In this document: piece after piece, positions 1 to 64,000 of the stretch
Position numbering within the stretch: position 1 is the first letter of the stretch
Layout of the letters: each line of letters begins with the position of its first letter
Assembly (NCBI GenBank): GCA_965205015.1
Contig: OZ242029.1
Span: forward strand, 3,808,001-3,872,000
Length of the DNA stretch: 64,000 nt
Source: Candidatus Poribacteria bacterium
GTDB lineage: Bacteria > Poribacteria > WGA-4E > WGA-3G
Direction of reading: 5' to 3'
Program-made: the position numbers and the translations under genes
The notes under the pieces: model-generated
The model's input: the letters and a program-made list of their open reading frames with translations, nothing else
What the model was told of the DNA's origin: nothing
Database searches by the model: none

Positions 1-96
1 ACCCCTCCGCTACGCTTACGGGCTACGCGTTTAGGTTTAACGAACACCTCTTTACCGACTGCTGATAGGTGACGGCTGATTGCCGGCTGCCATATT

Positions 97-1911
97 CTAA
101 CGGAGTGAAATTGCGGGACAATAAATTCTTTTCCATTCACGATGCCACCACGCGCCTTCCGAACGTTTTGTTGCGAGATCCGTAAAGCGATACTCGTAAA
201 GGGTTGCACGGATATAGCGCGGGGGTTTATCCGGGAACGGATCCTCTGCCAACAATTGTAGCACCTCAGGCTTGCCTTGTAGTAATGCTCCCATGAAATT
301 GAGGAACCACGGCGTCCTTTGATAACTGCCTTGGAGGGCGGCAAACCACATCTGCCAATCGAGTCGTGGCTGGTGTGGGGCAACCCATTTTGGGGCAACA
401 GTCAGATCCCCCGGTTTCCATCGAAATTGGTAAGTTTCCCATGTGATCCGATCGTTGCTGCCTTCAACGATAATTTCCGGACGCGATTCCGTCATATCTG
501 CAAAGAGTCCGTAGGTATTCACGCTCCGAAAGGGCGCGATCCAAGCGACATCTGGAAACTTTATCTCTCTGAAGAGTTGTCCACCGAATCGGATGCCGCT
601 CAGTAGAAAGAGGAGCGTTGCCAGGACCGCTATGCCGATGCGTCTATTATATCGGTGGAGAGGTTGCTCGACAAGGTGGATAGGCGGCATAAACCGTTTC
701 GGGAGCAAATATTTCCACGTCACATCGTCAATCAGCAGGAGACATAGTGCAATTGTCAGCAGATTGAAAAAACAGTAGTTACCTGTTAGAATGATCAGTA
801 CTTGTAGACCGACGAACCCGATACATCCGGCAGTCCGTACGCGTCGCGGTGCGAAGATCAGGAAGGGAACGACCAACTCAGCCGCGAACATACCAATCAC
901 AGAGGCTTTCTGGAACCATTCCGGCAACTGATGCACATACCATCCGAGCCTTGTCGGTAACGGCTGTGTCTCATAGTGGAAGTTGAGGGCAGTAAGGTTT
1001 CGCCACACCTCGTCACTGGCGAGTTTAACAAACCCGGAGGCAAACATCAACCTGAATAGGAGCCAACGGAGAAGCCATAAAAATGCCGTTGAGGGTTGGG
1101 ACGCCCGTGTGAACCTTTCCCGGAGTTGCAGCGGCGCGAAAAAGATTGCCAAAAATCCTGCCTCTAAGAGCAGGACATCCCACTGGAAACTCAGAAAAAC
1201 TTGTCCCACTGACACAAGCGACAGATAAAACGTCCACAAACCGACTAAGGCGAATGGTGGAACGAAGCCTGCGATTAAGACGAGAGACAGAAGCACACCA
1301 CCAGCACACAAGAAATTGAGGCAGGTATCCGAGGCATTCAACCAGAAGAGTGTCGGAACGAGGTAGTAGCCTTCCGTTCCGATTTGCTCACGGACAGCCT
1401 CCAGATACTGTTCTGCAGGCAAAATCCCATCGCTCCCAACGAGTCCGTGAATCTGTACCCACAGGGACAAAAAAGCGATGAGGTAGATACAACCGAGTCC
1501 GCGCAGGAACAGCCATCTCGAAAAACAGAACGCGGTTCTCTCGGTGTGTGTCCCCCATACCCCTCTTGTCATCGCAGAGAAGAAGGGACGATGCTGCGCA
1601 ATGAAACGGTAAATGCCTTCAGACAGGCTCGCGAACCCCGGCAAATGGTAGTAACACCAAAGAAACAGACCGTTGTCCAGGGCGCGCAGGACAGCCGCTG
1701 CCCCGCTCAAAACCGTCCCGTTCTGAAGTATTAACTGAACTGAGTTCTCAAACGCTGAAAGCGGTATCTCTGGGAATTGTGTTGCCACCGCTTGATAGGG
1801 GGCATAGTCAACGCGATCACCAGTGACGTGTTGCCACTGCGCAATCCAGTATCGGCAAAAGTCGCAGGCGTTATCGTAAACAAGGAGCGGTTTGTTGCTT
1901 TGTGAGTGCAT
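97..1911 (-). CDS. DCC1-like thiol-disulfide oxidoreductase (DUF393) fused to lipase maturation factor (LMF) family membrane protein
   Basis: N-terminal YDNACDFC (DxxCxxC). LMF motifs FQWDVLLLEAGF, HYETQPLP, GNYCFFNLLT and APHQPRLDWQMWFAAL. Many TM segments. Confidence 0.88.
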   Translation of the reverse strand: MHSQSNKPLLVYDNACDFCRYWIAQWQHVTGDRVDYAPYQAVATQFPEIPLSAFENSVQLILQNGTVLSGAAAVLRALDNGLFLWCYYHLPGFASLSEGIYRFIAQHRPFFSAMTRGVWGTHTERTAFCFSRWLFLRGLGCIYLIAFLSLWVQIHGLVGSDGILPAEQYLEAVREQIGTEGYYLVPTLFWLNASDTCLNFLCAGGVLLSLVLIAGFVPPFALVGLWTFYLSLVSVGQVFLSFQWDVLLLEAGFLAIFFAPLQLRERFTRASQPSTAFLWLLRWLLFRLMFASGFVKLASDEVWRNLTALNFHYETQPLPTRLGWYVHQLPEWFQKASVIGMFAAELVVPFLIFAPRRVRTAGCIGFVGLQVLIILTGNYCFFNLLTIALCLLLIDDVTWKYLLPKRFMPPIHLVEQPLHRYNRRIGIAVLATLLFLLSGIRFGGQLFREIKFPDVAWIAPFRSVNTYGLFADMTESRPEIIVEGSNDRITWETYQFRWKPGDLTVAPKWVAPHQPRLDWQMWFAALQGSYQRTPWFLNFMGALLQGKPEVLQLLAEDPFPDKPPRYIRATLYEYRFTDLATKRSEGAWWHREWKRIYCPAISLR

Positions 1912-2058
1912 CAAAGGATTTTAATTTTTCCTTGCGGATAAGTAACGTCCTTATGAATTTTGACGTTTTTTGCTTTCGAGTCGCCTACGCCGTTGTTGCA
2001 GGCTTGTGGTCCGGCGTTGTGGAGTCATTGGGTGAGTTTCATGGTTACACGGGGAGGA

Positions 2059-3288
2059 TTAGCGCCATGCGTGGTGAATTTTGGCGATGGCTTCCGCAAT
2101 CTGATCCATATTTGTTTCTGAGCTGAGGAAGAGATTCTGGAAAAGCCATACGCTCTGCTCACAGACAGATGCGGCGTTTGGGCACGGCAATGATCGGATA
2201 AGGTGCGGGTATTTCTTCGCGACGTGCGCCATTCCGGGTTCTTGCGAGAGTGGGGAGCGGTAACCGATGGAACACGGGATGCCTTCGGCAGACAGCGCGT
2301 CCACAAATTCCTGTCGCGATTTACCTCCAAATCCTTGGGAATCATATTTCAAGCAGTAGAGATGATACCCGTGTTTGGTCACCCATGGGGCAAGTTTCGG
2401 GGGTGTGATACCCTCAATCGCTTTCAAAGCGTTGGAGAGATAGGTTGCGTTTCGATTGCGACGATCGGTTTGTGCCTCTAACAGTTCCAATCGGACGAGT
2501 AATATTGCAGCGAGATACTCTGAGGGACGGTAGTTCCATCCGAGTCGGGGATATTCCCATCTCGCGCCCCCTGGTGCGCGTCCGACATTCATGAAAGCAC
2601 AGACTCTGTCATGAATATCTTTGTCGTTTGTGGTAACCATCCCGCCTTCACCGGACGTCAGATTCTTTGACGCTTGGAAACTAAACGCGCCGACATTGCT
2701 GAGGGACCCCACCTTTTTCGTCTGATACTCCGCCCCGTGCGCCTGTGCGCAGTCCTCAATGATTGCGAGGTTATGGCGTTGGGCAATTTCTCGTAGTGCC
2801 CCCATATCTGCTGGATGTCCACCGAGGTGGACGGGTAGAATTGCTCGCGTTTCTGAACCAATAGCCGCCTCTACCGCTTTCGGATCAATCGTGAAGGTCT
2901 CGGGTGAAATGTCTACGAACACCACGGTGCATCGGCGTTCTAACACTGCGCTTGCGGTTGCGACGAAGGTATAATTCGGCACGATAACCTCGCCGCCATC
3001 GCTAAATCCATCGAGATCCAGCGCGCCCGCTAAAGCGGCACTGATTGAATCCGTCCCATGCGGCATAAAGAGGGCGTAATTTGTTCCAGAATACTGGGCA
3101 TATTGTTCACCCAAACGCTCAATCATTGTGCCGCCGGAGCCTTCATTCGCACTCAAGTATACTTCGCGGAGCAGGGGCTCAACTTTCGATTCCCACTCTT
3201 CAGTCGTGGTCAGCGGCCATGCAGACCACGGTTCGCTTTCTGTATTTCGTACAGGAGTGCCGCCTGAAATCGCTAATAGGTTGGACAT
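2059..3288 (-). CDS. DegT/DnrJ/EryC1/StrS family PLP-dependent aminotransferase
   Basis: IIEDCAQAHGA, FSFQASKNLTSGEGG (PLP Lys) and GWNYR motifs. Confidence 0.92.
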   Translation of the reverse strand: MSNLLAISGGTPVRNTESEPWSAWPLTTTEEWESKVEPLLREVYLSANEGSGGTMIERLGEQYAQYSGTNYALFMPHGTDSISAALAGALDLDGFSDGGEVIVPNYTFVATASAVLERRCTVVFVDISPETFTIDPKAVEAAIGSETRAILPVHLGGHPADMGALREIAQRHNLAIIEDCAQAHGAEYQTKKVGSLSNVGAFSFQASKNLTSGEGGMVTTNDKDIHDRVCAFMNVGRAPGGARWEYPRLGWNYRPSEYLAAILLVRLELLEAQTDRRNRNATYLSNALKAIEGITPPKLAPWVTKHGYHLYCLKYDSQGFGGKSRQEFVDALSAEGIPCSIGYRSPLSQEPGMAHVAKKYPHLIRSLPCPNAASVCEQSVWLFQNLFLSSETNMDQIAEAIAKIHHAWR

Positions 3289-3323
3289 GTTTTCTAATTT
3301 TCCTTGCGGTTAAATAACGTGCG

Positions 3324-4073
3324 TTAGAACTCTTGCATGCGTTTCTTAAACCCGCTTTGTCTGTTTCGGTGGGTGGGACTTCCCTCTTCATCCACATACA
3401 CAACTTCCCAACCCGCTGGTGGAATGCCGGTATTCAAGAGATCAAGTTCCTGTCTTTCAGAAAGTTCAGGACCCTCAGTTAAGATCTGCTCTCCGTTCCG
3501 CGATTTCGTTATGGCGCGTGCCGTATGCCAGATCTGTGCTGTTGATTCAGTTTTTAGGACGTAGATTCTTCCCGGAATTTGGGGCAACGCGTTTTCACCT
3601 ATCATAAAATAGCTTTCCACTTCTGGGTTGGCTCGGTTCGCTTCAGTGATGTGCTCCGCCTCTTGGATTAGGGCGTTAATATAACTCGCTTTAACAATTT
3701 TCCAGTCATTTCCGGTATAAAATTCTTCCAAGATTAGATCCGATCGCATATCAAGATATTCACTGTAGGTTTTGAAATTCTCTATCGTTATACCTCTATC
3801 GAGGAGCATCTGAAGCCATTCTTCACGTGGATATTTGGTGTCCATATCCGCCAATGTGAAAGCGATATGGCGTTTCTCGCCATGAAATATCTCCGCAGTA
3901 GTGGTCTTCTCATGAGAACTATACCTATCATCAAACGCCTCCATGAGTGCTCCAACGGTTTGGGGTCCCGTGTATCGCTCTGTTTTCGCTTTCGAATCTA
4001 ACTTTAAGTAACACCCAACAAAGATAATTCCGAGGATGAGCAAGAATAGAAAAATTCGCATAATATGTCTCAT
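3324..4073 (-). CDS. hypothetical membrane-anchored or exported protein
   Basis: 249-aa ORF with N-terminal hydrophobic helix and AGGAG RBS; no family recognised. Confidence 0.7.
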   Translation of the reverse strand: MRHIMRIFLFLLILGIIFVGCYLKLDSKAKTERYTGPQTVGALMEAFDDRYSSHEKTTTAEIFHGEKRHIAFTLADMDTKYPREEWLQMLLDRGITIENFKTYSEYLDMRSDLILEEFYTGNDWKIVKASYINALIQEAEHITEANRANPEVESYFMIGENALPQIPGRIYVLKTESTAQIWHTARAITKSRNGEQILTEGPELSERQELDLLNTGIPPAGWEVVYVDEEGSPTHRNRQSGFKKRMQEF

Positions 4074-4155
4074 GACTTTCTCTCCTATAGTATTTGTGGA
4101 TTTTCTACAGAATATACACTATTCGCGGAAAAATTACAAGAAAAAAATAGTATAT

Positions 4156-4184
4156 TTGACAATTGGGTGATGACTGTATACAAT
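4156..4184 (+). promoter_or_regulatory. sigma70-type promoter
   Basis: TTGACA-17-TACAAT upstream of 4229. Confidence 0.65.
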
Positions 4185-4228
4185 TAACAGAAATTAACTT
4201 TTAAAATTGACTAAAAAGGAGTCAAAAA

Positions 4229-5197
4229 TTGAGAAATTTTCTGTTAATACTACTTGTTATAGGACTCGCTGCGCTCGGCATTACCGGTTGTGACAGACCT
4301 ATGGCGAAACCGATGATGGATGCGGTTACACCGACTGATATGCCGACAAAGGACGCTCCAGAAGCGTTTGCAATGGCGTTGGTTCAAGGTGCGATCGATC
4401 TTTACAAGACAGAGGGTCGCGAGGCGATGATAGCCTACCACAACAGTCCTGAAAGTATTGATGGACAGTGGTATGTGTTTATTACAGATGAAAACAATAT
4501 CTATCTCGCGCATCCAGTGAAACCTGAATTCATCGGTAGAGATATAACACAGATTAGACAGATTCCTGGAATTGATGGAAGAGTTATCGGCGTGGAGATT
4601 GCGATGACGACAGAAGTGGGACGTTGGACCGAGTATCTGTGGCCTAATCCCGAAACGAACAAGTTGGAACAGAAGCGCACCTGGTCAATCCGACACGATG
4701 GGTATCTCTTTGCTGCCGGGTATTACGAACCGTGGGGTCCAGATCCCGCAACGCTTCCAGTGCTCTCGAAAGATGATCCGGAGGGATTTACGCGGTCTAT
4801 CGTATTGGCGGCAATTGCGCGCTATGAATTTGAAGGGGTCGCGGCTACGGCAGCATACTATAACGATCCGGCAAATATTGATGGACAGTGGTATGTGCTC
4901 ATTACTGACGAAAACGATATCTATGTCGCACACCCACTGAGACCTGACTTTATAGGGATGGATATTAAAGATATTCCCGGTCTTGACGGAACACCTATCG
5001 GGACGGAAATTGCCATGGCGACAGGGACAGGACTCTGGATTGAGTATTTGTGGCCCAACCCTGAAAGCGGCGAGGTAGCGTTGAAGCGAACCTGGGCAAT
5101 TCGGCACGATGGCTACCTCTTCGGGTCTGGATACTATGAACCAACATCTGAGGATGCTCCGACGATGGCTGAAGATGCTGCACCAGAAGTGAATTAA
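4229..5197 (+). CDS. lipoprotein with two tandem single-Cache domains
   Basis: Lipobox LGITGC. Internal duplication (IDGQWYVxITDEN..AHP..G.DI..G.W.EYLWPNPE..KRTW.IRHDGYLF..GYYEP twice), typical of Cache_2. Confidence 0.82.
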   Translation: MRNFLLILLVIGLAALGITGCDRPMAKPMMDAVTPTDMPTKDAPEAFAMALVQGAIDLYKTEGREAMIAYHNSPESIDGQWYVFITDENNIYLAHPVKPEFIGRDITQIRQIPGIDGRVIGVEIAMTTEVGRWTEYLWPNPETNKLEQKRTWSIRHDGYLFAAGYYEPWGPDPATLPVLSKDDPEGFTRSIVLAAIARYEFEGVAATAAYYNDPANIDGQWYVLITDENDIYVAHPLRPDFIGMDIKDIPGLDGTPIGTEIAMATGTGLWIEYLWPNPESGEVALKRTWAIRHDGYLFGSGYYEPTSEDAPTMAEDAAPEVN

Positions 5198-6270
5198 ATG
5201 GACCTGCGATTCGCCACCAATTGGCGAATCGTTTCCACCACTGTCTCTGTATCTCGGAGGCGGTTTTTCAATCCATTGGAGGTAAGAGCATTGGCAATGT
5301 GCGTTTCTAAGTCGTCGAGTCTGCATCGACTCACAATGGAATGCTCTTCCATATACCGATAGACTTCATATCGCTTCGGTAGCCTCGCCCTTTCTTCTGA
5401 CAGCATGAGAACGACGACTTTGCGTTCACTGCTTGCCGCCTCACACACCATTGAAAAACTGTCCGCAGTGACGATGAGCAGATCGCTTACGGCGAGGATG
5501 GCTTGGTAGGGATCTTCAAGTTCTGAGGGTGTCTCAGGGGTCATAAAGAGCGGGCACCCGTCGGTGTGTTTTAGGGTTGATACCAAATGTCCCGTTACAT
5601 CGGGGGGCGTTCGGCGGGAGGTCGTTACAAATATCTGCGCGTTCATTTTTTTTACAGTGGCTTTGCAAATCTTGCTAAGTCGTTCAGCATCCTCTATTGT
5701 AATAGTCTCATGCCGATCTGTCCCCCCGAGTAGGACACCAATCCGTGGACCGTCCGATAACTTCAGTTTATCCTTCAATTGTTTTCGTTTAGCATCCAGC
5801 GTGTCTGGTGAAATCGGGTTTGGCACGCCGATGGTTCGGCAAATGTTGTCCTTCCGCGATGTATTGCGCCAAGAGATCATTGGTAGGATTGCGAGGTCAA
5901 AATATCGGGTGCCTACCGGTGAGGGTCTACGACACGTAACCGTCTTAGCACCGAGCATTCTGCCGAGGAGTAGGTTCACCGCCGCCATAGATGAACCTGT
6001 TGAGAGGATAATATCGGCGGTTTGGAGCTGGGCGAGTGTGTTGTAAGATTCAGGGTTAAGACTCCACCGCAGAAGCGTGTGGCTCAGGGACATGGAAAGC
6101 GGCGCGCCGCCAAAAACAGACATAAAAACGCGTAGAAAGTTGTCGCGCCATTTGTGCCGAAACTGTATCTCAAGCCATGCCGTTCGGCATTCAGGCATTT
6201 TTTCGACAATGCCTAAGGATTGTTTGTAATGTCCCGGTTTCTTGTCGCTTAAGATAACAACGCTGATCAT
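5194..6270 (-). CDS. ELM1/GtrOC1 family (putative glycosyltransferase-fold) protein
   Basis: SDKKPGHYKQSLG, TTSRRTP and VTADSFSMVCEA motifs; ATGA-coupled to the upstream gene. Confidence 0.85.
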   Translation of the reverse strand: MISVVILSDKKPGHYKQSLGIVEKMPECRTAWLEIQFRHKWRDNFLRVFMSVFGGAPLSMSLSHTLLRWSLNPESYNTLAQLQTADIILSTGSSMAAVNLLLGRMLGAKTVTCRRPSPVGTRYFDLAILPMISWRNTSRKDNICRTIGVPNPISPDTLDAKRKQLKDKLKLSDGPRIGVLLGGTDRHETITIEDAERLSKICKATVKKMNAQIFVTTSRRTPPDVTGHLVSTLKHTDGCPLFMTPETPSELEDPYQAILAVSDLLIVTADSFSMVCEAASSERKVVVLMLSEERARLPKRYEVYRYMEEHSIVSRCRLDDLETHIANALTSNGLKNRLRDTETVVETIRQLVANRRSI

Positions 6271-7019
6271 TTTAATGTATATTCAATGAGTTCCGTTGTG
6301 CCGTGTTCGTCTTCGATTTTGATGACACCTACGTGCGGTGCAAACCATATCGTCTGATTCCCTTGAATCGTCTCATCTGTCGAAAAAAGCGTATGCGTGA
6401 TTTCGGTCTGGTGTTCTATCTGATATGTCTTTTCAAAGTTCCCAGCGGGCGTTTCCAGTGGACTTTCAGCAACGACTTCCGCTTTGACACTTATATGCGC
6501 TTCAAAAGGTATTTGGAGCAGGGTCAGGTTTTGCAAAATAATATTTCCGCTGACCTCTATGTTCAGGGCGTCCCACTGAAAATTGGGAACCAGTGGTATC
6601 TGGAAAAAAACGAGTTCAGGATGCGCGAACGGTTCTATTGCAACGGTCAATTCTAAACCGGCGAATTCGTCCTGCACTGCTTTTGGAATTTCGGTTTGAA
6701 GGTAGTCCGTTACCTTTTGACTGACCGTGAACATAACCTTGTTCGGTGTAACCCGATAGTATGTAGAATTCAGAAAATCGAGGTTGGTTCCCGCAAGTGG
6801 GGGTGTATCCTTGAAGATCCGATAGTCTTTTCCCTCAATATTTGCCTCACCACTCACTTCCCGTGTCCATTGGGACCCATCAGCATTTCTATACATCCAT
6901 CGGTTTCCAATAGCATCGGGAAAGTAGTTCGGCATCTGTTCCACTGGCGCAGGCGTTTCATCTGAACCGCATCCGAATAGAATAAAAGTAGCACACAGGA
7001 TTAGAAAAGTCGGTCGCAT
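6267..7019 (-). CDS. hypothetical lipoprotein
   Basis: Lipobox LFGC; YFP..GNRW.Y, TPAGNF and WFAPHVGVIK pattern of beta-rich lipoproteins. Confidence 0.75.
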   Translation of the reverse strand: MRPTFLILCATFILFGCGSDETPAPVEQMPNYFPDAIGNRWMYRNADGSQWTREVSGEANIEGKDYRIFKDTPPLAGTNLDFLNSTYYRVTPNKVMFTVSQKVTDYLQTEIPKAVQDEFAGLELTVAIEPFAHPELVFFQIPLVPNFQWDALNIEVSGNIILQNLTLLQIPFEAHISVKAEVVAESPLETPAGNFEKTYQIEHQTEITHTLFSTDETIQGNQTIWFAPHVGVIKIEDEHGTTELIEYTLK

Positions 7020-7100
7020 TTTATTCTTTCAGCATTCTCCTTCGTCTATACTCTAAAGATAGTATAACACATCGTCAAGAAAATTGACTATTCTATTCAT

Positions 7101-7250
7101 TAGGACTTACGCAGAGATGCGATAAATCGCATCTCTACAAACAGATATACCTCGCAAATGTATGTTTTTCAAAGGGAGTTCGGTTCGTAGTAGCACAATA
7201 GCGAAAGTCGCGTGTGGACTTGCGGGACAATGCGCATTGCGTAGGTCCTG
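7101..7250. mobile_element. MITE, 150 bp
   Basis: Inverted ends TAGGACTTACGCA / TGCGTAGGTCCTG, flanked by direct repeat TTCAT at 7096-7100 and 7251-7255. Confidence 0.75.
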
Positions 7251-7276
7251 TTCATTTAACCGACTGCCGACCACTC

Positions 7277-7302
7277 TTGTAGGAGGGATCTCCGAATCCC
7301 GA
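7277..7302 (+). repeat. GTAG-type REP-like element
   Basis: TTGTAGGAGGGATCTCCGAATCCCGA; inverted copy at 22682-22707 and variants at 9889-9912 and 32701-32726. Confidence 0.7.
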
Positions 7303-7373
7303 AGTATTTCTTGACAAATAGATTGAATGTGTTATGCTATTAAATATCTTGGATTCCAAGAAGGGAGATTTTC

Positions 7374-8273
7374 ATGCAAACTGTGACGAGAAACGTTTGT
7401 GACCCGGTTACAAAGCAGATATATGAAATACAACTGCCAGCACGCGCTGAGATAAAAAGAACTATTCCTCAGCTTGATTTTCCACCTGAAGGTTTCAAGT
7501 ATAGAGACGTGGCGGCTCTATTAGCAAAAAAGTTTCAACTCTCTGATGAACAGATAAATGCTAAATATAAGTCGCACGTGGAAGCGAATTCTACAGAAAC
7601 TGTTTGGCGGGACGTGCTGGTTTTCGATACTATCCGACAACTTTTTAAAGAAGGAAAATTAGAACAACCAAGAGGACGAGGTAAACCTTATGTGCTCGCT
7701 AAGAATATACCTCTAACACCCCGCAAAGCTGATTTAAATTCTGACCTCGGTCCTGTTCCCGAAAAATCCATTGAAGAAAATTATCAGCAAATCAGAAAAG
7801 AATTAGCAGCAGAACTGCTACAAAAGATAAGGGATAACACCCCTGCTTTTTTTGAAGAATTAGTCATTGATCTACTTGTGGCAATGGGCTACGGAGGTTC
7901 GCGCGAAGATGCCCAAACCGTAGGGCGTAGTGGAGATGGTGGAATTGACGGCATTATTAAGGCGGATCCACTCGGCCTTAATGTGGTTTATGTTCAAGCA
8001 AAAAGGTGGAAAGACAACGTTGGTGAACCACCACTCCGAGATTTTGTAGGGGCATTAGATGGGAAAGGGGTCCAAGAAGGGATTTTCATTACCACTTCGG
8101 ATTTTAATCCAGCTGCTAAAAATTTTACGGAAAGAAGTTCCAAGAGAGTTATTCTTATCAATGGAAACCAACTTGCCCAATTTATGATTGACCACAACGT
8201 TGGCGTTTCCGTAGAGAAAACCTACGAAATCAAACGCGTAGATTCTGATTATTTTGCTGAAGGCACTACGTAA
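7374..8273 (+). CDS. mrr: Mrr-family type IV restriction endonuclease
   Basis: FFEELVIDLLVAMGYGGS, GDGGIDG, VYVQAKRW, GIFITTSDF and DSDYF C-terminus. Confidence 0.9.
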   Translation: MQTVTRNVCDPVTKQIYEIQLPARAEIKRTIPQLDFPPEGFKYRDVAALLAKKFQLSDEQINAKYKSHVEANSTETVWRDVLVFDTIRQLFKEGKLEQPRGRGKPYVLAKNIPLTPRKADLNSDLGPVPEKSIEENYQQIRKELAAELLQKIRDNTPAFFEELVIDLLVAMGYGGSREDAQTVGRSGDGGIDGIIKADPLGLNVVYVQAKRWKDNVGEPPLRDFVGALDGKGVQEGIFITTSDFNPAAKNFTERSSKRVILINGNQLAQFMIDHNVGVSVEKTYEIKRVDSDYFAEGTT

Positions 8274-8307
8274 TATACGGTGCGCATTACGGAGGAAAGA
8301 ACACATC

Positions 8308-8547
8308 ATGCAAGGTCGAATTCCACATACATTAGCAGAACGAATTGTCTGTGATGAAAATATCCTCACAGGGAAGCCTGTTATTAAAGGCACCCGATTA
8401 GCCGTTGAATTCATCATTGATTTGCTGGCACATGGCTGGAGCGAGACAGAGATTCTTGAAAATTATCCTCACATTGTGCAAGAGGACATCCGTGCATGTC
8501 TGTTATTTGAATCGGAAGTATCAGGAAGGCAGATAGATAATCTCTGA
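8308..8547 (+). CDS. DUF433 family protein (antitoxin-like), no partner toxin adjacent
   Basis: ILTGKPVIKGTRLAVE...EILENYP..DIRACL. Confidence 0.85.
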   Translation: MQGRIPHTLAERIVCDENILTGKPVIKGTRLAVEFIIDLLAHGWSETEILENYPHIVQEDIRACLLFESEVSGRQIDNL

Positions 8548-8580
8548 CTCTCCTTTTTATTCCATCTGCCCGCTACTTTA

Positions 8581-9762
8581 TCATATCACTTCCATCCAAA
8601 CCCCGGGCACGAACCCCGGATACGCTCCCTCACTGAACGCCGGATAATAGACAGCCTCATCACGGAAATCGTGAACCGCCTCGCCGCCGCTGCTGTTCGG
8701 GATGTGCACCCTACAGGTGTACTCACTCTCTCGGAACAACTGCTGGGGTGTTGGCGTAGATGCATCGACGCGATATTCTGACAGTGCCGCCTCATCCACC
8801 GTAATTCCCAAGCCTGGTGCGCCTGAAACCTGAATCGTGCCATCAACCACCGCCAGCCGCGTTTCGAGCAGATCTGATTCCCACAACTCGTGGCACGTAA
8901 TCGCTGGCAGTTCCGCTTGCGATAACACCGCACCGAGATGCACCGAGTATGCCGTTGTGATACCCGTGCCGACCATCTGGAGCCAGTAAGGCTGCGCAAA
9001 GGACGCACAGAGGGCGTTTGTCCGCAGGAGTGAGTTCACACCACCACCGACAACGAACCCACCGCAACAGCGCGCATGCAAACACGATTCGTTGAAATGC
9101 TCGACGATCCGATTTTGAACAGCCGCTTGCAATCTCGCTGCCCCTTCTACGTCCGTGCCGAGATAGTACGGACTCTCGTATATGGCGACGTTGGGATGTT
9201 CATCTAATTGTTGTAACACGGGGATAGCGTTATCCGCAGTTCGCAGAAACCCGTTGAAATCGATATCGAGTCGATAGTCTGCTGGCACGGCATCCCCGAC
9301 AGCGTTCACCTGCGCGAAGATGTCCCGCCACGGACGCGCTTTCAGTTTCGCAGACGTGTAACCCCGTTTAACGGATTCTTCGACTTCCGCAACCCAGTCT
9401 TCTGGCGGCATATCTATGTCCCACCACGAAATCGGACACCTATCACGAACCTTTGGTCCGATGAGTTGATAGGCTGGTACATCTACGGATTTACCGACGG
9501 CGTCGAAAAGCGACATCTGAATGCCGAACCCGATGCTGTCATCGTTCATACATGCGAACGCGTTCTGTCCAATGACCTGTTCAATGTTTGCCGATTCGTC
9601 TGATAGATTTTCGCCGTATCCGATAACGCCGTTACTGAGTTCGACGCGATAAACGTGGACACGTTCTCCGTGTGTTAAGGCACGGTGCATGTGTCGGCTG
9701 ACGCGTTCGTGATAGAACGGCACGTTCAACGGAATCGCTTCGAGACGTTTGATGCTAAGCAT
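8581..9762 (-). CDS. mandelate racemase/muconate lactonizing enzyme (enolase superfamily)
   Basis: DAVGKSVDVPAYQLIG, KLK, DFN and YESP metal-ligand pattern. Confidence 0.85.
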   Translation of the reverse strand: MLSIKRLEAIPLNVPFYHERVSRHMHRALTHGERVHVYRVELSNGVIGYGENLSDESANIEQVIGQNAFACMNDDSIGFGIQMSLFDAVGKSVDVPAYQLIGPKVRDRCPISWWDIDMPPEDWVAEVEESVKRGYTSAKLKARPWRDIFAQVNAVGDAVPADYRLDIDFNGFLRTADNAIPVLQQLDEHPNVAIYESPYYLGTDVEGAARLQAAVQNRIVEHFNESCLHARCCGGFVVGGGVNSLLRTNALCASFAQPYWLQMVGTGITTAYSVHLGAVLSQAELPAITCHELWESDLLETRLAVVDGTIQVSGAPGLGITVDEAALSEYRVDASTPTPQQLFRESEYTCRVHIPNSSGGEAVHDFRDEAVYYPAFSEGAYPGFVPGVWMEVI

Positions 9763-10027
9763 GAGGTGCCTCCCCAATTGGTATACTTTCGCTCAGATCG
9801 TTTGCTTTTCGCTTTTTGCTCTATGTGCTTCCGAATTGTATCACATTTCCGAAATTGTAGGTAAAAATATTGATGCGGTGGGTCCCGTGTAGGCAGGATA
9901 TCTGAATCTCGATTTCTCAGATATGTTTCCTTGAAGAAAACAGACGCGATTTGCAACAAAGGGTGTGAAAATAGGCAATCGTGAGTTTTATGGAGCATCA
10001 ACAACCGGAACCAGATAACGAACACAA

Positions 10028-10056
10028 TTGACACCTCTGCTTTTTGTTGGTATAAT
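10028..10056 (+). promoter_or_regulatory. sigma70-type promoter
   Basis: Perfect TTGACA-17-TATAAT. Confidence 0.8.
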
Positions 10057-10112
10057 ATCTTTAACATTTTCGACATTAAAACACCACGGCGTTCGCAAGC
10101 AAGGAGCAAGTT

Positions 10113-10982
10113 ATGGCAAGAATCGAACCCTTTTTTGTTTCAAATGAACTCTTAGATCACCCTGAAAAACTCCGAGAACGCGCACGGCAGGACGGTTATC
10201 TCTTTTTTCGTGGCTTGGTTGATGCCGATGCTATCTACAAAGTGCGCCGGGATTTCTTGGAAATCTGTCATCGACACGGATGGGCGAAAGGCGGAGACAC
10301 GCTGATGGACGGTATCCGCATCGGCGGTCCCTTTATGGAAGGCGATGATGGGTATTGGCCCGTCTTGGATGCGTTCCAATGCTTGGAATCCTTCCATGCG
10401 TTTGCGCATCATCCTGCGATCTTGGACGTGTGCGACAAGCTCTTCGGTGAAAAGACGCTTGTGCATCCGCGGAATATTGGAAGAATTATGTTCCCAGAGA
10501 ACACAAAATACACAACGCCTGCACATCAAGATTTCATTCACATCCGGGGGACAGAGGAAACCTATACCGGGTGGATACCGCTTGGCGCCTGTCCAGAAGC
10601 GTTGGGTGGGTTGTCAGTCCTATCCGGTTCGCATCAAGGCGGCGTGTATCCCGTCAAACCAGCATTCGGCGCAGGCGGACTCGGTATTGATACAGCACCT
10701 CTGGAAGCGAATGGTTTCTATTGGGTCGGCGGTGATTATGAAATTGGTGATGCTCTCTTCTTTCACAGCCACGCCGTTCACAAAGCAATGCCGAATCAGA
10801 CCTCGGATCGGATACGTCTCTCGGTAGATTATCGCTATCAAGGAAACTCCAAGCCTGTCACAGATGGATCGCTTCTACCGCATTTCAATCGGATGGCGTG
10901 GGACGAAATCTACAAGGATTGGGTTTCGACGACATATCAGTATTATTGGAATGCCTTTGATTTGAACAGGGTTGAACGGTGA
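10113..10982 (+). CDS. phytanoyl-CoA dioxygenase (PhyH) family Fe(II)/2OG oxygenase
   Basis: TPAHQD, GWIPLG, LSGSH, FFHSHAVH and RLSVDYRYQ. Confidence 0.9.
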   Translation: MARIEPFFVSNELLDHPEKLRERARQDGYLFFRGLVDADAIYKVRRDFLEICHRHGWAKGGDTLMDGIRIGGPFMEGDDGYWPVLDAFQCLESFHAFAHHPAILDVCDKLFGEKTLVHPRNIGRIMFPENTKYTTPAHQDFIHIRGTEETYTGWIPLGACPEALGGLSVLSGSHQGGVYPVKPAFGAGGLGIDTAPLEANGFYWVGGDYEIGDALFFHSHAVHKAMPNQTSDRIRLSVDYRYQGNSKPVTDGSLLPHFNRMAWDEIYKDWVSTTYQYYWNAFDLNRVER

Positions 10983-11767
10983 AAAGCGTCCTACAGATCC
11001 TATTCTACGGGACTTTCTGCTGTATAGTGACGCTATCTGCACAGGCACCCGATATGGTCCTCATCCCAGCGGGCGAATTCCAGATGGGGAGCGACACTGG
11101 AGAACGCGACGAAAAACCGGTACATACCGTTTCTCTTGATGCGTTCTATATTGACCCCTACGAAGTAACGGTTGGCGAATATAAACGCTTCCTTGAAGAG
11201 ACGAACCATCGTCCTTTACCGAATTCGGTTTCTCGTACCTCACCGACCGATCAGCATCCTGTCGTAGAGGTGAGTTGGCACGATGCGATGGCGTATGCAC
11301 TGTGGGCAGGGAAGCGGTTACCTACGGAAGCCGAATGGGAAAAAGCCGCACGAGGCGGTTTAGTCGGGCAGGATTATCCGTGGGAAGGTCCGATTGGTGC
11401 GGACAAAGCAAATTACGGCAAGAACACGAAATCTGGCACGCATGGGGCGCGCGCAACACCTGTGGGGACATATCCCGCTAATGGCTACGGTTTATACGAT
11501 ATGTCTGGAAACGTCGCTGAGTGGTGCCTCGATACATACCAACGAAAATTTTATGCGAATGAACAACGCGGTAATCCCGTTGCTGGGGCTGAAAACGTCC
11601 AAGGGATTATTGCAAACGCTGGCGCGAACAATGAGAAGCGTGTTGTCCGTGGCGGATCGTGGAGTTTCAATGCGAAAAGTGTGCGCGTCGCAAATCGTCT
11701 CGCGGAGAAACCGTCCCTGTTGAGTAGTGATGTCGGGTTTCGTTGCGTGCGAGATGTGAAACCTTAA
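10979..11767 (+). CDS. formylglycine-generating enzyme (FGE-sulfatase/SUMF1) family exported protein
   Basis: FQMGSD, RLPTEAEWEKAARGG, NGYGLYDMSGNVAEW, RGGSW and GFRC; lacks the catalytic Cys pair after RGGS. Confidence 0.88.
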   Translation: MKSVLQILFYGTFCCIVTLSAQAPDMVLIPAGEFQMGSDTGERDEKPVHTVSLDAFYIDPYEVTVGEYKRFLEETNHRPLPNSVSRTSPTDQHPVVEVSWHDAMAYALWAGKRLPTEAEWEKAARGGLVGQDYPWEGPIGADKANYGKNTKSGTHGARATPVGTYPANGYGLYDMSGNVAEWCLDTYQRKFYANEQRGNPVAGAENVQGIIANAGANNEKRVVRGGSWSFNAKSVRVANRLAEKPSLLSSDVGFRCVRDVKP

Positions 11768-11831
11768 AAGTCGTAAGCACACGCCGTGTGTGGTTCATAA
11801 AATATAACAGTTCCAAGGAAAAGAGAAGCCA

Positions 11832-12929
11832 TTGATTAAATTACAGCAACGAAAACCTAATACCGCAGCTATTATCTGTTTTGTAATGATGTTAATCGGG
11901 TGGGTCGGAATCGCTATTTTACCTGTCGCCGCCGAAAACTACACCGGTGATTTCTTGACGAACGGGGTTGGTGGCAGAGCCCTCGGTTTGGGCGGTGCCT
12001 ACGTGAGTATTGCTGACGACGTAACCGCTACTTATTGGAACCCAGCCGGCATTGCGGGTATTTCCGACGATTACCAATTCTGTCTGATGCACGCCGCACG
12101 GCGTTCCGGATTGGGGGCATTCAACTATATCAGTGGCACAACAAAGGTCCTGTCGAAACTCAACCTCGGATTGTCGTGGCTTCGCGCAGGGGTGGATGAC
12201 ATTCCTATCTATCCACTCGTCCCGGCGTTCGATCCTAATATTACGCCAGATGCCCGACGAAACTTGGCGAGAAACCGTCCCAGAGAATCCGATTTCATTC
12301 CAGCAGGTTACTTAAACGACAGTGAAAACGCCTATATTTTGACGCTTGCGATGCGTTGGGTCGTGAGTCAGTCGTGGTGGGATAATTTCGGAAGGGATTC
12401 ACTGCCCCCGGAATTTATGTGTGGTGTAAACACGAAACTGATTACGCAGAGTTTGGACGGTGGTGCGCTTGATACTTATAACTATGGGAGTTGGGGGTAT
12501 GGCTTTGATGCCGGATTCCTCGTACGCTTGCCCGATTTCAATGCGCTTTTCAATTTAGAGAACTTCGGCAGTCTCGGCTTTGGGTTTAATCTTCAGGACA
12601 TCTCAAAAACGACGCTAACGTGGAACACCTTATCTGCCCCTAAAGAATCTATTCCAGCAAATTGGAATATCGGCGTCGCGTATACGAACCATCACGTTTT
12701 CAATCGAGAGATGATTCTTTCCTATCAGTGGCAACAGCGTTACGGTGGGCAATCGCATATCGGTATAGAATATCGTATCAGCGAACCGTTGGCACTCCGT
12801 GTCGGTTACCGAGACGCCCGCGTTACAAGTGGAATCGGCATCCAGGTCCGCCAATTTCGACTCGATTACGCCCTCCTCCTCGGCGACCTAATTAGCACAC
12901 ACTTTCTGAGTCTACTATGGCATTTTTAA
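11832..12929 (+). CDS. PorV/UPF0164-like outer-membrane beta-barrel
   Basis: GVGGRALGLGGAYVSIADDVTATYWNPAG, alternating beta strands, terminal Phe. Confidence 0.75.
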   Translation: MIKLQQRKPNTAAIICFVMMLIGWVGIAILPVAAENYTGDFLTNGVGGRALGLGGAYVSIADDVTATYWNPAGIAGISDDYQFCLMHAARRSGLGAFNYISGTTKVLSKLNLGLSWLRAGVDDIPIYPLVPAFDPNITPDARRNLARNRPRESDFIPAGYLNDSENAYILTLAMRWVVSQSWWDNFGRDSLPPEFMCGVNTKLITQSLDGGALDTYNYGSWGYGFDAGFLVRLPDFNALFNLENFGSLGFGFNLQDISKTTLTWNTLSAPKESIPANWNIGVAYTNHHVFNREMILSYQWQQRYGGQSHIGIEYRISEPLALRVGYRDARVTSGIGIQVRQFRLDYALLLGDLISTHFLSLLWHF

Positions 12930-12966
12930 TGTGAAGTGCCGCGAGGACAGACAATGAGGGATACTG

Positions 12967-14196
12967 CTAAACGTTCGGTCTTGACAAGTTCGGTTGATCA
13001 CGCAGCAATATCAGGAGCGGTGCCAGGACCACCGGAATCATCACTAATCCATCAAGGACGATAGGCAAACCGTATTGGTCCCCCAGAACACCGACGACTT
13101 TATTCAGTAAGCCACCGACACCCCACGCCGCACCCATCATAAAACTCGATGCAATGTTTTCATGCCCGCGCAGGATCATCTGTGCTAAGATGATGTTAAC
13201 CGTAATTGAACTTGAGAGCACCACATTCCCTAAAAAGAGGAACACGAGGAAACTCGGACCGTCAGCGTGTAGTGAGGCATAGAGCAGCGGCGGCGATCCA
13301 AGGAGTGAAACTAACAACAGAATGTAGGTGTTTACACGGGTGATCAGCCAACCACTCGCCATGATACCCATGGAGCCCGCGAAGATGAAAAGCGCAATCA
13401 CGAGCGAGCGCATCTGGTCGGGATAATTTTGGTCATCCAGATAGATAGATAGGAAATTTTCCAACCCGACTGCTGTGACGGTTCGGAGTGCCGCAATAAT
13501 AAACAGCACACTGAGCGGTAAAAGATGTGGACGGGCGACAGTCCAAAAGGGTTCTTGGGGTCTCCGTTCCTCTGCTAACCTTCCGCGCGGCGTAGCGGTG
13601 AGATCCAGAGACTTCTCGAATTTCAGCACTTTCGGCACTAACAGTGCCAAAAGCACTCCTGGTATCATTTCCCAAACCAAGTATTGCAAGCCGAAATTGT
13701 ATGGAATGAACATCAGTACCAATGGACCGAGTGCCCGACCGATGTTACCCCCTGTGAGGAAAATGGAGGTCCCCATCCCCCGACCTTCTGTGGCGAGCGC
13801 ACCGGCATAGGTCGTCGCTTGTGGATGGAAGGAGGCAACACCGAGTCCGCCTATCGCTAATAACAGATAGACGACACGCGGCGAAGGGGCAACCCATAGG
13901 AGGCTTAAACCGATTGCCGTGAAACCGACACCAAACGTCAGGAAATGCACCGACCGCACCCGGTCCGACAGCCACCCGAAGAGTATTTGTCCGAGCGAGC
14001 TAAAGACACTATAAATCGAGATGAAGTTGCCGGCTAAACTGTTCCGTGTTGCGACTGAGGTTGCTAACTTTGTCAGCAGAAGCGGTTGCAGATGCGACAG
14101 CAGGGTCGCGTAGGAGTCGAGAACCGTATGGGATAACGTAAGAAAATAGAACTGTTTCTGAGAAGACGTTTTAGAGGGATTTTGGGAGTTTTCCAT
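12967..14196 (-). CDS. MFS transporter (Fsr-like)
   Basis: About 12 TM; GWLSDR, GGLGVASFHPQA and GGNIGRALGP. Confidence 0.9.
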   Translation of the reverse strand: MENSQNPSKTSSQKQFYFLTLSHTVLDSYATLLSHLQPLLLTKLATSVATRNSLAGNFISIYSVFSSLGQILFGWLSDRVRSVHFLTFGVGFTAIGLSLLWVAPSPRVVYLLLAIGGLGVASFHPQATTYAGALATEGRGMGTSIFLTGGNIGRALGPLVLMFIPYNFGLQYLVWEMIPGVLLALLVPKVLKFEKSLDLTATPRGRLAEERRPQEPFWTVARPHLLPLSVLFIIAALRTVTAVGLENFLSIYLDDQNYPDQMRSLVIALFIFAGSMGIMASGWLITRVNTYILLLVSLLGSPPLLYASLHADGPSFLVFLFLGNVVLSSSITVNIILAQMILRGHENIASSFMMGAAWGVGGLLNKVVGVLGDQYGLPIVLDGLVMIPVVLAPLLILLRDQPNLSRPNV

Positions 14197-14393
14197 GAGG
14201 CGAAATAGATACCGCTTTTCTTATGATAATTAAGATAATGTGCATTGTAAAATACATCCATCTAAAAAGCAAATCTTTTTTTACTCTGACAACTGACTGT
14301 CGATTGCTGATTGCCATTTCTTCTTGACAATTAAAACATTCACATATACTATGAAACGAATCCCTTAAATAGAAAACATCCATAATACACACA

Positions 14394-15392
14394 GTGAGCG
14401 TGCCTTTGGACAAAAAGCAAATTCAACGGGTCACCAAAATCGGTTTACCGACGGTCTTAGCAGTCGTTATAACTTACTTCCTTTTAAAAGAGATCGACAT
14501 TCAACAAATACCACAAACGCTGAGCCGATTGTCAGTCAAAGCACTTTTCATCGGGTTTGGGTGCTACTGCTTGTTAGTCTTAACGAAAGCCCTCCGCTTC
14601 CAGGCATTGCTTAACCTTGAGAGTGGTGTTCATCAGGTCTTCCCAATCTTGGCGATGCACACCTTTTGGGGCAATATCCTCCCGATGCGGACAGGCGATG
14701 TGTCTTATGTCTATCTGATGCAACGCCGTCAGAAGGTGGACGCAACGCAGGGCGTCGCTTCGCTGCTGGTCGCCAGTTTGATTGATTTAGTACTGCTGAT
14801 GGGCTTGGTGGTCGCTACGGCGTGGCTCCTGCGCACTGCGCTTCGAGACACGTTCTCCGGCACGGTTCTCTATCTCCTACCGCTTCTGATGGGGGCAGGC
14901 TTGGTCGCCGTGGTCGTTTTCGTCTACGCTGCGCCGCAAGTTTGCATGAGATTCGCAGAACGGTGTGCGGGTCCGCTATTGGCACTTGAAAAATGCCCGG
15001 TCTCGTGGACAGTCGATAAAGTCTTGGCAGTGCTTCGGGAACTAACGGCGTTTCGATCGAATCGGCGGTTTTTGGAGGTCTGGGTATATTCCGTCCTGTG
15101 TCTCGTTATCCGTTTCGGGTTCCAATGCTACCTTGTCACCGAGATGGGTGTTGACATTCCGATGACTGAAGTGCTGTTCGCACTCGCATTTACGAATGTC
15201 TTTAACCTGTTGCCCGTTCAAACCGTTGGTAACTTTGGGACGACGGAATTCCCCTTCGTCTGGTTGCTAAACCATTTCGGTACCGCTGTAGGGACTGCCA
15301 CTGTTACTGGATTTAGTTTGCACATTCTGATTCTACTTTACTGTTTACCGTTAGGCGCGTCCGGGTTTTTGATGAAACCGAAGGAGTTATAA
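14394..15392 (+). CDS. lysylphosphatidylglycerol synthase TM / flippase-like (UPF0104) membrane protein
   Basis: ALRFQALL, NILPMRTGD and LLPVQTVGNFGTTE; upstream TTGACA-17-TACTAT at 14324-14352. Confidence 0.8.
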   Translation: MSVPLDKKQIQRVTKIGLPTVLAVVITYFLLKEIDIQQIPQTLSRLSVKALFIGFGCYCLLVLTKALRFQALLNLESGVHQVFPILAMHTFWGNILPMRTGDVSYVYLMQRRQKVDATQGVASLLVASLIDLVLLMGLVVATAWLLRTALRDTFSGTVLYLLPLLMGAGLVAVVVFVYAAPQVCMRFAERCAGPLLALEKCPVSWTVDKVLAVLRELTAFRSNRRFLEVWVYSVLCLVIRFGFQCYLVTEMGVDIPMTEVLFALAFTNVFNLLPVQTVGNFGTTEFPFVWLLNHFGTAVGTATVTGFSLHILILLYCLPLGASGFLMKPKEL

Positions 15393-15393
15393 T

Positions 15394-16209
15394 ATGAGAA
15401 TTATTGATCCGCATGTTCACGTTTGGAAAAACGATCCGCGGTTCCCATGGGCACCGGAGACAACAAGTCCACCCACAGAGGATGCAACAGCGGAGATGTT
15501 ACTGGAATTGATGGCGGCGAACGGTGTAGAGAAAACTGTTCTCGTTCAAGTCATCCACTATCGCTGGGATAATAGATATGCCGCTGACGCACTGAAAAGA
15601 TACCCGGATAAGTTCATGGGCGTCTGCCGAATCAACCCGGAAGACCCGGACGCCCCCGATCACCTGAGTCGCTGGACGGAGACGGACGGTTTCCACGGGG
15701 TACGGCTCAGCCCTTCTGTCGGTGATGCAGGTGACTGGTTTGCTGGACCGTTGATGCCGCCTATCTTTCGTCGTGCGGAAACGCTCGGCGTCCCGATGCT
15801 GATTCTCACGGGAGCCGAAAGATTGGTGGATCTCGTGCCACTTTTGGAACAGCACCCGGACCTCGATGTTGTTATAGATCACATGGCAAGCTGCTCGCCC
15901 GACGCGCCTGAAAAACTGGACTTGCTGCTGAACCTTGCACGGTTTCCTCGCGTCTACGTCAAAATTAGCCATACGTGGTCAATCTCAAAAACGGGTTACC
16001 CGTGGGCGGATACGTATGAACAGGTTAAGAAGGTGTATCAGGCGTTCGGAGGTTCGCGCCTGATGTGGGGAACGGATTGGCCCGTCTGTCTCGGTCGAGC
16101 CAGTTATTCAGAAACTTTGTCAGTCGTCCGAGATGAGATGGACTTCTTTACGCCGGGAGACCGGGAGTGGGTGTTAGGAAAAACCGCGCTCCGCCTCTGG
16201 CAATTCTGA
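15394..16209 (+). CDS. amidohydrolase_2 family (lactonase-like)
   Basis: IIDPHVHVW, GVRL, VIDHM, YVKIS and MWGTDWP. Confidence 0.9.
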   Translation: MRIIDPHVHVWKNDPRFPWAPETTSPPTEDATAEMLLELMAANGVEKTVLVQVIHYRWDNRYAADALKRYPDKFMGVCRINPEDPDAPDHLSRWTETDGFHGVRLSPSVGDAGDWFAGPLMPPIFRRAETLGVPMLILTGAERLVDLVPLLEQHPDLDVVIDHMASCSPDAPEKLDLLLNLARFPRVYVKISHTWSISKTGYPWADTYEQVKKVYQAFGGSRLMWGTDWPVCLGRASYSETLSVVRDEMDFFTPGDREWVLGKTALRLWQF

Positions 16210-16400
16210 TAACCATTTTCCCTTTGACAAATTTTCGCGTGTATGTTATCATAAAAGAATTAAATCGAATGTAATAACGTACCCTGTTCCCAACCCTCTG
16301 CAAAAAACAGCACCGTGGCAAGGCACCACGCTTTACAAACCCCTATACGCTTTTAAGGGCCAGGTTTCAACCTTACCCTATCCACACGGGAGGAAAAACG

Positions 16401-16748
16401 ATGCCATTCTGCCCACAATGCGATGCTGAATATAAGTCAGAAGTCTTGATGTGTTCGGATTGTCAGGTAACACTCGTGTCTCAACGCATACCGACAGAGG
16501 TTACGGAATACGAGGACTGGTACACTGTTGAATCCGTACCGAATGAATTAGCAGGCAACATCCTCCAAAGCGTCTTGGAGGAGGACGGTATCCCTGTTTA
16601 TCTCCGCTGTCATGAAGTCCCTTATTATGCTGGTGTGAAAGGCAATCTTGGACAATCTGAATGGGGTGATGTCCTGGTGCCAGCGAATCTACTTCCACAA
16701 GCACGAGAGTGCCTCAAAGTCTATTTCGATTCACTACAGGACCGTTAA
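16401..16748 (+). CDS. zinc-ribbon plus DUF2007-like protein
   Basis: CPQC...CSDC, then LQSVLEEDGIPV...VLVP; GGAGG RBS; promoter TTGACA-17-TATCAT at 16224-16252. Confidence 0.8.
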   Translation: MPFCPQCDAEYKSEVLMCSDCQVTLVSQRIPTEVTEYEDWYTVESVPNELAGNILQSVLEEDGIPVYLRCHEVPYYAGVKGNLGQSEWGDVLVPANLLPQARECLKVYFDSLQDR

Positions 16749-16767
16749 AATCCGCGGGCAAATTGCC

Positions 16768-16989
16768 ATGAAAGCCGACCAACTCTACCTCTTTAAGGAA
16801 GCAAAATCTCATAAATCTCACAGTCGCATGGCTGGTAAAGTTCATGTGAGAGGGCATCGTCGGCGCAACGGTAGTTACGTTAAGGAACATTGGCGGAGCC
16901 GACCCAACCGAAAGTTTGGTACTTTCAAACGGTTTAATTCAACAGAGGAGCAGCTTTCCTTCGTTGTTAACAGTGATACCTCAGATTGA
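16768..16989 (+). CDS. small basic protein with VRGHxRxNGxYVxxHWRxxP motif
   Basis: 73-aa ORF from ATG 16768; Arg/His-rich motif. Confidence 0.55.
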   Translation: MKADQLYLFKEAKSHKSHSRMAGKVHVRGHRRRNGSYVKEHWRSRPNRKFGTFKRFNSTEEQLSFVVNSDTSD

Positions 16990-17062
16990 CACACATAACA
17001 CGTCTCTTTTCCTGATAACCGATAATTGATAGCCACAACACGGCGCTTCTCAGAAAAATGCC

Positions 17063-18232
17063 ATGATCTACTTTTTGCGACGCTTGCCTGTATCCCGTTT
17101 TACGTTCCGACACTTGCAAGCGCAGACGATTTTACTGTTTCTCATTGCTACGACCCCACTCTTCAGCGAGGTCTACCGTATCAAAATAGGCGATACCCTT
17201 CTGATTGGGGTGATCGGACAGCCTGAGTATACACACTCGGCGCAGGTCCGCGAAGACGGCAGAATTAGTTACTTCGGTGGCGATCTTGAGGTTGCTGGAC
17301 AGACAGTTGAAAGGGTTAACCAACAGATTCGCGAGTTCCTCGTTTCAGAGGGTCTTATCAGCAACCCCGTCGTTATGGTCTCGCCGGTGCTGCAAGAGAA
17401 CGGCGTTTTCGTCGGCGGTGCAGTCAAACTCCCCGGACGTTATCCGATTTCCCCAGAAACCGACATCGGTTTATACCGTGCCCTTACGCTCGCGGGTGGT
17501 ATGGCGGAGAACGCGGATCACCACGTCGTGCAATTAATCCGTACCGACATGCCGGAGAAGGTCGAAATCTACGACCTCTCACCTGCCCACCCTTACCGCG
17601 ATATCCGTGTCAGTGTCAACGATCTCGTGTTCGTCATGTCCCTCAGCACCGTGGAAGTACAGGGACAAGTACAGACGCCCGGTAAACTTTTTATTCGGGG
17701 ACGGATTGGTGTTAAGGAAGCACTCGCTCGCGCAGGCGGTCTGACGCAAGAGGCAGACCTAACCGCTATTGTAAGAATCGAGAAGAACGGGAATCTGTCT
17801 GAATTCAACCTTTCTGAGCAGTTTTGGAAATCGACCCCGAACGATGCCCCTTCTCCGTCTTTGTCGGACGGCGACGTGTTGTTCGTTCCCAATGTCTTCA
17901 AAGTCGAGCCGATCTACGTAACCGGTTACGTGCGCACGCCGGGTATCCAACGGGTTCGCGGTCCCTTGAATCTCTCACAGGCGGTCGCACTCGCTGGCGG
18001 ATTTGAGGAATCAGCGGACCGTAAAGAGGTTCTTATTCACCGTCGTGACGGTACAATGCTGGAGGTGCCTTTCGCGTCCGCTCCGACGGAGGGTATGACG
18101 CAACAGATTTTACTCTATCCGGGCGATATTTTAGAGGTGAAAAAAAAGTTTCAGGTGAACTGGAGTCTCGTCAGCACGCTCGCCTACATCGTCATCGCTG
18201 GCATCAGTCTTACGCTCCAGTTGACGCAGTAA
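17063..18232 (+). CDS. polysaccharide export / SLBB-domain protein (Wza-like)
   Basis: YRIKIGDTL..VREDGRIS and three V.G.V..PG...AL..AGG SLBB repeats; C-terminal helix. Confidence 0.85.
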   Translation: MIYFLRRLPVSRFTFRHLQAQTILLFLIATTPLFSEVYRIKIGDTLLIGVIGQPEYTHSAQVREDGRISYFGGDLEVAGQTVERVNQQIREFLVSEGLISNPVVMVSPVLQENGVFVGGAVKLPGRYPISPETDIGLYRALTLAGGMAENADHHVVQLIRTDMPEKVEIYDLSPAHPYRDIRVSVNDLVFVMSLSTVEVQGQVQTPGKLFIRGRIGVKEALARAGGLTQEADLTAIVRIEKNGNLSEFNLSEQFWKSTPNDAPSPSLSDGDVLFVPNVFKVEPIYVTGYVRTPGIQRVRGPLNLSQAVALAGGFEESADRKEVLIHRRDGTMLEVPFASAPTEGMTQQILLYPGDILEVKKKFQVNWSLVSTLAYIVIAGISLTLQLTQ

Positions 18233-18258
18233 AAAATTAAAAAAGGAAGTGATACAAT

Positions 18259-19005
18259 ATGAATACCTCTTCAAAACCATCATCAGAGTTTGCCCCAGGG
18301 CAAATTGTTTCTTTGAAAGCGGATCCCTCTATTCGGGGTGCTGTCGTTGCGGTGTTCCCGAGCACACCCGAAAACCGAATTAACGTTTTTGCTGGTGGTA
18401 GAATTCAGAGTTTTCGCGCTTCTCAGTTGCAGGTGAGCGCGGCTTCAGATATTGTCAACCGGGTTATTGATGCACCGCCTGAGACAATTGCGCGTGTTGA
18501 AGCGTTGCTACAATCCTCGAAGGGAAAGAGCGATGGTTGGGATGCCGATCAACTCCTCAGCGAGCGTTTCGCACAACCTGTCCGCGTTATTACGTATACA
18601 GGCATAAAGGATCTATCGAAAGTCAAAACGAAGTCTTATCTACTCAGGGGGGTGGATCCCAACGGGGACAGGATTCAGATCGCGAAACTTCAGATTTTAT
18701 TCGCGTTTCCTAAAGAGAAGATGCCGGATCTGAAACCCCACGTGAAAATCCGGGCACCCTTGAAAGCACAGAACCTTCAACCGCTTGAAGAGCCAAACGA
18801 GCGGTTCCATGTAGATGACAAGCTTCTTCAGCAGGCGCGGAAGGATAAATCTAACGTCAATATTGTCACACGGACAGGACATGTGTTGGACGGATGGATC
18901 CAACATTTTGACAAGTATGTTCTCTATATGCGGGTCGGCGGGAAGGTCGTGGTTGTGTACCGACATGGTCTGTTTGAGTTCACTATTGGGGAGTCATCGG
19001 ATTAA
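18259..19005 (+). CDS. multidomain protein with C-terminal Hfq/Sm-like domain
   Basis: C-terminal LLQQARKDKSNVNIVTRTGHVLDGWIQHFDKYVLYMRVGGKVVVVYRHG follows the Hfq Sm1/Sm2 (YKHA) pattern; N-terminal SH3/Tudor-like segment. Confidence 0.65.
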   Translation: MNTSSKPSSEFAPGQIVSLKADPSIRGAVVAVFPSTPENRINVFAGGRIQSFRASQLQVSAASDIVNRVIDAPPETIARVEALLQSSKGKSDGWDADQLLSERFAQPVRVITYTGIKDLSKVKTKSYLLRGVDPNGDRIQIAKLQILFAFPKEKMPDLKPHVKIRAPLKAQNLQPLEEPNERFHVDDKLLQQARKDKSNVNIVTRTGHVLDGWIQHFDKYVLYMRVGGKVVVVYRHGLFEFTIGESSD

Positions 19006-19039
19006 CGCTTTAGGAACGCAACGGACTTTTCAGAGAAAC

Positions 19040-19320
19040 AGAGATTTCTCAATACTGTTTACGAATAGTAGGCTATCGCGGATTCCTGAAAGGGCGTTTG
19101 ATTATCGACTCGGCACACGCTCGGCATTGGAGTGGTCGTAGATCAGTATCGCGTGAAAACAGACAAACGGACGGAGATTGTCAACGACCCGAACCGAGGT
19201 TCCGACGATCCGCAGTACATTGCCAAATTAATCGGTCAAGTCATCACCTTCAGTTTAGAGACAGTAGATATTATTGAGGGGTTGCCCTCGTTGGATTTGA
19301 AGATTCCCGCTCAAGGTTGA
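19040..19320 (+). pseudogene. frameshifted C-terminal remnant of a type ISP restriction-modification enzyme
   Basis: IPERAFDYRLGTRSALEW / VVDQYRVKTDKRTEIVNDPN...IGQVITFSLETVDIIEGLP split over two frames near 19135. Confidence 0.75.
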
Positions 19321-19366
19321 TTTCCGCGCGGCGATGTGATATACTAAATTCAACGAGGAGGGCATT

Positions 19367-20491
19367 ATGAGACGTTTTGGAACCCAAGGGTGCGTGTATC
19401 CGGACAAACACTATGTCATCTCACGCTCTGAAGAGATTGCTGATTTTATTCACCGCGTTAAACAGGGGCGGTACATCGTCCTCTTCGCGCCGCGCCAAAC
19501 TGGCAAAACGACTTTTTTTCACTCAGTACTTGAGGCACTCGTTGCACAGGATTCAATCTATTTTCCGATTCAACTGAATTTTGAGACTTATGAGGATTAC
19601 GACCGGGGCAGTTTTTACGCCTCTCTCCATAGAGAGATTTGCGAAGAAATTCGGCGAGTTTTTCAGAAACGAGGAGAGACTCCCTCTGAAACATTGGCAC
19701 AATTCTTGGTGAACACGCAGATAACCGATCATCTTTCGATGAGAGATTTCTTTCAGGAATTTGATAAGCATCTCGCTATGCATTATAATAATTCGCAGCA
19801 GGTTATCCTTTTTATCGATGAATTTCACGGTATCCCTCTGGCAGTTGAGAACAGTTTTTTGGCTTCGCTTCGGTCCATCTACCTCACTGATAAACCACAT
19901 TGCCCTCACAGCGTCTGTTTCGTAAGTGTCGGGAGTATCATCCAACGCGACATGATCAACGCTATATCTCCTTTCAATATCCAAGATGCGTTCCATTTGC
20001 CCAACTTCACACTTGAGCAGGTGCGTGAACTCCTCACACAGTACACAGAGGAAATGGGGCAGGACTTTGAACCAGAGATTGTCGAAGCACTCTATACACA
20101 GACTGCAGGCCAACCGTTTCTTGTCAACCGGCTCGCGGAGATTCTCACTGAAGAAATGGGGATTCTGAAAACCGAACCTATTACAATGAGGCATTTTTCA
20201 CAGGCACGCACGCAGATACTTCAAGAACATAACGCCAACTTCGATCATCTATTTACCTATATCTACCGAGTCCCTCGATTTGAAAGCATTCTAACGAGAA
20301 TCATGTCGCAATCTGGTAGGGGTGTGCTCTTCGACTGGTATGATGAACGCATTGATGAACTTGCCACAAACGGCATAATCTCTGAAAGTAATTACGGAAT
20401 TTGCCAAATTGCCAATCCGATTTATTTCGATTACATCAGACAGGTGTTCCGTACACAATTTAAAGCACTTGAGCAGGAGTCCTTCTCTTGA
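19367..20491 (+). CDS. AAA-like (AAA_35) P-loop ATPase
   Basis: Walker A APRQTGKTT, Walker B LFIDEF, SPFNI and TAGQPFLVN. Confidence 0.85.
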   Translation: MRRFGTQGCVYPDKHYVISRSEEIADFIHRVKQGRYIVLFAPRQTGKTTFFHSVLEALVAQDSIYFPIQLNFETYEDYDRGSFYASLHREICEEIRRVFQKRGETPSETLAQFLVNTQITDHLSMRDFFQEFDKHLAMHYNNSQQVILFIDEFHGIPLAVENSFLASLRSIYLTDKPHCPHSVCFVSVGSIIQRDMINAISPFNIQDAFHLPNFTLEQVRELLTQYTEEMGQDFEPEIVEALYTQTAGQPFLVNRLAEILTEEMGILKTEPITMRHFSQARTQILQEHNANFDHLFTYIYRVPRFESILTRIMSQSGRGVLFDWYDERIDELATNGIISESNYGICQIANPIYFDYIRQVFRTQFKALEQESFS

Positions 20492-20568
20492 AAATACCAG
20501 TACAAACTTTGTTAAAAATCAGTAGAGAATACCTTATGAATTCAGGGTGTATTGTGCGGAGAAATCTT

Positions 20569-21489
20569 ATGAAATACACGCTTATTATGGTTCTCAGCCT
20601 CGTGTGCATGCCAGGAGCCGCGGATAATACGGACATCCATGAAAATGCCGGGACCCGCGCCATGACTTTCCTCAAAATAGGTGTCGGCGCAGAGGCGATG
20701 AGTATGGGTGAATCTCAAGTCGCGGCGACCGATGATCTTTACGCATCGTATTGGAATCCCGCGGGTCTCGTAAGACTCCGACAGCCACAACTTGCACTCA
20801 TGCATAACGAATGGTTCGCCGATATTAACCACGAATTCGTCGGGTTCGCACTGCCGCTTAAAGGGATAGGCACGCTCGGTGCAAGCGCGAGTTTCTTGTC
20901 TTTTGGGGAATTGCAGGGACGGGATCGGGAGGGGAATGAAACGACGATTTTCCGTCCTTATGATCTGGCACTGATTCTCTCGTATGCCCGCGGCTTCGGT
21001 AGCTCGCTCGCTTTCGGCGCGAACGCAAAATTCCTGCGCGAGCAGATCGCTGACGAGAGCGGGACGGGTATCGCTTTCGATCTCGGTGGACTCTACAACT
21101 TTCGGGAGACCCCCCTTTCAATTGGATTCAACGCTCAGCACGTTGGACCCCGAGTGAAGTTCATAGAGGAAGCGTTCGGGTTACCCTTTACCTTCAGGCT
21201 CGGCGTGGCTTATAGACTCTGGAGTGACACGCTCCTCCTCACGACGGACATCATTCGTCCCTCCGACAACGATATCGCTATCGGGGTCGGTGCAGGCTAC
21301 ACGATAGGCACTGTCTTACACCTCCGTACCGGTTATAAATACAAGATCGGCGGTAACGATTTAGGCGCGATTTCTGGGCTCACAGGCGGTTTTGGGTTGA
21401 CGTTCCTCCGCTTCCAAATCGACTATGCGCTTATCCCGTTCGGTGTTCTCGGATTAACCCACCGCGTCTCCTTAGTCGCCAATTTTTAG
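20569..21489 (+). CDS. PorV/PorQ-like outer-membrane beta-barrel
   Basis: Signal peptide; FLKIGVGAEAMSMGE..DDLYASYWNPAG, IAFDLG and IDYA..LGLTHRVSL..F. Confidence 0.82.
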   Translation: MKYTLIMVLSLVCMPGAADNTDIHENAGTRAMTFLKIGVGAEAMSMGESQVAATDDLYASYWNPAGLVRLRQPQLALMHNEWFADINHEFVGFALPLKGIGTLGASASFLSFGELQGRDREGNETTIFRPYDLALILSYARGFGSSLAFGANAKFLREQIADESGTGIAFDLGGLYNFRETPLSIGFNAQHVGPRVKFIEEAFGLPFTFRLGVAYRLWSDTLLLTTDIIRPSDNDIAIGVGAGYTIGTVLHLRTGYKYKIGGNDLGAISGLTGGFGLTFLRFQIDYALIPFGVLGLTHRVSLVANF

Positions 21490-21493
21490 AAGC

Positions 21494-21619
21494 GTTGTGG
21501 GCAGCCACAAGGGCAGCGTTATGGGCAGCCACAAGGGCAGTGTTATGGGCAGCCACAAGGGCAGCGTTATGGGCAGCCACAAGGGCAGCGTTATGGGCAG
21601 CCACAAGGGCAGCCCCTAC
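21494..21619. repeat. tandem array of five 24-bp palindromic REP-like units
   Basis: (GTTATGGGCAGCCACAAGGGCAGC)x5 ending in CCCTAC (GTAG head on the minus strand). Confidence 0.9.
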
Positions 21620-21771
21620 AAGATGTCTATTTATTTTTAGGATTTACTATAGTTTTAGCATTTCGGCATGGAACGCCCCTAAATCCCCCTTATCAGGGAG
21701 ACAGGGGACTTTGAGTGTGGTTTAGCGGAAAACTAAATGACTGTGGATGATCGACGGCTGACGGCTGACGG

Positions 21772-22464
21772 CTATTCGGAAGCGATCTCAATAAATGCCT
21801 CAAAGAGTTTACGTCGGTGTTCCTGAAAACCGGGGGTTTCAAGCATCCGCTCTGGATGGTACTGCACACCCAATACAAACCGCTTTGATTTGTTTTCCAT
21901 CGCTTCGATAATCCCTTCCCTTGTCCGTGCTGTTACCTCAAACCCCTCACCTTTCTCTCTCACCGCTTGATGATGGGCGGAATTGACTTCGTCTGTGCGT
22001 TTACCCGTGATTCGATTGAGTCGACTGCCCGCGACAATCTCAATTGTGTGCCGAGAATCCACATTGTTTACCTGTGATTGACATGATGCCTCTTTTGGGA
22101 ATTCCGAGGGTATATCTTGATATAGGCTGCCTCCCATTGCGACGCTCATAATTTGAATACCGCGACAGATACCAAAAACGGGAAGGTCATCTGCTATTGC
22201 CTTTTGACAGAGCGGTATTTCCAGTGCGTCGCGATCTTCGCTAACGTTGTACACCGCTGGATGCCATTCTGCATCAAAATTGTCTGGATGAATATCGCCA
22301 CCGCCTGTTAGCAAGAGTCCATCAATATCAGCGTAAGCATCTTCTGATATGTCGGGGTACAGCGTCCGAGGTATGCCACCAAACTCTTTAATCGCACGAA
22401 TATAGTTATTAGAAGGATCGTCCTCAATATTTTCGACAAACGTGATTCCGATAATTGGTGCCAT
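21772..22464 (-). CDS. peptidase C26 / gamma-glutamyl-GABA hydrolase family glutamine amidotransferase
   Basis: GLLLTGGGD, FGICRGIQ, NSAHHQAV and GVQYHPE. Confidence 0.9.
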   Translation of the reverse strand: MAPIIGITFVENIEDDPSNNYIRAIKEFGGIPRTLYPDISEDAYADIDGLLLTGGGDIHPDNFDAEWHPAVYNVSEDRDALEIPLCQKAIADDLPVFGICRGIQIMSVAMGGSLYQDIPSEFPKEASCQSQVNNVDSRHTIEIVAGSRLNRITGKRTDEVNSAHHQAVREKGEGFEVTARTREGIIEAMENKSKRFVLGVQYHPERMLETPGFQEHRRKLFEAFIEIASE

Positions 22465-22736
22465 ATATGAAAATCTCCTTTTAAGTCGTTTTTCTTTACA
22501 TAGATTATACTCCATTTTAAAGTTAAATCGCAAACTGATCAGCGGTATTGAGTCGTTACCTATGGGTTGGGTTGAACGGGGGAAAGCGAAGGCTTATCAA
22601 TACGAAGAAAATCAGCCTCTAAAAAAATCCTCCGTGAAGCCTCTGTGAATTGTACCCATCAGAAGTATCTCGAGTTAAGAGTCAGGATTCGGAGATCCCT
22701 CCTACAAGGAGTGTTTTGGATAGAAAAAATAAAACA

Positions 22737-22765
22737 TTGACAATATTATGCCGTTGTGATATAAT
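22737..22765 (+). promoter_or_regulatory. consensus sigma70 promoter (extended -10) for the moeB-like gene
   Basis: TTGACA-17-TATAAT with TG preceding the -10. Confidence 0.85.
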
Positions 22766-22849
22766 TGTGTAAGTGCAAGAGACAAAAATTTATGGACAAG
22801 AATATGAAACTCGGAGCCTCATATTCCTTCTCCGCAGGAGAAAATTTTT

Positions 22850-24037
22850 ATGAAATCCTATAGGCAAATCGTTGAAGAAGCGAAAACAGAAATACCAGAA
22901 GTAACTGTTGACGAGGTGAAAGACGAACAGGACACAGACGGCGATTTCGTGCTACTCGATGTGCGGGACGAAGATGAATATCGCGCGGGTTATATCCCGA
23001 ACGCCGTGCACGTCACACGGGGCATGCTGGAATTCTCGGTTGAGAACTATATTCCCGATCGAAACCAAAAGGTTATCATCTATTGTGCGGCAGGCCTCCG
23101 TTCGCTCCTCGCTGCCAAATCCCTACGTGAAATGGGTTATACCGATACCGTCTCTCTTGCGGGTGGATATCGCGATTGGATGGCGGCGGGTTACCCGACT
23201 GCACAAGATAAACCGATGAGCCATGAGCAACTCGATCGTTACAGTCGCCACTTTATGCTCACGGAGGTCGGGGAACAGGGGCAAGCGAAGCTCCTCGATG
23301 CTAAAGTTTTAATGGTTGGCGCAGGCGGATTAGGTTCACCCGCGGGTGTGTATCTCGGTGCTGCAGGTGTTGGACACCTCGGGATTATCGATTCCGATGT
23401 TGTCGAGCTCAGCAACCTCCAACGTCAGATCCTTCACCGCACAGAATCCGTCGGTACACCGAAGGTTCAATCCGCGACAACGACAATTAAGTCGTTGAAT
23501 CCAGATATTGACATCACACCGTATAATCTCCGCTTGACTGCGGATAACGTTGAAGATATCTTCTCGGAATACGACCTGATCGTTGATGGATGTGATAACT
23601 TCGCGACCCGTTATCTTGTCAATGATGCCGCTGTGTTGATGAACAAGCCGGTTGTTCATGGCAGTATTTTCCAATTTGAGGGACAGGTAACGCTCTTTAA
23701 ACCGCACGAGGGACCGTGCTACCGATGCATGTATCCGACACCGCCCCCGCCGGGCATGGTGCCCAGCTGAAGCGAAGCCGGTGTCCTGGGCGTGCTCCCA
23801 GGCGTAATTGGTGTTATGATGGCAACCGAAGCGATTAAATACATTATCGGTATCGGTGAACCCCTTATCGGTCGGCTCATCCTATACGACGCACTCAGCA
23901 TGACCTATCGCGAAATGAAAATCAGTCGAGATGAGAACTGCCCACTTTGCGGGGATAATCCCGTCATTACGGAATTGATTGACGATTACGATGCCGCAGC
24001 GGAAAATCCTGATACCTTTGCCCCCGCTGCCGATTAA
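22850..24037 (+). CDS. moeB: rhodanese-MoeB/ThiF (E1-like adenylyltransferase) fusion, probable selenoprotein (TGA codon 307 = Sec)
   Basis: Rhodanese loop YCAAGLRS; RYSRH, GAGGLGSP, SNLQRQ and CYRC; PPPPGMVPS-TGA-SEAGVLGVLPG continues in frame to CPLC; 395 aa if read through. Confidence 0.85.
23782..23804 (+). promoter_or_regulatory. candidate bacterial SECIS hairpin
   Basis: CCTGGG-CGTGCT-CCCAGG stem-loop with GT in the loop 21-26 nt after the TGA, plus a bulged T at 23784. Confidence 0.6.
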
Positions 24038-24086
24038 CCCTTAGCACTCGATCCTGTGATCGAAATGACTCCGAGGAGGAAGGTAT

Positions 24087-24329
24087 ATGCTACCTTGCCC
24101 TGATTGTAATAATCCATTGACACAGTTTCCAATTGAACAGGACGATGTAGATCTCGTCAGTTGTGACAGTTGTTACAGTGTTTTGCTTGTTTATCCGGGT
24201 GACGATCTTGAGCGCGTAGATAACGTCACTTTTGATGACCTTGTTGAGGCATACGGCACTGAGTATCCGATTGATGTGGATCCAAGTACAGTCGAACTCC
24301 CTGAAGAAGTCGAAGACGCCTTGATGTAG
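24087..24329 (+). CDS. small acidic zinc-ribbon protein, LysW-like
   Basis: CPDC..CDSC, very acidic, ends ELPEEVEDALM; strong RBS GAGGAGG. Confidence 0.75.
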   Translation: MLPCPDCNNPLTQFPIEQDDVDLVSCDSCYSVLLVYPGDDLERVDNVTFDDLVEAYGTEYPIDVDPSTVELPEEVEDALM

Positions 24330-24419
24330 GCGAACACGGATTTTCAGATTTTAACAGAAAAAAGTAGCACATTTTTCTGAGATGTGCTATAATAACTTTA
24401 ATCCACTCTTTTAAGGAGG

Positions 24420-25130
24420 TTGTTAATGCGAACTATCATTTTATTGGCGATGCTGGGTCTCATTGTTTCACCGGCATTCGCACAGAAATATATCAGCTGG
24501 GAAGCGGAAAACTTTAACGATTCAAACGGCACAAAATTTGAAATCTTTGAAGTCCCGACCGATCACCCGGGTAACGCTGCTGAAAGTGTAGACGATTACA
24601 CCGTCACAGAAGCATCCGGTGGGGCTTACATTGGTTCACACAATGGTGTCACAAACGATGGTGGCGATTGGGTAAAATATGAATTCACAGTTGAGGCAGA
24701 CAATTGGCACTTCTGGGGACGTGTCATCGCCCCGTCAGTCGGCGATAACTCCGTCTACTGGGCATTTGATACCGCTGACGGTGATGTTGAATCTGCCAAT
24801 AACGCCACTATGAACATCTGGGATTTCTTTGAAGCAGGGGAGCTCCGGGTTAATTATACAACCGACTGGGTCTGGTTCCGGTTGAATTCGCGTGACGGTC
24901 CGTTTGAAGGACTCGAGCTGGTTCAGCACAACGAGGATCCGGTTCCCGTGGAATTGGATGCGGGGGATCACACACTGCACATCGCACATCGCGAAGACGG
25001 TACATACATTGACAAAATTTTCGCGACAACGGATGTCGAATTTGATCCGAATGAAACCGATCCGCAGACGGCTGTTGAAGCGCAAAACAAATTGACAACG
25101 ACTTGGGGTTCGCTGAAAAGCGGATTCTAA
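24420..25130 (+). CDS. secreted carbohydrate-binding-like beta-sandwich protein with KLTTTWGSLK C-terminal motif
   Basis: Signal peptide (AFA-Q); WEAE, WVKYEF and GDHTLHIAHREDGTYIDKI; AGGAGG RBS. Confidence 0.8.
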   Translation: MLMRTIILLAMLGLIVSPAFAQKYISWEAENFNDSNGTKFEIFEVPTDHPGNAAESVDDYTVTEASGGAYIGSHNGVTNDGGDWVKYEFTVEADNWHFWGRVIAPSVGDNSVYWAFDTADGDVESANNATMNIWDFFEAGELRVNYTTDWVWFRLNSRDGPFEGLELVQHNEDPVPVELDAGDHTLHIAHREDGTYIDKIFATTDVEFDPNETDPQTAVEAQNKLTTTWGSLKSGF

Positions 25131-25144
25131 GGAGAACACACACT

Positions 25145-25180
25145 TAAAAGCACCCACCCGCTGGGTGCTTTTATTTTTTT
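25145..25180 (+). terminator. intrinsic terminator
   Basis: TAAAAGCACCCA-cccgc-TGGGTGCTTTTA followed by a T tract. Confidence 0.85.
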
Positions 25181-25182
25181 AT

Positions 25183-26649
25183 CTAAACTTCCGAGACGAA
25201 AACCCAATGCTTTAGCTTTGGGATACAGTCTCGCCCTCTTGGAAAGGACCAAAGCGTTCATTTTTTGTTTGACGTTTGGTCCGAAAGTGTGGTATAATGA
25301 GAATATCAAGTTGGACCGACATATACAGCATAACCGCAAGGTTACGTGTCGGTCCCACCCACTGTATAGGGGTTAAAGACTTGAGACTTGAGAGTCCATG
25401 CGAAACACGACACATAAACTTTTCAAGGATAGGACGTTGCGTCACTTGCACGACGATTGCAATATCTGTGGTGTTGTGAAAAATCACTTCTTGGCACTCT
25501 GCATGCGATATTACCGCCGCTATGGTAAAGGACTTTCGTATCGGAAAATGTCCAAGCATCTGACGAAACTCAAGAAACTTGAGAAATACAAGCATTGGAA
25601 TATCCCTTACTCTTGGGCGTTGCAAAATGTACTAAAACGGTTAGCACAAACTTTTCGTGAAATGAAAACATTGGGCAGAGGTCACCCGAAGTTCAAGTCG
25701 TGTAAGAAACACAAAGGGATGACGTTTCGGGGTGAACAGGTCAAGCTTGAAAAAGTCCTGGATAAGCAGAAAAACGAAAGAAACCATCCGACGTATAAAA
25801 TCCGCCTGAACGGACGTTGGTATCGTTTCGCCCTGCATCGTGAAATCGAAGGCGAAATCATCCAAGTTCACGTAACGAGGGACGCACTCGGTGATATGTA
25901 TATTACGTTGACGGAAGACTTTACCGAAATCAAGATCGAACCCAAGACGGGTCAAGCTGAAGGGTTCGATATGGGTATCAAAGACTTCCTGATTGACAGT
26001 GGTGGACACCGAGAGACCTCTCCAATGTTCTACAAACTCAATGCCAAGAAGTTGGCAAAAGCACAAAAGGCGTATTCCCGCAAGGTCAAAGGGTCTCACA
26101 ACCAAGAACGCGAACGCAAGACGGTTGCGCGTATCCACAAGAAAACGACGAACCAGCGAGCAGACCACCATTGGAAACTTGCGATAAAGTTGTGTCGCAA
26201 GTTCGATATTCTGTTCTTTGAAGACCTGAACCTTGAAGGGATGAAACGCTTGTGGGGAAAACAAGTGTCTGATCTCGCCTTTGGTGAGTTCCTGCGGAAA
26301 CTCAAGCACCAGTCTCATAAGCGTATTCGCTCCGTGCTAAAAATCAATCGCTGGTCGCCAACGACAAAATGCTGTTGTGTTTGTGAACATAAAAACGAAA
26401 ATCTCACGTTAGCAGATCGTCACTGGACGTGTCCAAGTTGCCATACACACCTTGACCGCGACCAGAACGCTGCGATGAACATTCTTAAGGAAGGGGTAGC
26501 TTCCTTTAGGTTAGGAGTCGTAAGACCGATCGTCCTATTCAATAGGATTGTCGGCACCTCCGTTGAATCTAACCACCCGATTCTGAATTCTACAAATGCT
26601 TCTGCATAACGATTGCAGAAGCCCAAGTCTTTAGACTTGGGTCTATCAC
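25183..26649 (+). mobile_element. IS200/IS605-family element, TnpB only (IS1341-like)
   Basis: Left hairpin CGAGAC..AACCCAATGCTTTAGCTTTGGG..GTCTCG; related right hairpin CCCAAGTCTTTAGACTTGGG followed by TCTATCAC; no tnpA. Left boundary approximate. Confidence 0.8.
25398..26609 (+). CDS. tnpB: RNA-guided endonuclease TnpB
   Basis: RuvC residues GFDMG, FFEDLNL and DRDQNAAMNI; Zn finger CCVC/CPSC; promoter TTGACG-18-TATAAT at 25269-25298. Confidence 0.95.
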   Translation: MRNTTHKLFKDRTLRHLHDDCNICGVVKNHFLALCMRYYRRYGKGLSYRKMSKHLTKLKKLEKYKHWNIPYSWALQNVLKRLAQTFREMKTLGRGHPKFKSCKKHKGMTFRGEQVKLEKVLDKQKNERNHPTYKIRLNGRWYRFALHREIEGEIIQVHVTRDALGDMYITLTEDFTEIKIEPKTGQAEGFDMGIKDFLIDSGGHRETSPMFYKLNAKKLAKAQKAYSRKVKGSHNQERERKTVARIHKKTTNQRADHHWKLAIKLCRKFDILFFEDLNLEGMKRLWGKQVSDLAFGEFLRKLKHQSHKRIRSVLKINRWSPTTKCCCVCEHKNENLTLADRHWTCPSCHTHLDRDQNAAMNILKEGVASFRLGVVRPIVLFNRIVGTSVESNHPILNSTNASA

Positions 26650-26665
26650 TTTAATTGCTACCAAC
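26495..26665 (+). ncRNA. putative TnpB omegaRNA (reRNA) scaffold plus flank-derived guide
   Basis: Hairpins overlapping the tnpB 3' end (CCGA..TCCTATT-C-AATAGGA..TCGG; GCTTCTGCA..TGCAGAAGC; right-end hairpin). Boundaries inferred. Confidence 0.55.
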
Positions 26666-26900
26666 AACGCGGGATGTAGCGTTGATAAAGAGGTCTGTTA
26701 AATCCAAACGTGTAGCCTGCAACAATACGCAGAAATCCGCAGAAATCCGCAGAAACACGCAGAAATACCCAAGCAAAGACACCAAGCAAAGACACCAAGC
26801 AAAAACCCCTATCAAAAACACGCAGGCGGATATAAGGAACGTATCTGATAGTGCTAACGCACGGCGTTCCACCGCAAGGAATAATTAAAAAACGGAAAAA

Positions 26901-28613
26901 TTGAAAAACGACTGTTATCTCTCGCCTGGTGCTAAAGCAGAAACCTTCCTACTCACCTTCCTGATGCTTGCCAGTTGTGCCGTGAATCCGTCCATTGCTG
27001 AAACAACACTCCGCTTCACAGACCAGACGCAGCAAGCGGGTATCCATTTCAAACATACCAACGGCGCATCCGAAGAGAAATACCTACCGGAAACAATGGG
27101 ATCTGGTGGACTCTTTTTCGACTACAATAACGATGGACACCTTGATATCTATCTCGTCAATAGCGGCACCCTCGGTCCCGATTCTCAGCTCGATAGACAT
27201 CCTGATCACATGAACGTCCTCTATCGCAATAAAGGTGATGGAACATTTGTTGATGCCACCGCAAAAGCGGGACTTCAGCAAAACGACGGTTACGGTATGG
27301 GGTGTCTCGCGGCAGACTACGATAATGACGGGGATACTGACCTTTACCTCACCAACTTCGGTAGAAACCAACTCTATCGGAACAACGGCGACGGCACCTT
27401 CACGGACGTTACGTCCAACGCCGGTGTTGGGGACGGCAACTGGGGGGTGAGCGCGTCCTTCGGGGACTTTAACCTTGATGGACATCTCGACCTCTATGTA
27501 GCAAATTATTTGGATTATCGGTTAGAGAGCGCCCACGCTTGTTTTTTGGAAGGCGTCCATATCTATTGTGGTCCGCATGAATACCCGGGGGCACGTGATA
27601 CACTTTATCGGAACAACGGCGACGGCACCTTCACGGACGTTACGACCCGTGCGGGGGTTCACAACACCGGTAAAGGGTTGGGGGTGCTCTTTACAGATTA
27701 TAACAACGACGGCTATCCTGATATTTTCGTTGCTAACGACGCCGTTCCCGATTTCCTTTATCGGAACAACAGGGATGGAACGTTCACAGATGTCGCTATC
27801 ACTGCAGGAGTTGCCTATAACTCAGAAGGACGCGCAACGGCGAGTATGGGGATCGCTTCCGGGGATTACGATAACGACGGCGTTCAGGATCTCTTCGTTA
27901 CGAATTTCTCTCTGGAAATCAATAGCCTTTTTCGCAACGATAATGACGGTTTTTATACGATGACCACCTTTGAAGCGGGGCTCGCTGATCCGAGTTTCTC
28001 AAAACTCGGTTTCGGCACGCAGTTCCTTGACGCAGATAACGACGGGACACTCGAACTTTTCGTCGCAAATGGGCACGTGTGGGACAATGTCTCAGAGATT
28101 ACGCCATCGCTCTCCTACAGGCAACAGTGCCAAATTTTTGGGAACACAGAAACAGGGCAATTCAGAGATTTATCTGAGACGGCGGGTCGGTTCTTCAAAC
28201 GTTCTATTGTCGCACGTGGTGTCGCCGTTGGTGATTATAACAACGATGGCGCGGCGGATATCCTCGTCACCTGTTGTGATGAACCCCCAATTTTGCTGCG
28301 AAACGATTCCCCCGTCCACGACTATGTGAAAATTCGACTCATCGGCACCCAAGGTAACCGCGATGGCATCGGTGCGAAGGTGTGGGTCCATACAGACGAA
28401 GTGACCCAGTTCAGAGAGGTAACGTGCGGTGGTAGTTACGCCTCTGGTAGCGAGCAAACGCTCCTCTTCGGCATCGGGGCTCACAGGACGCTTCAATCCA
28501 TCGAAGTAAAATGGCAAAATGGGCACACCCAAACACTCAATTTTACAGATGCTGGGAGTCCCGTAAATCAAACTATCTATATTACTGAGAAACTGAATGA
28601 ACCTATGAATTAG
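26901..28613 (+). CDS. CRTAC1-like FG-GAP repeat protein with ASPIC/UnbV C-terminal domain
   Basis: Repeated DYDNDGxxDLY and LYRNNGDGTFTDVT; NRDGIGAKV, GGSYAS and LLFGIG. Confidence 0.9.
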   Translation: MKNDCYLSPGAKAETFLLTFLMLASCAVNPSIAETTLRFTDQTQQAGIHFKHTNGASEEKYLPETMGSGGLFFDYNNDGHLDIYLVNSGTLGPDSQLDRHPDHMNVLYRNKGDGTFVDATAKAGLQQNDGYGMGCLAADYDNDGDTDLYLTNFGRNQLYRNNGDGTFTDVTSNAGVGDGNWGVSASFGDFNLDGHLDLYVANYLDYRLESAHACFLEGVHIYCGPHEYPGARDTLYRNNGDGTFTDVTTRAGVHNTGKGLGVLFTDYNNDGYPDIFVANDAVPDFLYRNNRDGTFTDVAITAGVAYNSEGRATASMGIASGDYDNDGVQDLFVTNFSLEINSLFRNDNDGFYTMTTFEAGLADPSFSKLGFGTQFLDADNDGTLELFVANGHVWDNVSEITPSLSYRQQCQIFGNTETGQFRDLSETAGRFFKRSIVARGVAVGDYNNDGAADILVTCCDEPPILLRNDSPVHDYVKIRLIGTQGNRDGIGAKVWVHTDEVTQFREVTCGGSYASGSEQTLLFGIGAHRTLQSIEVKWQNGHTQTLNFTDAGSPVNQTIYITEKLNEPMN

Positions 28614-28614
28614 G

Positions 28615-28643
28615 TTGACATTATTGATTTCTGCGCGTATAAT
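28615..28643 (+). promoter_or_regulatory. sigma70 promoter for cysC
   Basis: Perfect TTGACA-17-TATAAT. Confidence 0.8.
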
Positions 28644-28726
28644 TGTAAAATAATTGTATCTGACGATAGAGGCACATTTGGAACGCCTCAATTTTATGAA
28701 TTCTAAGATATGTGAGGAATAATAGA

Positions 28727-29344
28727 TTGGCTCAACAGAAAGCAACCAATATTACGTGGCACGATGCGATTGTCACGGTGGAAGATAGAGAAAAATTGCT
28801 GAATCAGAAAGGCTGTGTGATTTGGTTTACAGGTCTCTCCGGTTCGGGGAAATCGACGTTAGCAAACGCAGTTGAACAGGTATTACATCAACAACAGCAC
28901 CACACCTACGTCTTGGATGGCGACAATGTTCGCCACGGATTAAACAAGAACTTGGGGTTCTCACCCGAAGATCGAGAGGAAAACATCCGGCGCATCGGTG
29001 AAGTGGCGAAACTTTTTGCAGATGCCGGCACCATTGTTATGACAGCCTTCATCTCACCCTATCGCGCCGATAGGGATCAGGCGAGAGAACTTATTGCTGA
29101 AGGTAGATTCGTTGAAGTTTTCGTGGAGTGTCCACTTGAGGTCTGTGAAGAACGCGATACGAAAGGTTTATACAAAAAAGCGCGCGCTGGAGAGATTAAG
29201 GAGTTTACCGGCATCAGTGCCCCTTACGAACCGCCCGTCGATCCAGAGGTCACAGTGAATACAGCGGAGCTCTCGCTTGAAAAATCCGCACACGTCGTCG
29301 TCTCGTCTCTTGTGAAAGCAGGCTTAGTCCCCGGTGGAAATTAG
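28727..29344 (+). CDS. cysC: adenylyl-sulfate kinase
   Basis: [32 protein letters not shown] and FTGISAPYE; TTG start inferred from the RBS. Confidence 0.95.
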
Positions 29345-29404
29345 ACGGGAAACCGAGATGTTCACTTCGCACGAGAAATGCCAGGCAGAGAGGGAGACCT
29401 GAAA

Positions 29405-30223
29405 ATGGAAGCAGTTATCAGGCAATTCAAAGAGAACGGGTTCGCCATTCTGCGCGGCGTTTTGGAGCCGGGAACGCTTGAGGCTGTCAAACACGAATGT
29501 GAAGCGTTAGTCGCTGAACTGGCAACGCGTCGGTATGCGGAAGGAAAACTGACAGACACCCATCCCGATGCCTCTTTTGAGACCCGCCTCATTCGGCTCT
29601 ACGAAAGTTATCCCGACGAAACCCCAACCATTTTTCGCTCGGAACTCCATCGGGAAGGTTTTTTCGGTGTGTTTGCACACCCCTCTCTCCTTGAACTCGC
29701 TGGCATCATCCTCGGTCCAGAGATCCGATTGTACCCGAACTATTCTGTTCGTCCGAAACTACCGGAGAACAAACGCACAGAGGTATTATGGCATCAAGAT
29801 GCCGGTTATACCTCGAAAGCAGCTGATGTTTTGCGGATGATGAATGTCTGGACGCCTTTAGTACCGGTCAACGTTGAAAACGGGTGTATGGAATTCATTC
29901 CGGGAAGCCATAAGTGGGGTGTTGTGCCACACGAAGAGGATGAGTACTATCTGCGTATCCACGATGACTATATCAAACCGGTTGAAGCGGATGCCGTCCG
30001 TATCGAAATTCTGCCGGGGGATGTTGCCATTTTCAGTAATCTGTTGTTCCACCGCGGGTTGCCGAACCGTGCCTCACACATCCGATGGAGTTTAGATTGG
30101 CGTTATCAGGATGCCACACAACCGACGCTTCGAACGACCCACGGGCATCTCCTCCATTCACAAAGGGCACCAGACGCGGTCGTTAAAGACGCCGAGGCGT
30201 GGGCACACCTCGAATTTTCCTAA
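29405..30223 (+). CDS. PhyH family dioxygenase
   Basis: WHQD, NVWTPL, ENGCMEFIPGSH, HRG and RWSLDWRYQ. Confidence 0.9.
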   Translation: MEAVIRQFKENGFAILRGVLEPGTLEAVKHECEALVAELATRRYAEGKLTDTHPDASFETRLIRLYESYPDETPTIFRSELHREGFFGVFAHPSLLELAGIILGPEIRLYPNYSVRPKLPENKRTEVLWHQDAGYTSKAADVLRMMNVWTPLVPVNVENGCMEFIPGSHKWGVVPHEEDEYYLRIHDDYIKPVEADAVRIEILPGDVAIFSNLLFHRGLPNRASHIRWSLDWRYQDATQPTLRTTHGHLLHSQRAPDAVVKDAEAWAHLEFS

Positions 30224-30298
30224 GTGGAGGATGGCGCTACGGAGAGGCGGGTTAGATGTCTAACCCTACTGACCGAACCGCAAGGTAAAATTAAAAAC

Positions 30299-31252
30299 AT
30301 GAAACTAATTCAATTTCATCTACCCAATTTAGGCAAGCGGGTTGGGATTGTCACCCGCGATGAAGAAGTGATCGATGTAACGAGCGAGGAATCACCCGGT
30401 GTCTTAGAGGTGTTGGAACTCGCTGACAGGGAACAGGTAAGCCTTGGTGTCATACTTGCCGACATCCAAGAAGAGGTGGCAACGCCTGCACCGATGCAAC
30501 TCCGTTCACTGCCAGAGGCAGGAAACGAACCTACCGAACCCGAAGGGCTTACGCTCAAAAAATTAGATGTCGCACCTGACGAAAATGTTCCACATCTCCT
30601 ATCCCCAATCGATTCCCCTGAAGTTTGGGGATGCGGGGTAACCTACAAACGGAGTGCGGACATGCGTGATGACGATAGTGAACAGGACATCTACAGTCGC
30701 GTCTATTTCGCCGACCGTCCGGAGATATTCTTCAAAGCGACACCGGCGCGTTGCGTTGGACCCAACGGCTTTATTGGCATCCGGAGCGATTCTGTCTTGA
30801 CAGCGACTGAACCAGAACTCGCCTATGTACTTGGCAACGCCGGTGAAATCATCGGTTACACCCTCTGTAACGACGTATCCGCATGGGACATTGAACGCGA
30901 TAACCCGCTCTATCTCCCACAATCCAAAGTGTTTTATGGATGCTGCGCACTCGGTCCGATGTTCGTTACGCCTTCCGAAGTGGACGATCCCTATAACCTT
31001 GAGATGCGGTGTACCGTTCTTCGTGAAGGAGACGCTATCTATCAAGGTGAGGTCAACACATCTCAAATCAATTGGAAGTTTGAAGAACTCACCGAATTCC
31101 TGATGCGGGATAACCCGATTCCGTTTGGAACCGTCGTTTCAACAGGCACGGGTATCATTGTCCCGAACGATTTACCGCTTGCCCCAGGGGATACTGTCGC
31201 AATAGAAATTGATGGGTTCGGCACGCTGTCAAACCCCGTTAAGCAACTTTAG
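30299..31252 (+). CDS. fumarylacetoacetate hydrolase family (2-keto-3-deoxy-pentonate dehydratase-like)
   Basis: EVWGCGVTYKRS, RPEIFFKA, EPEL, NDVSAWDIERDNPLYLPQSK and TGTGIIVP. Confidence 0.88.
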   Translation: MKLIQFHLPNLGKRVGIVTRDEEVIDVTSEESPGVLEVLELADREQVSLGVILADIQEEVATPAPMQLRSLPEAGNEPTEPEGLTLKKLDVAPDENVPHLLSPIDSPEVWGCGVTYKRSADMRDDDSEQDIYSRVYFADRPEIFFKATPARCVGPNGFIGIRSDSVLTATEPELAYVLGNAGEIIGYTLCNDVSAWDIERDNPLYLPQSKVFYGCCALGPMFVTPSEVDDPYNLEMRCTVLREGDAIYQGEVNTSQINWKFEELTEFLMRDNPIPFGTVVSTGTGIIVPNDLPLAPGDTVAIEIDGFGTLSNPVKQL

Positions 31253-31263
31253 GAGAACGGATA

Positions 31264-32376
31264 ATGAACACCAGCACTGAACCTTTTATCGGCATGCACA
31301 AAACGGAATTGGACACACCGGCGTTGCTGATTGATCTGGATAAAATGGAAGCCAATATACAGACGATGGCGGACTATCTCAGTACAGTAGATACGCAACT
31401 GAGACCTCACATGAAGACGCATAAGACACCTATCATCGCGCATAAACAGATTGCAGCGGGTGCTATCGGCGTTACCTGTGCGAAACTCGGTGAGGCAGAA
31501 GCCGTGATCCACGCCGGCGTTCGAGATGTGCTCATCGCCAACCAAATTGTCGGTTCACATAAGATTGCTCGTCTCATCAACCTCGCGAAGCACTCGGAAA
31601 TTATGGTTGCCGTTGACGATCCTCAGAACGTGCAAGCCATCTCCGAGGCGGCTGTCGCTAAAGGTGTAACCGTCAGGATGTTAATAGAGGTGAACATCGG
31701 TATGGACCGATGTGGCGTTGAACCCGGCAAACCGGCGTTAGAACTGGCAAATCAGATATGCCAAAGTCCAAACCTGAAATTTGAGGGATTGATGGGTTAC
31801 GAGGGACATACTGTTGCCAAGCCAGACCTGAAGGAACGAAAAGCAGGCGTGCAGGAAGCGATGCAACATCTGCTTGAGGCAAAGCACTACCTCGAAAAAC
31901 ACGGTGTAGAGGTTTCCATTATGAGTGGCGGCGGCACAGGAACCTTTAACATCACGGGAAATATTTCGGAAATGACAGAGGTGCAGGCGGGTTCCTATAT
32001 CTTCATGGATGCTACCTATCGAAACGTAGAAGGTGTTGGGGATCAGTTCGACTGCTCGTTGTCAGTTTTGGCAACTGTTGTGAGTCGGCCATCTCCAGAT
32101 CGAATCATAGTAGATACAGGTTTGAAGGTGCTCGCGAAAGAGTTCGGGATTCCACAGCCGATGGGTATAGCAGGGGTGGAGATGACCGGACTCTCTGAAG
32201 AGCACGGAAAGATGCAAGTATCGGATACCAACGTTTCCCTCACACCCGGGGATAAACTTGAGATTTTACCGACACACTGTTGTACGACAGTGAATCTCCA
32301 CGACAGATATTACGGCATCCGTAACGGGATTGTTGAATCTGTGTGGGACATCGCAGCGAGAGGAAAAGCGCAGTAA
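31264..32376 (+). CDS. D-threonine aldolase / D-serine dehydratase family fold-III PLP enzyme
   Basis: [34 protein letters not shown] and HCCTTVN. Confidence 0.9.
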
Positions 32377-32696
32377 TGATTACGACAACTACGAATACCA
32401 TTGAAGGCAGACAGATTCGACAATATCTCGGACTTGTTACAGGTGAAACTATCATGGGAGCGAATGTTATTAGCGACTTTATGGCAAGTATCACAGACTT
32501 TGTCGGTGGACGTTCAGGCACTTATGAGAGCAAATTCTCGGAAGCGCGTGAAACAGCACTCCGAGAGATGGAAGAAGAAGCGAAGCGCAAAGGGGCAGAT
32601 GCCGTAGTCGGTATTGACATCGATTATCAGGTCCTTGGTGCCAGTAACGGTATGCTGATGGTGACAGCGACTGGAACTGCCGTGAGGACTGGATGA
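32376..32696 (+). CDS. YbjQ/UPF0145 family protein
   Basis: [38 protein letters not shown]. Confidence 0.92.
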
Positions 32697-32787
32697 ACTT
32701 TTGTGGGAGGGGTTTGTAACCCCGATTTCCTTTGGGATACGTGAAGGTAACAAATTCACCTAACGAACTACAAGGAGAAATTAAAAG

Positions 32788-33972
32788 ATGAAAATGCGCC
32801 CTTCTATAGTTAAATTAAACCCTATTCGGAAATTTGCTTACCTCTCCAGTTTGCTTGTTGCGAGTATCTTCATGCTGACACAGGTACCTGTGGAAGGCTA
32901 CATCGCAAAACGTTACACCATCAGACAAATCGTTGCCGAAAGCACCAACATCGTATTCGGGACGGTCTCCGAGGTTAACGTCAAGCGACGGACGGCGAAG
33001 GTCAAAGTGGAAGAGAACCTTAAAGGCACCAGCGAATTTCAGGAGATTCGGATTCGGTTCGACGTCTACAAGGGAGAGGCAGATCATAGGGACGAAATTA
33101 TCCATTTCCTGAAAGCAGGCGAACCTATTATTGTCTTTTACCTGAAAGCAGGCGGACGCATTGACAGTCTGGCACATACAAGGGGGAGATGGTTCCAAAC
33201 GCAGGTCACAGCGAAAAACAGGGAACGCACAGAGTGGGGATGGTGGCTCTTTACACACTTTGAGAAATATCTCAACAGAGACAAGGTCTCCAGGCGAGAT
33301 TCAACCCCGGATTTTCAAGAGGAATTGCGTAATTTACTCAGCGGAGACGCCCTTGAACTGCTGCTACTCAAAACGGATAGATATGACTCAGAACCTCGCG
33401 CGATTGCCGAACTTGATGCTGTAGCAGACTTCGGTTTTGTGTATCATGCCACGAATGACCGTAATTTACCGACGCTCCGTGAAGCAGATATTCTATGGAT
33501 CGGTTTTCGATCGCTCTCCGAAGGGAGATACCGGCTTAACAAGAAACAGGAGAATCGGATTAAGGAATTCGTGAAAAACGGTGGTATTGTCATCGCCTCT
33601 GGACAGGATAGCGATAAGGAGCGTCCATGCGGTAGCGGTTGGTTACCCGAACCACTCACGGGTGTAGAAAGCCCATCTCGGAACGATTTCCGAACCACCT
33701 CTCAGGCGGGTGAACTGTTTAAGGCACCGAACCGTATCCGGTCAGGGCAACTTTCACTTGATGATTCATGGAAGGGGTGGAATGAGAAATATGAGATCCT
33801 CGCGACAACCAACGATGGCAAAGAGATCGTCGTCGCTAAGTTGAAACACGGCAAAGGGATATATCTGGTCACTAACCTCCACAATCAGAGGGACTCGCAG
33901 GTCTCTAAGAACCGTCGAATGCTTGAGAATTTGGTGCATTTCGCTGTAGGATTTTTAGAGACGTCTAAGTAG
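32788..33972 (+). CDS. exported hypothetical protein with C-terminal class-I-GATase-like fold
   Basis: Signal-like N-terminus; ADILWI..IKEFVKNGGIVI..GKGIYLV..MLENLV pattern. Confidence 0.65.
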   Translation: MKMRPSIVKLNPIRKFAYLSSLLVASIFMLTQVPVEGYIAKRYTIRQIVAESTNIVFGTVSEVNVKRRTAKVKVEENLKGTSEFQEIRIRFDVYKGEADHRDEIIHFLKAGEPIIVFYLKAGGRIDSLAHTRGRWFQTQVTAKNRERTEWGWWLFTHFEKYLNRDKVSRRDSTPDFQEELRNLLSGDALELLLLKTDRYDSEPRAIAELDAVADFGFVYHATNDRNLPTLREADILWIGFRSLSEGRYRLNKKQENRIKEFVKNGGIVIASGQDSDKERPCGSGWLPEPLTGVESPSRNDFRTTSQAGELFKAPNRIRSGQLSLDDSWKGWNEKYEILATTNDGKEIVVAKLKHGKGIYLVTNLHNQRDSQVSKNRRMLENLVHFAVGFLETSK

Positions 33973-33986
33973 CAGAGGAAAATCAG

Positions 33987-35630
33987 ATGAGAAACGCGAC
34001 CCGGATTTTTGGGATTTATGTGATTCCCATGATGAAATCTTCGATAATCGTGGTGAATCATAAAATCATAAAAACCGTAGTTCAGACTTTAACCCATAAC
34101 CGAAGACCGATAACTGCTTTTCTGAGTCTTTTCTTTCTTTTCTTTGCTTCTGCACGCCCTGCACACGCAGTCATTCCGCAATTACTCGGACCGCTCACGG
34201 CGTTGCTAAGCATCGTTCCACAGATCCTTGCTTTTGTTGGGGTCGCCCTTATCACTGGACTCGTGTTTGCACGAGACACGACCAAAATGCTTTTCTATAG
34301 GTTCCGGGACTTTGCGATTGCCCATAAAGTCACTGCTTCTGTCCTGAGTGTAATTTTCCTCGTTGGATTCGGGTGGGGTTCCTATACACTCATTCGGATG
34401 ACCTTAAGTCCAATGGCGTCATCCCGTGAAGCAAAGGTGCCCAGAACAGAAATAGGGAACAGACAGGCAAACAGGTCTTGGTCAAGTTTCCGAGGTGGGA
34501 AAAGTCGGACTGGACATGTGGACACCCTCCCAGGTCCAACGAGCGGAACCCCGGCATGGATTTTCAAAGATGAAGAGCCGATGGCGGTTGACTTCTCCTC
34601 GTCTCCAGCGGTTGTTGGGAACCGACTCTATATCGGTTCTTCGCACGGTTCCATCTTTTCGTTAGGCGGTGCGACTTACTGTATTGATACGGAATCGCAG
34701 AAGATCCTCTGGCGGCATACTTCCTCGATCCCAATATTTTCATCGCCTGCGGTTGCTGGCGGTCGGGTTTACATCGGTGAAGGGTATCACCACGACAGCA
34801 ATTGCCAGCTCCGGTGCCTTGATGCACGCACGGGTGAGCTCATTTGGTCATTCCAAACAGCGAGCCATGTTGAATCAACGCCGTTTATCAGTCAAGGAAA
34901 GCTCTACTTCACGGCAGGGGCTGATGGGGTCTACTGTATTGATGCGTTAGAGGGAAAACAAATTTGGCACTATCCAGAGATTCACGCCGACATGGCGCCT
35001 GTTGTGTATAACGATAAGGTCTACTTCGGCACAGGCTATGGAGATTATCGGATTTATGCCGTTGATGTGCAAACAGGTGCCGAGGTATGGTCGAAGCAGA
35101 TGCCGTATCCCGTGTGGGGGAGTCCGAGCGCAGACGAAGATATCGTCTTTTTTGGACTTGGCAGAGGCAATTTTTCCGAGAGTGCTCCGATACCCGCGGG
35201 TAAAGTTGTTGCACTTGACACCGAAACTGGCGATCTCGTATGGGAGCATGAGGCAGAGGATGCGGTCCTGACAGCCATCGCCGTTCAGAACGGTTATGTC
35301 ACTTTTGGTTCGCGCGATGGGTATGTTTATTCGCTCCAGTCAACAGATGGGGAACTCAACTGGAAAACTGACCTTGGTGGACCCGTTGTTTCCTCACCTG
35401 CTGTAACGATAGAGACTGTCTATGCGGCGACGAAAAACGGGTATATCTACGCCCTTTCCGCTGATAATGGAAAAGTGCAGTGGGAGTTTGATACGGGAAT
35501 TATTAACCGGAACATAGAACTGTATTCATCACCCGCGATTGCCAATGGTCTGCTCTACATTGGCTCCAGCGATCGCTATATTTTCTGTTTTGGTGGGGAT
35601 GAAGGTCGTGAAATGATTGGTAATCGGTGA
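33987..35630 (+). CDS. membrane-anchored PQQ-type (BamB-like) beta-propeller protein
   Basis: N-terminal TM helices; repeated SSPAV..VYxG..YALD..G..W units. Confidence 0.85.
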   Translation: MRNATRIFGIYVIPMMKSSIIVVNHKIIKTVVQTLTHNRRPITAFLSLFFLFFASARPAHAVIPQLLGPLTALLSIVPQILAFVGVALITGLVFARDTTKMLFYRFRDFAIAHKVTASVLSVIFLVGFGWGSYTLIRMTLSPMASSREAKVPRTEIGNRQANRSWSSFRGGKSRTGHVDTLPGPTSGTPAWIFKDEEPMAVDFSSSPAVVGNRLYIGSSHGSIFSLGGATYCIDTESQKILWRHTSSIPIFSSPAVAGGRVYIGEGYHHDSNCQLRCLDARTGELIWSFQTASHVESTPFISQGKLYFTAGADGVYCIDALEGKQIWHYPEIHADMAPVVYNDKVYFGTGYGDYRIYAVDVQTGAEVWSKQMPYPVWGSPSADEDIVFFGLGRGNFSESAPIPAGKVVALDTETGDLVWEHEAEDAVLTAIAVQNGYVTFGSRDGYVYSLQSTDGELNWKTDLGGPVVSSPAVTIETVYAATKNGYIYALSADNGKVQWEFDTGIINRNIELYSSPAIANGLLYIGSSDRYIFCFGGDEGREMIGNR

Positions 35631-35642
35631 TAAGGAGAAAAA

Positions 35643-36479
35643 ATGAACAAGTGTATTTTTCTTTTCGCAATCGCTCTGCTCGTTTTCGGCACCAATACGA
35701 TAGCAGATGCGCAGTGGCGCAGTAAAACGCACGATGTTTACAATGCCCTCACAGGGATCGACGTTAAAATTGACGGTGAGCTTGACGAATGGGAGGGGGT
35801 CCTTGAGACGGTCACTGGCACCGATGGAAAACCGTTTTGTGGTGTTGAATACTCTGGTAATGTATTTCAAGAGCACAATGGTGGCAAGTGGAAAGGCGCT
35901 GATGACCATGAGACCTGCTTCATGATTACCTGGGACGCGGAAGCTGTCTACATTGCACTCATTGTCACTGACGATGAACATGAACACGCTGCCGCAGCTG
36001 CATGGAACGGTGACGGGGCGCAACTCGCTTTTGAAATGAGTGGTAAACGGAGCCCTGGCATACAGATGTGGCTCTACAATGTCGGTTTAGATGATAAAGC
36101 AGAGAGCATTCTTCCAGTAGCACTCAATGAGAATCCCGGTGGGGCAGGTATTGCGCCTGATGACGATATCGTTGTTATCCGAAATGAAGCCGAAAAGAAG
36201 ACCTACTATGAACTCAGATTCACAGCCGAAGAGTTGCAGGTAAAAGGGGAAAAATTCAGCGAGAGCTTTGAATTCGGACTCGGCATCTGTGTCAATGACG
36301 GTGACAGAGAGGCAGGCCAGGAAGGGCAGAAGGGGTGGAGCGGTTGGTATACGCATTCTATCGTTTTTGGAAAGAACTCGGAGCATACGGGTTTGGTCGT
36401 TCTTACGAAGGAAGTACTTGCTGTCGAAGCCTCTCACAAGTTAGCCACGACATGGGGTACTTTAAAATCCGTCCGATGA
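35643..36479 (+). CDS. secreted CBM9/DOMON-like protein with KLATTWGTLK C-terminal motif
   Basis: Signal peptide; IDGELDEW, TWDAEAVY..VTDD, WNGDGAQL and GICVNDGD. Confidence 0.8.
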   Translation: MNKCIFLFAIALLVFGTNTIADAQWRSKTHDVYNALTGIDVKIDGELDEWEGVLETVTGTDGKPFCGVEYSGNVFQEHNGGKWKGADDHETCFMITWDAEAVYIALIVTDDEHEHAAAAAWNGDGAQLAFEMSGKRSPGIQMWLYNVGLDDKAESILPVALNENPGGAGIAPDDDIVVIRNEAEKKTYYELRFTAEELQVKGEKFSESFEFGLGICVNDGDREAGQEGQKGWSGWYTHSIVFGKNSEHTGLVVLTKEVLAVEASHKLATTWGTLKSVR

Positions 36480-36494
36480 GAGACAAAAAATAGG

Positions 36495-36524
36495 AAAAGC
36501 CGCCTAAAATTGGCGGCTTTTTTT
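36495..36524. terminator. bidirectional intrinsic terminator
   Basis: AAAAGCCGCC-taaaatt-GGCGGCTTTTTTT between convergent genes. Confidence 0.85.
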
Positions 36525-36539
36525 ATCTGCTTGATAAAC

Positions 36540-37571
36540 CTAATGATCGTGATGGTTGGATTTGTGGTAATGTAATCGGAGCAGATCGACACCGAAATCG
36601 TCTGCGATGTGCCGCCACACGGAATGGATATGGTTCGCATCGTTTTGCGTATTGTCATATTCTACAAAGAAAAAGGGACCGTGTAGCCTATAGTAGTGTG
36701 GGGTTTTGGGGGTCTCTCCTCCCGCCCAAGCGAAATGGATATCGCTAACGTTCCCTTCGCGTAGTTTACGGAGTTCTATTTGGGCAACCTCGTCAGGCAG
36801 TCGATCGATGTATTCATGCACGAGGGTCATCAAGAGTTCACGCTGGGATGTTTCCATAGATTCTGCGGCTAATCCTTCAACAGCCTCAAACTCGACTTTA
36901 GGGACGTCGCGCGTCAAAATATCGGAGGGGGCATCGGCATTGATGATTGTTTGACGCTTTTGCGTGGCATTCAGACTTGTCAGGAGTTGGCGCGCAATAT
37001 CTTCCTCAGCGGAAAGGACTCTTAATCCCTTTTTCTCGCCTTGGGGCACCTCTGCCGGATTCGACCCGAAGAAAAACGGGTTTGGTGAAATCAGTTCGCG
37101 ATTGACGACCGTAAAGTTAAGCGAAACATGGTGTCCCTCAGCACGCCACCCCCAGGCGCCATTGCCGGTCGGATCACCGAATACGGTAAAAAAGTAGAGT
37201 CCAGGGTCTCGTACCAATCGCGCTTCCCCGGCGGCTTTTTCAATCTCGCCGAGCGTTGTTTCTAAATTAATAATTGCCCGGGCTTTCTGATACCCCTTCG
37301 CACTCAAGCCGCTTTCCATGAGAGCGAATGCTGCTGCCTGCTGTTTTGTATTCAGTTTATTGAGAGAAACGCCTTCCCGCTCCCACATTTCGATGGGAAT
37401 GTAGTGCCACCGGAACCGTTCATTTCCATCAAATGGAAGTGCTGCCTCTTGACGTAACGCCGGTGTTAATGTATCCAGAAAGTTGCCTGCTGCTCGCGCC
37501 ATCTGTTCCGCTGTCTCTGAAGCGGGAATAAACAAAGGTTTTTGTTCGGGATGGGTATGTGTGTGTGCCAC
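36540..37571 (-). CDS. DUF3500 family protein
   Basis: WGWRAEGHHVSLN, FFGSNP, FAWAG, YYRLHGP and EYDNTQNDANHIHSVWR; GTG start after GGAGG. Confidence 0.88.
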   Translation of the reverse strand: MAHTHTHPEQKPLFIPASETAEQMARAAGNFLDTLTPALRQEAALPFDGNERFRWHYIPIEMWEREGVSLNKLNTKQQAAAFALMESGLSAKGYQKARAIINLETTLGEIEKAAGEARLVRDPGLYFFTVFGDPTGNGAWGWRAEGHHVSLNFTVVNRELISPNPFFFGSNPAEVPQGEKKGLRVLSAEEDIARQLLTSLNATQKRQTIINADAPSDILTRDVPKVEFEAVEGLAAESMETSQRELLMTLVHEYIDRLPDEVAQIELRKLREGNVSDIHFAWAGGETPKTPHYYRLHGPFFFVEYDNTQNDANHIHSVWRHIADDFGVDLLRLHYHKSNHHDH

Positions 37572-37870
37572 AAAAAGTACCTCCATTAGCATAGGACGCC
37601 GATACGCAGCCCGCGTCCTACAAATCAAATTAATTGCGTTTGCCCTACGAGGAACTATTTTAAACGAACTACGCGTGAAAATCAAGTGCTTTAATAATTT
37701 TCAGCAGTAATATCAAAGATTCTTGACAATCGGCTACAAATTTTGTAAACTTATTTAGATGGCTTCCGTTTAAGAGGTCAGAGGGAATAGAGGCGTAGGT
37801 TTGGATGTAGTGTCGCCTTCTTCGCATTGGATGTTAGCGGTTGCGGAGCGGTATGTGTATAGCGGGAATT

Positions 37871-38452
37871 ATGGACAAATTGATTGACGATGAAATGTTA
37901 GTTGCTCAGTTTCAATCCGGTCGCCAAAATGCTTTTGATGAGTTGATGAAACGCTATAAAGCCAAGATTTTCTCGTACCTTCTGCGTTCTGTCAGAAATT
38001 ATGAGGATGCTGAGGATATCACCATCGAAGTGTTTTTTAAGGCGTACCGCGCCCTTGAGAATTGGCAACCGAAAGCCAAGTTTTCAACATGGCTCTATAA
38101 GATCGCGTCTAATCTCGCTATTGACTATCACCGTACGAAAGCGCGGCATCCTGTTTCTGCCTTGGAGGACATGGAAATCCCTGAAGCGAACCTCGTTGCG
38201 ACGGATCTTTACAGCGACCCTGTCCAGCAGGTAGAAGATCAGGAACGCGGACGTATCATACGGGAGGCGATCGATCAGCTCTCCCCGAAACAGAAAGCCG
38301 TCTTTATGTTAAGTCGATATGAAGGTTTACACCTGAAAGAGGTCGCTGAAACGTTGGAGATGGCGGAAGGGACCGTAAAAATTCACCTTCACCGGGCAGT
38401 CAAACGTTTACAAACGTTGTTACGACCGCTCTGGGAAAATAATGAAATTTAA
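37871..38452 (+). CDS. ECF RNA polymerase sigma factor
   Basis: AFDELMKRY, DAEDITIEVFFKAY, FSTWLYKIASN and region-4 HTH; promoter TTGACA-17-TAAACT at 37723-37751. Confidence 0.92.
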   Translation: MDKLIDDEMLVAQFQSGRQNAFDELMKRYKAKIFSYLLRSVRNYEDAEDITIEVFFKAYRALENWQPKAKFSTWLYKIASNLAIDYHRTKARHPVSALEDMEIPEANLVATDLYSDPVQQVEDQERGRIIREAIDQLSPKQKAVFMLSRYEGLHLKEVAETLEMAEGTVKIHLHRAVKRLQTLLRPLWENNEI

Positions 38453-38472
38453 AGAAAGGAGACGCATTTATT

Positions 38473-39093
38473 ATGCCTAAATGTATAAAATCTGGAGGGC
38501 AAGCGATTGATTATGCTTCTAAACTGCTGTCGCCAGAAGAAGTAGAGCCCTTTGAAGAACACCTTAAGAGCTGCCCTGACTGTACCGAAGCAGTTCAATC
38601 TTTTCGGACTGTCTTACAGTTGACAGACACGGCACAAGCGGAATTGCGTGTGCCTGAACTCGCGTTACAAGACATTGAAATGAACGTCTACAAACGTCTC
38701 GCCGCGGCACACGAGCAAACGCTGCTTTCGCGGGTGCGTGCATCCATTGCGAACTTCGGTTCCCTTTTCCGTTGGTATAGAATTGCTGCTGCTGCGAGCA
38801 CGATTGTTATTGCCATAATAACGATCACGCTTCTATGGGGAAGGTTTTTTCCAGATGCCGTACCGCCGCTGCCGGATGAGCAATCCGCTGTCGCCCGGAT
38901 CGAACAATATCGTCAACAAGATATCCAACGAAACTTAGAGGAGGCACTCATCACGCATCACCTCCGAAACGATGCCTGGGATACAGAAAGTCAGCTCTAC
39001 CGCATGAAAGAACAGGCAGATGGGACCGATTGGATGGCGGTTGCGGATGCCCATCTTCAGAACCTTCAATCTGGAACCTTGAATACACCATAG
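38473..39093 (+). CDS. zinc-finger (HxxxCxxC) transmembrane anti-sigma factor
   Basis: FEEHLKSCPDC, single TM helix, directly after the ECF sigma. Confidence 0.85.
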   Translation: MPKCIKSGGQAIDYASKLLSPEEVEPFEEHLKSCPDCTEAVQSFRTVLQLTDTAQAELRVPELALQDIEMNVYKRLAAAHEQTLLSRVRASIANFGSLFRWYRIAAAASTIVIAIITITLLWGRFFPDAVPPLPDEQSAVARIEQYRQQDIQRNLEEALITHHLRNDAWDTESQLYRMKEQADGTDWMAVADAHLQNLQSGTLNTP

Positions 39094-39159
39094 CGGAATA
39101 GCAAGCGTATTTCTAAATGACGAATCCCTCGGTCCCGCTTCTTTTTAAGGATTCCTAAA

Positions 39160-41148
39160 GTGGTAAATCAGGCAATGTGTCTAATAAGTAAAATTAAAAA
39201 ACTTCTCTCACACGTGCTGCTGATGTTTCTCCTCTGCGCGTTTGCTTATGCTCGCTTTGAAGAGGTACACGTCTTAATTGAGGCAGGACACTACACGGAA
39301 GCGAATGATAAACTCGAAGCACTTGCGGAATCTGCTAAAGATATTGCTGTGAAAAGTTGGTGTTATTATCAGATCGGTGAGATCCACTATAACTATACGC
39401 ACCAGTACAACAAAGCGATCGGGGCTTACGATAAAATTCTAAAACTTGAGGAAAACGGGCTTGCTGCTGAGGAGCTTTTCCTCGCCATTATCAAAAAAGG
39501 GGATGTCCATGCCCGCATGGGCAATTACCAGGACGCTATCCAAACTTACGATAGGTTGATTAAACTTGCCCCTGCTTCACATTTCGTGCATAAGACTGGC
39601 TTACAAAAGATACGGGATATTAACAACGCACTCGCTGACTTACGAGAACAGCAGCGTATTGCGATCCAGTATACAGGGACACCCCTTGCGGCTATCGCTC
39701 AATTTCAGATCGCTGAACTCTATCGGAATCATTCCCAACTCAATCAGCCTGAAAAGGCAATAGAAAAGTATGCGTCACTTCTCGAAGTGCACCCGAATGC
39801 GATTATGGCACCGGAAGCGAGATGGCGCATCGCGCATTTAAGGCATACCGTTCTGAACCAATCGGCTTTAGCAATGGCGACCTACAGAAAAGTCGTTGAG
39901 GATTACCCGACCAGCAATTTCGCTGCGGAGGCACTCTTTCAAATGGCAAGTATCCATCGCACAGCCGAGAAGTATTCATTGGCAATCCCCGTCTTTGAAA
40001 AATTGAAACAGAGGTACCCGAACTTCTGGAATATGCACGCTGTTCTCTATTGGACAGGTGTTTGTTATGAGAAAAGTTTAAACTATCCGAAAGCGATAGA
40101 GGCTTTTGAAACGTTCGTTCATGCCTATCTGCCCCAACTCGACCCAGGGTATTTAGGGCAGATCTCAATGCATGACAAAAGTGTGTCTGAGGTGAAGACA
40201 CAGATTGATCAGAAAATAGAGGCGCTCGCGGACCAGATGTCGGAAGTGGAATTAGAACGGTTGAACAAAGCGAGTGCAGATCGGAATTTTTCTGAAGCCT
40301 TAAGTATCGCTCGGCATCTCATCGCTACGGCACCGTATACCCCTCAAGCAGAGCGGGCAGCGGAACGACTTCCGACACTTCAGCAACTCACAGCCATCGA
40401 AAACCTGCGTGAGAAACTCCAAGACCAAAACTTGGTGCCGATAGAGGCAGCACGTGCGCGTTTGCAAATCGGGACCATCTATGAACGGAAACCTTTACAG
40501 GACTATCCGAAGGCAATTGCGGCGTATCAAGAGGTATTGAAATATCACGCCGAGTTGACGCATGCCGCCGAAGCACTCTACCGCAGTGGACGCATCTACG
40601 CTGAGCAACTCGCCACACCTAACGAAGCGATTCACGCTTACAAAAAGGTTATTGAAACGCATCCGAACACTTTACAAGCGATGATGGCAAATTTTCAGCT
40701 GGGTGAGCTTTACAGAGGACTTCATCGTTACAATGAGGCACTGCAAGCCTACGAAACGACGATCGGGTATCCAGAGCGGGATCGCTACATCGCAGGCGGC
40801 TATAAGGACAGTTTCGCCGATAGAGCGCAGTTTCGGATCGGACGTGTCCATTACGAGGACAGACGTTACAACGAGGCGCGTTTCGCTTTTGAGGAGTTCA
40901 TTCAAAACCGGACGCAGTCCCCCCGTCTCGCTGCTGCTTATATCTATCTGGCGGCTATCTGTGAAAATCGCAATGAAAACGCCCAAGCCGCTTACTATTA
41001 CAAAAGGGCGAAAAATCTACTCACAGACAACCCTGTGCAAATGACGACGCTCATAGAAGAAGCGAGGGGTCTCGGAAATCTACAAGTTGCCGCTGATTCA
41101 AATACAGTTATGCGGTTCCTTGAAGAAAAGCAGAAAAATCTTAAGTAA
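39160..41148 (+). CDS. exported TPR-repeat protein
   Basis: Signal-like N-terminus; many A.F.IA..Y...A...Y..V...YP repeats. Confidence 0.85.
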   Translation: MVNQAMCLISKIKKLLSHVLLMFLLCAFAYARFEEVHVLIEAGHYTEANDKLEALAESAKDIAVKSWCYYQIGEIHYNYTHQYNKAIGAYDKILKLEENGLAAEELFLAIIKKGDVHARMGNYQDAIQTYDRLIKLAPASHFVHKTGLQKIRDINNALADLREQQRIAIQYTGTPLAAIAQFQIAELYRNHSQLNQPEKAIEKYASLLEVHPNAIMAPEARWRIAHLRHTVLNQSALAMATYRKVVEDYPTSNFAAEALFQMASIHRTAEKYSLAIPVFEKLKQRYPNFWNMHAVLYWTGVCYEKSLNYPKAIEAFETFVHAYLPQLDPGYLGQISMHDKSVSEVKTQIDQKIEALADQMSEVELERLNKASADRNFSEALSIARHLIATAPYTPQAERAAERLPTLQQLTAIENLREKLQDQNLVPIEAARARLQIGTIYERKPLQDYPKAIAAYQEVLKYHAELTHAAEALYRSGRIYAEQLATPNEAIHAYKKVIETHPNTLQAMMANFQLGELYRGLHRYNEALQAYETTIGYPERDRYIAGGYKDSFADRAQFRIGRVHYEDRRYNEARFAFEEFIQNRTQSPRLAAAYIYLAAICENRNENAQAAYYYKRAKNLLTDNPVQMTTLIEEARGLGNLQVAADSNTVMRFLEEKQKNLK

Positions 41149-41234
41149 TCAAAATTATGGTAGCGTTGAACGCCTCTGAACTTTGCGATTCCATTTAACC
41201 AATCCTACCCAATTTCTGATACGTCCTCGTGCTA

Positions 41235-42698
41235 TCAGTTTTTTAAAGTTGAATGGAACTCCACAGGGTAAGGTGCTGCTGCTGTCAAACTTTTATGCGA
41301 ATCCGGCAATCTTTTCAGTTCTGCAGCTGCATGGGTCTGGATGTCATGCAGATTCGGAAAATCATATACCAACTCCCCATTTTGGATAATCGGAATTAGG
41401 AGTGGCTGTCCCTCGGGGGTCGGTTCATCCCAGGGTGTCACGCAATCTCTGACATAATTCCCATCAACATCGGCAACACGATACATCTGCTTTTTGCCCG
41501 GTATCGTGGCTTTAGAGGGCTCATCCAGCGACTGTTTCCCGACAGGTCGGCCATCGCTTTCGACCAACTTGTAAACACCACTGAGTGCAGAGGTTCCCCC
41601 TTCACCGGTCATCGAATCGAAGTTCGCACCCGTCGCGAGCCGTGTGCCGACGCCGAAGCTATCGATGGGCGCACCATTTTTGAGCAACGTGTCTATCTGA
41701 AATTCATCGAGTTCATGGCTGGCGATAATTTGGACATAATCGAGTCCTGCCGCATCAAGGATACGCCGGACCTTTTTACTGAGCGTTAAGAGGTTCCCAC
41801 TGTCCAATCGGACGGCACGCAATCGTACCCCGCGCGCCTCCATCTCCTTTGCGACAATGCAAGCATTACGCGCCCCCTGAAGTGTATTGTATGTATCAAT
41901 TAGGAGGGTTGTGTTGTTCGGAAAGGTAGTCGCGTAATCACGGAAGGCTTCTAACTCGGTAGGGCGTTCGGAGATGAACTTATGCGCCATCGTGCCAACG
42001 TAAGGTATATTGAAATAGTGGCCGGCAAGCACTAACGAGGTCCCGCTCGCGCCACCGATAAAAGAGGCACGAGCGGCGAGGATTCCGGCGTCCCTGCCGT
42101 GTGCTCGCCTTGCACCGAAGTCGAATACAGGTCTGCCTCGTGCGGCTTCTACTATCCGTGAGGTTTTCGTGGCAATCAGCGTCTGAAAGTTCATGACACA
42201 GAGCAGATAGGTCTCAAAAAGTTGGACATCTCTGGAGCGACCTGTGACATTGATAATCGGTTCATTGGGAAAAACGAGCGTGCCTTCAGGAACAGCGAAA
42301 ATGGAACCCTCAAAGCGGAAATCCTTAAGAACGGCAAGATAGTCAGAACTCAGATCGCCTCGGTGTGCCAACCAGTCGAGCGCAGCATCCGTGAAACGTA
42401 AATTTAAGACGTAATGGATAACCTGTTCCAATCCAGCGGCTATGAGATACTGTCCTTGTGGGACTTCTCGGACATAGTAGTTCGCTGTGACGATTGCCTT
42501 GTTCTGGGCATTGAAATCTGCCTGCCCCATCGTGAGTTGATAATAGTCAACGAAGAGTGCCATATTATCTTCTATGAGCAAAGCAGATCTCGGGGGAGAA
42601 GACTGGAAGACTGGAAGACTGGAAGACTGGGGGGCATCTATCCTTCCATCCTTCCCCCCTTCCAACTTCGCTCCTTCCTTCCTTCCAATGGATTTCAT
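41235..42698 (-). CDS. pncB: nicotinate phosphoribosyltransferase with repeat-derived N-terminal insertion
   Basis: DYYQLTM, VFPNEP, DFGARRAHG, GTMAH, LIDTY, VRLDSG and FGVGT; ATG overlaps the upstream TGA (ATGA). Confidence 0.93.
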   Translation of the reverse strand: MKSIGRKEGAKLEGGKDGRIDAPQSSSLPVFQSSPPRSALLIEDNMALFVDYYQLTMGQADFNAQNKAIVTANYYVREVPQGQYLIAAGLEQVIHYVLNLRFTDAALDWLAHRGDLSSDYLAVLKDFRFEGSIFAVPEGTLVFPNEPIINVTGRSRDVQLFETYLLCVMNFQTLIATKTSRIVEAARGRPVFDFGARRAHGRDAGILAARASFIGGASGTSLVLAGHYFNIPYVGTMAHKFISERPTELEAFRDYATTFPNNTTLLIDTYNTLQGARNACIVAKEMEARGVRLRAVRLDSGNLLTLSKKVRRILDAAGLDYVQIIASHELDEFQIDTLLKNGAPIDSFGVGTRLATGANFDSMTGEGGTSALSGVYKLVESDGRPVGKQSLDEPSKATIPGKKQMYRVADVDGNYVRDCVTPWDEPTPEGQPLLIPIIQNGELVYDFPNLHDIQTHAAAELKRLPDSHKSLTAAAPYPVEFHSTLKN

Positions 42699-45082
42699 AG
42701 ATCCTCTCCCTCAGTGAGAATGAGTCTCTGATTGATAGACAAGTTTCGATGCGTATCCACTTGACCGGAGGGCCAGACAATTTCAAGGATATCCACCTTC
42801 GTATGTGTTCCAAGCCCGATTTCAAGGGACAAACTGTTGGTCGATCCGAATCCACATCCACCGCTGACTTCTCGGTAAATTACGTCATTACCGATATGCA
42901 GGGTAACTTTGGCACCGATACCATCCCGATTGCTTTTGACCCCGACGAGTTTTAGGGTGAGATGGTTGTTTCCAGTGCCATTGTTGCGATAGAAGAGATT
43001 GTGCCACTGGTCGCCGATAAATGCGCCGCCGACGGGGACATAGATATCAACATCGCCATCCGTATCGATATCACCAAAGGTTACGCCGTGTCCTTTTCCG
43101 ATGTTTCCTAAACCCAGCGCAGCCGTCGCGTCCGTAAAAGTGCCATCGCCGTTATTGCGGAAGAGCGCATCGCGTTCGAGTCGTCCCATCTGTGGCGCGC
43201 CGGTGGCAAGATAGATGTCGAGGTAGCCGTCGCTATTGATGTCCCCAAAATTCGCTCCCATCGCGCCATACGCGTGGTAGAGTCCCGATTCACGAGTGAC
43301 ATCTGTGAAGGTGCCATCGCCGTTGTTGCGATACAGCACTTGCCGGTCAGCATCGTGGGGGGCAGTGCCTGTGATTTGACCGGCGATGAAGGCTTGAAAA
43401 GAGCCTGAGTTTGAGATGAAGATGTCCAGATCCGCATCGTTGTCTACATCGAGAAAGAAGGTAACAAAGGCATCCGTAACAGGGAGACTCATACCTGTCG
43501 TCGGGGTAACATCGGTGAAGGTGCCATCGCCGTTATTGCGGTAAAGCACATTGGATTGCCCGAAGTTGACGACATGCAGGTCGATGTGTCCATCCTTATC
43601 GTAATCCCCCCAAGCGGTGCCGAGGGAATTCCCGGTATCTGCGACACCGGCAACATCTGCGGTATTCGTGAAAGTGCCGTCCCCATTGTTGCGATATAAG
43701 ACATTCGCAGCACCATCACCGATAACACCGTCAGCAATATAGAGATCAATGTAGCCATCATTGTCGTAATCCGCCCACGCGGCACAGAAACTACTCTGTG
43801 GGTCTGCGACACCTGCGGTGTGTGTGACATCGGTGAACGTGCCATCGCCGTTGTTATGATAGAGTGTGTTCTCTGCCGCACCCGACCAACCGCCACGGGT
43901 GATGTAGATATCCAAATAGCCATCGTTATCGTAATCGGCGAAGAGTGAACCCCAACCGCCTCTTGGATCGGCAATACCTGCTGCATCTGCTGTGTTTGTG
44001 AAAGTGCCATCGCCGTTATTGCGGAAGAGGGCGTGGGGTTGATACGTGCCCACCGCGACGATGTCTAAATCTCCGTCGTTATCATAATCTCCCCAGGCAC
44101 TGCCGCGTCCACCATCAACTTTGTCCATTTTTAACTCGGGGGCGATATCGGTAAAATAGTTGTCAGTTGTCGGGTGGAAGGGTGGAAGGGTGGAAGATTG
44201 GGGGACATCCATCCTTCCATCCTTCCTTTCTTCCATCCAAACGCCGCTGATGGCTATTTTAAACTCTGCTGGCAAGTCTTCTGGATAGCCACCGAGTTTG
44301 CTGTATGCTGTCCACAAGTTCCACAAGGTTTCGGGGTCGCGAGGTTTCAAACGGAGCGATTCTTTGAAATTCTCAACGGCTTTTTCAGGTGCGCCGTGTC
44401 GGAGATGATAGACTCCCAGATAGTAGTACGCCCCAGAATGACGACGGTAATTTTGGATGATATTTTCAAAACGTTCAGCGGCTTTGTCGGCTTCGCCGAG
44501 CCGGAATTCGGCTAAACCGAGTTGGAGCATCGCCTCCAGATTGTTCGGTTCGAGGTGCAGCACCTTTTCAAACTGGCGTTTGGAGGCGGAGAGATCCGGG
44601 ACGAGCATCTGTTGCGGCGCCCCCAAGAAATAGCCGAGCCTGATGCGTGCCTCGGTATCGTCAGGGTTTACCTCCAGAGCATTGGTGAGCGCAGCAGTAG
44701 AATCAGAAAAGCGTTGTTGATAACTGAAAACCTGTGCCAGCGTTAGGTATGCCTTTGAAAGTTGGTCCTTGTGGGAAGGGTTTTTAACCCCGATATCCTT
44801 AAGCAGCCCTATCAGCGTTTGCAACGTTTCTTCGGCAAGTCCCCATTTCTGTTGTCTAACATAGGTGCGGGCGAGCAACATGCGTACATCGTGAGCATTG
44901 GCATCGATCTGCAGGCACGCCTGAAACGCTTTTTCCGCTTCAGCGAAGTTGTTCCTATCTAATGCGTCCATGCCTTTCTGATAGTGCGCCGTGAGTTGCG
45001 GATTTACATCACGCTGCGGTGTATCTGTATTGCATCCGATACCGATGAAGAAAATAAGGAAAATAGAAAAAATCGCTCGCAT
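42695..45082 (-). CDS. lipoprotein with TPR, FG-GAP repeats and ASPIC/UnbV domain
   Basis: Lipobox IGIGC; TPRs; DYDNDG/NNGDGTFTD repeats; NRDGIGAKV..SGGCGFGS. Confidence 0.9.
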   Translation of the reverse strand: MRAIFSIFLIFFIGIGCNTDTPQRDVNPQLTAHYQKGMDALDRNNFAEAEKAFQACLQIDANAHDVRMLLARTYVRQQKWGLAEETLQTLIGLLKDIGVKNPSHKDQLSKAYLTLAQVFSYQQRFSDSTAALTNALEVNPDDTEARIRLGYFLGAPQQMLVPDLSASKRQFEKVLHLEPNNLEAMLQLGLAEFRLGEADKAAERFENIIQNYRRHSGAYYYLGVYHLRHGAPEKAVENFKESLRLKPRDPETLWNLWTAYSKLGGYPEDLPAEFKIAISGVWMEERKDGRMDVPQSSTLPPFHPTTDNYFTDIAPELKMDKVDGGRGSAWGDYDNDGDLDIVAVGTYQPHALFRNNGDGTFTNTADAAGIADPRGGWGSLFADYDNDGYLDIYITRGGWSGAAENTLYHNNGDGTFTDVTHTAGVADPQSSFCAAWADYDNDGYIDLYIADGVIGDGAANVLYRNNGDGTFTNTADVAGVADTGNSLGTAWGDYDKDGHIDLHVVNFGQSNVLYRNNGDGTFTDVTPTTGMSLPVTDAFVTFFLDVDNDADLDIFISNSGSFQAFIAGQITGTAPHDADRQVLYRNNGDGTFTDVTRESGLYHAYGAMGANFGDINSDGYLDIYLATGAPQMGRLERDALFRNNGDGTFTDATAALGLGNIGKGHGVTFGDIDTDGDVDIYVPVGGAFIGDQWHNLFYRNNGTGNNHLTLKLVGVKSNRDGIGAKVTLHIGNDVIYREVSGGCGFGSTNSLSLEIGLGTHTKVDILEIVWPSGQVDTHRNLSINQRLILTEGEDL

Positions 45083-45149
45083 ATCTGTTTTTTGTCTGAA
45101 TCAGGATTAGTGTTAGCCGTCAACTGTCGAAAACCATAAACTTGCTCTT

Positions 45150-45312
45150 GAAAAATTGTCACCAGTGCGTCAAACGCCGCGGCAGCTCGCTTGAGGAGTT
45201 CGCCGTTACGCATCCCGTTCCACCCCTGCCGAGAAACCGTCGTGACTTGAAAATCCGCATCAAAGTATCGTACCAATCGCCAGTCTAAGTTTTCATCAAG
45301 GAGAACGCGCAT
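45150..45312 (-). pseudogene. truncated DUF5615 PIN-like toxin (VapC45-like)
   Basis: MRVLLDENL..TV..GWNG..NGELL..AA..FDALVT, then family resemblance is lost. Confidence 0.6.
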
Positions 45313-45420
45313 GTTGTTTTGAATCTCCGAACGTTGGAGGACTGTTGGTATTCCTACAACAGCGTGGGGGACGAATGTAGACGCGTAGGAATAACACTTC
45401 CGATTTAGTGGGAGTGTCTA

Positions 45421-45651
45421 TCACCGCTGGTGTGATCGGATGGTTCGGGTCAGCGCGAGTTCCAAAAAAGCGATTGCCTGTTCCCGAGAGACCGAAGGGA
45501 ACCCTTCAAGAAAATAGTCAAGACTCTCGCCGGCTTTGAGATGATCAATAAGTGCTTTTACAGGAACACGAGTACCTGTAAACACAGGTGTTCCCCCGTG
45601 GATCTCAGGATCTTGGTTTATCACATGCTCAGGTTTCATCTTGTGTATCAT
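45421..45651 (-). CDS. DUF433 family antitoxin-like protein
   Basis: DPEIHGGTPVFTGTRVPV..FLEGFPSVSREQA. Confidence 0.9.
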   Translation of the reverse strand: MIHKMKPEHVINQDPEIHGGTPVFTGTRVPVKALIDHLKAGESLDYFLEGFPSVSREQAIAFLELALTRTIRSHQR

Positions 45652-45835
45652 AACCCCCGATCGTTCTTATGTCTGATTGGTCATAAGTATACCACATATT
45701 AAACCTGATACCAATGGTAAATGGAGTTAGGAAGAATCGCGAGTAGGGAAAATCCGCAGAAATCCGCAGAAATACCCTATCAAAAACACCCCAAGCAAAA
45801 ACACTCGCTCCTACAAGAATGGTTAGGGAGCGCGG

Positions 45836-47218
45836 CTACAAACCAGCCAGCCTTGCCTTCAACACTTCTATTGGGACGGGTTTTGTCAAATCCATGAGAT
45901 AGATCCGCATGTGATCGGAACGATCGGAACTGAATACGAGCGTTTTTCCGTCTTTTGAGAGACTCGGTTCGAAATGGGCACCGATGTGGTTCGTGAGTTG
46001 CGTTTTGTTTGTGCCGTCGGTGTTCATCATCCAGAGTGTATAATGATTATGCGCGTTCGAGACATAGAGTATCCGTTTGCCATCCGGACTGAAAGTGGGG
46101 TGGTAGTGGGAACCTGTATTCGTAAACGTTAGCTGCTGGACCACACCGCCTCCGGCATTGACACTGAAAAGTTGGTAGATGTCGTCCACCATTCCGGTGA
46201 AGGCGATCTGCTTTCCATTGGGTGCCCACGTTGGATGTCCATCGTCTACATCGTTGTGGGTCAGTTGCTTCTTGTTGGTGCCGTCGATATGAATGACGTA
46301 GATTTCTAAGGTATCATTATTCTCTGCGGGCGAGGTGACCTCGCCCCTACGGGATTCAAAGGCGATTTGTTGCCCATCCGGTGAAAAGACAGGGGCGCGC
46401 TGCGCGCCTTCTATATCAAGGAGTGGACGTTGGTTTCTTCCATCGGCATCCATGAGGTAGATCGTCGCAGTCCTCGGATCGGAACCACTCGCCTGGACAG
46501 ATGGGAGCATCATCCCGCCACGTGTGCGCTCAGAAACGAAGGCGATAGATTTACCATCGGGTGAAAAAGCAGGCATGTATTCATCAAGTTCATCGGTATG
46601 TGTCAGCTGCTGTAGCGTGCGAGTTGTGAGATCCATGAGATACAACTCGGCGTTCTGGAGACGATTTGAAGCGAAAGCGAGCCATTTTCCATCGGGTGAA
46701 ATTGCGGGACTATAATCGTCGGTATACTTTGCAGTAAACGTCATCATATTCCCTTTTTCAGTGAAGGTCTGCTCGTAGTCGTCGCTGCCTTCAGTGCGAA
46801 TCCGTTGGACGTGGTAGGCGTCTCCTGTGAGACCTGCTAATTGAAGGAGGATTTCTTTTTTGGGGGAATCGCTCAGCAGCTTTTGGAATTCGGGGCGCGC
46901 GAGGGAACGGTTACCACTGTGCCAGTGGACGCGCCCGAGGGCGAGTGTTATGTCTGCGCGTTTGGGTGCCAACTTTGCTGCATCTCTGAAGGCATTGACG
47001 GCTTGCGTAGCGTCTCCTAATCCTTCATACGCCAAACCGAGCTGATAATAAGCCTCGGCGTTGGAAGGGTTCTGCTTCAGTGCTGCCTGAAACTGCTGAA
47101 TGGCAGACGGAGTGTCGCCTGTTTTAAGGAAGGCTTTGCCGCGCTCAATCGTGGGATCCCCTCCGCACGCAAGCAGAATTAGGAGTATAGAAATGAATAG
47201 ATAGAAATAGTTTCTCAT
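45836..47218 (-). CDS. lipoprotein with TPR and TolB-like PD40 beta-propeller
   Basis: Lipobox LLAC; TPRs; repeated P.FSPDGK.IAF.S; ATGA-coupled start. Confidence 0.88.
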   Translation of the reverse strand: MRNYFYLFISILLILLACGGDPTIERGKAFLKTGDTPSAIQQFQAALKQNPSNAEAYYQLGLAYEGLGDATQAVNAFRDAAKLAPKRADITLALGRVHWHSGNRSLARPEFQKLLSDSPKKEILLQLAGLTGDAYHVQRIRTEGSDDYEQTFTEKGNMMTFTAKYTDDYSPAISPDGKWLAFASNRLQNAELYLMDLTTRTLQQLTHTDELDEYMPAFSPDGKSIAFVSERTRGGMMLPSVQASGSDPRTATIYLMDADGRNQRPLLDIEGAQRAPVFSPDGQQIAFESRRGEVTSPAENNDTLEIYVIHIDGTNKKQLTHNDVDDGHPTWAPNGKQIAFTGMVDDIYQLFSVNAGGGVVQQLTFTNTGSHYHPTFSPDGKRILYVSNAHNHYTLWMMNTDGTNKTQLTNHIGAHFEPSLSKDGKTLVFSSDRSDHMRIYLMDLTKPVPIEVLKARLAGL

Positions 47219-48864
47219 TTTTGCCTTATACGGATTCGCTGGTTTGCTGGGATATTGTGAAGCTTCTGCGTTTTCCCGTTCTGCCAAGTGATTTGTAATG
47301 TCTCAATCTGTGTGGCATCTCCCACACCAAATTCCGCGACGAAACTGTTCGCGGACATGTAGCTCTCACCGGCGTAAATTTCTCGGACCTGCGTCTGATC
47401 CGCCGTTTTCACCTGAATTTTCGCGCCGATGGCGTCTCGATTCGCGCCTGTTCCAACGAGTTTGACATAGAGCCAATTGTCGCGGTTTCCGCCCTCATTC
47501 CGCAATAGTGTCGGTGGGGCATGGTTGTTGACGATGAAAATATCGACGTCGCCATCATTATCATAGTCCCCAAACGCTGCGCCGCGACCGACTCGGATAG
47601 GGAGTGCCCCAATTCCTGCCTCTTGACTGACATTGGTGAACGTCTCGTCCCCATTGTTTCGGAACAACATATCAGGCTGAGGGATAAGCACCTCTGGACG
47701 ATTCAGCTCCTGGAAGGTGCTACCGTTCGTCACAAAGATATCCAAATCCCCATCGTTGTCATAATCAAAGAGGGCGGTACCCCATCCGATCTGTTTGATA
47801 CTCTCTTCAGCAAGTAGGGATGTATAGGATTCATCTACGAACCGGATCTGTTTAGCATCTGCGTCCTCTGCAAACAAATTTCTGTAGAGTGCGTTTTCCT
47901 CGTCCACCCAATGGCTCATAAAGAGATCGATATCACCGTCAGCGTCGTAATCACCAGCCGTGAGTCCCATAGAACCGCGAAAATCCGCTGCCCACGACTC
48001 GTTGCTGACATCCGTGAACGTGCCGCCTCCATCGTTGCGATAGATATGGTTCGTGGTGGTATCATTTGCGACATAGAGGTCCAGGTCGTTATCGTTATCA
48101 AAGTCGCTAAAGATGGCTTGCATACTTCTACCACCTACTGCCGCGATGCCCGTTTCATCGGTTACATCGGTGAAAGTGCCGTCCCCGTTGTTCCGATAGA
48201 AGACGTTATCTTGTGGCGCAAAGACGTGCGGATTCAGGGCACTCGGTACAGGTTTCCCAGATTGTAGGGATTCTGCCTTCATCTGTTCCAACTGTTTTAA
48301 GTCATAAGTAACATAGTTGCAAACGTAGAGGTCCAAATCAGTATCGCCATCTACGTCCGCGAAGGCAGCACCTGTGCTCCACAATTCGCAACCGACACCA
48401 GCGGCTTCCGTTACATCGGTAAAGGTGGCGTTTCCGTTGTTCCGATAGAGGACATTCTCACCGTAGTTGGTTAGGTAAAGGTCGAGGTCGGCATCACCGT
48501 CGACATCTGCGAAGACACACCCCATGCCGTAGCCTTGATGCCCAACACCCGCGGCACGGGTGATGTCCGTAAATGTGCCGTCCCCGTTGTTCCGATAGAG
48601 GGCATTGGCGTTTCCCTTATTCGTTTTGCCCTCTTGTGTAAAGGGACCGGGAATATTGACAATATAGAGGTCTATGTCCCCGTCGTTGTCTATATCGGCG
48701 AATCCTGCACCGGAACCCATGTCTTCTGGGAGTAGGCTGGAACGGGTTCCGCTTGAATGCTCAAACCGAATACCGGCTTCATTTGTGACATCAACAAAGG
48801 TAACAGCGTTGACAGTGATGGGTGTCAGAATAAAAATTGCGAGTGTTGCAAAGATGGAATGCAT
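47215..48864 (-). CDS. CRTAC1-like FG-GAP/ASPIC-UnbV protein
   Basis: EDMGSG, DxDxDGDxDLY repeats, NRDAIGAKI and FGVG. Confidence 0.9.
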   Translation of the reverse strand: MHSIFATLAIFILTPITVNAVTFVDVTNEAGIRFEHSSGTRSSLLPEDMGSGAGFADIDNDGDIDLYIVNIPGPFTQEGKTNKGNANALYRNNGDGTFTDITRAAGVGHQGYGMGCVFADVDGDADLDLYLTNYGENVLYRNNGNATFTDVTEAAGVGCELWSTGAAFADVDGDTDLDLYVCNYVTYDLKQLEQMKAESLQSGKPVPSALNPHVFAPQDNVFYRNNGDGTFTDVTDETGIAAVGGRSMQAIFSDFDNDNDLDLYVANDTTTNHIYRNDGGGTFTDVSNESWAADFRGSMGLTAGDYDADGDIDLFMSHWVDEENALYRNLFAEDADAKQIRFVDESYTSLLAEESIKQIGWGTALFDYDNDGDLDIFVTNGSTFQELNRPEVLIPQPDMLFRNNGDETFTNVSQEAGIGALPIRVGRGAAFGDYDNDGDVDIFIVNNHAPPTLLRNEGGNRDNWLYVKLVGTGANRDAIGAKIQVKTADQTQVREIYAGESYMSANSFVAEFGVGDATQIETLQITWQNGKTQKLHNIPANQRIRIRQK

Positions 48865-48962
48865 ATAAAGTGCCTAAAGTGTACCAAAGTGTGCTAAAGT
48901 TGTTGTGGCATATCTACAAACTCCCCAACTTTACCGGCTTTAGAACACTTCCCAACTTCCTT

Positions 48963-50321
48963 CTATGTTTCCAAGAAATTGGTAAAAATGGTTCCACTGT
49001 GAAAGCGTTCATCGTTGAGGATATTCTGGAAGAGCGGAATCGTGGTTTTAATACCTTCAATTTCAAATTCAGACAATGCGCGTTTCAACCGCGCGATCGC
49101 CTCTTCTCGATCCCTGCCCATTGCGATGAGTTTCGCCACGAGTGAATCGTAGTGTGACGGGACAGTATACCCGGTGTAGAGATACCCATCCACCCGAATC
49201 CCGATGCCGCCGGGGGGATGGTAGGCGGTAACAACCCCTGGTGAAGGCATGAACTGATTTGCTGGATCTTCGGCATTAATTCTGCATTCAATGGCGTGTC
49301 CTTGGATTTGAATATCGGATTGGTTATATCCGAGTTGATCTCCCATCGCGAGCCGAATCTGTTCTTTGATGAGATCAATGCCGGTGATACTCTCGGTGAC
49401 GGTATGCTCGACTTGAATCCGTGTGTTCATTTCCAAGAAATAGAAATTCTCATCTTTATCGACAACAAACTCGATGGTTCCAGCATTTGTATAGCCGATC
49501 GCTTTTGCGGCTTTTGCGGCGGCTTTACAGATATCGTTGCGAAGTTTCGGTGGAATTGAGGCAGCGGGTGCTTCTTCCAAGAGTTTCTGTTGTTTCCGTT
49601 GGATAGAGCACTCCCGTTCACCGAGGTGGACGACATTCCCGTGGGTATCGCCGAGGATTTGGACTTCAATATGTCGGGCTTCTTCAATCCATTTTTCAAT
49701 GTAGACGTCCCCGTTCCCAAAAGCCGCTTCACCCTCTGCTTTCGCGGTGTGAAATAGATTAAGGAGGCTCGGCTGATTTTCGGCGATTCGGATGCCCCGC
49801 CCGCCACCACCCGCCACGGCTTTGATCCCGATAGGATACCCGATTTTCTCAGCGAGCTGCGCGGCCTCCTCGGCGGTGTCAACTGTTCCTTTTTTGTTGT
49901 TTTTACGCCGACCGCCTTGGCTGCCGGGTATAAGTTTAAGTCCGGCTTTTGCGACAGTCTCGCGTGCCTTCACTTTATCCCCCATGGTGGCGATATCTGC
50001 GATGGAGGGTCCAATAAACTGTATCTGATGCGCCTCACAAATTTCCGCAAATTGCGCATCCTCAGCGAGGAACCCCGCGCCCGGATGAATTGCGTTGACA
50101 TTCGCGTAATCCGCAACAGTGATGATATTGGAGTATTTGAGATAACTCTCGGCTGAGGGCGGTGGACCGATACAATACCGCTCGTCAGCTAATTTTACGT
50201 GTAGTGCGTTTTCATCAGCGGTTGAATAGATCGCTACCGTTTTTATCCCCATGTCTTTGCAGGCACGGATGATACGGACAGCGATCTCACCGCGATTTGC
50301 TATCAGTATTTTTTTTATCAT
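48963..50321 (-). CDS. accC: acetyl-CoA carboxylase biotin carboxylase
   Basis: ILIANRGEIA, GGGGRG, ERECSIQR, FLEMNTRIQVEH and HAIECRINAED. Confidence 0.97.
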   Translation of the reverse strand: MIKKILIANRGEIAVRIIRACKDMGIKTVAIYSTADENALHVKLADERYCIGPPPSAESYLKYSNIITVADYANVNAIHPGAGFLAEDAQFAEICEAHQIQFIGPSIADIATMGDKVKARETVAKAGLKLIPGSQGGRRKNNKKGTVDTAEEAAQLAEKIGYPIGIKAVAGGGGRGIRIAENQPSLLNLFHTAKAEGEAAFGNGDVYIEKWIEEARHIEVQILGDTHGNVVHLGERECSIQRKQQKLLEEAPAASIPPKLRNDICKAAAKAAKAIGYTNAGTIEFVVDKDENFYFLEMNTRIQVEHTVTESITGIDLIKEQIRLAMGDQLGYNQSDIQIQGHAIECRINAEDPANQFMPSPGVVTAYHPPGGIGIRVDGYLYTGYTVPSHYDSLVAKLIAMGRDREEAIARLKRALSEFEIEGIKTTIPLFQNILNDERFHSGTIFTNFLET

Positions 50322-50558
50322 GTTTTTTTATGGTTTTCGGTTCGGATTTTTTCTGCCGAGAAAATCCTTGAGGTAGTCGGTTTTTCGGTTAAGAGGGTAT
50401 CGTTTAACAAAAACCTCTTGTCCGATAACCTTAACCATCAACTCGTGCTTTAACACTTATAACGAAGGGTTTTTGCGAATCAACGCTGAATGCGCGTGTG
50501 GCATTCATCGGGGTGTTTCTTCAAGTTGATGGTTAAAACTGATAACCGATAACTATTC

Positions 50559-51080
50559 CTAAGAAATCTGCTTCACTCGGAACAGCGGTTGCGCATATTC
50601 AACCGCCTCACCATCGTCAGCGAGAATCTCTAAAATCTCACAGTTAAATGGAGCTTCCACAGGATTGTAAGTTTTCATGACTTCAAGGACGGCAACGGGT
50701 TCACCGGTTGCAACGATATCCCCAACTTTTACAAAGGACGGTTCGTCAGGGGCAGGGGAGCGGTAGAAGCGCGAGGGCATAGGGGCACTGATATAGGCAT
50801 TATGTGCCTCCGTACCCCCTTCGGCATTCGGGGGCTCTACAGGAAGCTGCGGCGCACCTACTGACACATTTGTCTCTGCGGGACGTGGTGAGGACTGTTC
50901 ATATACGCCAGGGTTCTCGCGATGCCTGGAAACCTGTACCTCAAACTCGTTGTCCCGGATGCGGACTTCCGAAAGGTCGGTACGGACAAGAATTTCTGCC
51001 AACTGTTCAACAATTTCTAAGAGATCATTGTTGTTGTGTTCAGCAGATTGAGATTTATCCTTGGATCTGTTTTGACGCAT
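50559..51080 (-). CDS. accB: biotin carboxyl carrier protein
   Basis: APM..FYRSPAP, EVMK biotinylation motif and VEYAQPLF; upstream of accC. Confidence 0.9.
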   Translation of the reverse strand: MRQNRSKDKSQSAEHNNNDLLEIVEQLAEILVRTDLSEVRIRDNEFEVQVSRHRENPGVYEQSSPRPAETNVSVGAPQLPVEPPNAEGGTEAHNAYISAPMPSRFYRSPAPDEPSFVKVGDIVATGEPVAVLEVMKTYNPVEAPFNCEILEILADDGEAVEYAQPLFRVKQIS

Positions 51081-51218
51081 TTGTTTTTTTAATGGTTGTC
51101 AGTTGTCGGTTAAAGAAGCATTTTTGTAGCAATTACCCCATTTTGGAATATTCCAAGTAGCGGAAATTGTTAGCAGAAGTCTCTTAACCGATGGCCGATA
51201 GCCAATAACCGATACCTA

Positions 51219-51776
51219 TTATATCCTTTCTACATATTTTCCGGTGCGTGTGTCAACTTTGATACGCGTTTCGTTCTGAACGAACAACGGCACATTAACA
51301 ACACCGCCCGTCTCTAGCGTGGCACGCTTCGAACCGCCGCTGACAGTATCGCCTCGTAATCCTGGGTCGGTCTCAACGATCTGAAGCTCAACAAAGTTCG
51401 GAAGTTCAACGGCAAGTGGGATTACCCCTTCCATTTTGACGGTGACCGTTTCACCCTCTTTTAGGAACTTCAGGTCGTCTCCGATGAGGTCTACAGGGAG
51501 TGTGTGTTGTTCAAAGGTCTCGTTATCCATAAACCACAATGCCTCTCCATCCCGGTACATATACTGCATCTGGTGATCCATGAGTCTGACGGTTTCGACA
51601 TTTTCATTCGCGCGAAACGTCCTGTCCAAGACGGCACCGTCGGAAACACGTTTGATTTTGGTGCGTGCGAAGGCACCCCCTTTTCCTGGCTTGACGTGCT
51701 CACAGCTGACTATGGTATAAATCGTATCATTGAGTCGGATAACTAACCCGTTGCGTAAATCGTTAAGTGCTGCCAT
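51219..51776 (-). CDS. efp: elongation factor P
   Basis: HVKPGKGGAF, PGLRGDT, VPLF and VDTRTGKYVER. Confidence 0.97.
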   Translation of the reverse strand: MAALNDLRNGLVIRLNDTIYTIVSCEHVKPGKGGAFARTKIKRVSDGAVLDRTFRANENVETVRLMDHQMQYMYRDGEALWFMDNETFEQHTLPVDLIGDDLKFLKEGETVTVKMEGVIPLAVELPNFVELQIVETDPGLRGDTVSGGSKRATLETGGVVNVPLFVQNETRIKVDTRTGKYVERI

Positions 51777-51843
51777 TTCTTCCTCTTTATTGGCTATCGG
51801 CTATCAGTGTTGACTGCTGATGGAAACCGATGGCTGACTGCTA

Positions 51844-52458
51844 TTAAAGCAAAGCAATTGCTTGTTCCAAAGCCTTTGCTCTGTGACTCATCTGGTTTTT
51901 TATTTCTTCTCCTAATTCTGCGAAAGTCTGATGATAACCATCGGGTACAAACACAGGGTCATAGCCGAAACCGCTCTCTCCCACAGGATCATGCCTGATG
52001 TGTCCCTCACACACACCGAGGACCACCTCAGGTTCGGCATTCGGATGTACCACCGCAATCGCGGCGATGAATCGTGCCTGCCGATTGTTAACACCTTCAA
52101 GTGCCTGAAGGAGTTTTGCAACCCGGGTCTCATCCGTTGCGTCTTCACCCGCCCAGCGTTTGGAGTGAATGCCTGGTGCGCCCCCGAGAGCATCTACCTC
52201 CAATCCGGCATCATCGGCGAGGGTAAGATGGGATGTATATTCAGCAATAATGGATGCCTTTTTAACAGCATTCTCCGTATACGTTTTCCCATCTTCAATT
52301 ACCTCTGGGGCATCTGGATAATTTTCCAAAGAGATAATTTCGATAGGAGAGGCAGAGGACCTATCCTGTACGGGCGAGGTAACCTCGCCCCTACGGCGGA
52401 GCATGTTCGTGAGTTCTCGTACTTTACCTTGATTACGCGTCGCTAATACGAGCTTCAT
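51844..52458 (-). CDS. rdgB: non-canonical purine NTP pyrophosphatase (RdgB/HAM1)
   Basis: [37 protein letters not shown] and SHRAKA. Confidence 0.95.
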
Positions 52459-53194
52459 CTAAATTCTCCAACATCATCCGATTTTGGAGTCGGATCAGTT
52501 GTTGTATACCGCCAACGGCGAGATCCAGCATTTGGTCATACTCGGTACGCGAAAAGGGTTTTTCCTCTGCGGTGCCTTGTATCTCTATAAATTTCCCGTT
52601 CCCTGTCATCACAATGTTCATATCGACATCCGCTGTTGAGTCTTCCGTATAACAGAGGTCTAACATCGGTTGACCGTCAATAAGTCCGACACTTGTAGCG
52701 GCAATGTTATCGGTAATAGGAAAATTTTTAATTCGTTTCCTTTTAACAAGTGCTTGGCAGGCATCCCAGAGCGCGATGAAGGCACCTGTGATAGATGCAG
52801 TGCGTGTGCCCCCATCAGCCTGAATGACATCACAATCGACCCAAACGGTATGCTCTTGCAAGGCATCTAAATCTACCGCGGCACGTAAGGAACGCCCGAT
52901 AAGACGTTGGATTTCCTGTGTTCTTCCGCTGACGCCGCCCCGGGTTGCCTCACGTTGCATCCGTTCAGAAGTAGAGCGGGGTAACATAGAGTACTCCGCT
53001 GTCACCCATCCCCTATTTCTGATACGCTGGTTACGCATAAAACGCGGCTGTTGGTCAATCACAGAGGCGGTGCATATCACCCGGGTATCCCCAGTCGCGA
53101 TGAGAACAGAGCCTTCGGCATGTTTGATATAGTGTCGTTTGATTGTGACGGGACGCAGTTCATCTATCCCGCGTCCATCCTCTCGGGTTTCCAT
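52433..53194 (-). CDS. rph: ribonuclease PH
   Basis: [43 protein letters not shown] and EIQGTAE. Confidence 0.97.
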
Positions 53195-53365
53195 GTTCTC
53201 TTTCCTATTTTTTATTCGTTATCGGCAGTCAGGTGTTTTTGCTTAGGTGTTTCCCGAGGTTTTCTACGAAAACCCTTTCAGCAGTCGGTAAACAGGGCAT
53301 CGTTAAACGAAAACCGTCTTACCGATCGCCAATTGTCTCTTTCCCATCTTGCTGACCCCTGACGG

Positions 53366-53578
53366 CTATTCTAAGGTTTCCAGCAATGCCAATGCTTTTG
53401 TGTAACTTTTCCGCTCAAGATAGTGCAGAAGCATCTTAGGGGCTGTCGGTGCGAGCGCTTGAGAGAGTGCGTTAATCTGTTTTAACTGTTCCATGATATC
53501 CTCGCCTGTCTCAATCCGCTGCATCATAGTTTCCAACGCTTGCCGAAGGTCAGAAAAACGTTCAATTTCAGCTTGCAT
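53366..53578 (-). CDS. small hypothetical protein
   Basis: 70 aa, helical, LHYLERKSYTKAL; overlaps the upstream stop. Confidence 0.65.
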   Translation of the reverse strand: MQAEIERFSDLRQALETMMQRIETGEDIMEQLKQINALSQALAPTAPKMLLHYLERKSYTKALALLETLE

Positions 53579-54485
53579 CTAATGGCTCCAATTCATCAAC
53601 GGCTTTGCAGGTTCGCAGAGAGACGTTGTTAGGCGATGGATCGTAACCTTTCCACGCATAAGGATCGACGCCAGAAACTGGGATGATGCATCGTCGATCG
53701 GCACTGGCGGGACGTTCTCCGTCTTGAATTGACCAAGGTAACAACGACCATGAATTGCAGTAATGGTTCACCAAAACCCTGCGATATGTATCTCCCCGGT
53801 TTTTACGAGAACGGTGAAGTAGATAACCGTTGAAAAACACTAATGCGCCGGTTGTAACTTCAACGGGCACCTCATCTGTGTCATCAAAACCGTAACTCTC
53901 CCAAGCAAAATCGAACTCATCAGGGTTCTCGTGGTATCTCTGTGGGTAGAGATATCCTTTGCGATGTGAGCCGGGAAGGACCCACAAACATCCATTTTCT
54001 ATGGTTGCATCGTCCATTGCCGTCCACGCGCCAATCAAGGAGCGATCGCGGGTCGGAATATAAAATTCGTCCTGATGCCATGCCTGCCCCTGAAAATCTG
54101 GCGGTTTTACAAAGAGCATCGACTGCATACACTTGACGCTTCCGTCCCAATACGGAAGATGTGCCGCAGTTATCTGACTCAGGATACCACAGATTTTCGG
54201 GTGCTTGACGTATTTCTCGATAATTGGACTGACGAAATGAGGCTGATGAATGCAAAGGATACGTCCAATTGCCTCTTCATCACCGATATCTTCAGGAAGC
54301 GGTTGGAGGCTGTCACACGGATATCCACCTTTCGCAAGCGTAACAGTATCCTGCCGCAATTCCTCTACCTCATCCAGAGAAAGCAGATCTGGGACAATAA
54401 GATACCCATTATCAATAAAAAATTGGACCTGTTCCTCAGATATAATTTGTGGCACCTCAATCGGTGCACTCGGTTCAAAGTTCAT
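53568..54485 (-). CDS. PhyH family dioxygenase
   Basis: FVKPP..GQAWHQD, ENGCLWVLPGSH and LLHRS..N. Confidence 0.9.
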   Translation of the reverse strand: MNFEPSAPIEVPQIISEEQVQFFIDNGYLIVPDLLSLDEVEELRQDTVTLAKGGYPCDSLQPLPEDIGDEEAIGRILCIHQPHFVSPIIEKYVKHPKICGILSQITAAHLPYWDGSVKCMQSMLFVKPPDFQGQAWHQDEFYIPTRDRSLIGAWTAMDDATIENGCLWVLPGSHRKGYLYPQRYHENPDEFDFAWESYGFDDTDEVPVEVTTGALVFFNGYLLHRSRKNRGDTYRRVLVNHYCNSWSLLPWSIQDGERPASADRRCIIPVSGVDPYAWKGYDPSPNNVSLRTCKAVDELEPLDAS

Positions 54486-54570
54486 TTTTTAATCTATTGC
54501 TCCTGTGCGCGAGCCTATAAAGGAACGCATCCGATAGTTCTAACGCCCGTTATTTCACCGCAAGGTAAAA

Positions 54571-56709
54571 TTAAACACGGTTGGCGAGGAACATCTCTGT
54601 TATTGCTAAAGCAAAAACCGCAAACATAAGATAGATCCATACATTCTGATTACGCTCTACATCCTCATTGTATTGCGCCACGAGTTCTGCTGTGGGTTTA
54701 TCTTCGACTAATTCGTCAGCCGTGCCTTTCAGCATACTCGTGAGCTCCTCAATATCACGCGCTGCAAGATCGGACTCCGTGGTATCAACGTTGACGACAA
54801 AATAGTCTGTAACTTCTGTGCCAGACCTATGAACTGAATAGATACCGGGCATTGCTGTGTCCGAATATAAAACACTATTTTGTGGTATATTCTCTGCTGT
54901 AGGTGTAACAGCTGTGTTCTGTCCCAAGCGCGTCTCACTGTTATTTGGATTGAAGATAGCGATCTCTTTGTTCCTGGTTCTACTCTTATTCTCAGTTTCT
55001 GAAACCTTTAGTTCTATGGTGTCTCCGACGCGGTAATCCGGCAGTGTTTCTGCGTCTTTCAGTGCGAGATACTTAATAGCTTCATGAAGGAAAGGTAAAT
55101 AAACGGCGCGAATCGGTAAATCGTTCCATTCTCGGTCTATGGTCGAGGTAAAACAGAGGACACGCCCCAGGTTTCCGTAAGGTTTCTCAAAGAGTGCAGG
55201 ACTGCCATCATCATAAGAAGCAATGACGGTGGCATTTTCCGTGGGTACCGCCTGAAAAATTCTATAAAATCGCGCCTTACCAAAATCGCCATGGTTCGGT
55301 TCCTTGAACGCAGCGAAAATCGGGTGTTCGTACTTCACTGTCGCCAGGACACGGAATTGCTGACGATCGAAAGCATCGCCGACGGGTCGGACGAAGTTAC
55401 AGGGCATCAAACCTATCTTGCCACCAAGGCGTTGTTCGTAGGCTTCCGTGTCTATGTTATCGCCCACTGTCAGAATCAATCCACCGCCTGCAGCAACGTA
55501 GGTCGCCACGCGTCCGGCTTCATTAGAAGAGAGTTGTGCTACATTGGCAAGCACCAGAACATCGGTACGATCGAGCGTCGCCGCGCTGGGCACCGAACTC
55601 GATTCGGTAAAATCAATAGGCACCGCGTCACGACCTGCCGTAAACGCCATTTTCATGAAAAACGTTTCCATTGTCTGATAGGAGCTTTGTGTCCGCGGTT
55701 TGTCACTGACCGCATGAACCCTGATTGACCGGAGACTTTGTAAAGTGAAATAGCGTTTGTTGTCGACCTGGAGCGCATCTTCAGGCAGTTCAACCCAACC
55801 TGTATGCGTCGCCTCGTCCTGAAAGTCCACACTGAAAGCAGCATCGGCGAGATCGTCTGGCTCAATGTCCAGCTGAACGGTGTGAATCATATTTCCATCT
55901 ACGAACAGACGGACCGGTAGATTTTCAACTGCCTCATCACTGAAATTATGGACGCGTGCAACCAGATAGGAGGTTTGCTGTTCCTTCAGGATTACGGGTG
56001 GTACATTGAGATCTGTTATCGCGAAATTCTGCGGTTGTTCAGGATGGACATCGATAAACTGAATTTGGACATCAGCGTTGAGTTTATCCGTTTCAATGAA
56101 GTTCTCCCATCCGCGTTTTTGCATATCCGCAATCACGTAAATCTGTTTTTCACCGATAGGAATAGACGCAAGTATTTCGTCAGCGGTTTGCAGCGCATCT
56201 AAATAATCTGTAGGTTTATAGGTGGCTTCTGCATCGTTCAAAGCCGCCTGAATGTGTGAAAACTCTGAACCGAGTGGTGCAACGACACGAGCACTGTCCG
56301 AAGAAAGAATAAGACCAGCGGCATCGGTGGCATCAAGCCCGTCAAGAATTTTGATACCCTCCTTTTTTGCGTTCTCAAATACTTTCTCATATTGCATACT
56401 ATAGGAGGTATCCAAAATGATAATTGCGTTTCGTTTGCCCCCCGTTTTCTGGGCAATGATTGGGGCTTCCGCGAAGAACGGTCGCGCAAACGCAAAACCG
56501 AGCAGTGCCAATATCAAAATACGCATGAGCAGCAGCAGTAACCGTTTCAATTTATGCCGTCTCACGTTCGTCTGATGCGACATCTGGATGAAACGGATGG
56601 TACCGAACACCAATCGTCTCGCGCGTTCCCGGTTCAACAGGTGTAAGATGAGCGGAATTGAGGCACCAACAACACCTGCTACCGCGAATAAAGGGGCTAA
56701 AAATATCAT
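54571..56709 (-). CDS. BatA-domain / vWA / GATase-like membrane protein
   Basis: IPLILHLL..F..(BatA), LDTSYSM (MIDAS), DNKRY, PGIYSV..VN..ESDL and a C-terminal TM. Confidence 0.88.
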   Translation of the reverse strand: MIFLAPLFAVAGVVGASIPLILHLLNRERARRLVFGTIRFIQMSHQTNVRRHKLKRLLLLLMRILILALLGFAFARPFFAEAPIIAQKTGGKRNAIIILDTSYSMQYEKVFENAKKEGIKILDGLDATDAAGLILSSDSARVVAPLGSEFSHIQAALNDAEATYKPTDYLDALQTADEILASIPIGEKQIYVIADMQKRGWENFIETDKLNADVQIQFIDVHPEQPQNFAITDLNVPPVILKEQQTSYLVARVHNFSDEAVENLPVRLFVDGNMIHTVQLDIEPDDLADAAFSVDFQDEATHTGWVELPEDALQVDNKRYFTLQSLRSIRVHAVSDKPRTQSSYQTMETFFMKMAFTAGRDAVPIDFTESSSVPSAATLDRTDVLVLANVAQLSSNEAGRVATYVAAGGGLILTVGDNIDTEAYEQRLGGKIGLMPCNFVRPVGDAFDRQQFRVLATVKYEHPIFAAFKEPNHGDFGKARFYRIFQAVPTENATVIASYDDGSPALFEKPYGNLGRVLCFTSTIDREWNDLPIRAVYLPFLHEAIKYLALKDAETLPDYRVGDTIELKVSETENKSRTRNKEIAIFNPNNSETRLGQNTAVTPTAENIPQNSVLYSDTAMPGIYSVHRSGTEVTDYFVVNVDTTESDLAARDIEELTSMLKGTADELVEDKPTAELVAQYNEDVERNQNVWIYLMFAVFALAITEMFLANRV

Positions 56710-56712
56710 TCC

Positions 56713-57687
56713 TCAAAGGACTCCTTGACGCTTCGCAAGATAGGACGCCAGTGCTAAATCAATCGGTGTTGCTGTTGTTATCAGGTTGTAATCAATATCC
56801 GATTGCCGTAGGGCGAGCCTATAAGTATCAAGAAATTCGTTGAAATTATTCAAATAACTCTCCTGAATCGCTTGCGGCGTTGTGATAATCTCAGCATCAT
56901 TTTCCGAATCGATAAAACGGATAAGGGCTTCTGCACTCCTTCCAGCTTCAAAGTCATCAAATGCAAGTTCCTGATGTGCGAGCACATGAAAGACGATGAC
57001 TTCGTGTCCCTCATATCTGAGATGCTCTAAACCCTCAACGACCTCTGTTTGATCTTCATCGTAGAGGTCGGAGACGAAGAGGACTAAGCCTCGCTTCGTT
57101 AGACGTTCCGCGATTTGATGCAAGGGCGTCCCCATCCGTGTGCTTTTTGCCGTCTGGAGCGTCTCCAACGTGAGTAAGATCGAATGCAAGTGCGATGTGC
57201 TACTACGAGCGGGAAGGTATTGGCGAAGTGTATCATCAAAGTACGCGAACCCAACGGCATCCCGCTGCTTTGCCATAAAATAGGCAAGTGATGCGATGAG
57301 GAAACTGGCGTATCTCAACTTTGTTAGCTTTTGTCCTGTACCGCTCTCCTCTATCGTCGGATCATCCACTTGTGCCGCATCCAACGGATGCAACATAGAC
57401 GCACTGGCATCCAAAAGGAGGTAGCAATTGAGATTGGTTTCTTCTTCAAATTGTTTAATATAGTAACGATCCGTGCGAGCGTAGGCTTTCCAATCTATAT
57501 GTTTCGTATCGTCTCCGGGCATGTATTGTCGGTATTGCGAGAATTCGACACTGAACCCGTGGTATGGACTTTTATGGAGTCCGGAGATAAAGCCTTCAAC
57601 GACAAATTTGGCAATTAATTCAAGATTCCCGATTCGGGCGAGGATTGCTGGATCTAAAAATGAGCGTCCTGCTGGGCTTTGTTGCAT
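56713..57687 (-). CDS. DUF58 (MoxR-associated vWA-like) protein
   Basis: GLHKSPYHGFSVEFSQYRQYMPGDD..IDWK..LDASASM. Confidence 0.93.
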   Translation of the reverse strand: MQQSPAGRSFLDPAILARIGNLELIAKFVVEGFISGLHKSPYHGFSVEFSQYRQYMPGDDTKHIDWKAYARTDRYYIKQFEEETNLNCYLLLDASASMLHPLDAAQVDDPTIEESGTGQKLTKLRYASFLIASLAYFMAKQRDAVGFAYFDDTLRQYLPARSSTSHLHSILLTLETLQTAKSTRMGTPLHQIAERLTKRGLVLFVSDLYDEDQTEVVEGLEHLRYEGHEVIVFHVLAHQELAFDDFEAGRSAEALIRFIDSENDAEIITTPQAIQESYLNNFNEFLDTYRLALRQSDIDYNLITTATPIDLALASYLAKRQGVL

Positions 57688-57804
57688 ACGTATTCTCTCG
57701 AAGGGCGGTCAGCAATCAGTCATCAGCAGTCAGTTTGAAGAGGCGTCCGTTTAAGAACGCCCTTTTCTTGCTGACAGCCGAAGGTTGATGGCTGATAGCC
57801 ATTC

Positions 57805-59778
57805 TTATTGTTTCCTCAAAATAAGTAGGGTAAGGTCGTCAAATTGATCGGCTTCTCCCTGAAACCCCATGACTGCTTCGTGCAAATATTCTCGGATCCC
57901 CTCAGCGTCAGAATCCTTGCAGGCTTTGCAATCCTTTACGAGTCGGTCTTCCTCATAGTATTCATCTTCAATATTGACGGTTTCCGTAACACCGTCTGTA
58001 TAATATACGACGACATCCCCACTTAAGAGCTGGACATTCTCCGCTTCATACTCAGCGATGCTTGACACCATATCGTTCGGAAACATCCCGAGTGGAATAC
58101 CGCCAACCTCTTCACCCAACCACTTACAGGTGCCATCCTTTCTGATGAGCAGTGGCGGATTATGTCCTGCATTGAGTGTCGTCAAGATATCCGTATCGGG
58201 GTTAAGGTGACTGTAGAAGAAAGTCGCGTACTTCTCTTCTGTTCCACTGGCGTAAAGGAGCGAGTTAAGCGTCAACGCCATATCGATAAGTTCAGCGTAC
58301 AAGGCGGTCACACTGAGATCGTTTTGCTCTGAATCTTCCGCCGTAGCGTTTTTTCCACGCGACAATTCGGAGATAAGCCCTGCGCGCAGTGTTGCCATGA
58401 GAAGTGCCGCTTGCATCCCTTTTCCAGAAACATCTGCGATTGCGAGTCCCCAATGTCCGGTTGACAAGGCGATGCAATCATAATAGTCGCCGCCAACGGG
58501 ACCGCGTGGCTCATAATGCCCGGCAATTTCGTATCCAGGAATGTGAGGTAGCATCTCCGGAATAAGGTTCTCCTGTATCTTTCGAGCTTCCTCCATTTCC
58601 GCTTGTAATTGACGGGCTTCCAATGCTTCTTGATGTAGGTGCGCGTTTTCAATAGCGACCCCTGCCTGTTTCGCAAAGGAATCAAGTAGGATAACATCCT
58701 CATCGGTAAAGGGGGCGATCATACCCCCACGTTCCTCTTTATCGCCAACAACGAGGATGCCCAAAATGTCCCCGTCGCGTCCGGGAATAGGGACTGCCAT
58801 CAAATTCTTTCCACCGAAAAGTGTATCGGATTTTGATGGGCAGTGCCCCGGCAAACCTTCTTTGACAACAGATTTCAGCATGTCTACGGACGTTGTTTCC
58901 AAGGATACGGGTGTCTCTTCACCGTAAGGAACGATGGGCCAGTTAGCTCCGGACTCGGCTGTGGAACTTTCAACCAATGTCTCTGGAAAAGTGTAGTGCA
59001 TCTCAATTTCTTGACGTTCCGGGTCGGTGAGCATAAGTGCCCCCGCGTTAGCGTCTAAGAGTGAGACGGCTTGGTGCACGACCTGTTCTGCGGCGGCTTC
59101 AGGTTGTAAGAGTTGGCAAATTTGCGGAGCACTTTCAGCAAGCATGAACAATCGGAATTTTTCGCTTTGAACGCCCTCCACCATTTGCGAATAAGCGATG
59201 GCGATCGAAATTTGGTGGGCAAGCGTTGTTAATAATTCCTTCTCCCATGCTTCCAATGCTTCTCTGCCCAAAAAACTGCCTAAACCAATCATTCCGAGAA
59301 ATTCATCTTGAATTTTCAGAGGCACCCAAAGACGTATGTCAATCGTTTCGACGAAGTTGGCAGTCCGATTAAAGAAGGGTTCAAGACCTTCTGGAAGGTT
59401 TGCATTCTCAATGAATGGATGTTGCAGCAACCCCTCAATTTCGCTTTGTTCAACGGTGATAGGGGAGAATACTTGCTCTGGCGATGACGCAACAACCTCA
59501 AGATTCTGCCGCGTCGGGTGGTAACGCAGTATTGCGCCGCGGGTGACTTGCAAAGTTCCAAGCGTGATCCGGAGATAGGTTTTACTTGAATGATTAAAGT
59601 TGCTGTGTCCAGAGATCAACGTTTGTCCCAAATGTTCTAACTCGGAGAGACTAAAGATAAGCCGCTCCATCGTCTGTTCTGCGGTATTTGGCGTTATATG
59701 GGTTTGCAAACTGCCTCCTGACGTAGGCTTGCTTGAATCTTTCATAGGATTGCATCCAGATGATTTAACCATCAACAC
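57805..59778 (-). CDS. GAF-GAF-PP2C (SpoIIE/RsbU-like) phosphatase
   Basis: Two GAF domains; VGGDYYD, IADVSGKG, NAGH, YTDGVTE and DDLT; start uncertain. Confidence 0.9.
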   Translation of the reverse strand: MLMVKSSGCNPMKDSSKPTSGGSLQTHITPNTAEQTMERLIFSLSELEHLGQTLISGHSNFNHSSKTYLRITLGTLQVTRGAILRYHPTRQNLEVVASSPEQVFSPITVEQSEIEGLLQHPFIENANLPEGLEPFFNRTANFVETIDIRLWVPLKIQDEFLGMIGLGSFLGREALEAWEKELLTTLAHQISIAIAYSQMVEGVQSEKFRLFMLAESAPQICQLLQPEAAAEQVVHQAVSLLDANAGALMLTDPERQEIEMHYTFPETLVESSTAESGANWPIVPYGEETPVSLETTSVDMLKSVVKEGLPGHCPSKSDTLFGGKNLMAVPIPGRDGDILGILVVGDKEERGGMIAPFTDEDVILLDSFAKQAGVAIENAHLHQEALEARQLQAEMEEARKIQENLIPEMLPHIPGYEIAGHYEPRGPVGGDYYDCIALSTGHWGLAIADVSGKGMQAALLMATLRAGLISELSRGKNATAEDSEQNDLSVTALYAELIDMALTLNSLLYASGTEEKYATFFYSHLNPDTDILTTLNAGHNPPLLIRKDGTCKWLGEEVGGIPLGMFPNDMVSSIAEYEAENVQLLSGDVVVYYTDGVTETVNIEDEYYEEDRLVKDCKACKDSDAEGIREYLHEAVMGFQGEADQFDDLTLLILRKQ

Positions 59779-59954
59779 GTACTTTAACCTGTATCGCGGC
59801 GTCGTGTTGATGGTTAAGGTTTTTATTTTTTATATATGTTACGACAAACATATTCCTAAGGCACGGGAACATGTCCTCCCCAAAAGGCGTCCGCGAATAT
59901 AAAGCAAAACAATTTCTAATTTATTTCCGGATTAAAAATTGACGACGCCAAGCG

Positions 59955-60299
59955 TTATAGATTCGCGACAGCAGATTCTTCGTCTGGAAAGATACCTGCG
60001 TATTTGGCAATTGCCATCATGCGGAATGTGCGTTCCTGTGTGGCAGACAACCCACAGAAATTCAGGGTGCCTTCGCGTTCAGTGAGTGCCTCTATAATTT
60101 CAATAAGTATAGATATACCAATGCTGTTAATGAGTGTTGTTTTTTCAAGGTTAATGACGAGTTGCGTACAACCCTCCTGAATGAGTTGCTGTGCTTTCTC
60201 GGCGAGTTGCTCTCCGAGGGCATCATTCAGGTATCCCGTTGTTTCAATGATCGCGTGCTCTTTCGCCTCACGAATTTGAATATCGAATTTGTCCAACAA
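59955..60299 (-). CDS. STAS anti-anti-sigma factor (RsbV/SpoIIAA-like)
   Basis: 114 aa; INSIGISIL phosphoacceptor-Ser motif; TTG start with AGGAGG. Confidence 0.88.
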   Translation of the reverse strand: MLDKFDIQIREAKEHAIIETTGYLNDALGEQLAEKAQQLIQEGCTQLVINLEKTTLINSIGISILIEIIEALTEREGTLNFCGLSATQERTFRMMAIAKYAGIFPDEESAVANL

Positions 60300-60506
60300 A
60301 TCGCTTACCTCCTTAAGTTCTTAACTTGGACTTGTGACCGGTTTCCCCAAGACAGAAACGTGATATATAAGAAAAACATGTCGTTATAACAGCCTATTTG
60401 ACACAACTTCCCGAATTATCCGCCGTGCGTTCAAAATGTGGCACTATAGATATAGTGTCCAACGGATTTCCTCAATAGGAGACCTGTGCAATAACGACAC
60501 AACACC

Positions 60507-60938
60507 CTATTGAGAGGACTTCTTTTTCGTGAAACTGACGGTTGTCCCGTTAGGGCTGCTTTCTATAATCACTTCATCCATTAAAGCTTTAATGATTTGT
60601 AAGCCTCTTCCGCGCTTCCGTAAATCGGGGTGTACACTTGGCCTACCAAGTAAGCGGGTACCGTCCAGTGTATCTGCTGTTATACCGACCCCTCGATCCG
60701 TAATTTTGACCTCTAATTGATCATCCGTAACTAAAAACTGAATATGTACTTCCTTATCCTCGCTTTGGCTATGTTCAGAGGCGTTGATGCAAGATTCGAT
60801 GATAGCGAGTTGAATCTCTTCAACTGCTTCTTCGTTGAAGTCTTTCAATTCAGCGAGGACGGAGCCAGTTTTCGCTGCGGCAAGTTCCATATCAGGGTAC
60901 ATCGGTATAGTGAGGAGTACTTTGTGTTCATTTGACAC
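60507..60938 (-). CDS. RsbW-like anti-sigma Ser kinase (HATPase_c_2)
   Basis: LAIIESCINASEH, ITDRGVG and GRGLQIIKALMDEV. Confidence 0.9.
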   Translation of the reverse strand: MSNEHKVLLTIPMYPDMELAAAKTGSVLAELKDFNEEAVEEIQLAIIESCINASEHSQSEDKEVHIQFLVTDDQLEVKITDRGVGITADTLDGTRLLGRPSVHPDLRKRGRGLQIIKALMDEVIIESSPNGTTVSFTKKKSSQ

Positions 60939-61083
60939 GCTAATCTTCCCTCCTTGCTATGATTTATGTTTGTATTAAGAATCCTATAAAAATCCACCTA
61001 AGTTGGCACTTTCCGGAAATTAAAGGTTTATGAAAAACTTGATTAAACATAATACTATATTTTTTGAAATTATGTCAAGAATT

Positions 61084-61638
61084 TTATGGCACAAGCGACT
61101 TTGTCTCGTCAACAATCCAGCGAGCCTCAGCTATTCGTGCAGATGCTTCTGATAATTCCGGTTGATAGGTCGCAAATTTCACCTTATCACAGTTGGTGAG
61201 CACGTGTCGCGTCCGTTCAATGTATGGTGTGGCTATTTCAGCACGTAGCATCGCCTGAAGTAATCCTGTCGTTGTCAATTCCAACGCTGGAATTTGATAA
61301 CGTGCATCGATATATTGGCGGAGGACATAAGCAATTTGGGTATGATAGGTCTCCATGTCGCCACGCGTTAACCAATCAGCGGCTTCAATTGCCGTCAGTT
61401 TCTCGTAGGCTACCTCATGTGCCAACGGTATATCATTCTCATCCGTTGCAGGGACAGGCGGCGGTTGACGGCGTTTTTGGAGAGAATACCATACCCAAAT
61501 AGATGCCAAACCGAGTATCGCTGTACCACTGATAAAATAAGGCAGTAGGTTCTGCGACATTTCTAAGGGCGGTTTGATGTCGCGTAGGTTTTGCCCTCCT
61601 AAAGTCCCCTGCATAAGTATTTGTATAAGTACAGACAT
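61084..61638 (-). CDS. BatD/DUF4381-like membrane protein
   Basis: LRDIKPP, TM helix, LRQYI..Y..ALELTT and DKVKFA. Confidence 0.75.
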   Translation of the reverse strand: MSVLIQILMQGTLGGQNLRDIKPPLEMSQNLLPYFISGTAILGLASIWVWYSLQKRRQPPPVPATDENDIPLAHEVAYEKLTAIEAADWLTRGDMETYHTQIAYVLRQYIDARYQIPALELTTTGLLQAMLRAEIATPYIERTRHVLTNCDKVKFATYQPELSEASARIAEARWIVDETKSLVP

Positions 61639-61692
61639 ATTTCTTTCGGAAAGATGCGACGGACAATCAGATATATCCGGAACCGGGACATT

Positions 61693-62283
61693 TCACTCAG
61701 CGAGAGGTTGAATAACTATCGACTTTGGTGAAGTTGGACAGGCGTATTGACATACCCCACATCCTGTACATCCGGCATCAATAACCTCTACAATGTCATC
61801 TGACGTGAATTGAATTGCATCCTCGCCAATCGGACACGTATCGACACAGTAAGTACAATCCACATCTTGCGTCCGAAGACAGGTTTCAGCGCTGAAAACC
61901 GCCACACCGATTTTAATATCTTCGGCATAAACGGTTTGCAAAGCACCGCTGGGACAAACGTACATGCATGCCAATGAATCGCAAATGACGCACGGCTGTT
62001 CCTCAGGATCGATATAGGGTGTATTTGCGATATCGGGTTGGGAGGTCTGTAACGGGAAAATAGCGTTTGCGGGACAATTCTTGACGCAGTTGCCACACCG
62101 GTGGCACTTTTCTAAGAATTCCACTTCCGGCAACGCTCCGGGCGGTCGAAAGAGCGGACGGTTCCCCGGTTCCTCAGCAGGCACATGGTCGCTGATCCGG
62201 TCATCAAGGAATTCGGCGACCGGTTGGATGAGTTGGTTCAAGGCTTCCTTGAAAAAGCCGCGTCTCCCCGTTTCATCAGGCAT
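61693..62283 (-). CDS. MauM/NapG-like multi-[4Fe-4S] ferredoxin
   Basis: RRGFFK, RPPGA..EF..CHRCGNCVKNCP and further Cys clusters. Confidence 0.88.
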   Translation of the reverse strand: MPDETGRRGFFKEALNQLIQPVAEFLDDRISDHVPAEEPGNRPLFRPPGALPEVEFLEKCHRCGNCVKNCPANAIFPLQTSQPDIANTPYIDPEEQPCVICDSLACMYVCPSGALQTVYAEDIKIGVAVFSAETCLRTQDVDCTYCVDTCPIGEDAIQFTSDDIVEVIDAGCTGCGVCQYACPTSPKSIVIQPLAE

Positions 62284-62330
62284 CTTTAGGGTCCATCCCT
62301 GAGCGTCGTGCTCGGCGTTCGCGCGGCACT

Positions 62331-62963
62331 TTATTTTTCGCTGACTTTAGAGATCCGGTAACAACATTTATGGCTTCCCTGCATGAGATGTTCCACTCGA
62401 ACGACTTTCGCCCCCAAGGATTGCCGGAAAAGTGCCGTCTCAATTTCGCAGACATGCGGGTACTCTTGCGCGATCAAGGCGATAGGGCAATTATGTTCTG
62501 TTAAGACGTAATCATCCTCATTTTCGTCGAAGCGTGCCATGTACCCTTCTTCATCACGGATTTGGGCAAGTTCCTTGACCCGTTCGGGCAATGTTTTGCC
62601 TTGGAGTCGCTGTTGATAAGTGTCCAACTGTGATTTCATCCGTCCACGGAAGACTTTGTTGATAAAATCGGGACCGTTAAATTTGGCGACCTCATGCATT
62701 AACCCAACAGCAAAGTTAGCATAAGTCGTAGGGAAGAGACTATTTGCTGCATCGGTCAATTGATAGATATAAGGTGGACGGCCACGTCCCTGCTTTTCCC
62801 GGTAGTGCTCGACCAACCCCTCTGCTTCAAGTATGGCGAGGTGTTGCCGGATTCCCATCTGACTGATATGCAGTGCCTCTTTCAACTGACCGACGGTCAT
62901 GCCGGCACGCATTTTCAGCAGTTGCAGGATTCGCATTCGGGTTTCGCTCATTTCACAATTCAT
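62331..62963 (-). CDS. SufR-like ArsR/HTH transcriptional regulator
   Basis: HTH, GRGRP, GYMA and EHNCPI..C..E..C. Confidence 0.85.
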   Translation of the reverse strand: MNCEMSETRMRILQLLKMRAGMTVGQLKEALHISQMGIRQHLAILEAEGLVEHYREKQGRGRPPYIYQLTDAANSLFPTTYANFAVGLMHEVAKFNGPDFINKVFRGRMKSQLDTYQQRLQGKTLPERVKELAQIRDEEGYMARFDENEDDYVLTEHNCPIALIAQEYPHVCEIETALFRQSLGAKVVRVEHLMQGSHKCCYRISKVSEK

Positions 62964-63157
62964 GTGATTTCCTCGCAGGATAAGCTTGCAAACATTACTT
63001 TATTTCATCATTTTTTAAAATTATATCACAATTGGACGTTCAATTCAAGGTTTAACCCACTATTTTTCTTTTGTCTATTTCTCGCGTATGTGATACAATT
63101 TTGTAAAGGAACCTGATCGCAAGCCGATCGTAAAAGGATGGAAAGGAGCAGGTAGAG

Positions 63158-63964
63158 ATGCAGAACGAACTCACCGAATCACAAATTAATTTTTATCAGG
63201 AAAACGGATTTCTTGTCATTGAGAACTTTCTGGACGCTGCAGAATTGGCGGAGTGGCGGCGTTGCACCGATGCGTCTGTTGAGGAACGACTCGGGAACTC
63301 AGTCGAATTTATGACGAACCAGATGGATGCCAAGCAGTTTTACGCACGCGTTTTTACACAGTGCCTCCGCTTGTCAGACACGCATGCTGGGATGCGAAAA
63401 TTGGTGCACGATCCGAGACTCGGTAAGATGGCAGCGCAATTAGCCGATGTTGATGGTATGCGCATTTGGCACGATCAAGCCCTGATTAAACCGCCCCACG
63501 GCAATCCCACTGCATGGCACCTCGATGTCCCGTACTGGTCCTTTGATTCACGGGATGCCGTCTCGTTTTGGGTTGCGTTGGACGACGCTACACTTGCCAA
63601 CGGATGTATGTGGTATCTGCCAGGAACTCATAAAACAGCCCGCTTTGATAATGTTGGCATTGGAATAAATATCGGTGAACTGTTTAACGTATACCCAGAA
63701 TGGAAACAGATTGAACCGCAGTGTGCCCCGTGTCCCGCAGGCTCTATTGCATGGCATAACGGTCTCGTTGCCCACGGTGCAGGTGCGAACATGACGCTCC
63801 ATCACCGCAGGGCGATGACGTGCGGTTTCATGCCTGATGGATGCACTTTCAACGGAAAGCGAAATATTCTACCGGAACCCTACTTTAACTCGCTGGAAAT
63901 TGGGGATGTGCTTAACGACGATATCCAAAACACACTTATTTGGCATAGGGATCGGGATGCTTAA
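63158..63964 (+). CDS. PhyH family dioxygenase
   Basis: WHDQALIKPP, WHLD, NGCMWYLPGTH and HGAGAN..RR. Confidence 0.9.
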   Translation: MQNELTESQINFYQENGFLVIENFLDAAELAEWRRCTDASVEERLGNSVEFMTNQMDAKQFYARVFTQCLRLSDTHAGMRKLVHDPRLGKMAAQLADVDGMRIWHDQALIKPPHGNPTAWHLDVPYWSFDSRDAVSFWVALDDATLANGCMWYLPGTHKTARFDNVGIGINIGELFNVYPEWKQIEPQCAPCPAGSIAWHNGLVAHGAGANMTLHHRRAMTCGFMPDGCTFNGKRNILPEPYFNSLEIGDVLNDDIQNTLIWHRDRDA

Positions 63965-64000
63965 GAGGTAAACTTAGAACATTGCCCTCACAGAAATAAC

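Follow-up and report, generated by a model that had tools for sequence, protein, structure and literature searches.

An in-frame UGA that almost certainly encodes selenocysteine in a rhodanese-MoeB fusion of Candidatus Poribacteria

Does a TGA that cuts a MoeB-like reading frame in two end the protein, or does it encode one of its catalytic residues? The question arises in a 64,000-nucleotide stretch of Candidatus Poribacteria DNA (assembly GCA_965205015.1, contig OZ242029.1, positions 3,808,001 to 3,872,000), hereafter the window. An open reading frame on its forward strand, 22850-23770, stops at TGA 23768-23770, within PPPPGMVPS-*-SEAGVLGVLPG, and beyond this codon the frame remains open to TAA 24035-24037, passing a second zinc motif, CPLC (Cys364/Cys367). 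An earlier note on this DNA had held that the TGA splits a single gene whose frame continues to CPLC, and all elements of that description were found where it had placed them. Translation with table 11 is cut at the TGA, whereas translation of 22850-24037 with TGA as selenocysteine (Sec, U) yields 395 residues with U307. We conclude that UGA307 almost certainly encodes selenocysteine at the catalytic Cys position. The region 22850-24037 is very probably an intact gene for a Sec-containing sulfur-carrier-protein activating enzyme, a MoeB/MoeZ-like E1 that carries a rhodanese at its N terminus, of a Candidatus Poribacteria sponge symbiont. The features of the locus are collected in Table 1.

Table 1. 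Features of the Sec-moeB locus, in window coordinates.
Feature	Position	Strand	Details
Sigma-70-type promoter	22737..22765	+	TTGACA, 17-nt spacer, TG-extended TATAAT; 12/12 consensus matches
Small 5'-UTR hairpin	22828..22842	+	6 pairs, loop of 3; listed as terminator-like
Complete selenoprotein CDS (very probable)	22850..24037	+	395 codons with U307, stop TAA
Rhodanese domain, residues 19-112	22904..23185	+	PF00581, E = 4e-20
Catalytic Cys79 of rhodanese domain, loop CAAGLRS	23084-23086	+	codon TGT
ThiF/MoeB adenylation domain, residues 131-365, spans TGA	23240..23944	+	PF00899, E = 1.2e-86
UGA almost certainly read as selenocysteine (U307), crossover loop of E1-like domain	23768..23770	+	
SECIS-like hairpin with G-C closing pair, bulged U23784	23783..23803	+	folding and RNAalifold consensus
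80-aa zinc-ribbon ORF (CPxC...CxxC), downstream	24087..24329	+	neighbour of moeB gene

The protein combines two domains. In the rhodanese domain the catalytic Cys79 is present, and both it and Arg84 are invariant in 76/76 aligned sequences. The adenylation domain contains the GxGxxG motif (G157, G159 and G162) and a zinc site made of C290/C293, which precede the TGA, and C364/C367, which follow it; the motif glycines, D181, R192, K205 and all four zinc cysteines are likewise without exception in the 76 sequences. Homology to MoeB crosses the TGA as one aligned stretch, residues 123-368 matching residues 4-248 of the E. coli protein. U307 aligns with E. coli MoeB Cys187, ThiF Cys184 and Chaetomium Uba4 Cys202 (chain index 200), and alignment to the solved structure agrees with the equivalence to MoeB Cys187 that had been proposed. 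With C substituted for U at position 307, the protein scored 539.2 bits over residues 5-383 against NF006444, the NCBIfam equivalog for MoeB with an N-terminal rhodanese (cut-off 449). It stayed below the cut-offs of NF005902 (MoeZ; 403.1 bits versus 647), TIGR02355 (moeB; 227.9 versus 376.55) and TIGR02356 (thiF; 253.7 versus 275.25).

The TGA is a conserved property of the gene. A scan of species-representative genomes yielded 80 related loci, comprising 72 from Candidatus Poribacteria MAGs, three from entries named 'uncultured bacterium', one from Nitrospinota and four from Myxococcales, Syntrophobacterales and Binatia. At the homologous codon, 76/80 have TGA and 4/80 have TGC, the latter being exactly the loci from outside Poribacteria and Nitrospinota. 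A search of 175 genomes of the Poribacteria phylum gave a match at E <=1e-60 in 169 and an orthologue-level match (E <=1e-160) in 152; among the matches listed from these 152, each orthologue contained exactly one TGA (150/150). The two counts are not independent because the genomes overlap. The alignment of orthologues that the earlier note had asked for, TGA versus TGY at this codon, thus finds TGA conserved phylum-wide. Of these loci, L001 is the closest to the window, with 98% protein and about 91% DNA identity, and on sequence comparison the window represents a Poribacteria lineage separate from the species representatives compared.

The region past the codon behaves as coding sequence. 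Over the 84-88 codons after the TGA, dN/dS was 0.03-0.21 in nine pairwise comparisons, all with dS of at least 0.84, i.e. saturated or near-saturated. The C-terminal part is under purifying selection. The codon itself was recovered in independent data, with a contig from an independent DNA run crossing it with 0 differences. Contigs from two RNA-library runs also bridge the codon, and none of the differences listed for these contigs falls at 23768-23770; the support from these runs is weak because 468 rows of differences lie outside that listing and RNA libraries can contain DNA, and the contigs speak for presence of the sequence across the codon, not for how strongly it is expressed. Elsewhere in the window TGA is an ordinary stop, as the earlier note had observed: it terminates 15/50 ORFs of at least 200 aa, and therefore the code is standard. 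A second candidate for a recoded TGA, at 61084-62283 on the reverse strand, was rejected; it is a ferredoxin-like ORF that stops normally, and another ORF comes after it.

The same Poribacteria genomes carry a Cys paralogue (P0002) of 268 aa with the motif PSCQEAGV. Like the Sec form, to which it is 61% identical over the adenylation domain, it has the zinc and crossover-loop motifs; unlike the Sec form, it uses Cys (TGC/TGT) and has neither rhodanese, hairpin nor synonymous freeze. As a query it found matches at E <=1e-100 in 165/175 genomes of the phylum, some of which may be cross-matches to the Sec form; the 150 best matches listed were all full-length and stop-free. In Nitrospinota, an orthologue is present in 45/51 genomes. 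One of these has the TGA, and Cys in the other 44/45 is read from the lack of a stop. A tree of 22 adenylation-domain sequences, which left out eight Nitrospinota loci (L146-L153) missed by the motif pattern, grouped the 10 Poribacteria Sec forms as one clade with support 99/99. The Nitrospinota Sec form lay among Nitrospinota Cys forms, and 34% of bootstrap trees showed a single Sec origin. One origin of Sec, or two (in Poribacteria and in Nitrospinota), are both possible.

In related genomes, the machinery for Sec insertion accompanies the gene. tRNA-Sec, selA, selB and selD were found in 5/5 related genomes tested, four from Poribacteria and one from Nitrospinota. The tRNA scored 75-78 bits against the Rfam tRNA-Sec model (cut-off 47) and was called by ARAGORN as tRNA-SeC with anticodon TCA. 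The three protein genes exceeded their curated cut-offs, selD itself containing one TGA. Across the phylum, selA is present in 162/175 genomes, and a cross-reading of two genome lists places it in 146/152 genomes with the Sec form. Within the window, ARAGORN reported no tRNA.

The earlier note had also described a CCTGGG/CCCAGG hairpin with a bulged T, 15-32 nt downstream of the TGA, and this element was found in place. Its 6-bp stem CCUGGG/CCCAGG (CCTGGG 23785-23790, CCCAGG 23797-23802) encloses a 6-nt loop CGUGCU (CGTGCT 23791-23796) and lies 15-32 nt after the A of the TGA; the RNAalifold consensus adds an optional G23783-C23803 pair with U23784 bulged. The bacterial SECIS spacing rule is 16-37 nt, and here 14 nt separate the UGA from the stem and 20 nt separate it from the loop. 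The 6-bp stem and 6-nt loop agree with the bacterial SECIS stem-loop criterion as worded in the relevant passage of PMC1088965. Folding energy is unremarkable (MFE -19 kcal/mol versus -19.6 +/- 2.8 for shuffles, z = 0.20), and 111/200 shuffles fold at least as stably as the hairpin region. No stem pair showed a compensatory double change (0 pairs); the sequence varies too little for covariation. What variation the stem has is wobble-compatible throughout (U-A to U-G, C-G to U-G, G-C to G-U), and 99.3% of cells are paired across the aligned hairpins. No Rfam family matched within the window, and a permissive Rfam scan of 22700-24100 returned two chance-level matches only and no SECIS or riboswitch family.

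The evidence for function comes from synonymous sites. Across 198 conserved columns of 4/6-fold degenerate codons in the gene, synonymous entropy averaged 1.52 bits. Only codon 306, for the Ser that precedes the UGA, and codons 312-316, which form the stem and loop, fell below 0.3 bits; the latter lay at 0.1-0.2 bits, and 0/100,000 gene-wide permutations gave an equally low 5-column window. Over 30 loci of the Sec form, the hairpin codons had 0.12 bits versus 1.04 elsewhere, whereas over 30 loci of the Cys paralogue of comparable divergence, where no hairpin forms, the equivalent codons had 0.94 bits versus 1.09 elsewhere. The freeze is thus present in the Sec form and absent in the Cys paralogue, and therefore the constraint follows the UGA and not the peptide. 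The hairpin RNA is under selection beyond what the protein requires.

Cys orthologues of GC-rich genomes also form hairpins in this region, in shifted registers, because Leu-Gly...Pro-Gly (GVLGVLPG) tends to encode CUGGG...CCNGG. Therefore, a hairpin alone is not diagnostic, and the pattern suggests an origin of the SECIS in structure that was already there. In the relatives, the UGA of selD is followed by hairpins at a similar distance; these and the Sec-moeB hairpin have no common sequence.

Public gene calls contain the enzyme as two pieces. A 306-aa cluster has 656 members, one of them named 'molybdopterin biosynthesis protein MoeB [Candidatus Poribacteria bacterium]', and an 81/73-aa cluster has 289 members named 'hypothetical protein'. 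The earlier note had expected automated pipelines to mis-call the gene as a pseudogene; on this point it erred, as no such flag was found and the gene is instead split into the two calls. Hundreds of calls cut the enzyme in two, and this sulfur-relay enzyme is therefore broken in metabolic reconstructions of sponge symbionts.

These calls could be taken at face value. In that case the UGA would mostly terminate, and the main product would be a rhodanese-MoeB truncated at 306 residues; an 81-aa peptide might be made separately from GTG 23792, and Sec would be inserted rarely or not at all. The public callers yield exactly these two ORFs, in clusters of the sizes given above, and Sec insertion in bacteria often competes with termination. 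However, the zinc site requires invariant cysteines encoded before and after the TGA; the E1 fold aligns across the codon as one stretch; the TGA falls exactly on the Cys column, and the Cys forms are single proteins. Moreover, the start at GTG 23792 would fall within the loop of the hairpin, and the hairpin codons are frozen in the TGA form only. We give a split gene only a slim chance. A pseudogene, made by a nonsense mutation or an assembly error, would look the same in one genome, where one in-frame stop would interrupt a gene that is intact elsewhere along its length; yet the TGA recurs in 76/80 loci of independent assemblies and in all 150 orthologues among the matches listed, the codons after it evolve at low dN/dS, and the independent DNA contig reads through the site unchanged. 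The pseudogene reading is refuted by the conservation data, and the chance left to it is negligible.

It is also conceivable that the UGA is translated, but as Trp, Gly or Cys through an altered code or a suppressor tRNA, and sequence data do not directly identify the inserted residue. Against this stand the use of TGA as the stop of 15/50 long ORFs, the Cys of homologues at this column (the classic Sec/Cys pair), the presence of tRNA-Sec(TCA), selA, selB and selD in relatives, and a local hairpin under selection. Insertion of another amino acid is therefore a very faint prospect. The selenoprotein reading put forward in the earlier note is borne out by the phylum-wide TGA, the purifying selection after it, the frozen hairpin codons and the machinery found in all five relatives.

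The perfect consensus promoter claimed by the earlier note exists (Table 1), and an exact TTGACA-N16-18-TATAAT occurs no more than 135 nt upstream of the start in 49/79 upstream regions. Similarity to the relatives L001-L003 starts at 22716-22726, just 5' of the promoter. In the 5'-UTR hairpin, a GGAG Shine-Dalgarno sequence lies within the 3' arm and is followed by AATTTTT and the ATG; judged from this arrangement, the hairpin is a possible translational or attenuator element. The zinc-ribbon ORF directly follows the moeB stop in 48/81 loci and is missing in 28 TGA-form loci, 27 of which have at least 3 kb of downstream flank. It scored below threshold against PF13453 (Zn_ribbon_TFIIB; 18.6 bits, cut-off 22) and is possibly co-transcribed with the moeB gene. 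The neighbourhood was uninformative on carrier and pathway around the Sec gene, the Cys paralogue and a Binatia Cys orthologue. These genomes each contain four ThiS/MoaD-family carriers, one of which adjoins MoaE, and none lies near the Sec-moeB gene.

What the Sec would do can be framed by analogy with enzymes in which the aligned Cys has been studied. Crossover-loop Cys202 of Uba4 forms a thioester with Urm1, which is then attacked by the rhodanese persulfide, and it guards the enzyme against self-conjugation in oxidative stress (PMC7527816). A further report describes the Uba4 thioester as an aid to thiocarboxylation that is non-essential for it (PMC12954526). In ThiF, the adduct of Cys184 with ThiS is an acyl disulfide (PMC12596934).

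In the scheme that these precedents suggest, SelB and Sec-tRNA(Sec) would bind the hairpin, and Sec would be inserted at UGA307. The adenylation domain, by analogy with Uba4 and ThiF, would adenylate the C-terminal glycine of a ThiS/MoaD-type carrier, which may serve molybdenum cofactor, thiamin or another pathway. Sec307 would then take the role of Uba4 Cys202 (thioester) or of ThiF Cys184 (acyl disulfide), giving a selenoester or an acyl selenenylsulfide with the carrier. The persulfide of rhodanese Cys79 would finally give its sulfur, and the carrier thiocarboxylate would be released. Selenium would make this step faster, and the site harder to inactivate irreversibly through oxidation. To our knowledge, selenoester or acyl selenenylsulfide chemistry has been described for no E1-like enzyme. 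Furthermore, Cys187 of E. coli MoeB is dispensable, and therefore the catalytic weight of the residue in this subfamily is not assured. We hold only tentatively, and with more doubt than confidence, the full 'seleno-E1' proposal, in which Sec307 is the catalytic nucleophile (as a selenoester or acyl selenenylsulfide with a ubiquitin-like carrier) and the SECIS was recruited from folding-prone codons. If the recruitment part is true, it would explain the change from Cys to Sec at the same residue in Poribacteria and in one Nitrospinota genome. If the proposal as a whole is true, Poribacteria would split the work between two enzymes, the Sec form, which has a rhodanese, and the Cys paralogue, which lacks it.

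For the study of this residue, the phylum is an exceptionally clean natural experiment: at least 150 species-level genomes retain the Sec form alongside a Cys paralogue, whereas the neighbouring Nitrospinota orthologues are nearly all Cys (44/45). The benefit of selenium to the nucleophile of an E1-like crossover loop is now testable with defined sequences.

The family itself has been predicted before. 'Molybdopterin biosynthesis MoeB protein' was one of 15 families of selenoproteins that the Sargasso Sea survey of 2005 (Zhang, Fomenko & Gladyshev) reported for the first time, with 11 sequences (PMC1088965). It is listed in reviews of prokaryotic selenoproteins from 2022 (PMC9312934) and 2026 (PMC13188914), and an Olavius symbiont study lists it as a known family. 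A 2017 sponge-microbiome paper reports selA and selB in symbiont bins, and a 2026 paper places Poribacteria among the phyla with Sec hydrogenases. In the main-text passages of these surveys and reviews, Poribacteria are not named for the MoeB selenoprotein. The domain entry pfam05237 (MoeZ_MoeB) presumably covers the region around the Sec. It is under this entry that the GOS survey of 2008, which found the family again with 19 sequences, files it (PMC2398784). The earlier note's remark that Sec-MoeB had been noted in marine surveys without a functional study is in line with the Sargasso Sea and GOS reports; more than 20 years after the prediction, our search of main texts found neither a functional study of Sec-MoeB nor a paper on a sponge-symbiont selenoproteome. 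Because the family has been predicted since 2005, the Poribacteria gene is a further member of it and not a new kind of selenoprotein. What is new is the near-fixation of Sec-MoeB across Poribacteria, the retained Cys paralogue and the quantified synonymous-site footprint of the SECIS.

The Poribacteria gene resembles the MoeB selenoprotein family in being a ThiF/MoeB enzyme whose in-frame UGA is paired with Cys in homologues and followed by a stem-loop. The published MoeB selenoproteins are given as family lists, and they presumably have their Sec in the same column as U307. Compared with E. coli ThiF and MoeB, the Poribacteria enzyme has the same fold, zinc tetracysteine site and crossover loop; unlike it, the E. 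coli proteins have no fused rhodanese and use Cys. Closer in composition is Uba4/MOCS3, the eukaryotic Urm1 activator, in which an E1-like adenylation domain is likewise fused to a rhodanese with a catalytic Cys, and U307 occupies the position of the thioester-forming crossover-loop Cys of Chaetomium Uba4. However, the rhodanese is N-terminal here and C-terminal in Uba4, and Sec replaces Cys. Therefore, the Poribacteria enzyme is not a member of the MoeZ/Uba4 type, which has a C-terminal rhodanese, but it may work like the enzymes of that type.

Synteny with the related loci from other genomes (81/81) stops at about 22716, just 5' of the promoter of moeB, the rhodanese-MoeB selenoprotein gene. 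The genes upstream of this boundary gave no tblastn match in any of the 81 related loci. Immediately 5' of the moeB coding region, a small hairpin is followed by a T-run and then by the moeB ATG, and a sequence resembling this hairpin was seen upstream of moeB in several relatives. The hairpin is possibly a translational control element.

Features surrounding moeB in the window
Feature	Position	Strand	Remarks
248-aa ORF with Hfq domain	18259-19005	+	Pfam
Peptidase C26/GATase gene	21772-22533	-	no tblastn match in 81 related loci
PorV-like gene	upstream of about 22716		no tblastn match in 81 related loci
AAA ATPase gene	upstream of about 22716		no tblastn match in 81 related loci
Small hairpin, moeB 5' UTR	22828-22842	+	GGAG ribosome-binding site paired within hairpin
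Conserved 80-aa zinc-ribbon protein	24087-24329	+	CPxC...CxxC, acidic tail
IS605-family TnpB-like ORF	25398-26609	+	OrfB_IS605 plus Cas12f1-like TNB domain

The zinc-ribbon ORF, separated from the stop codon of moeB by about 50 nt, was found in 48 of the 81 related loci and is missing in another Poribacteria clade among them. Its product is ~79% identical in the clade whose MoeB is 71% identical, and its sole match, Zn_ribbon_TFIIB, falls below threshold. Further downstream, the stretch 25180-26934, which holds the TnpB-like ORF, is unmatched at the DNA level in loci L001-L005, the nearest of the tabulated relatives. On this comparison, the stretch appears to be an insertion specific to the lineage, placed between a 236-aa ORF and an FG-GAP protein gene.

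Many contig ends of related strains, from both metagenomes and metatranscriptomes, fall exactly at the invariant SECIS stretch (23780-23814) of moeB. These breaks are probably an assembly-graph effect at a sequence common to co-occurring strains.

In related Poribacteria and Nitrospinota genomes (loci L099-L103), selD itself carries one in-frame TGA (context KCAG-U-ASKL), with a hairpin starting about 10 nt 3' of it. Alongside the Sec form of MoeB, most Poribacteria genomes possess another MoeB-like gene, of the Cys type (268 aa, lacking the rhodanese domain, C-terminus EFCEVRW; L109/L112 in genome G001). Of the phylum's 175 genomes, 165 gave a match to the Cys-type gene, a tally that may include cross-matches to the Sec form.

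In the 248-aa ORF, Pfam matches nothing but the Hfq domain, which lies at the C-terminal end of the product (E = 2.9e-10 over residues 187-238); such a length is unusual in an Hfq protein.
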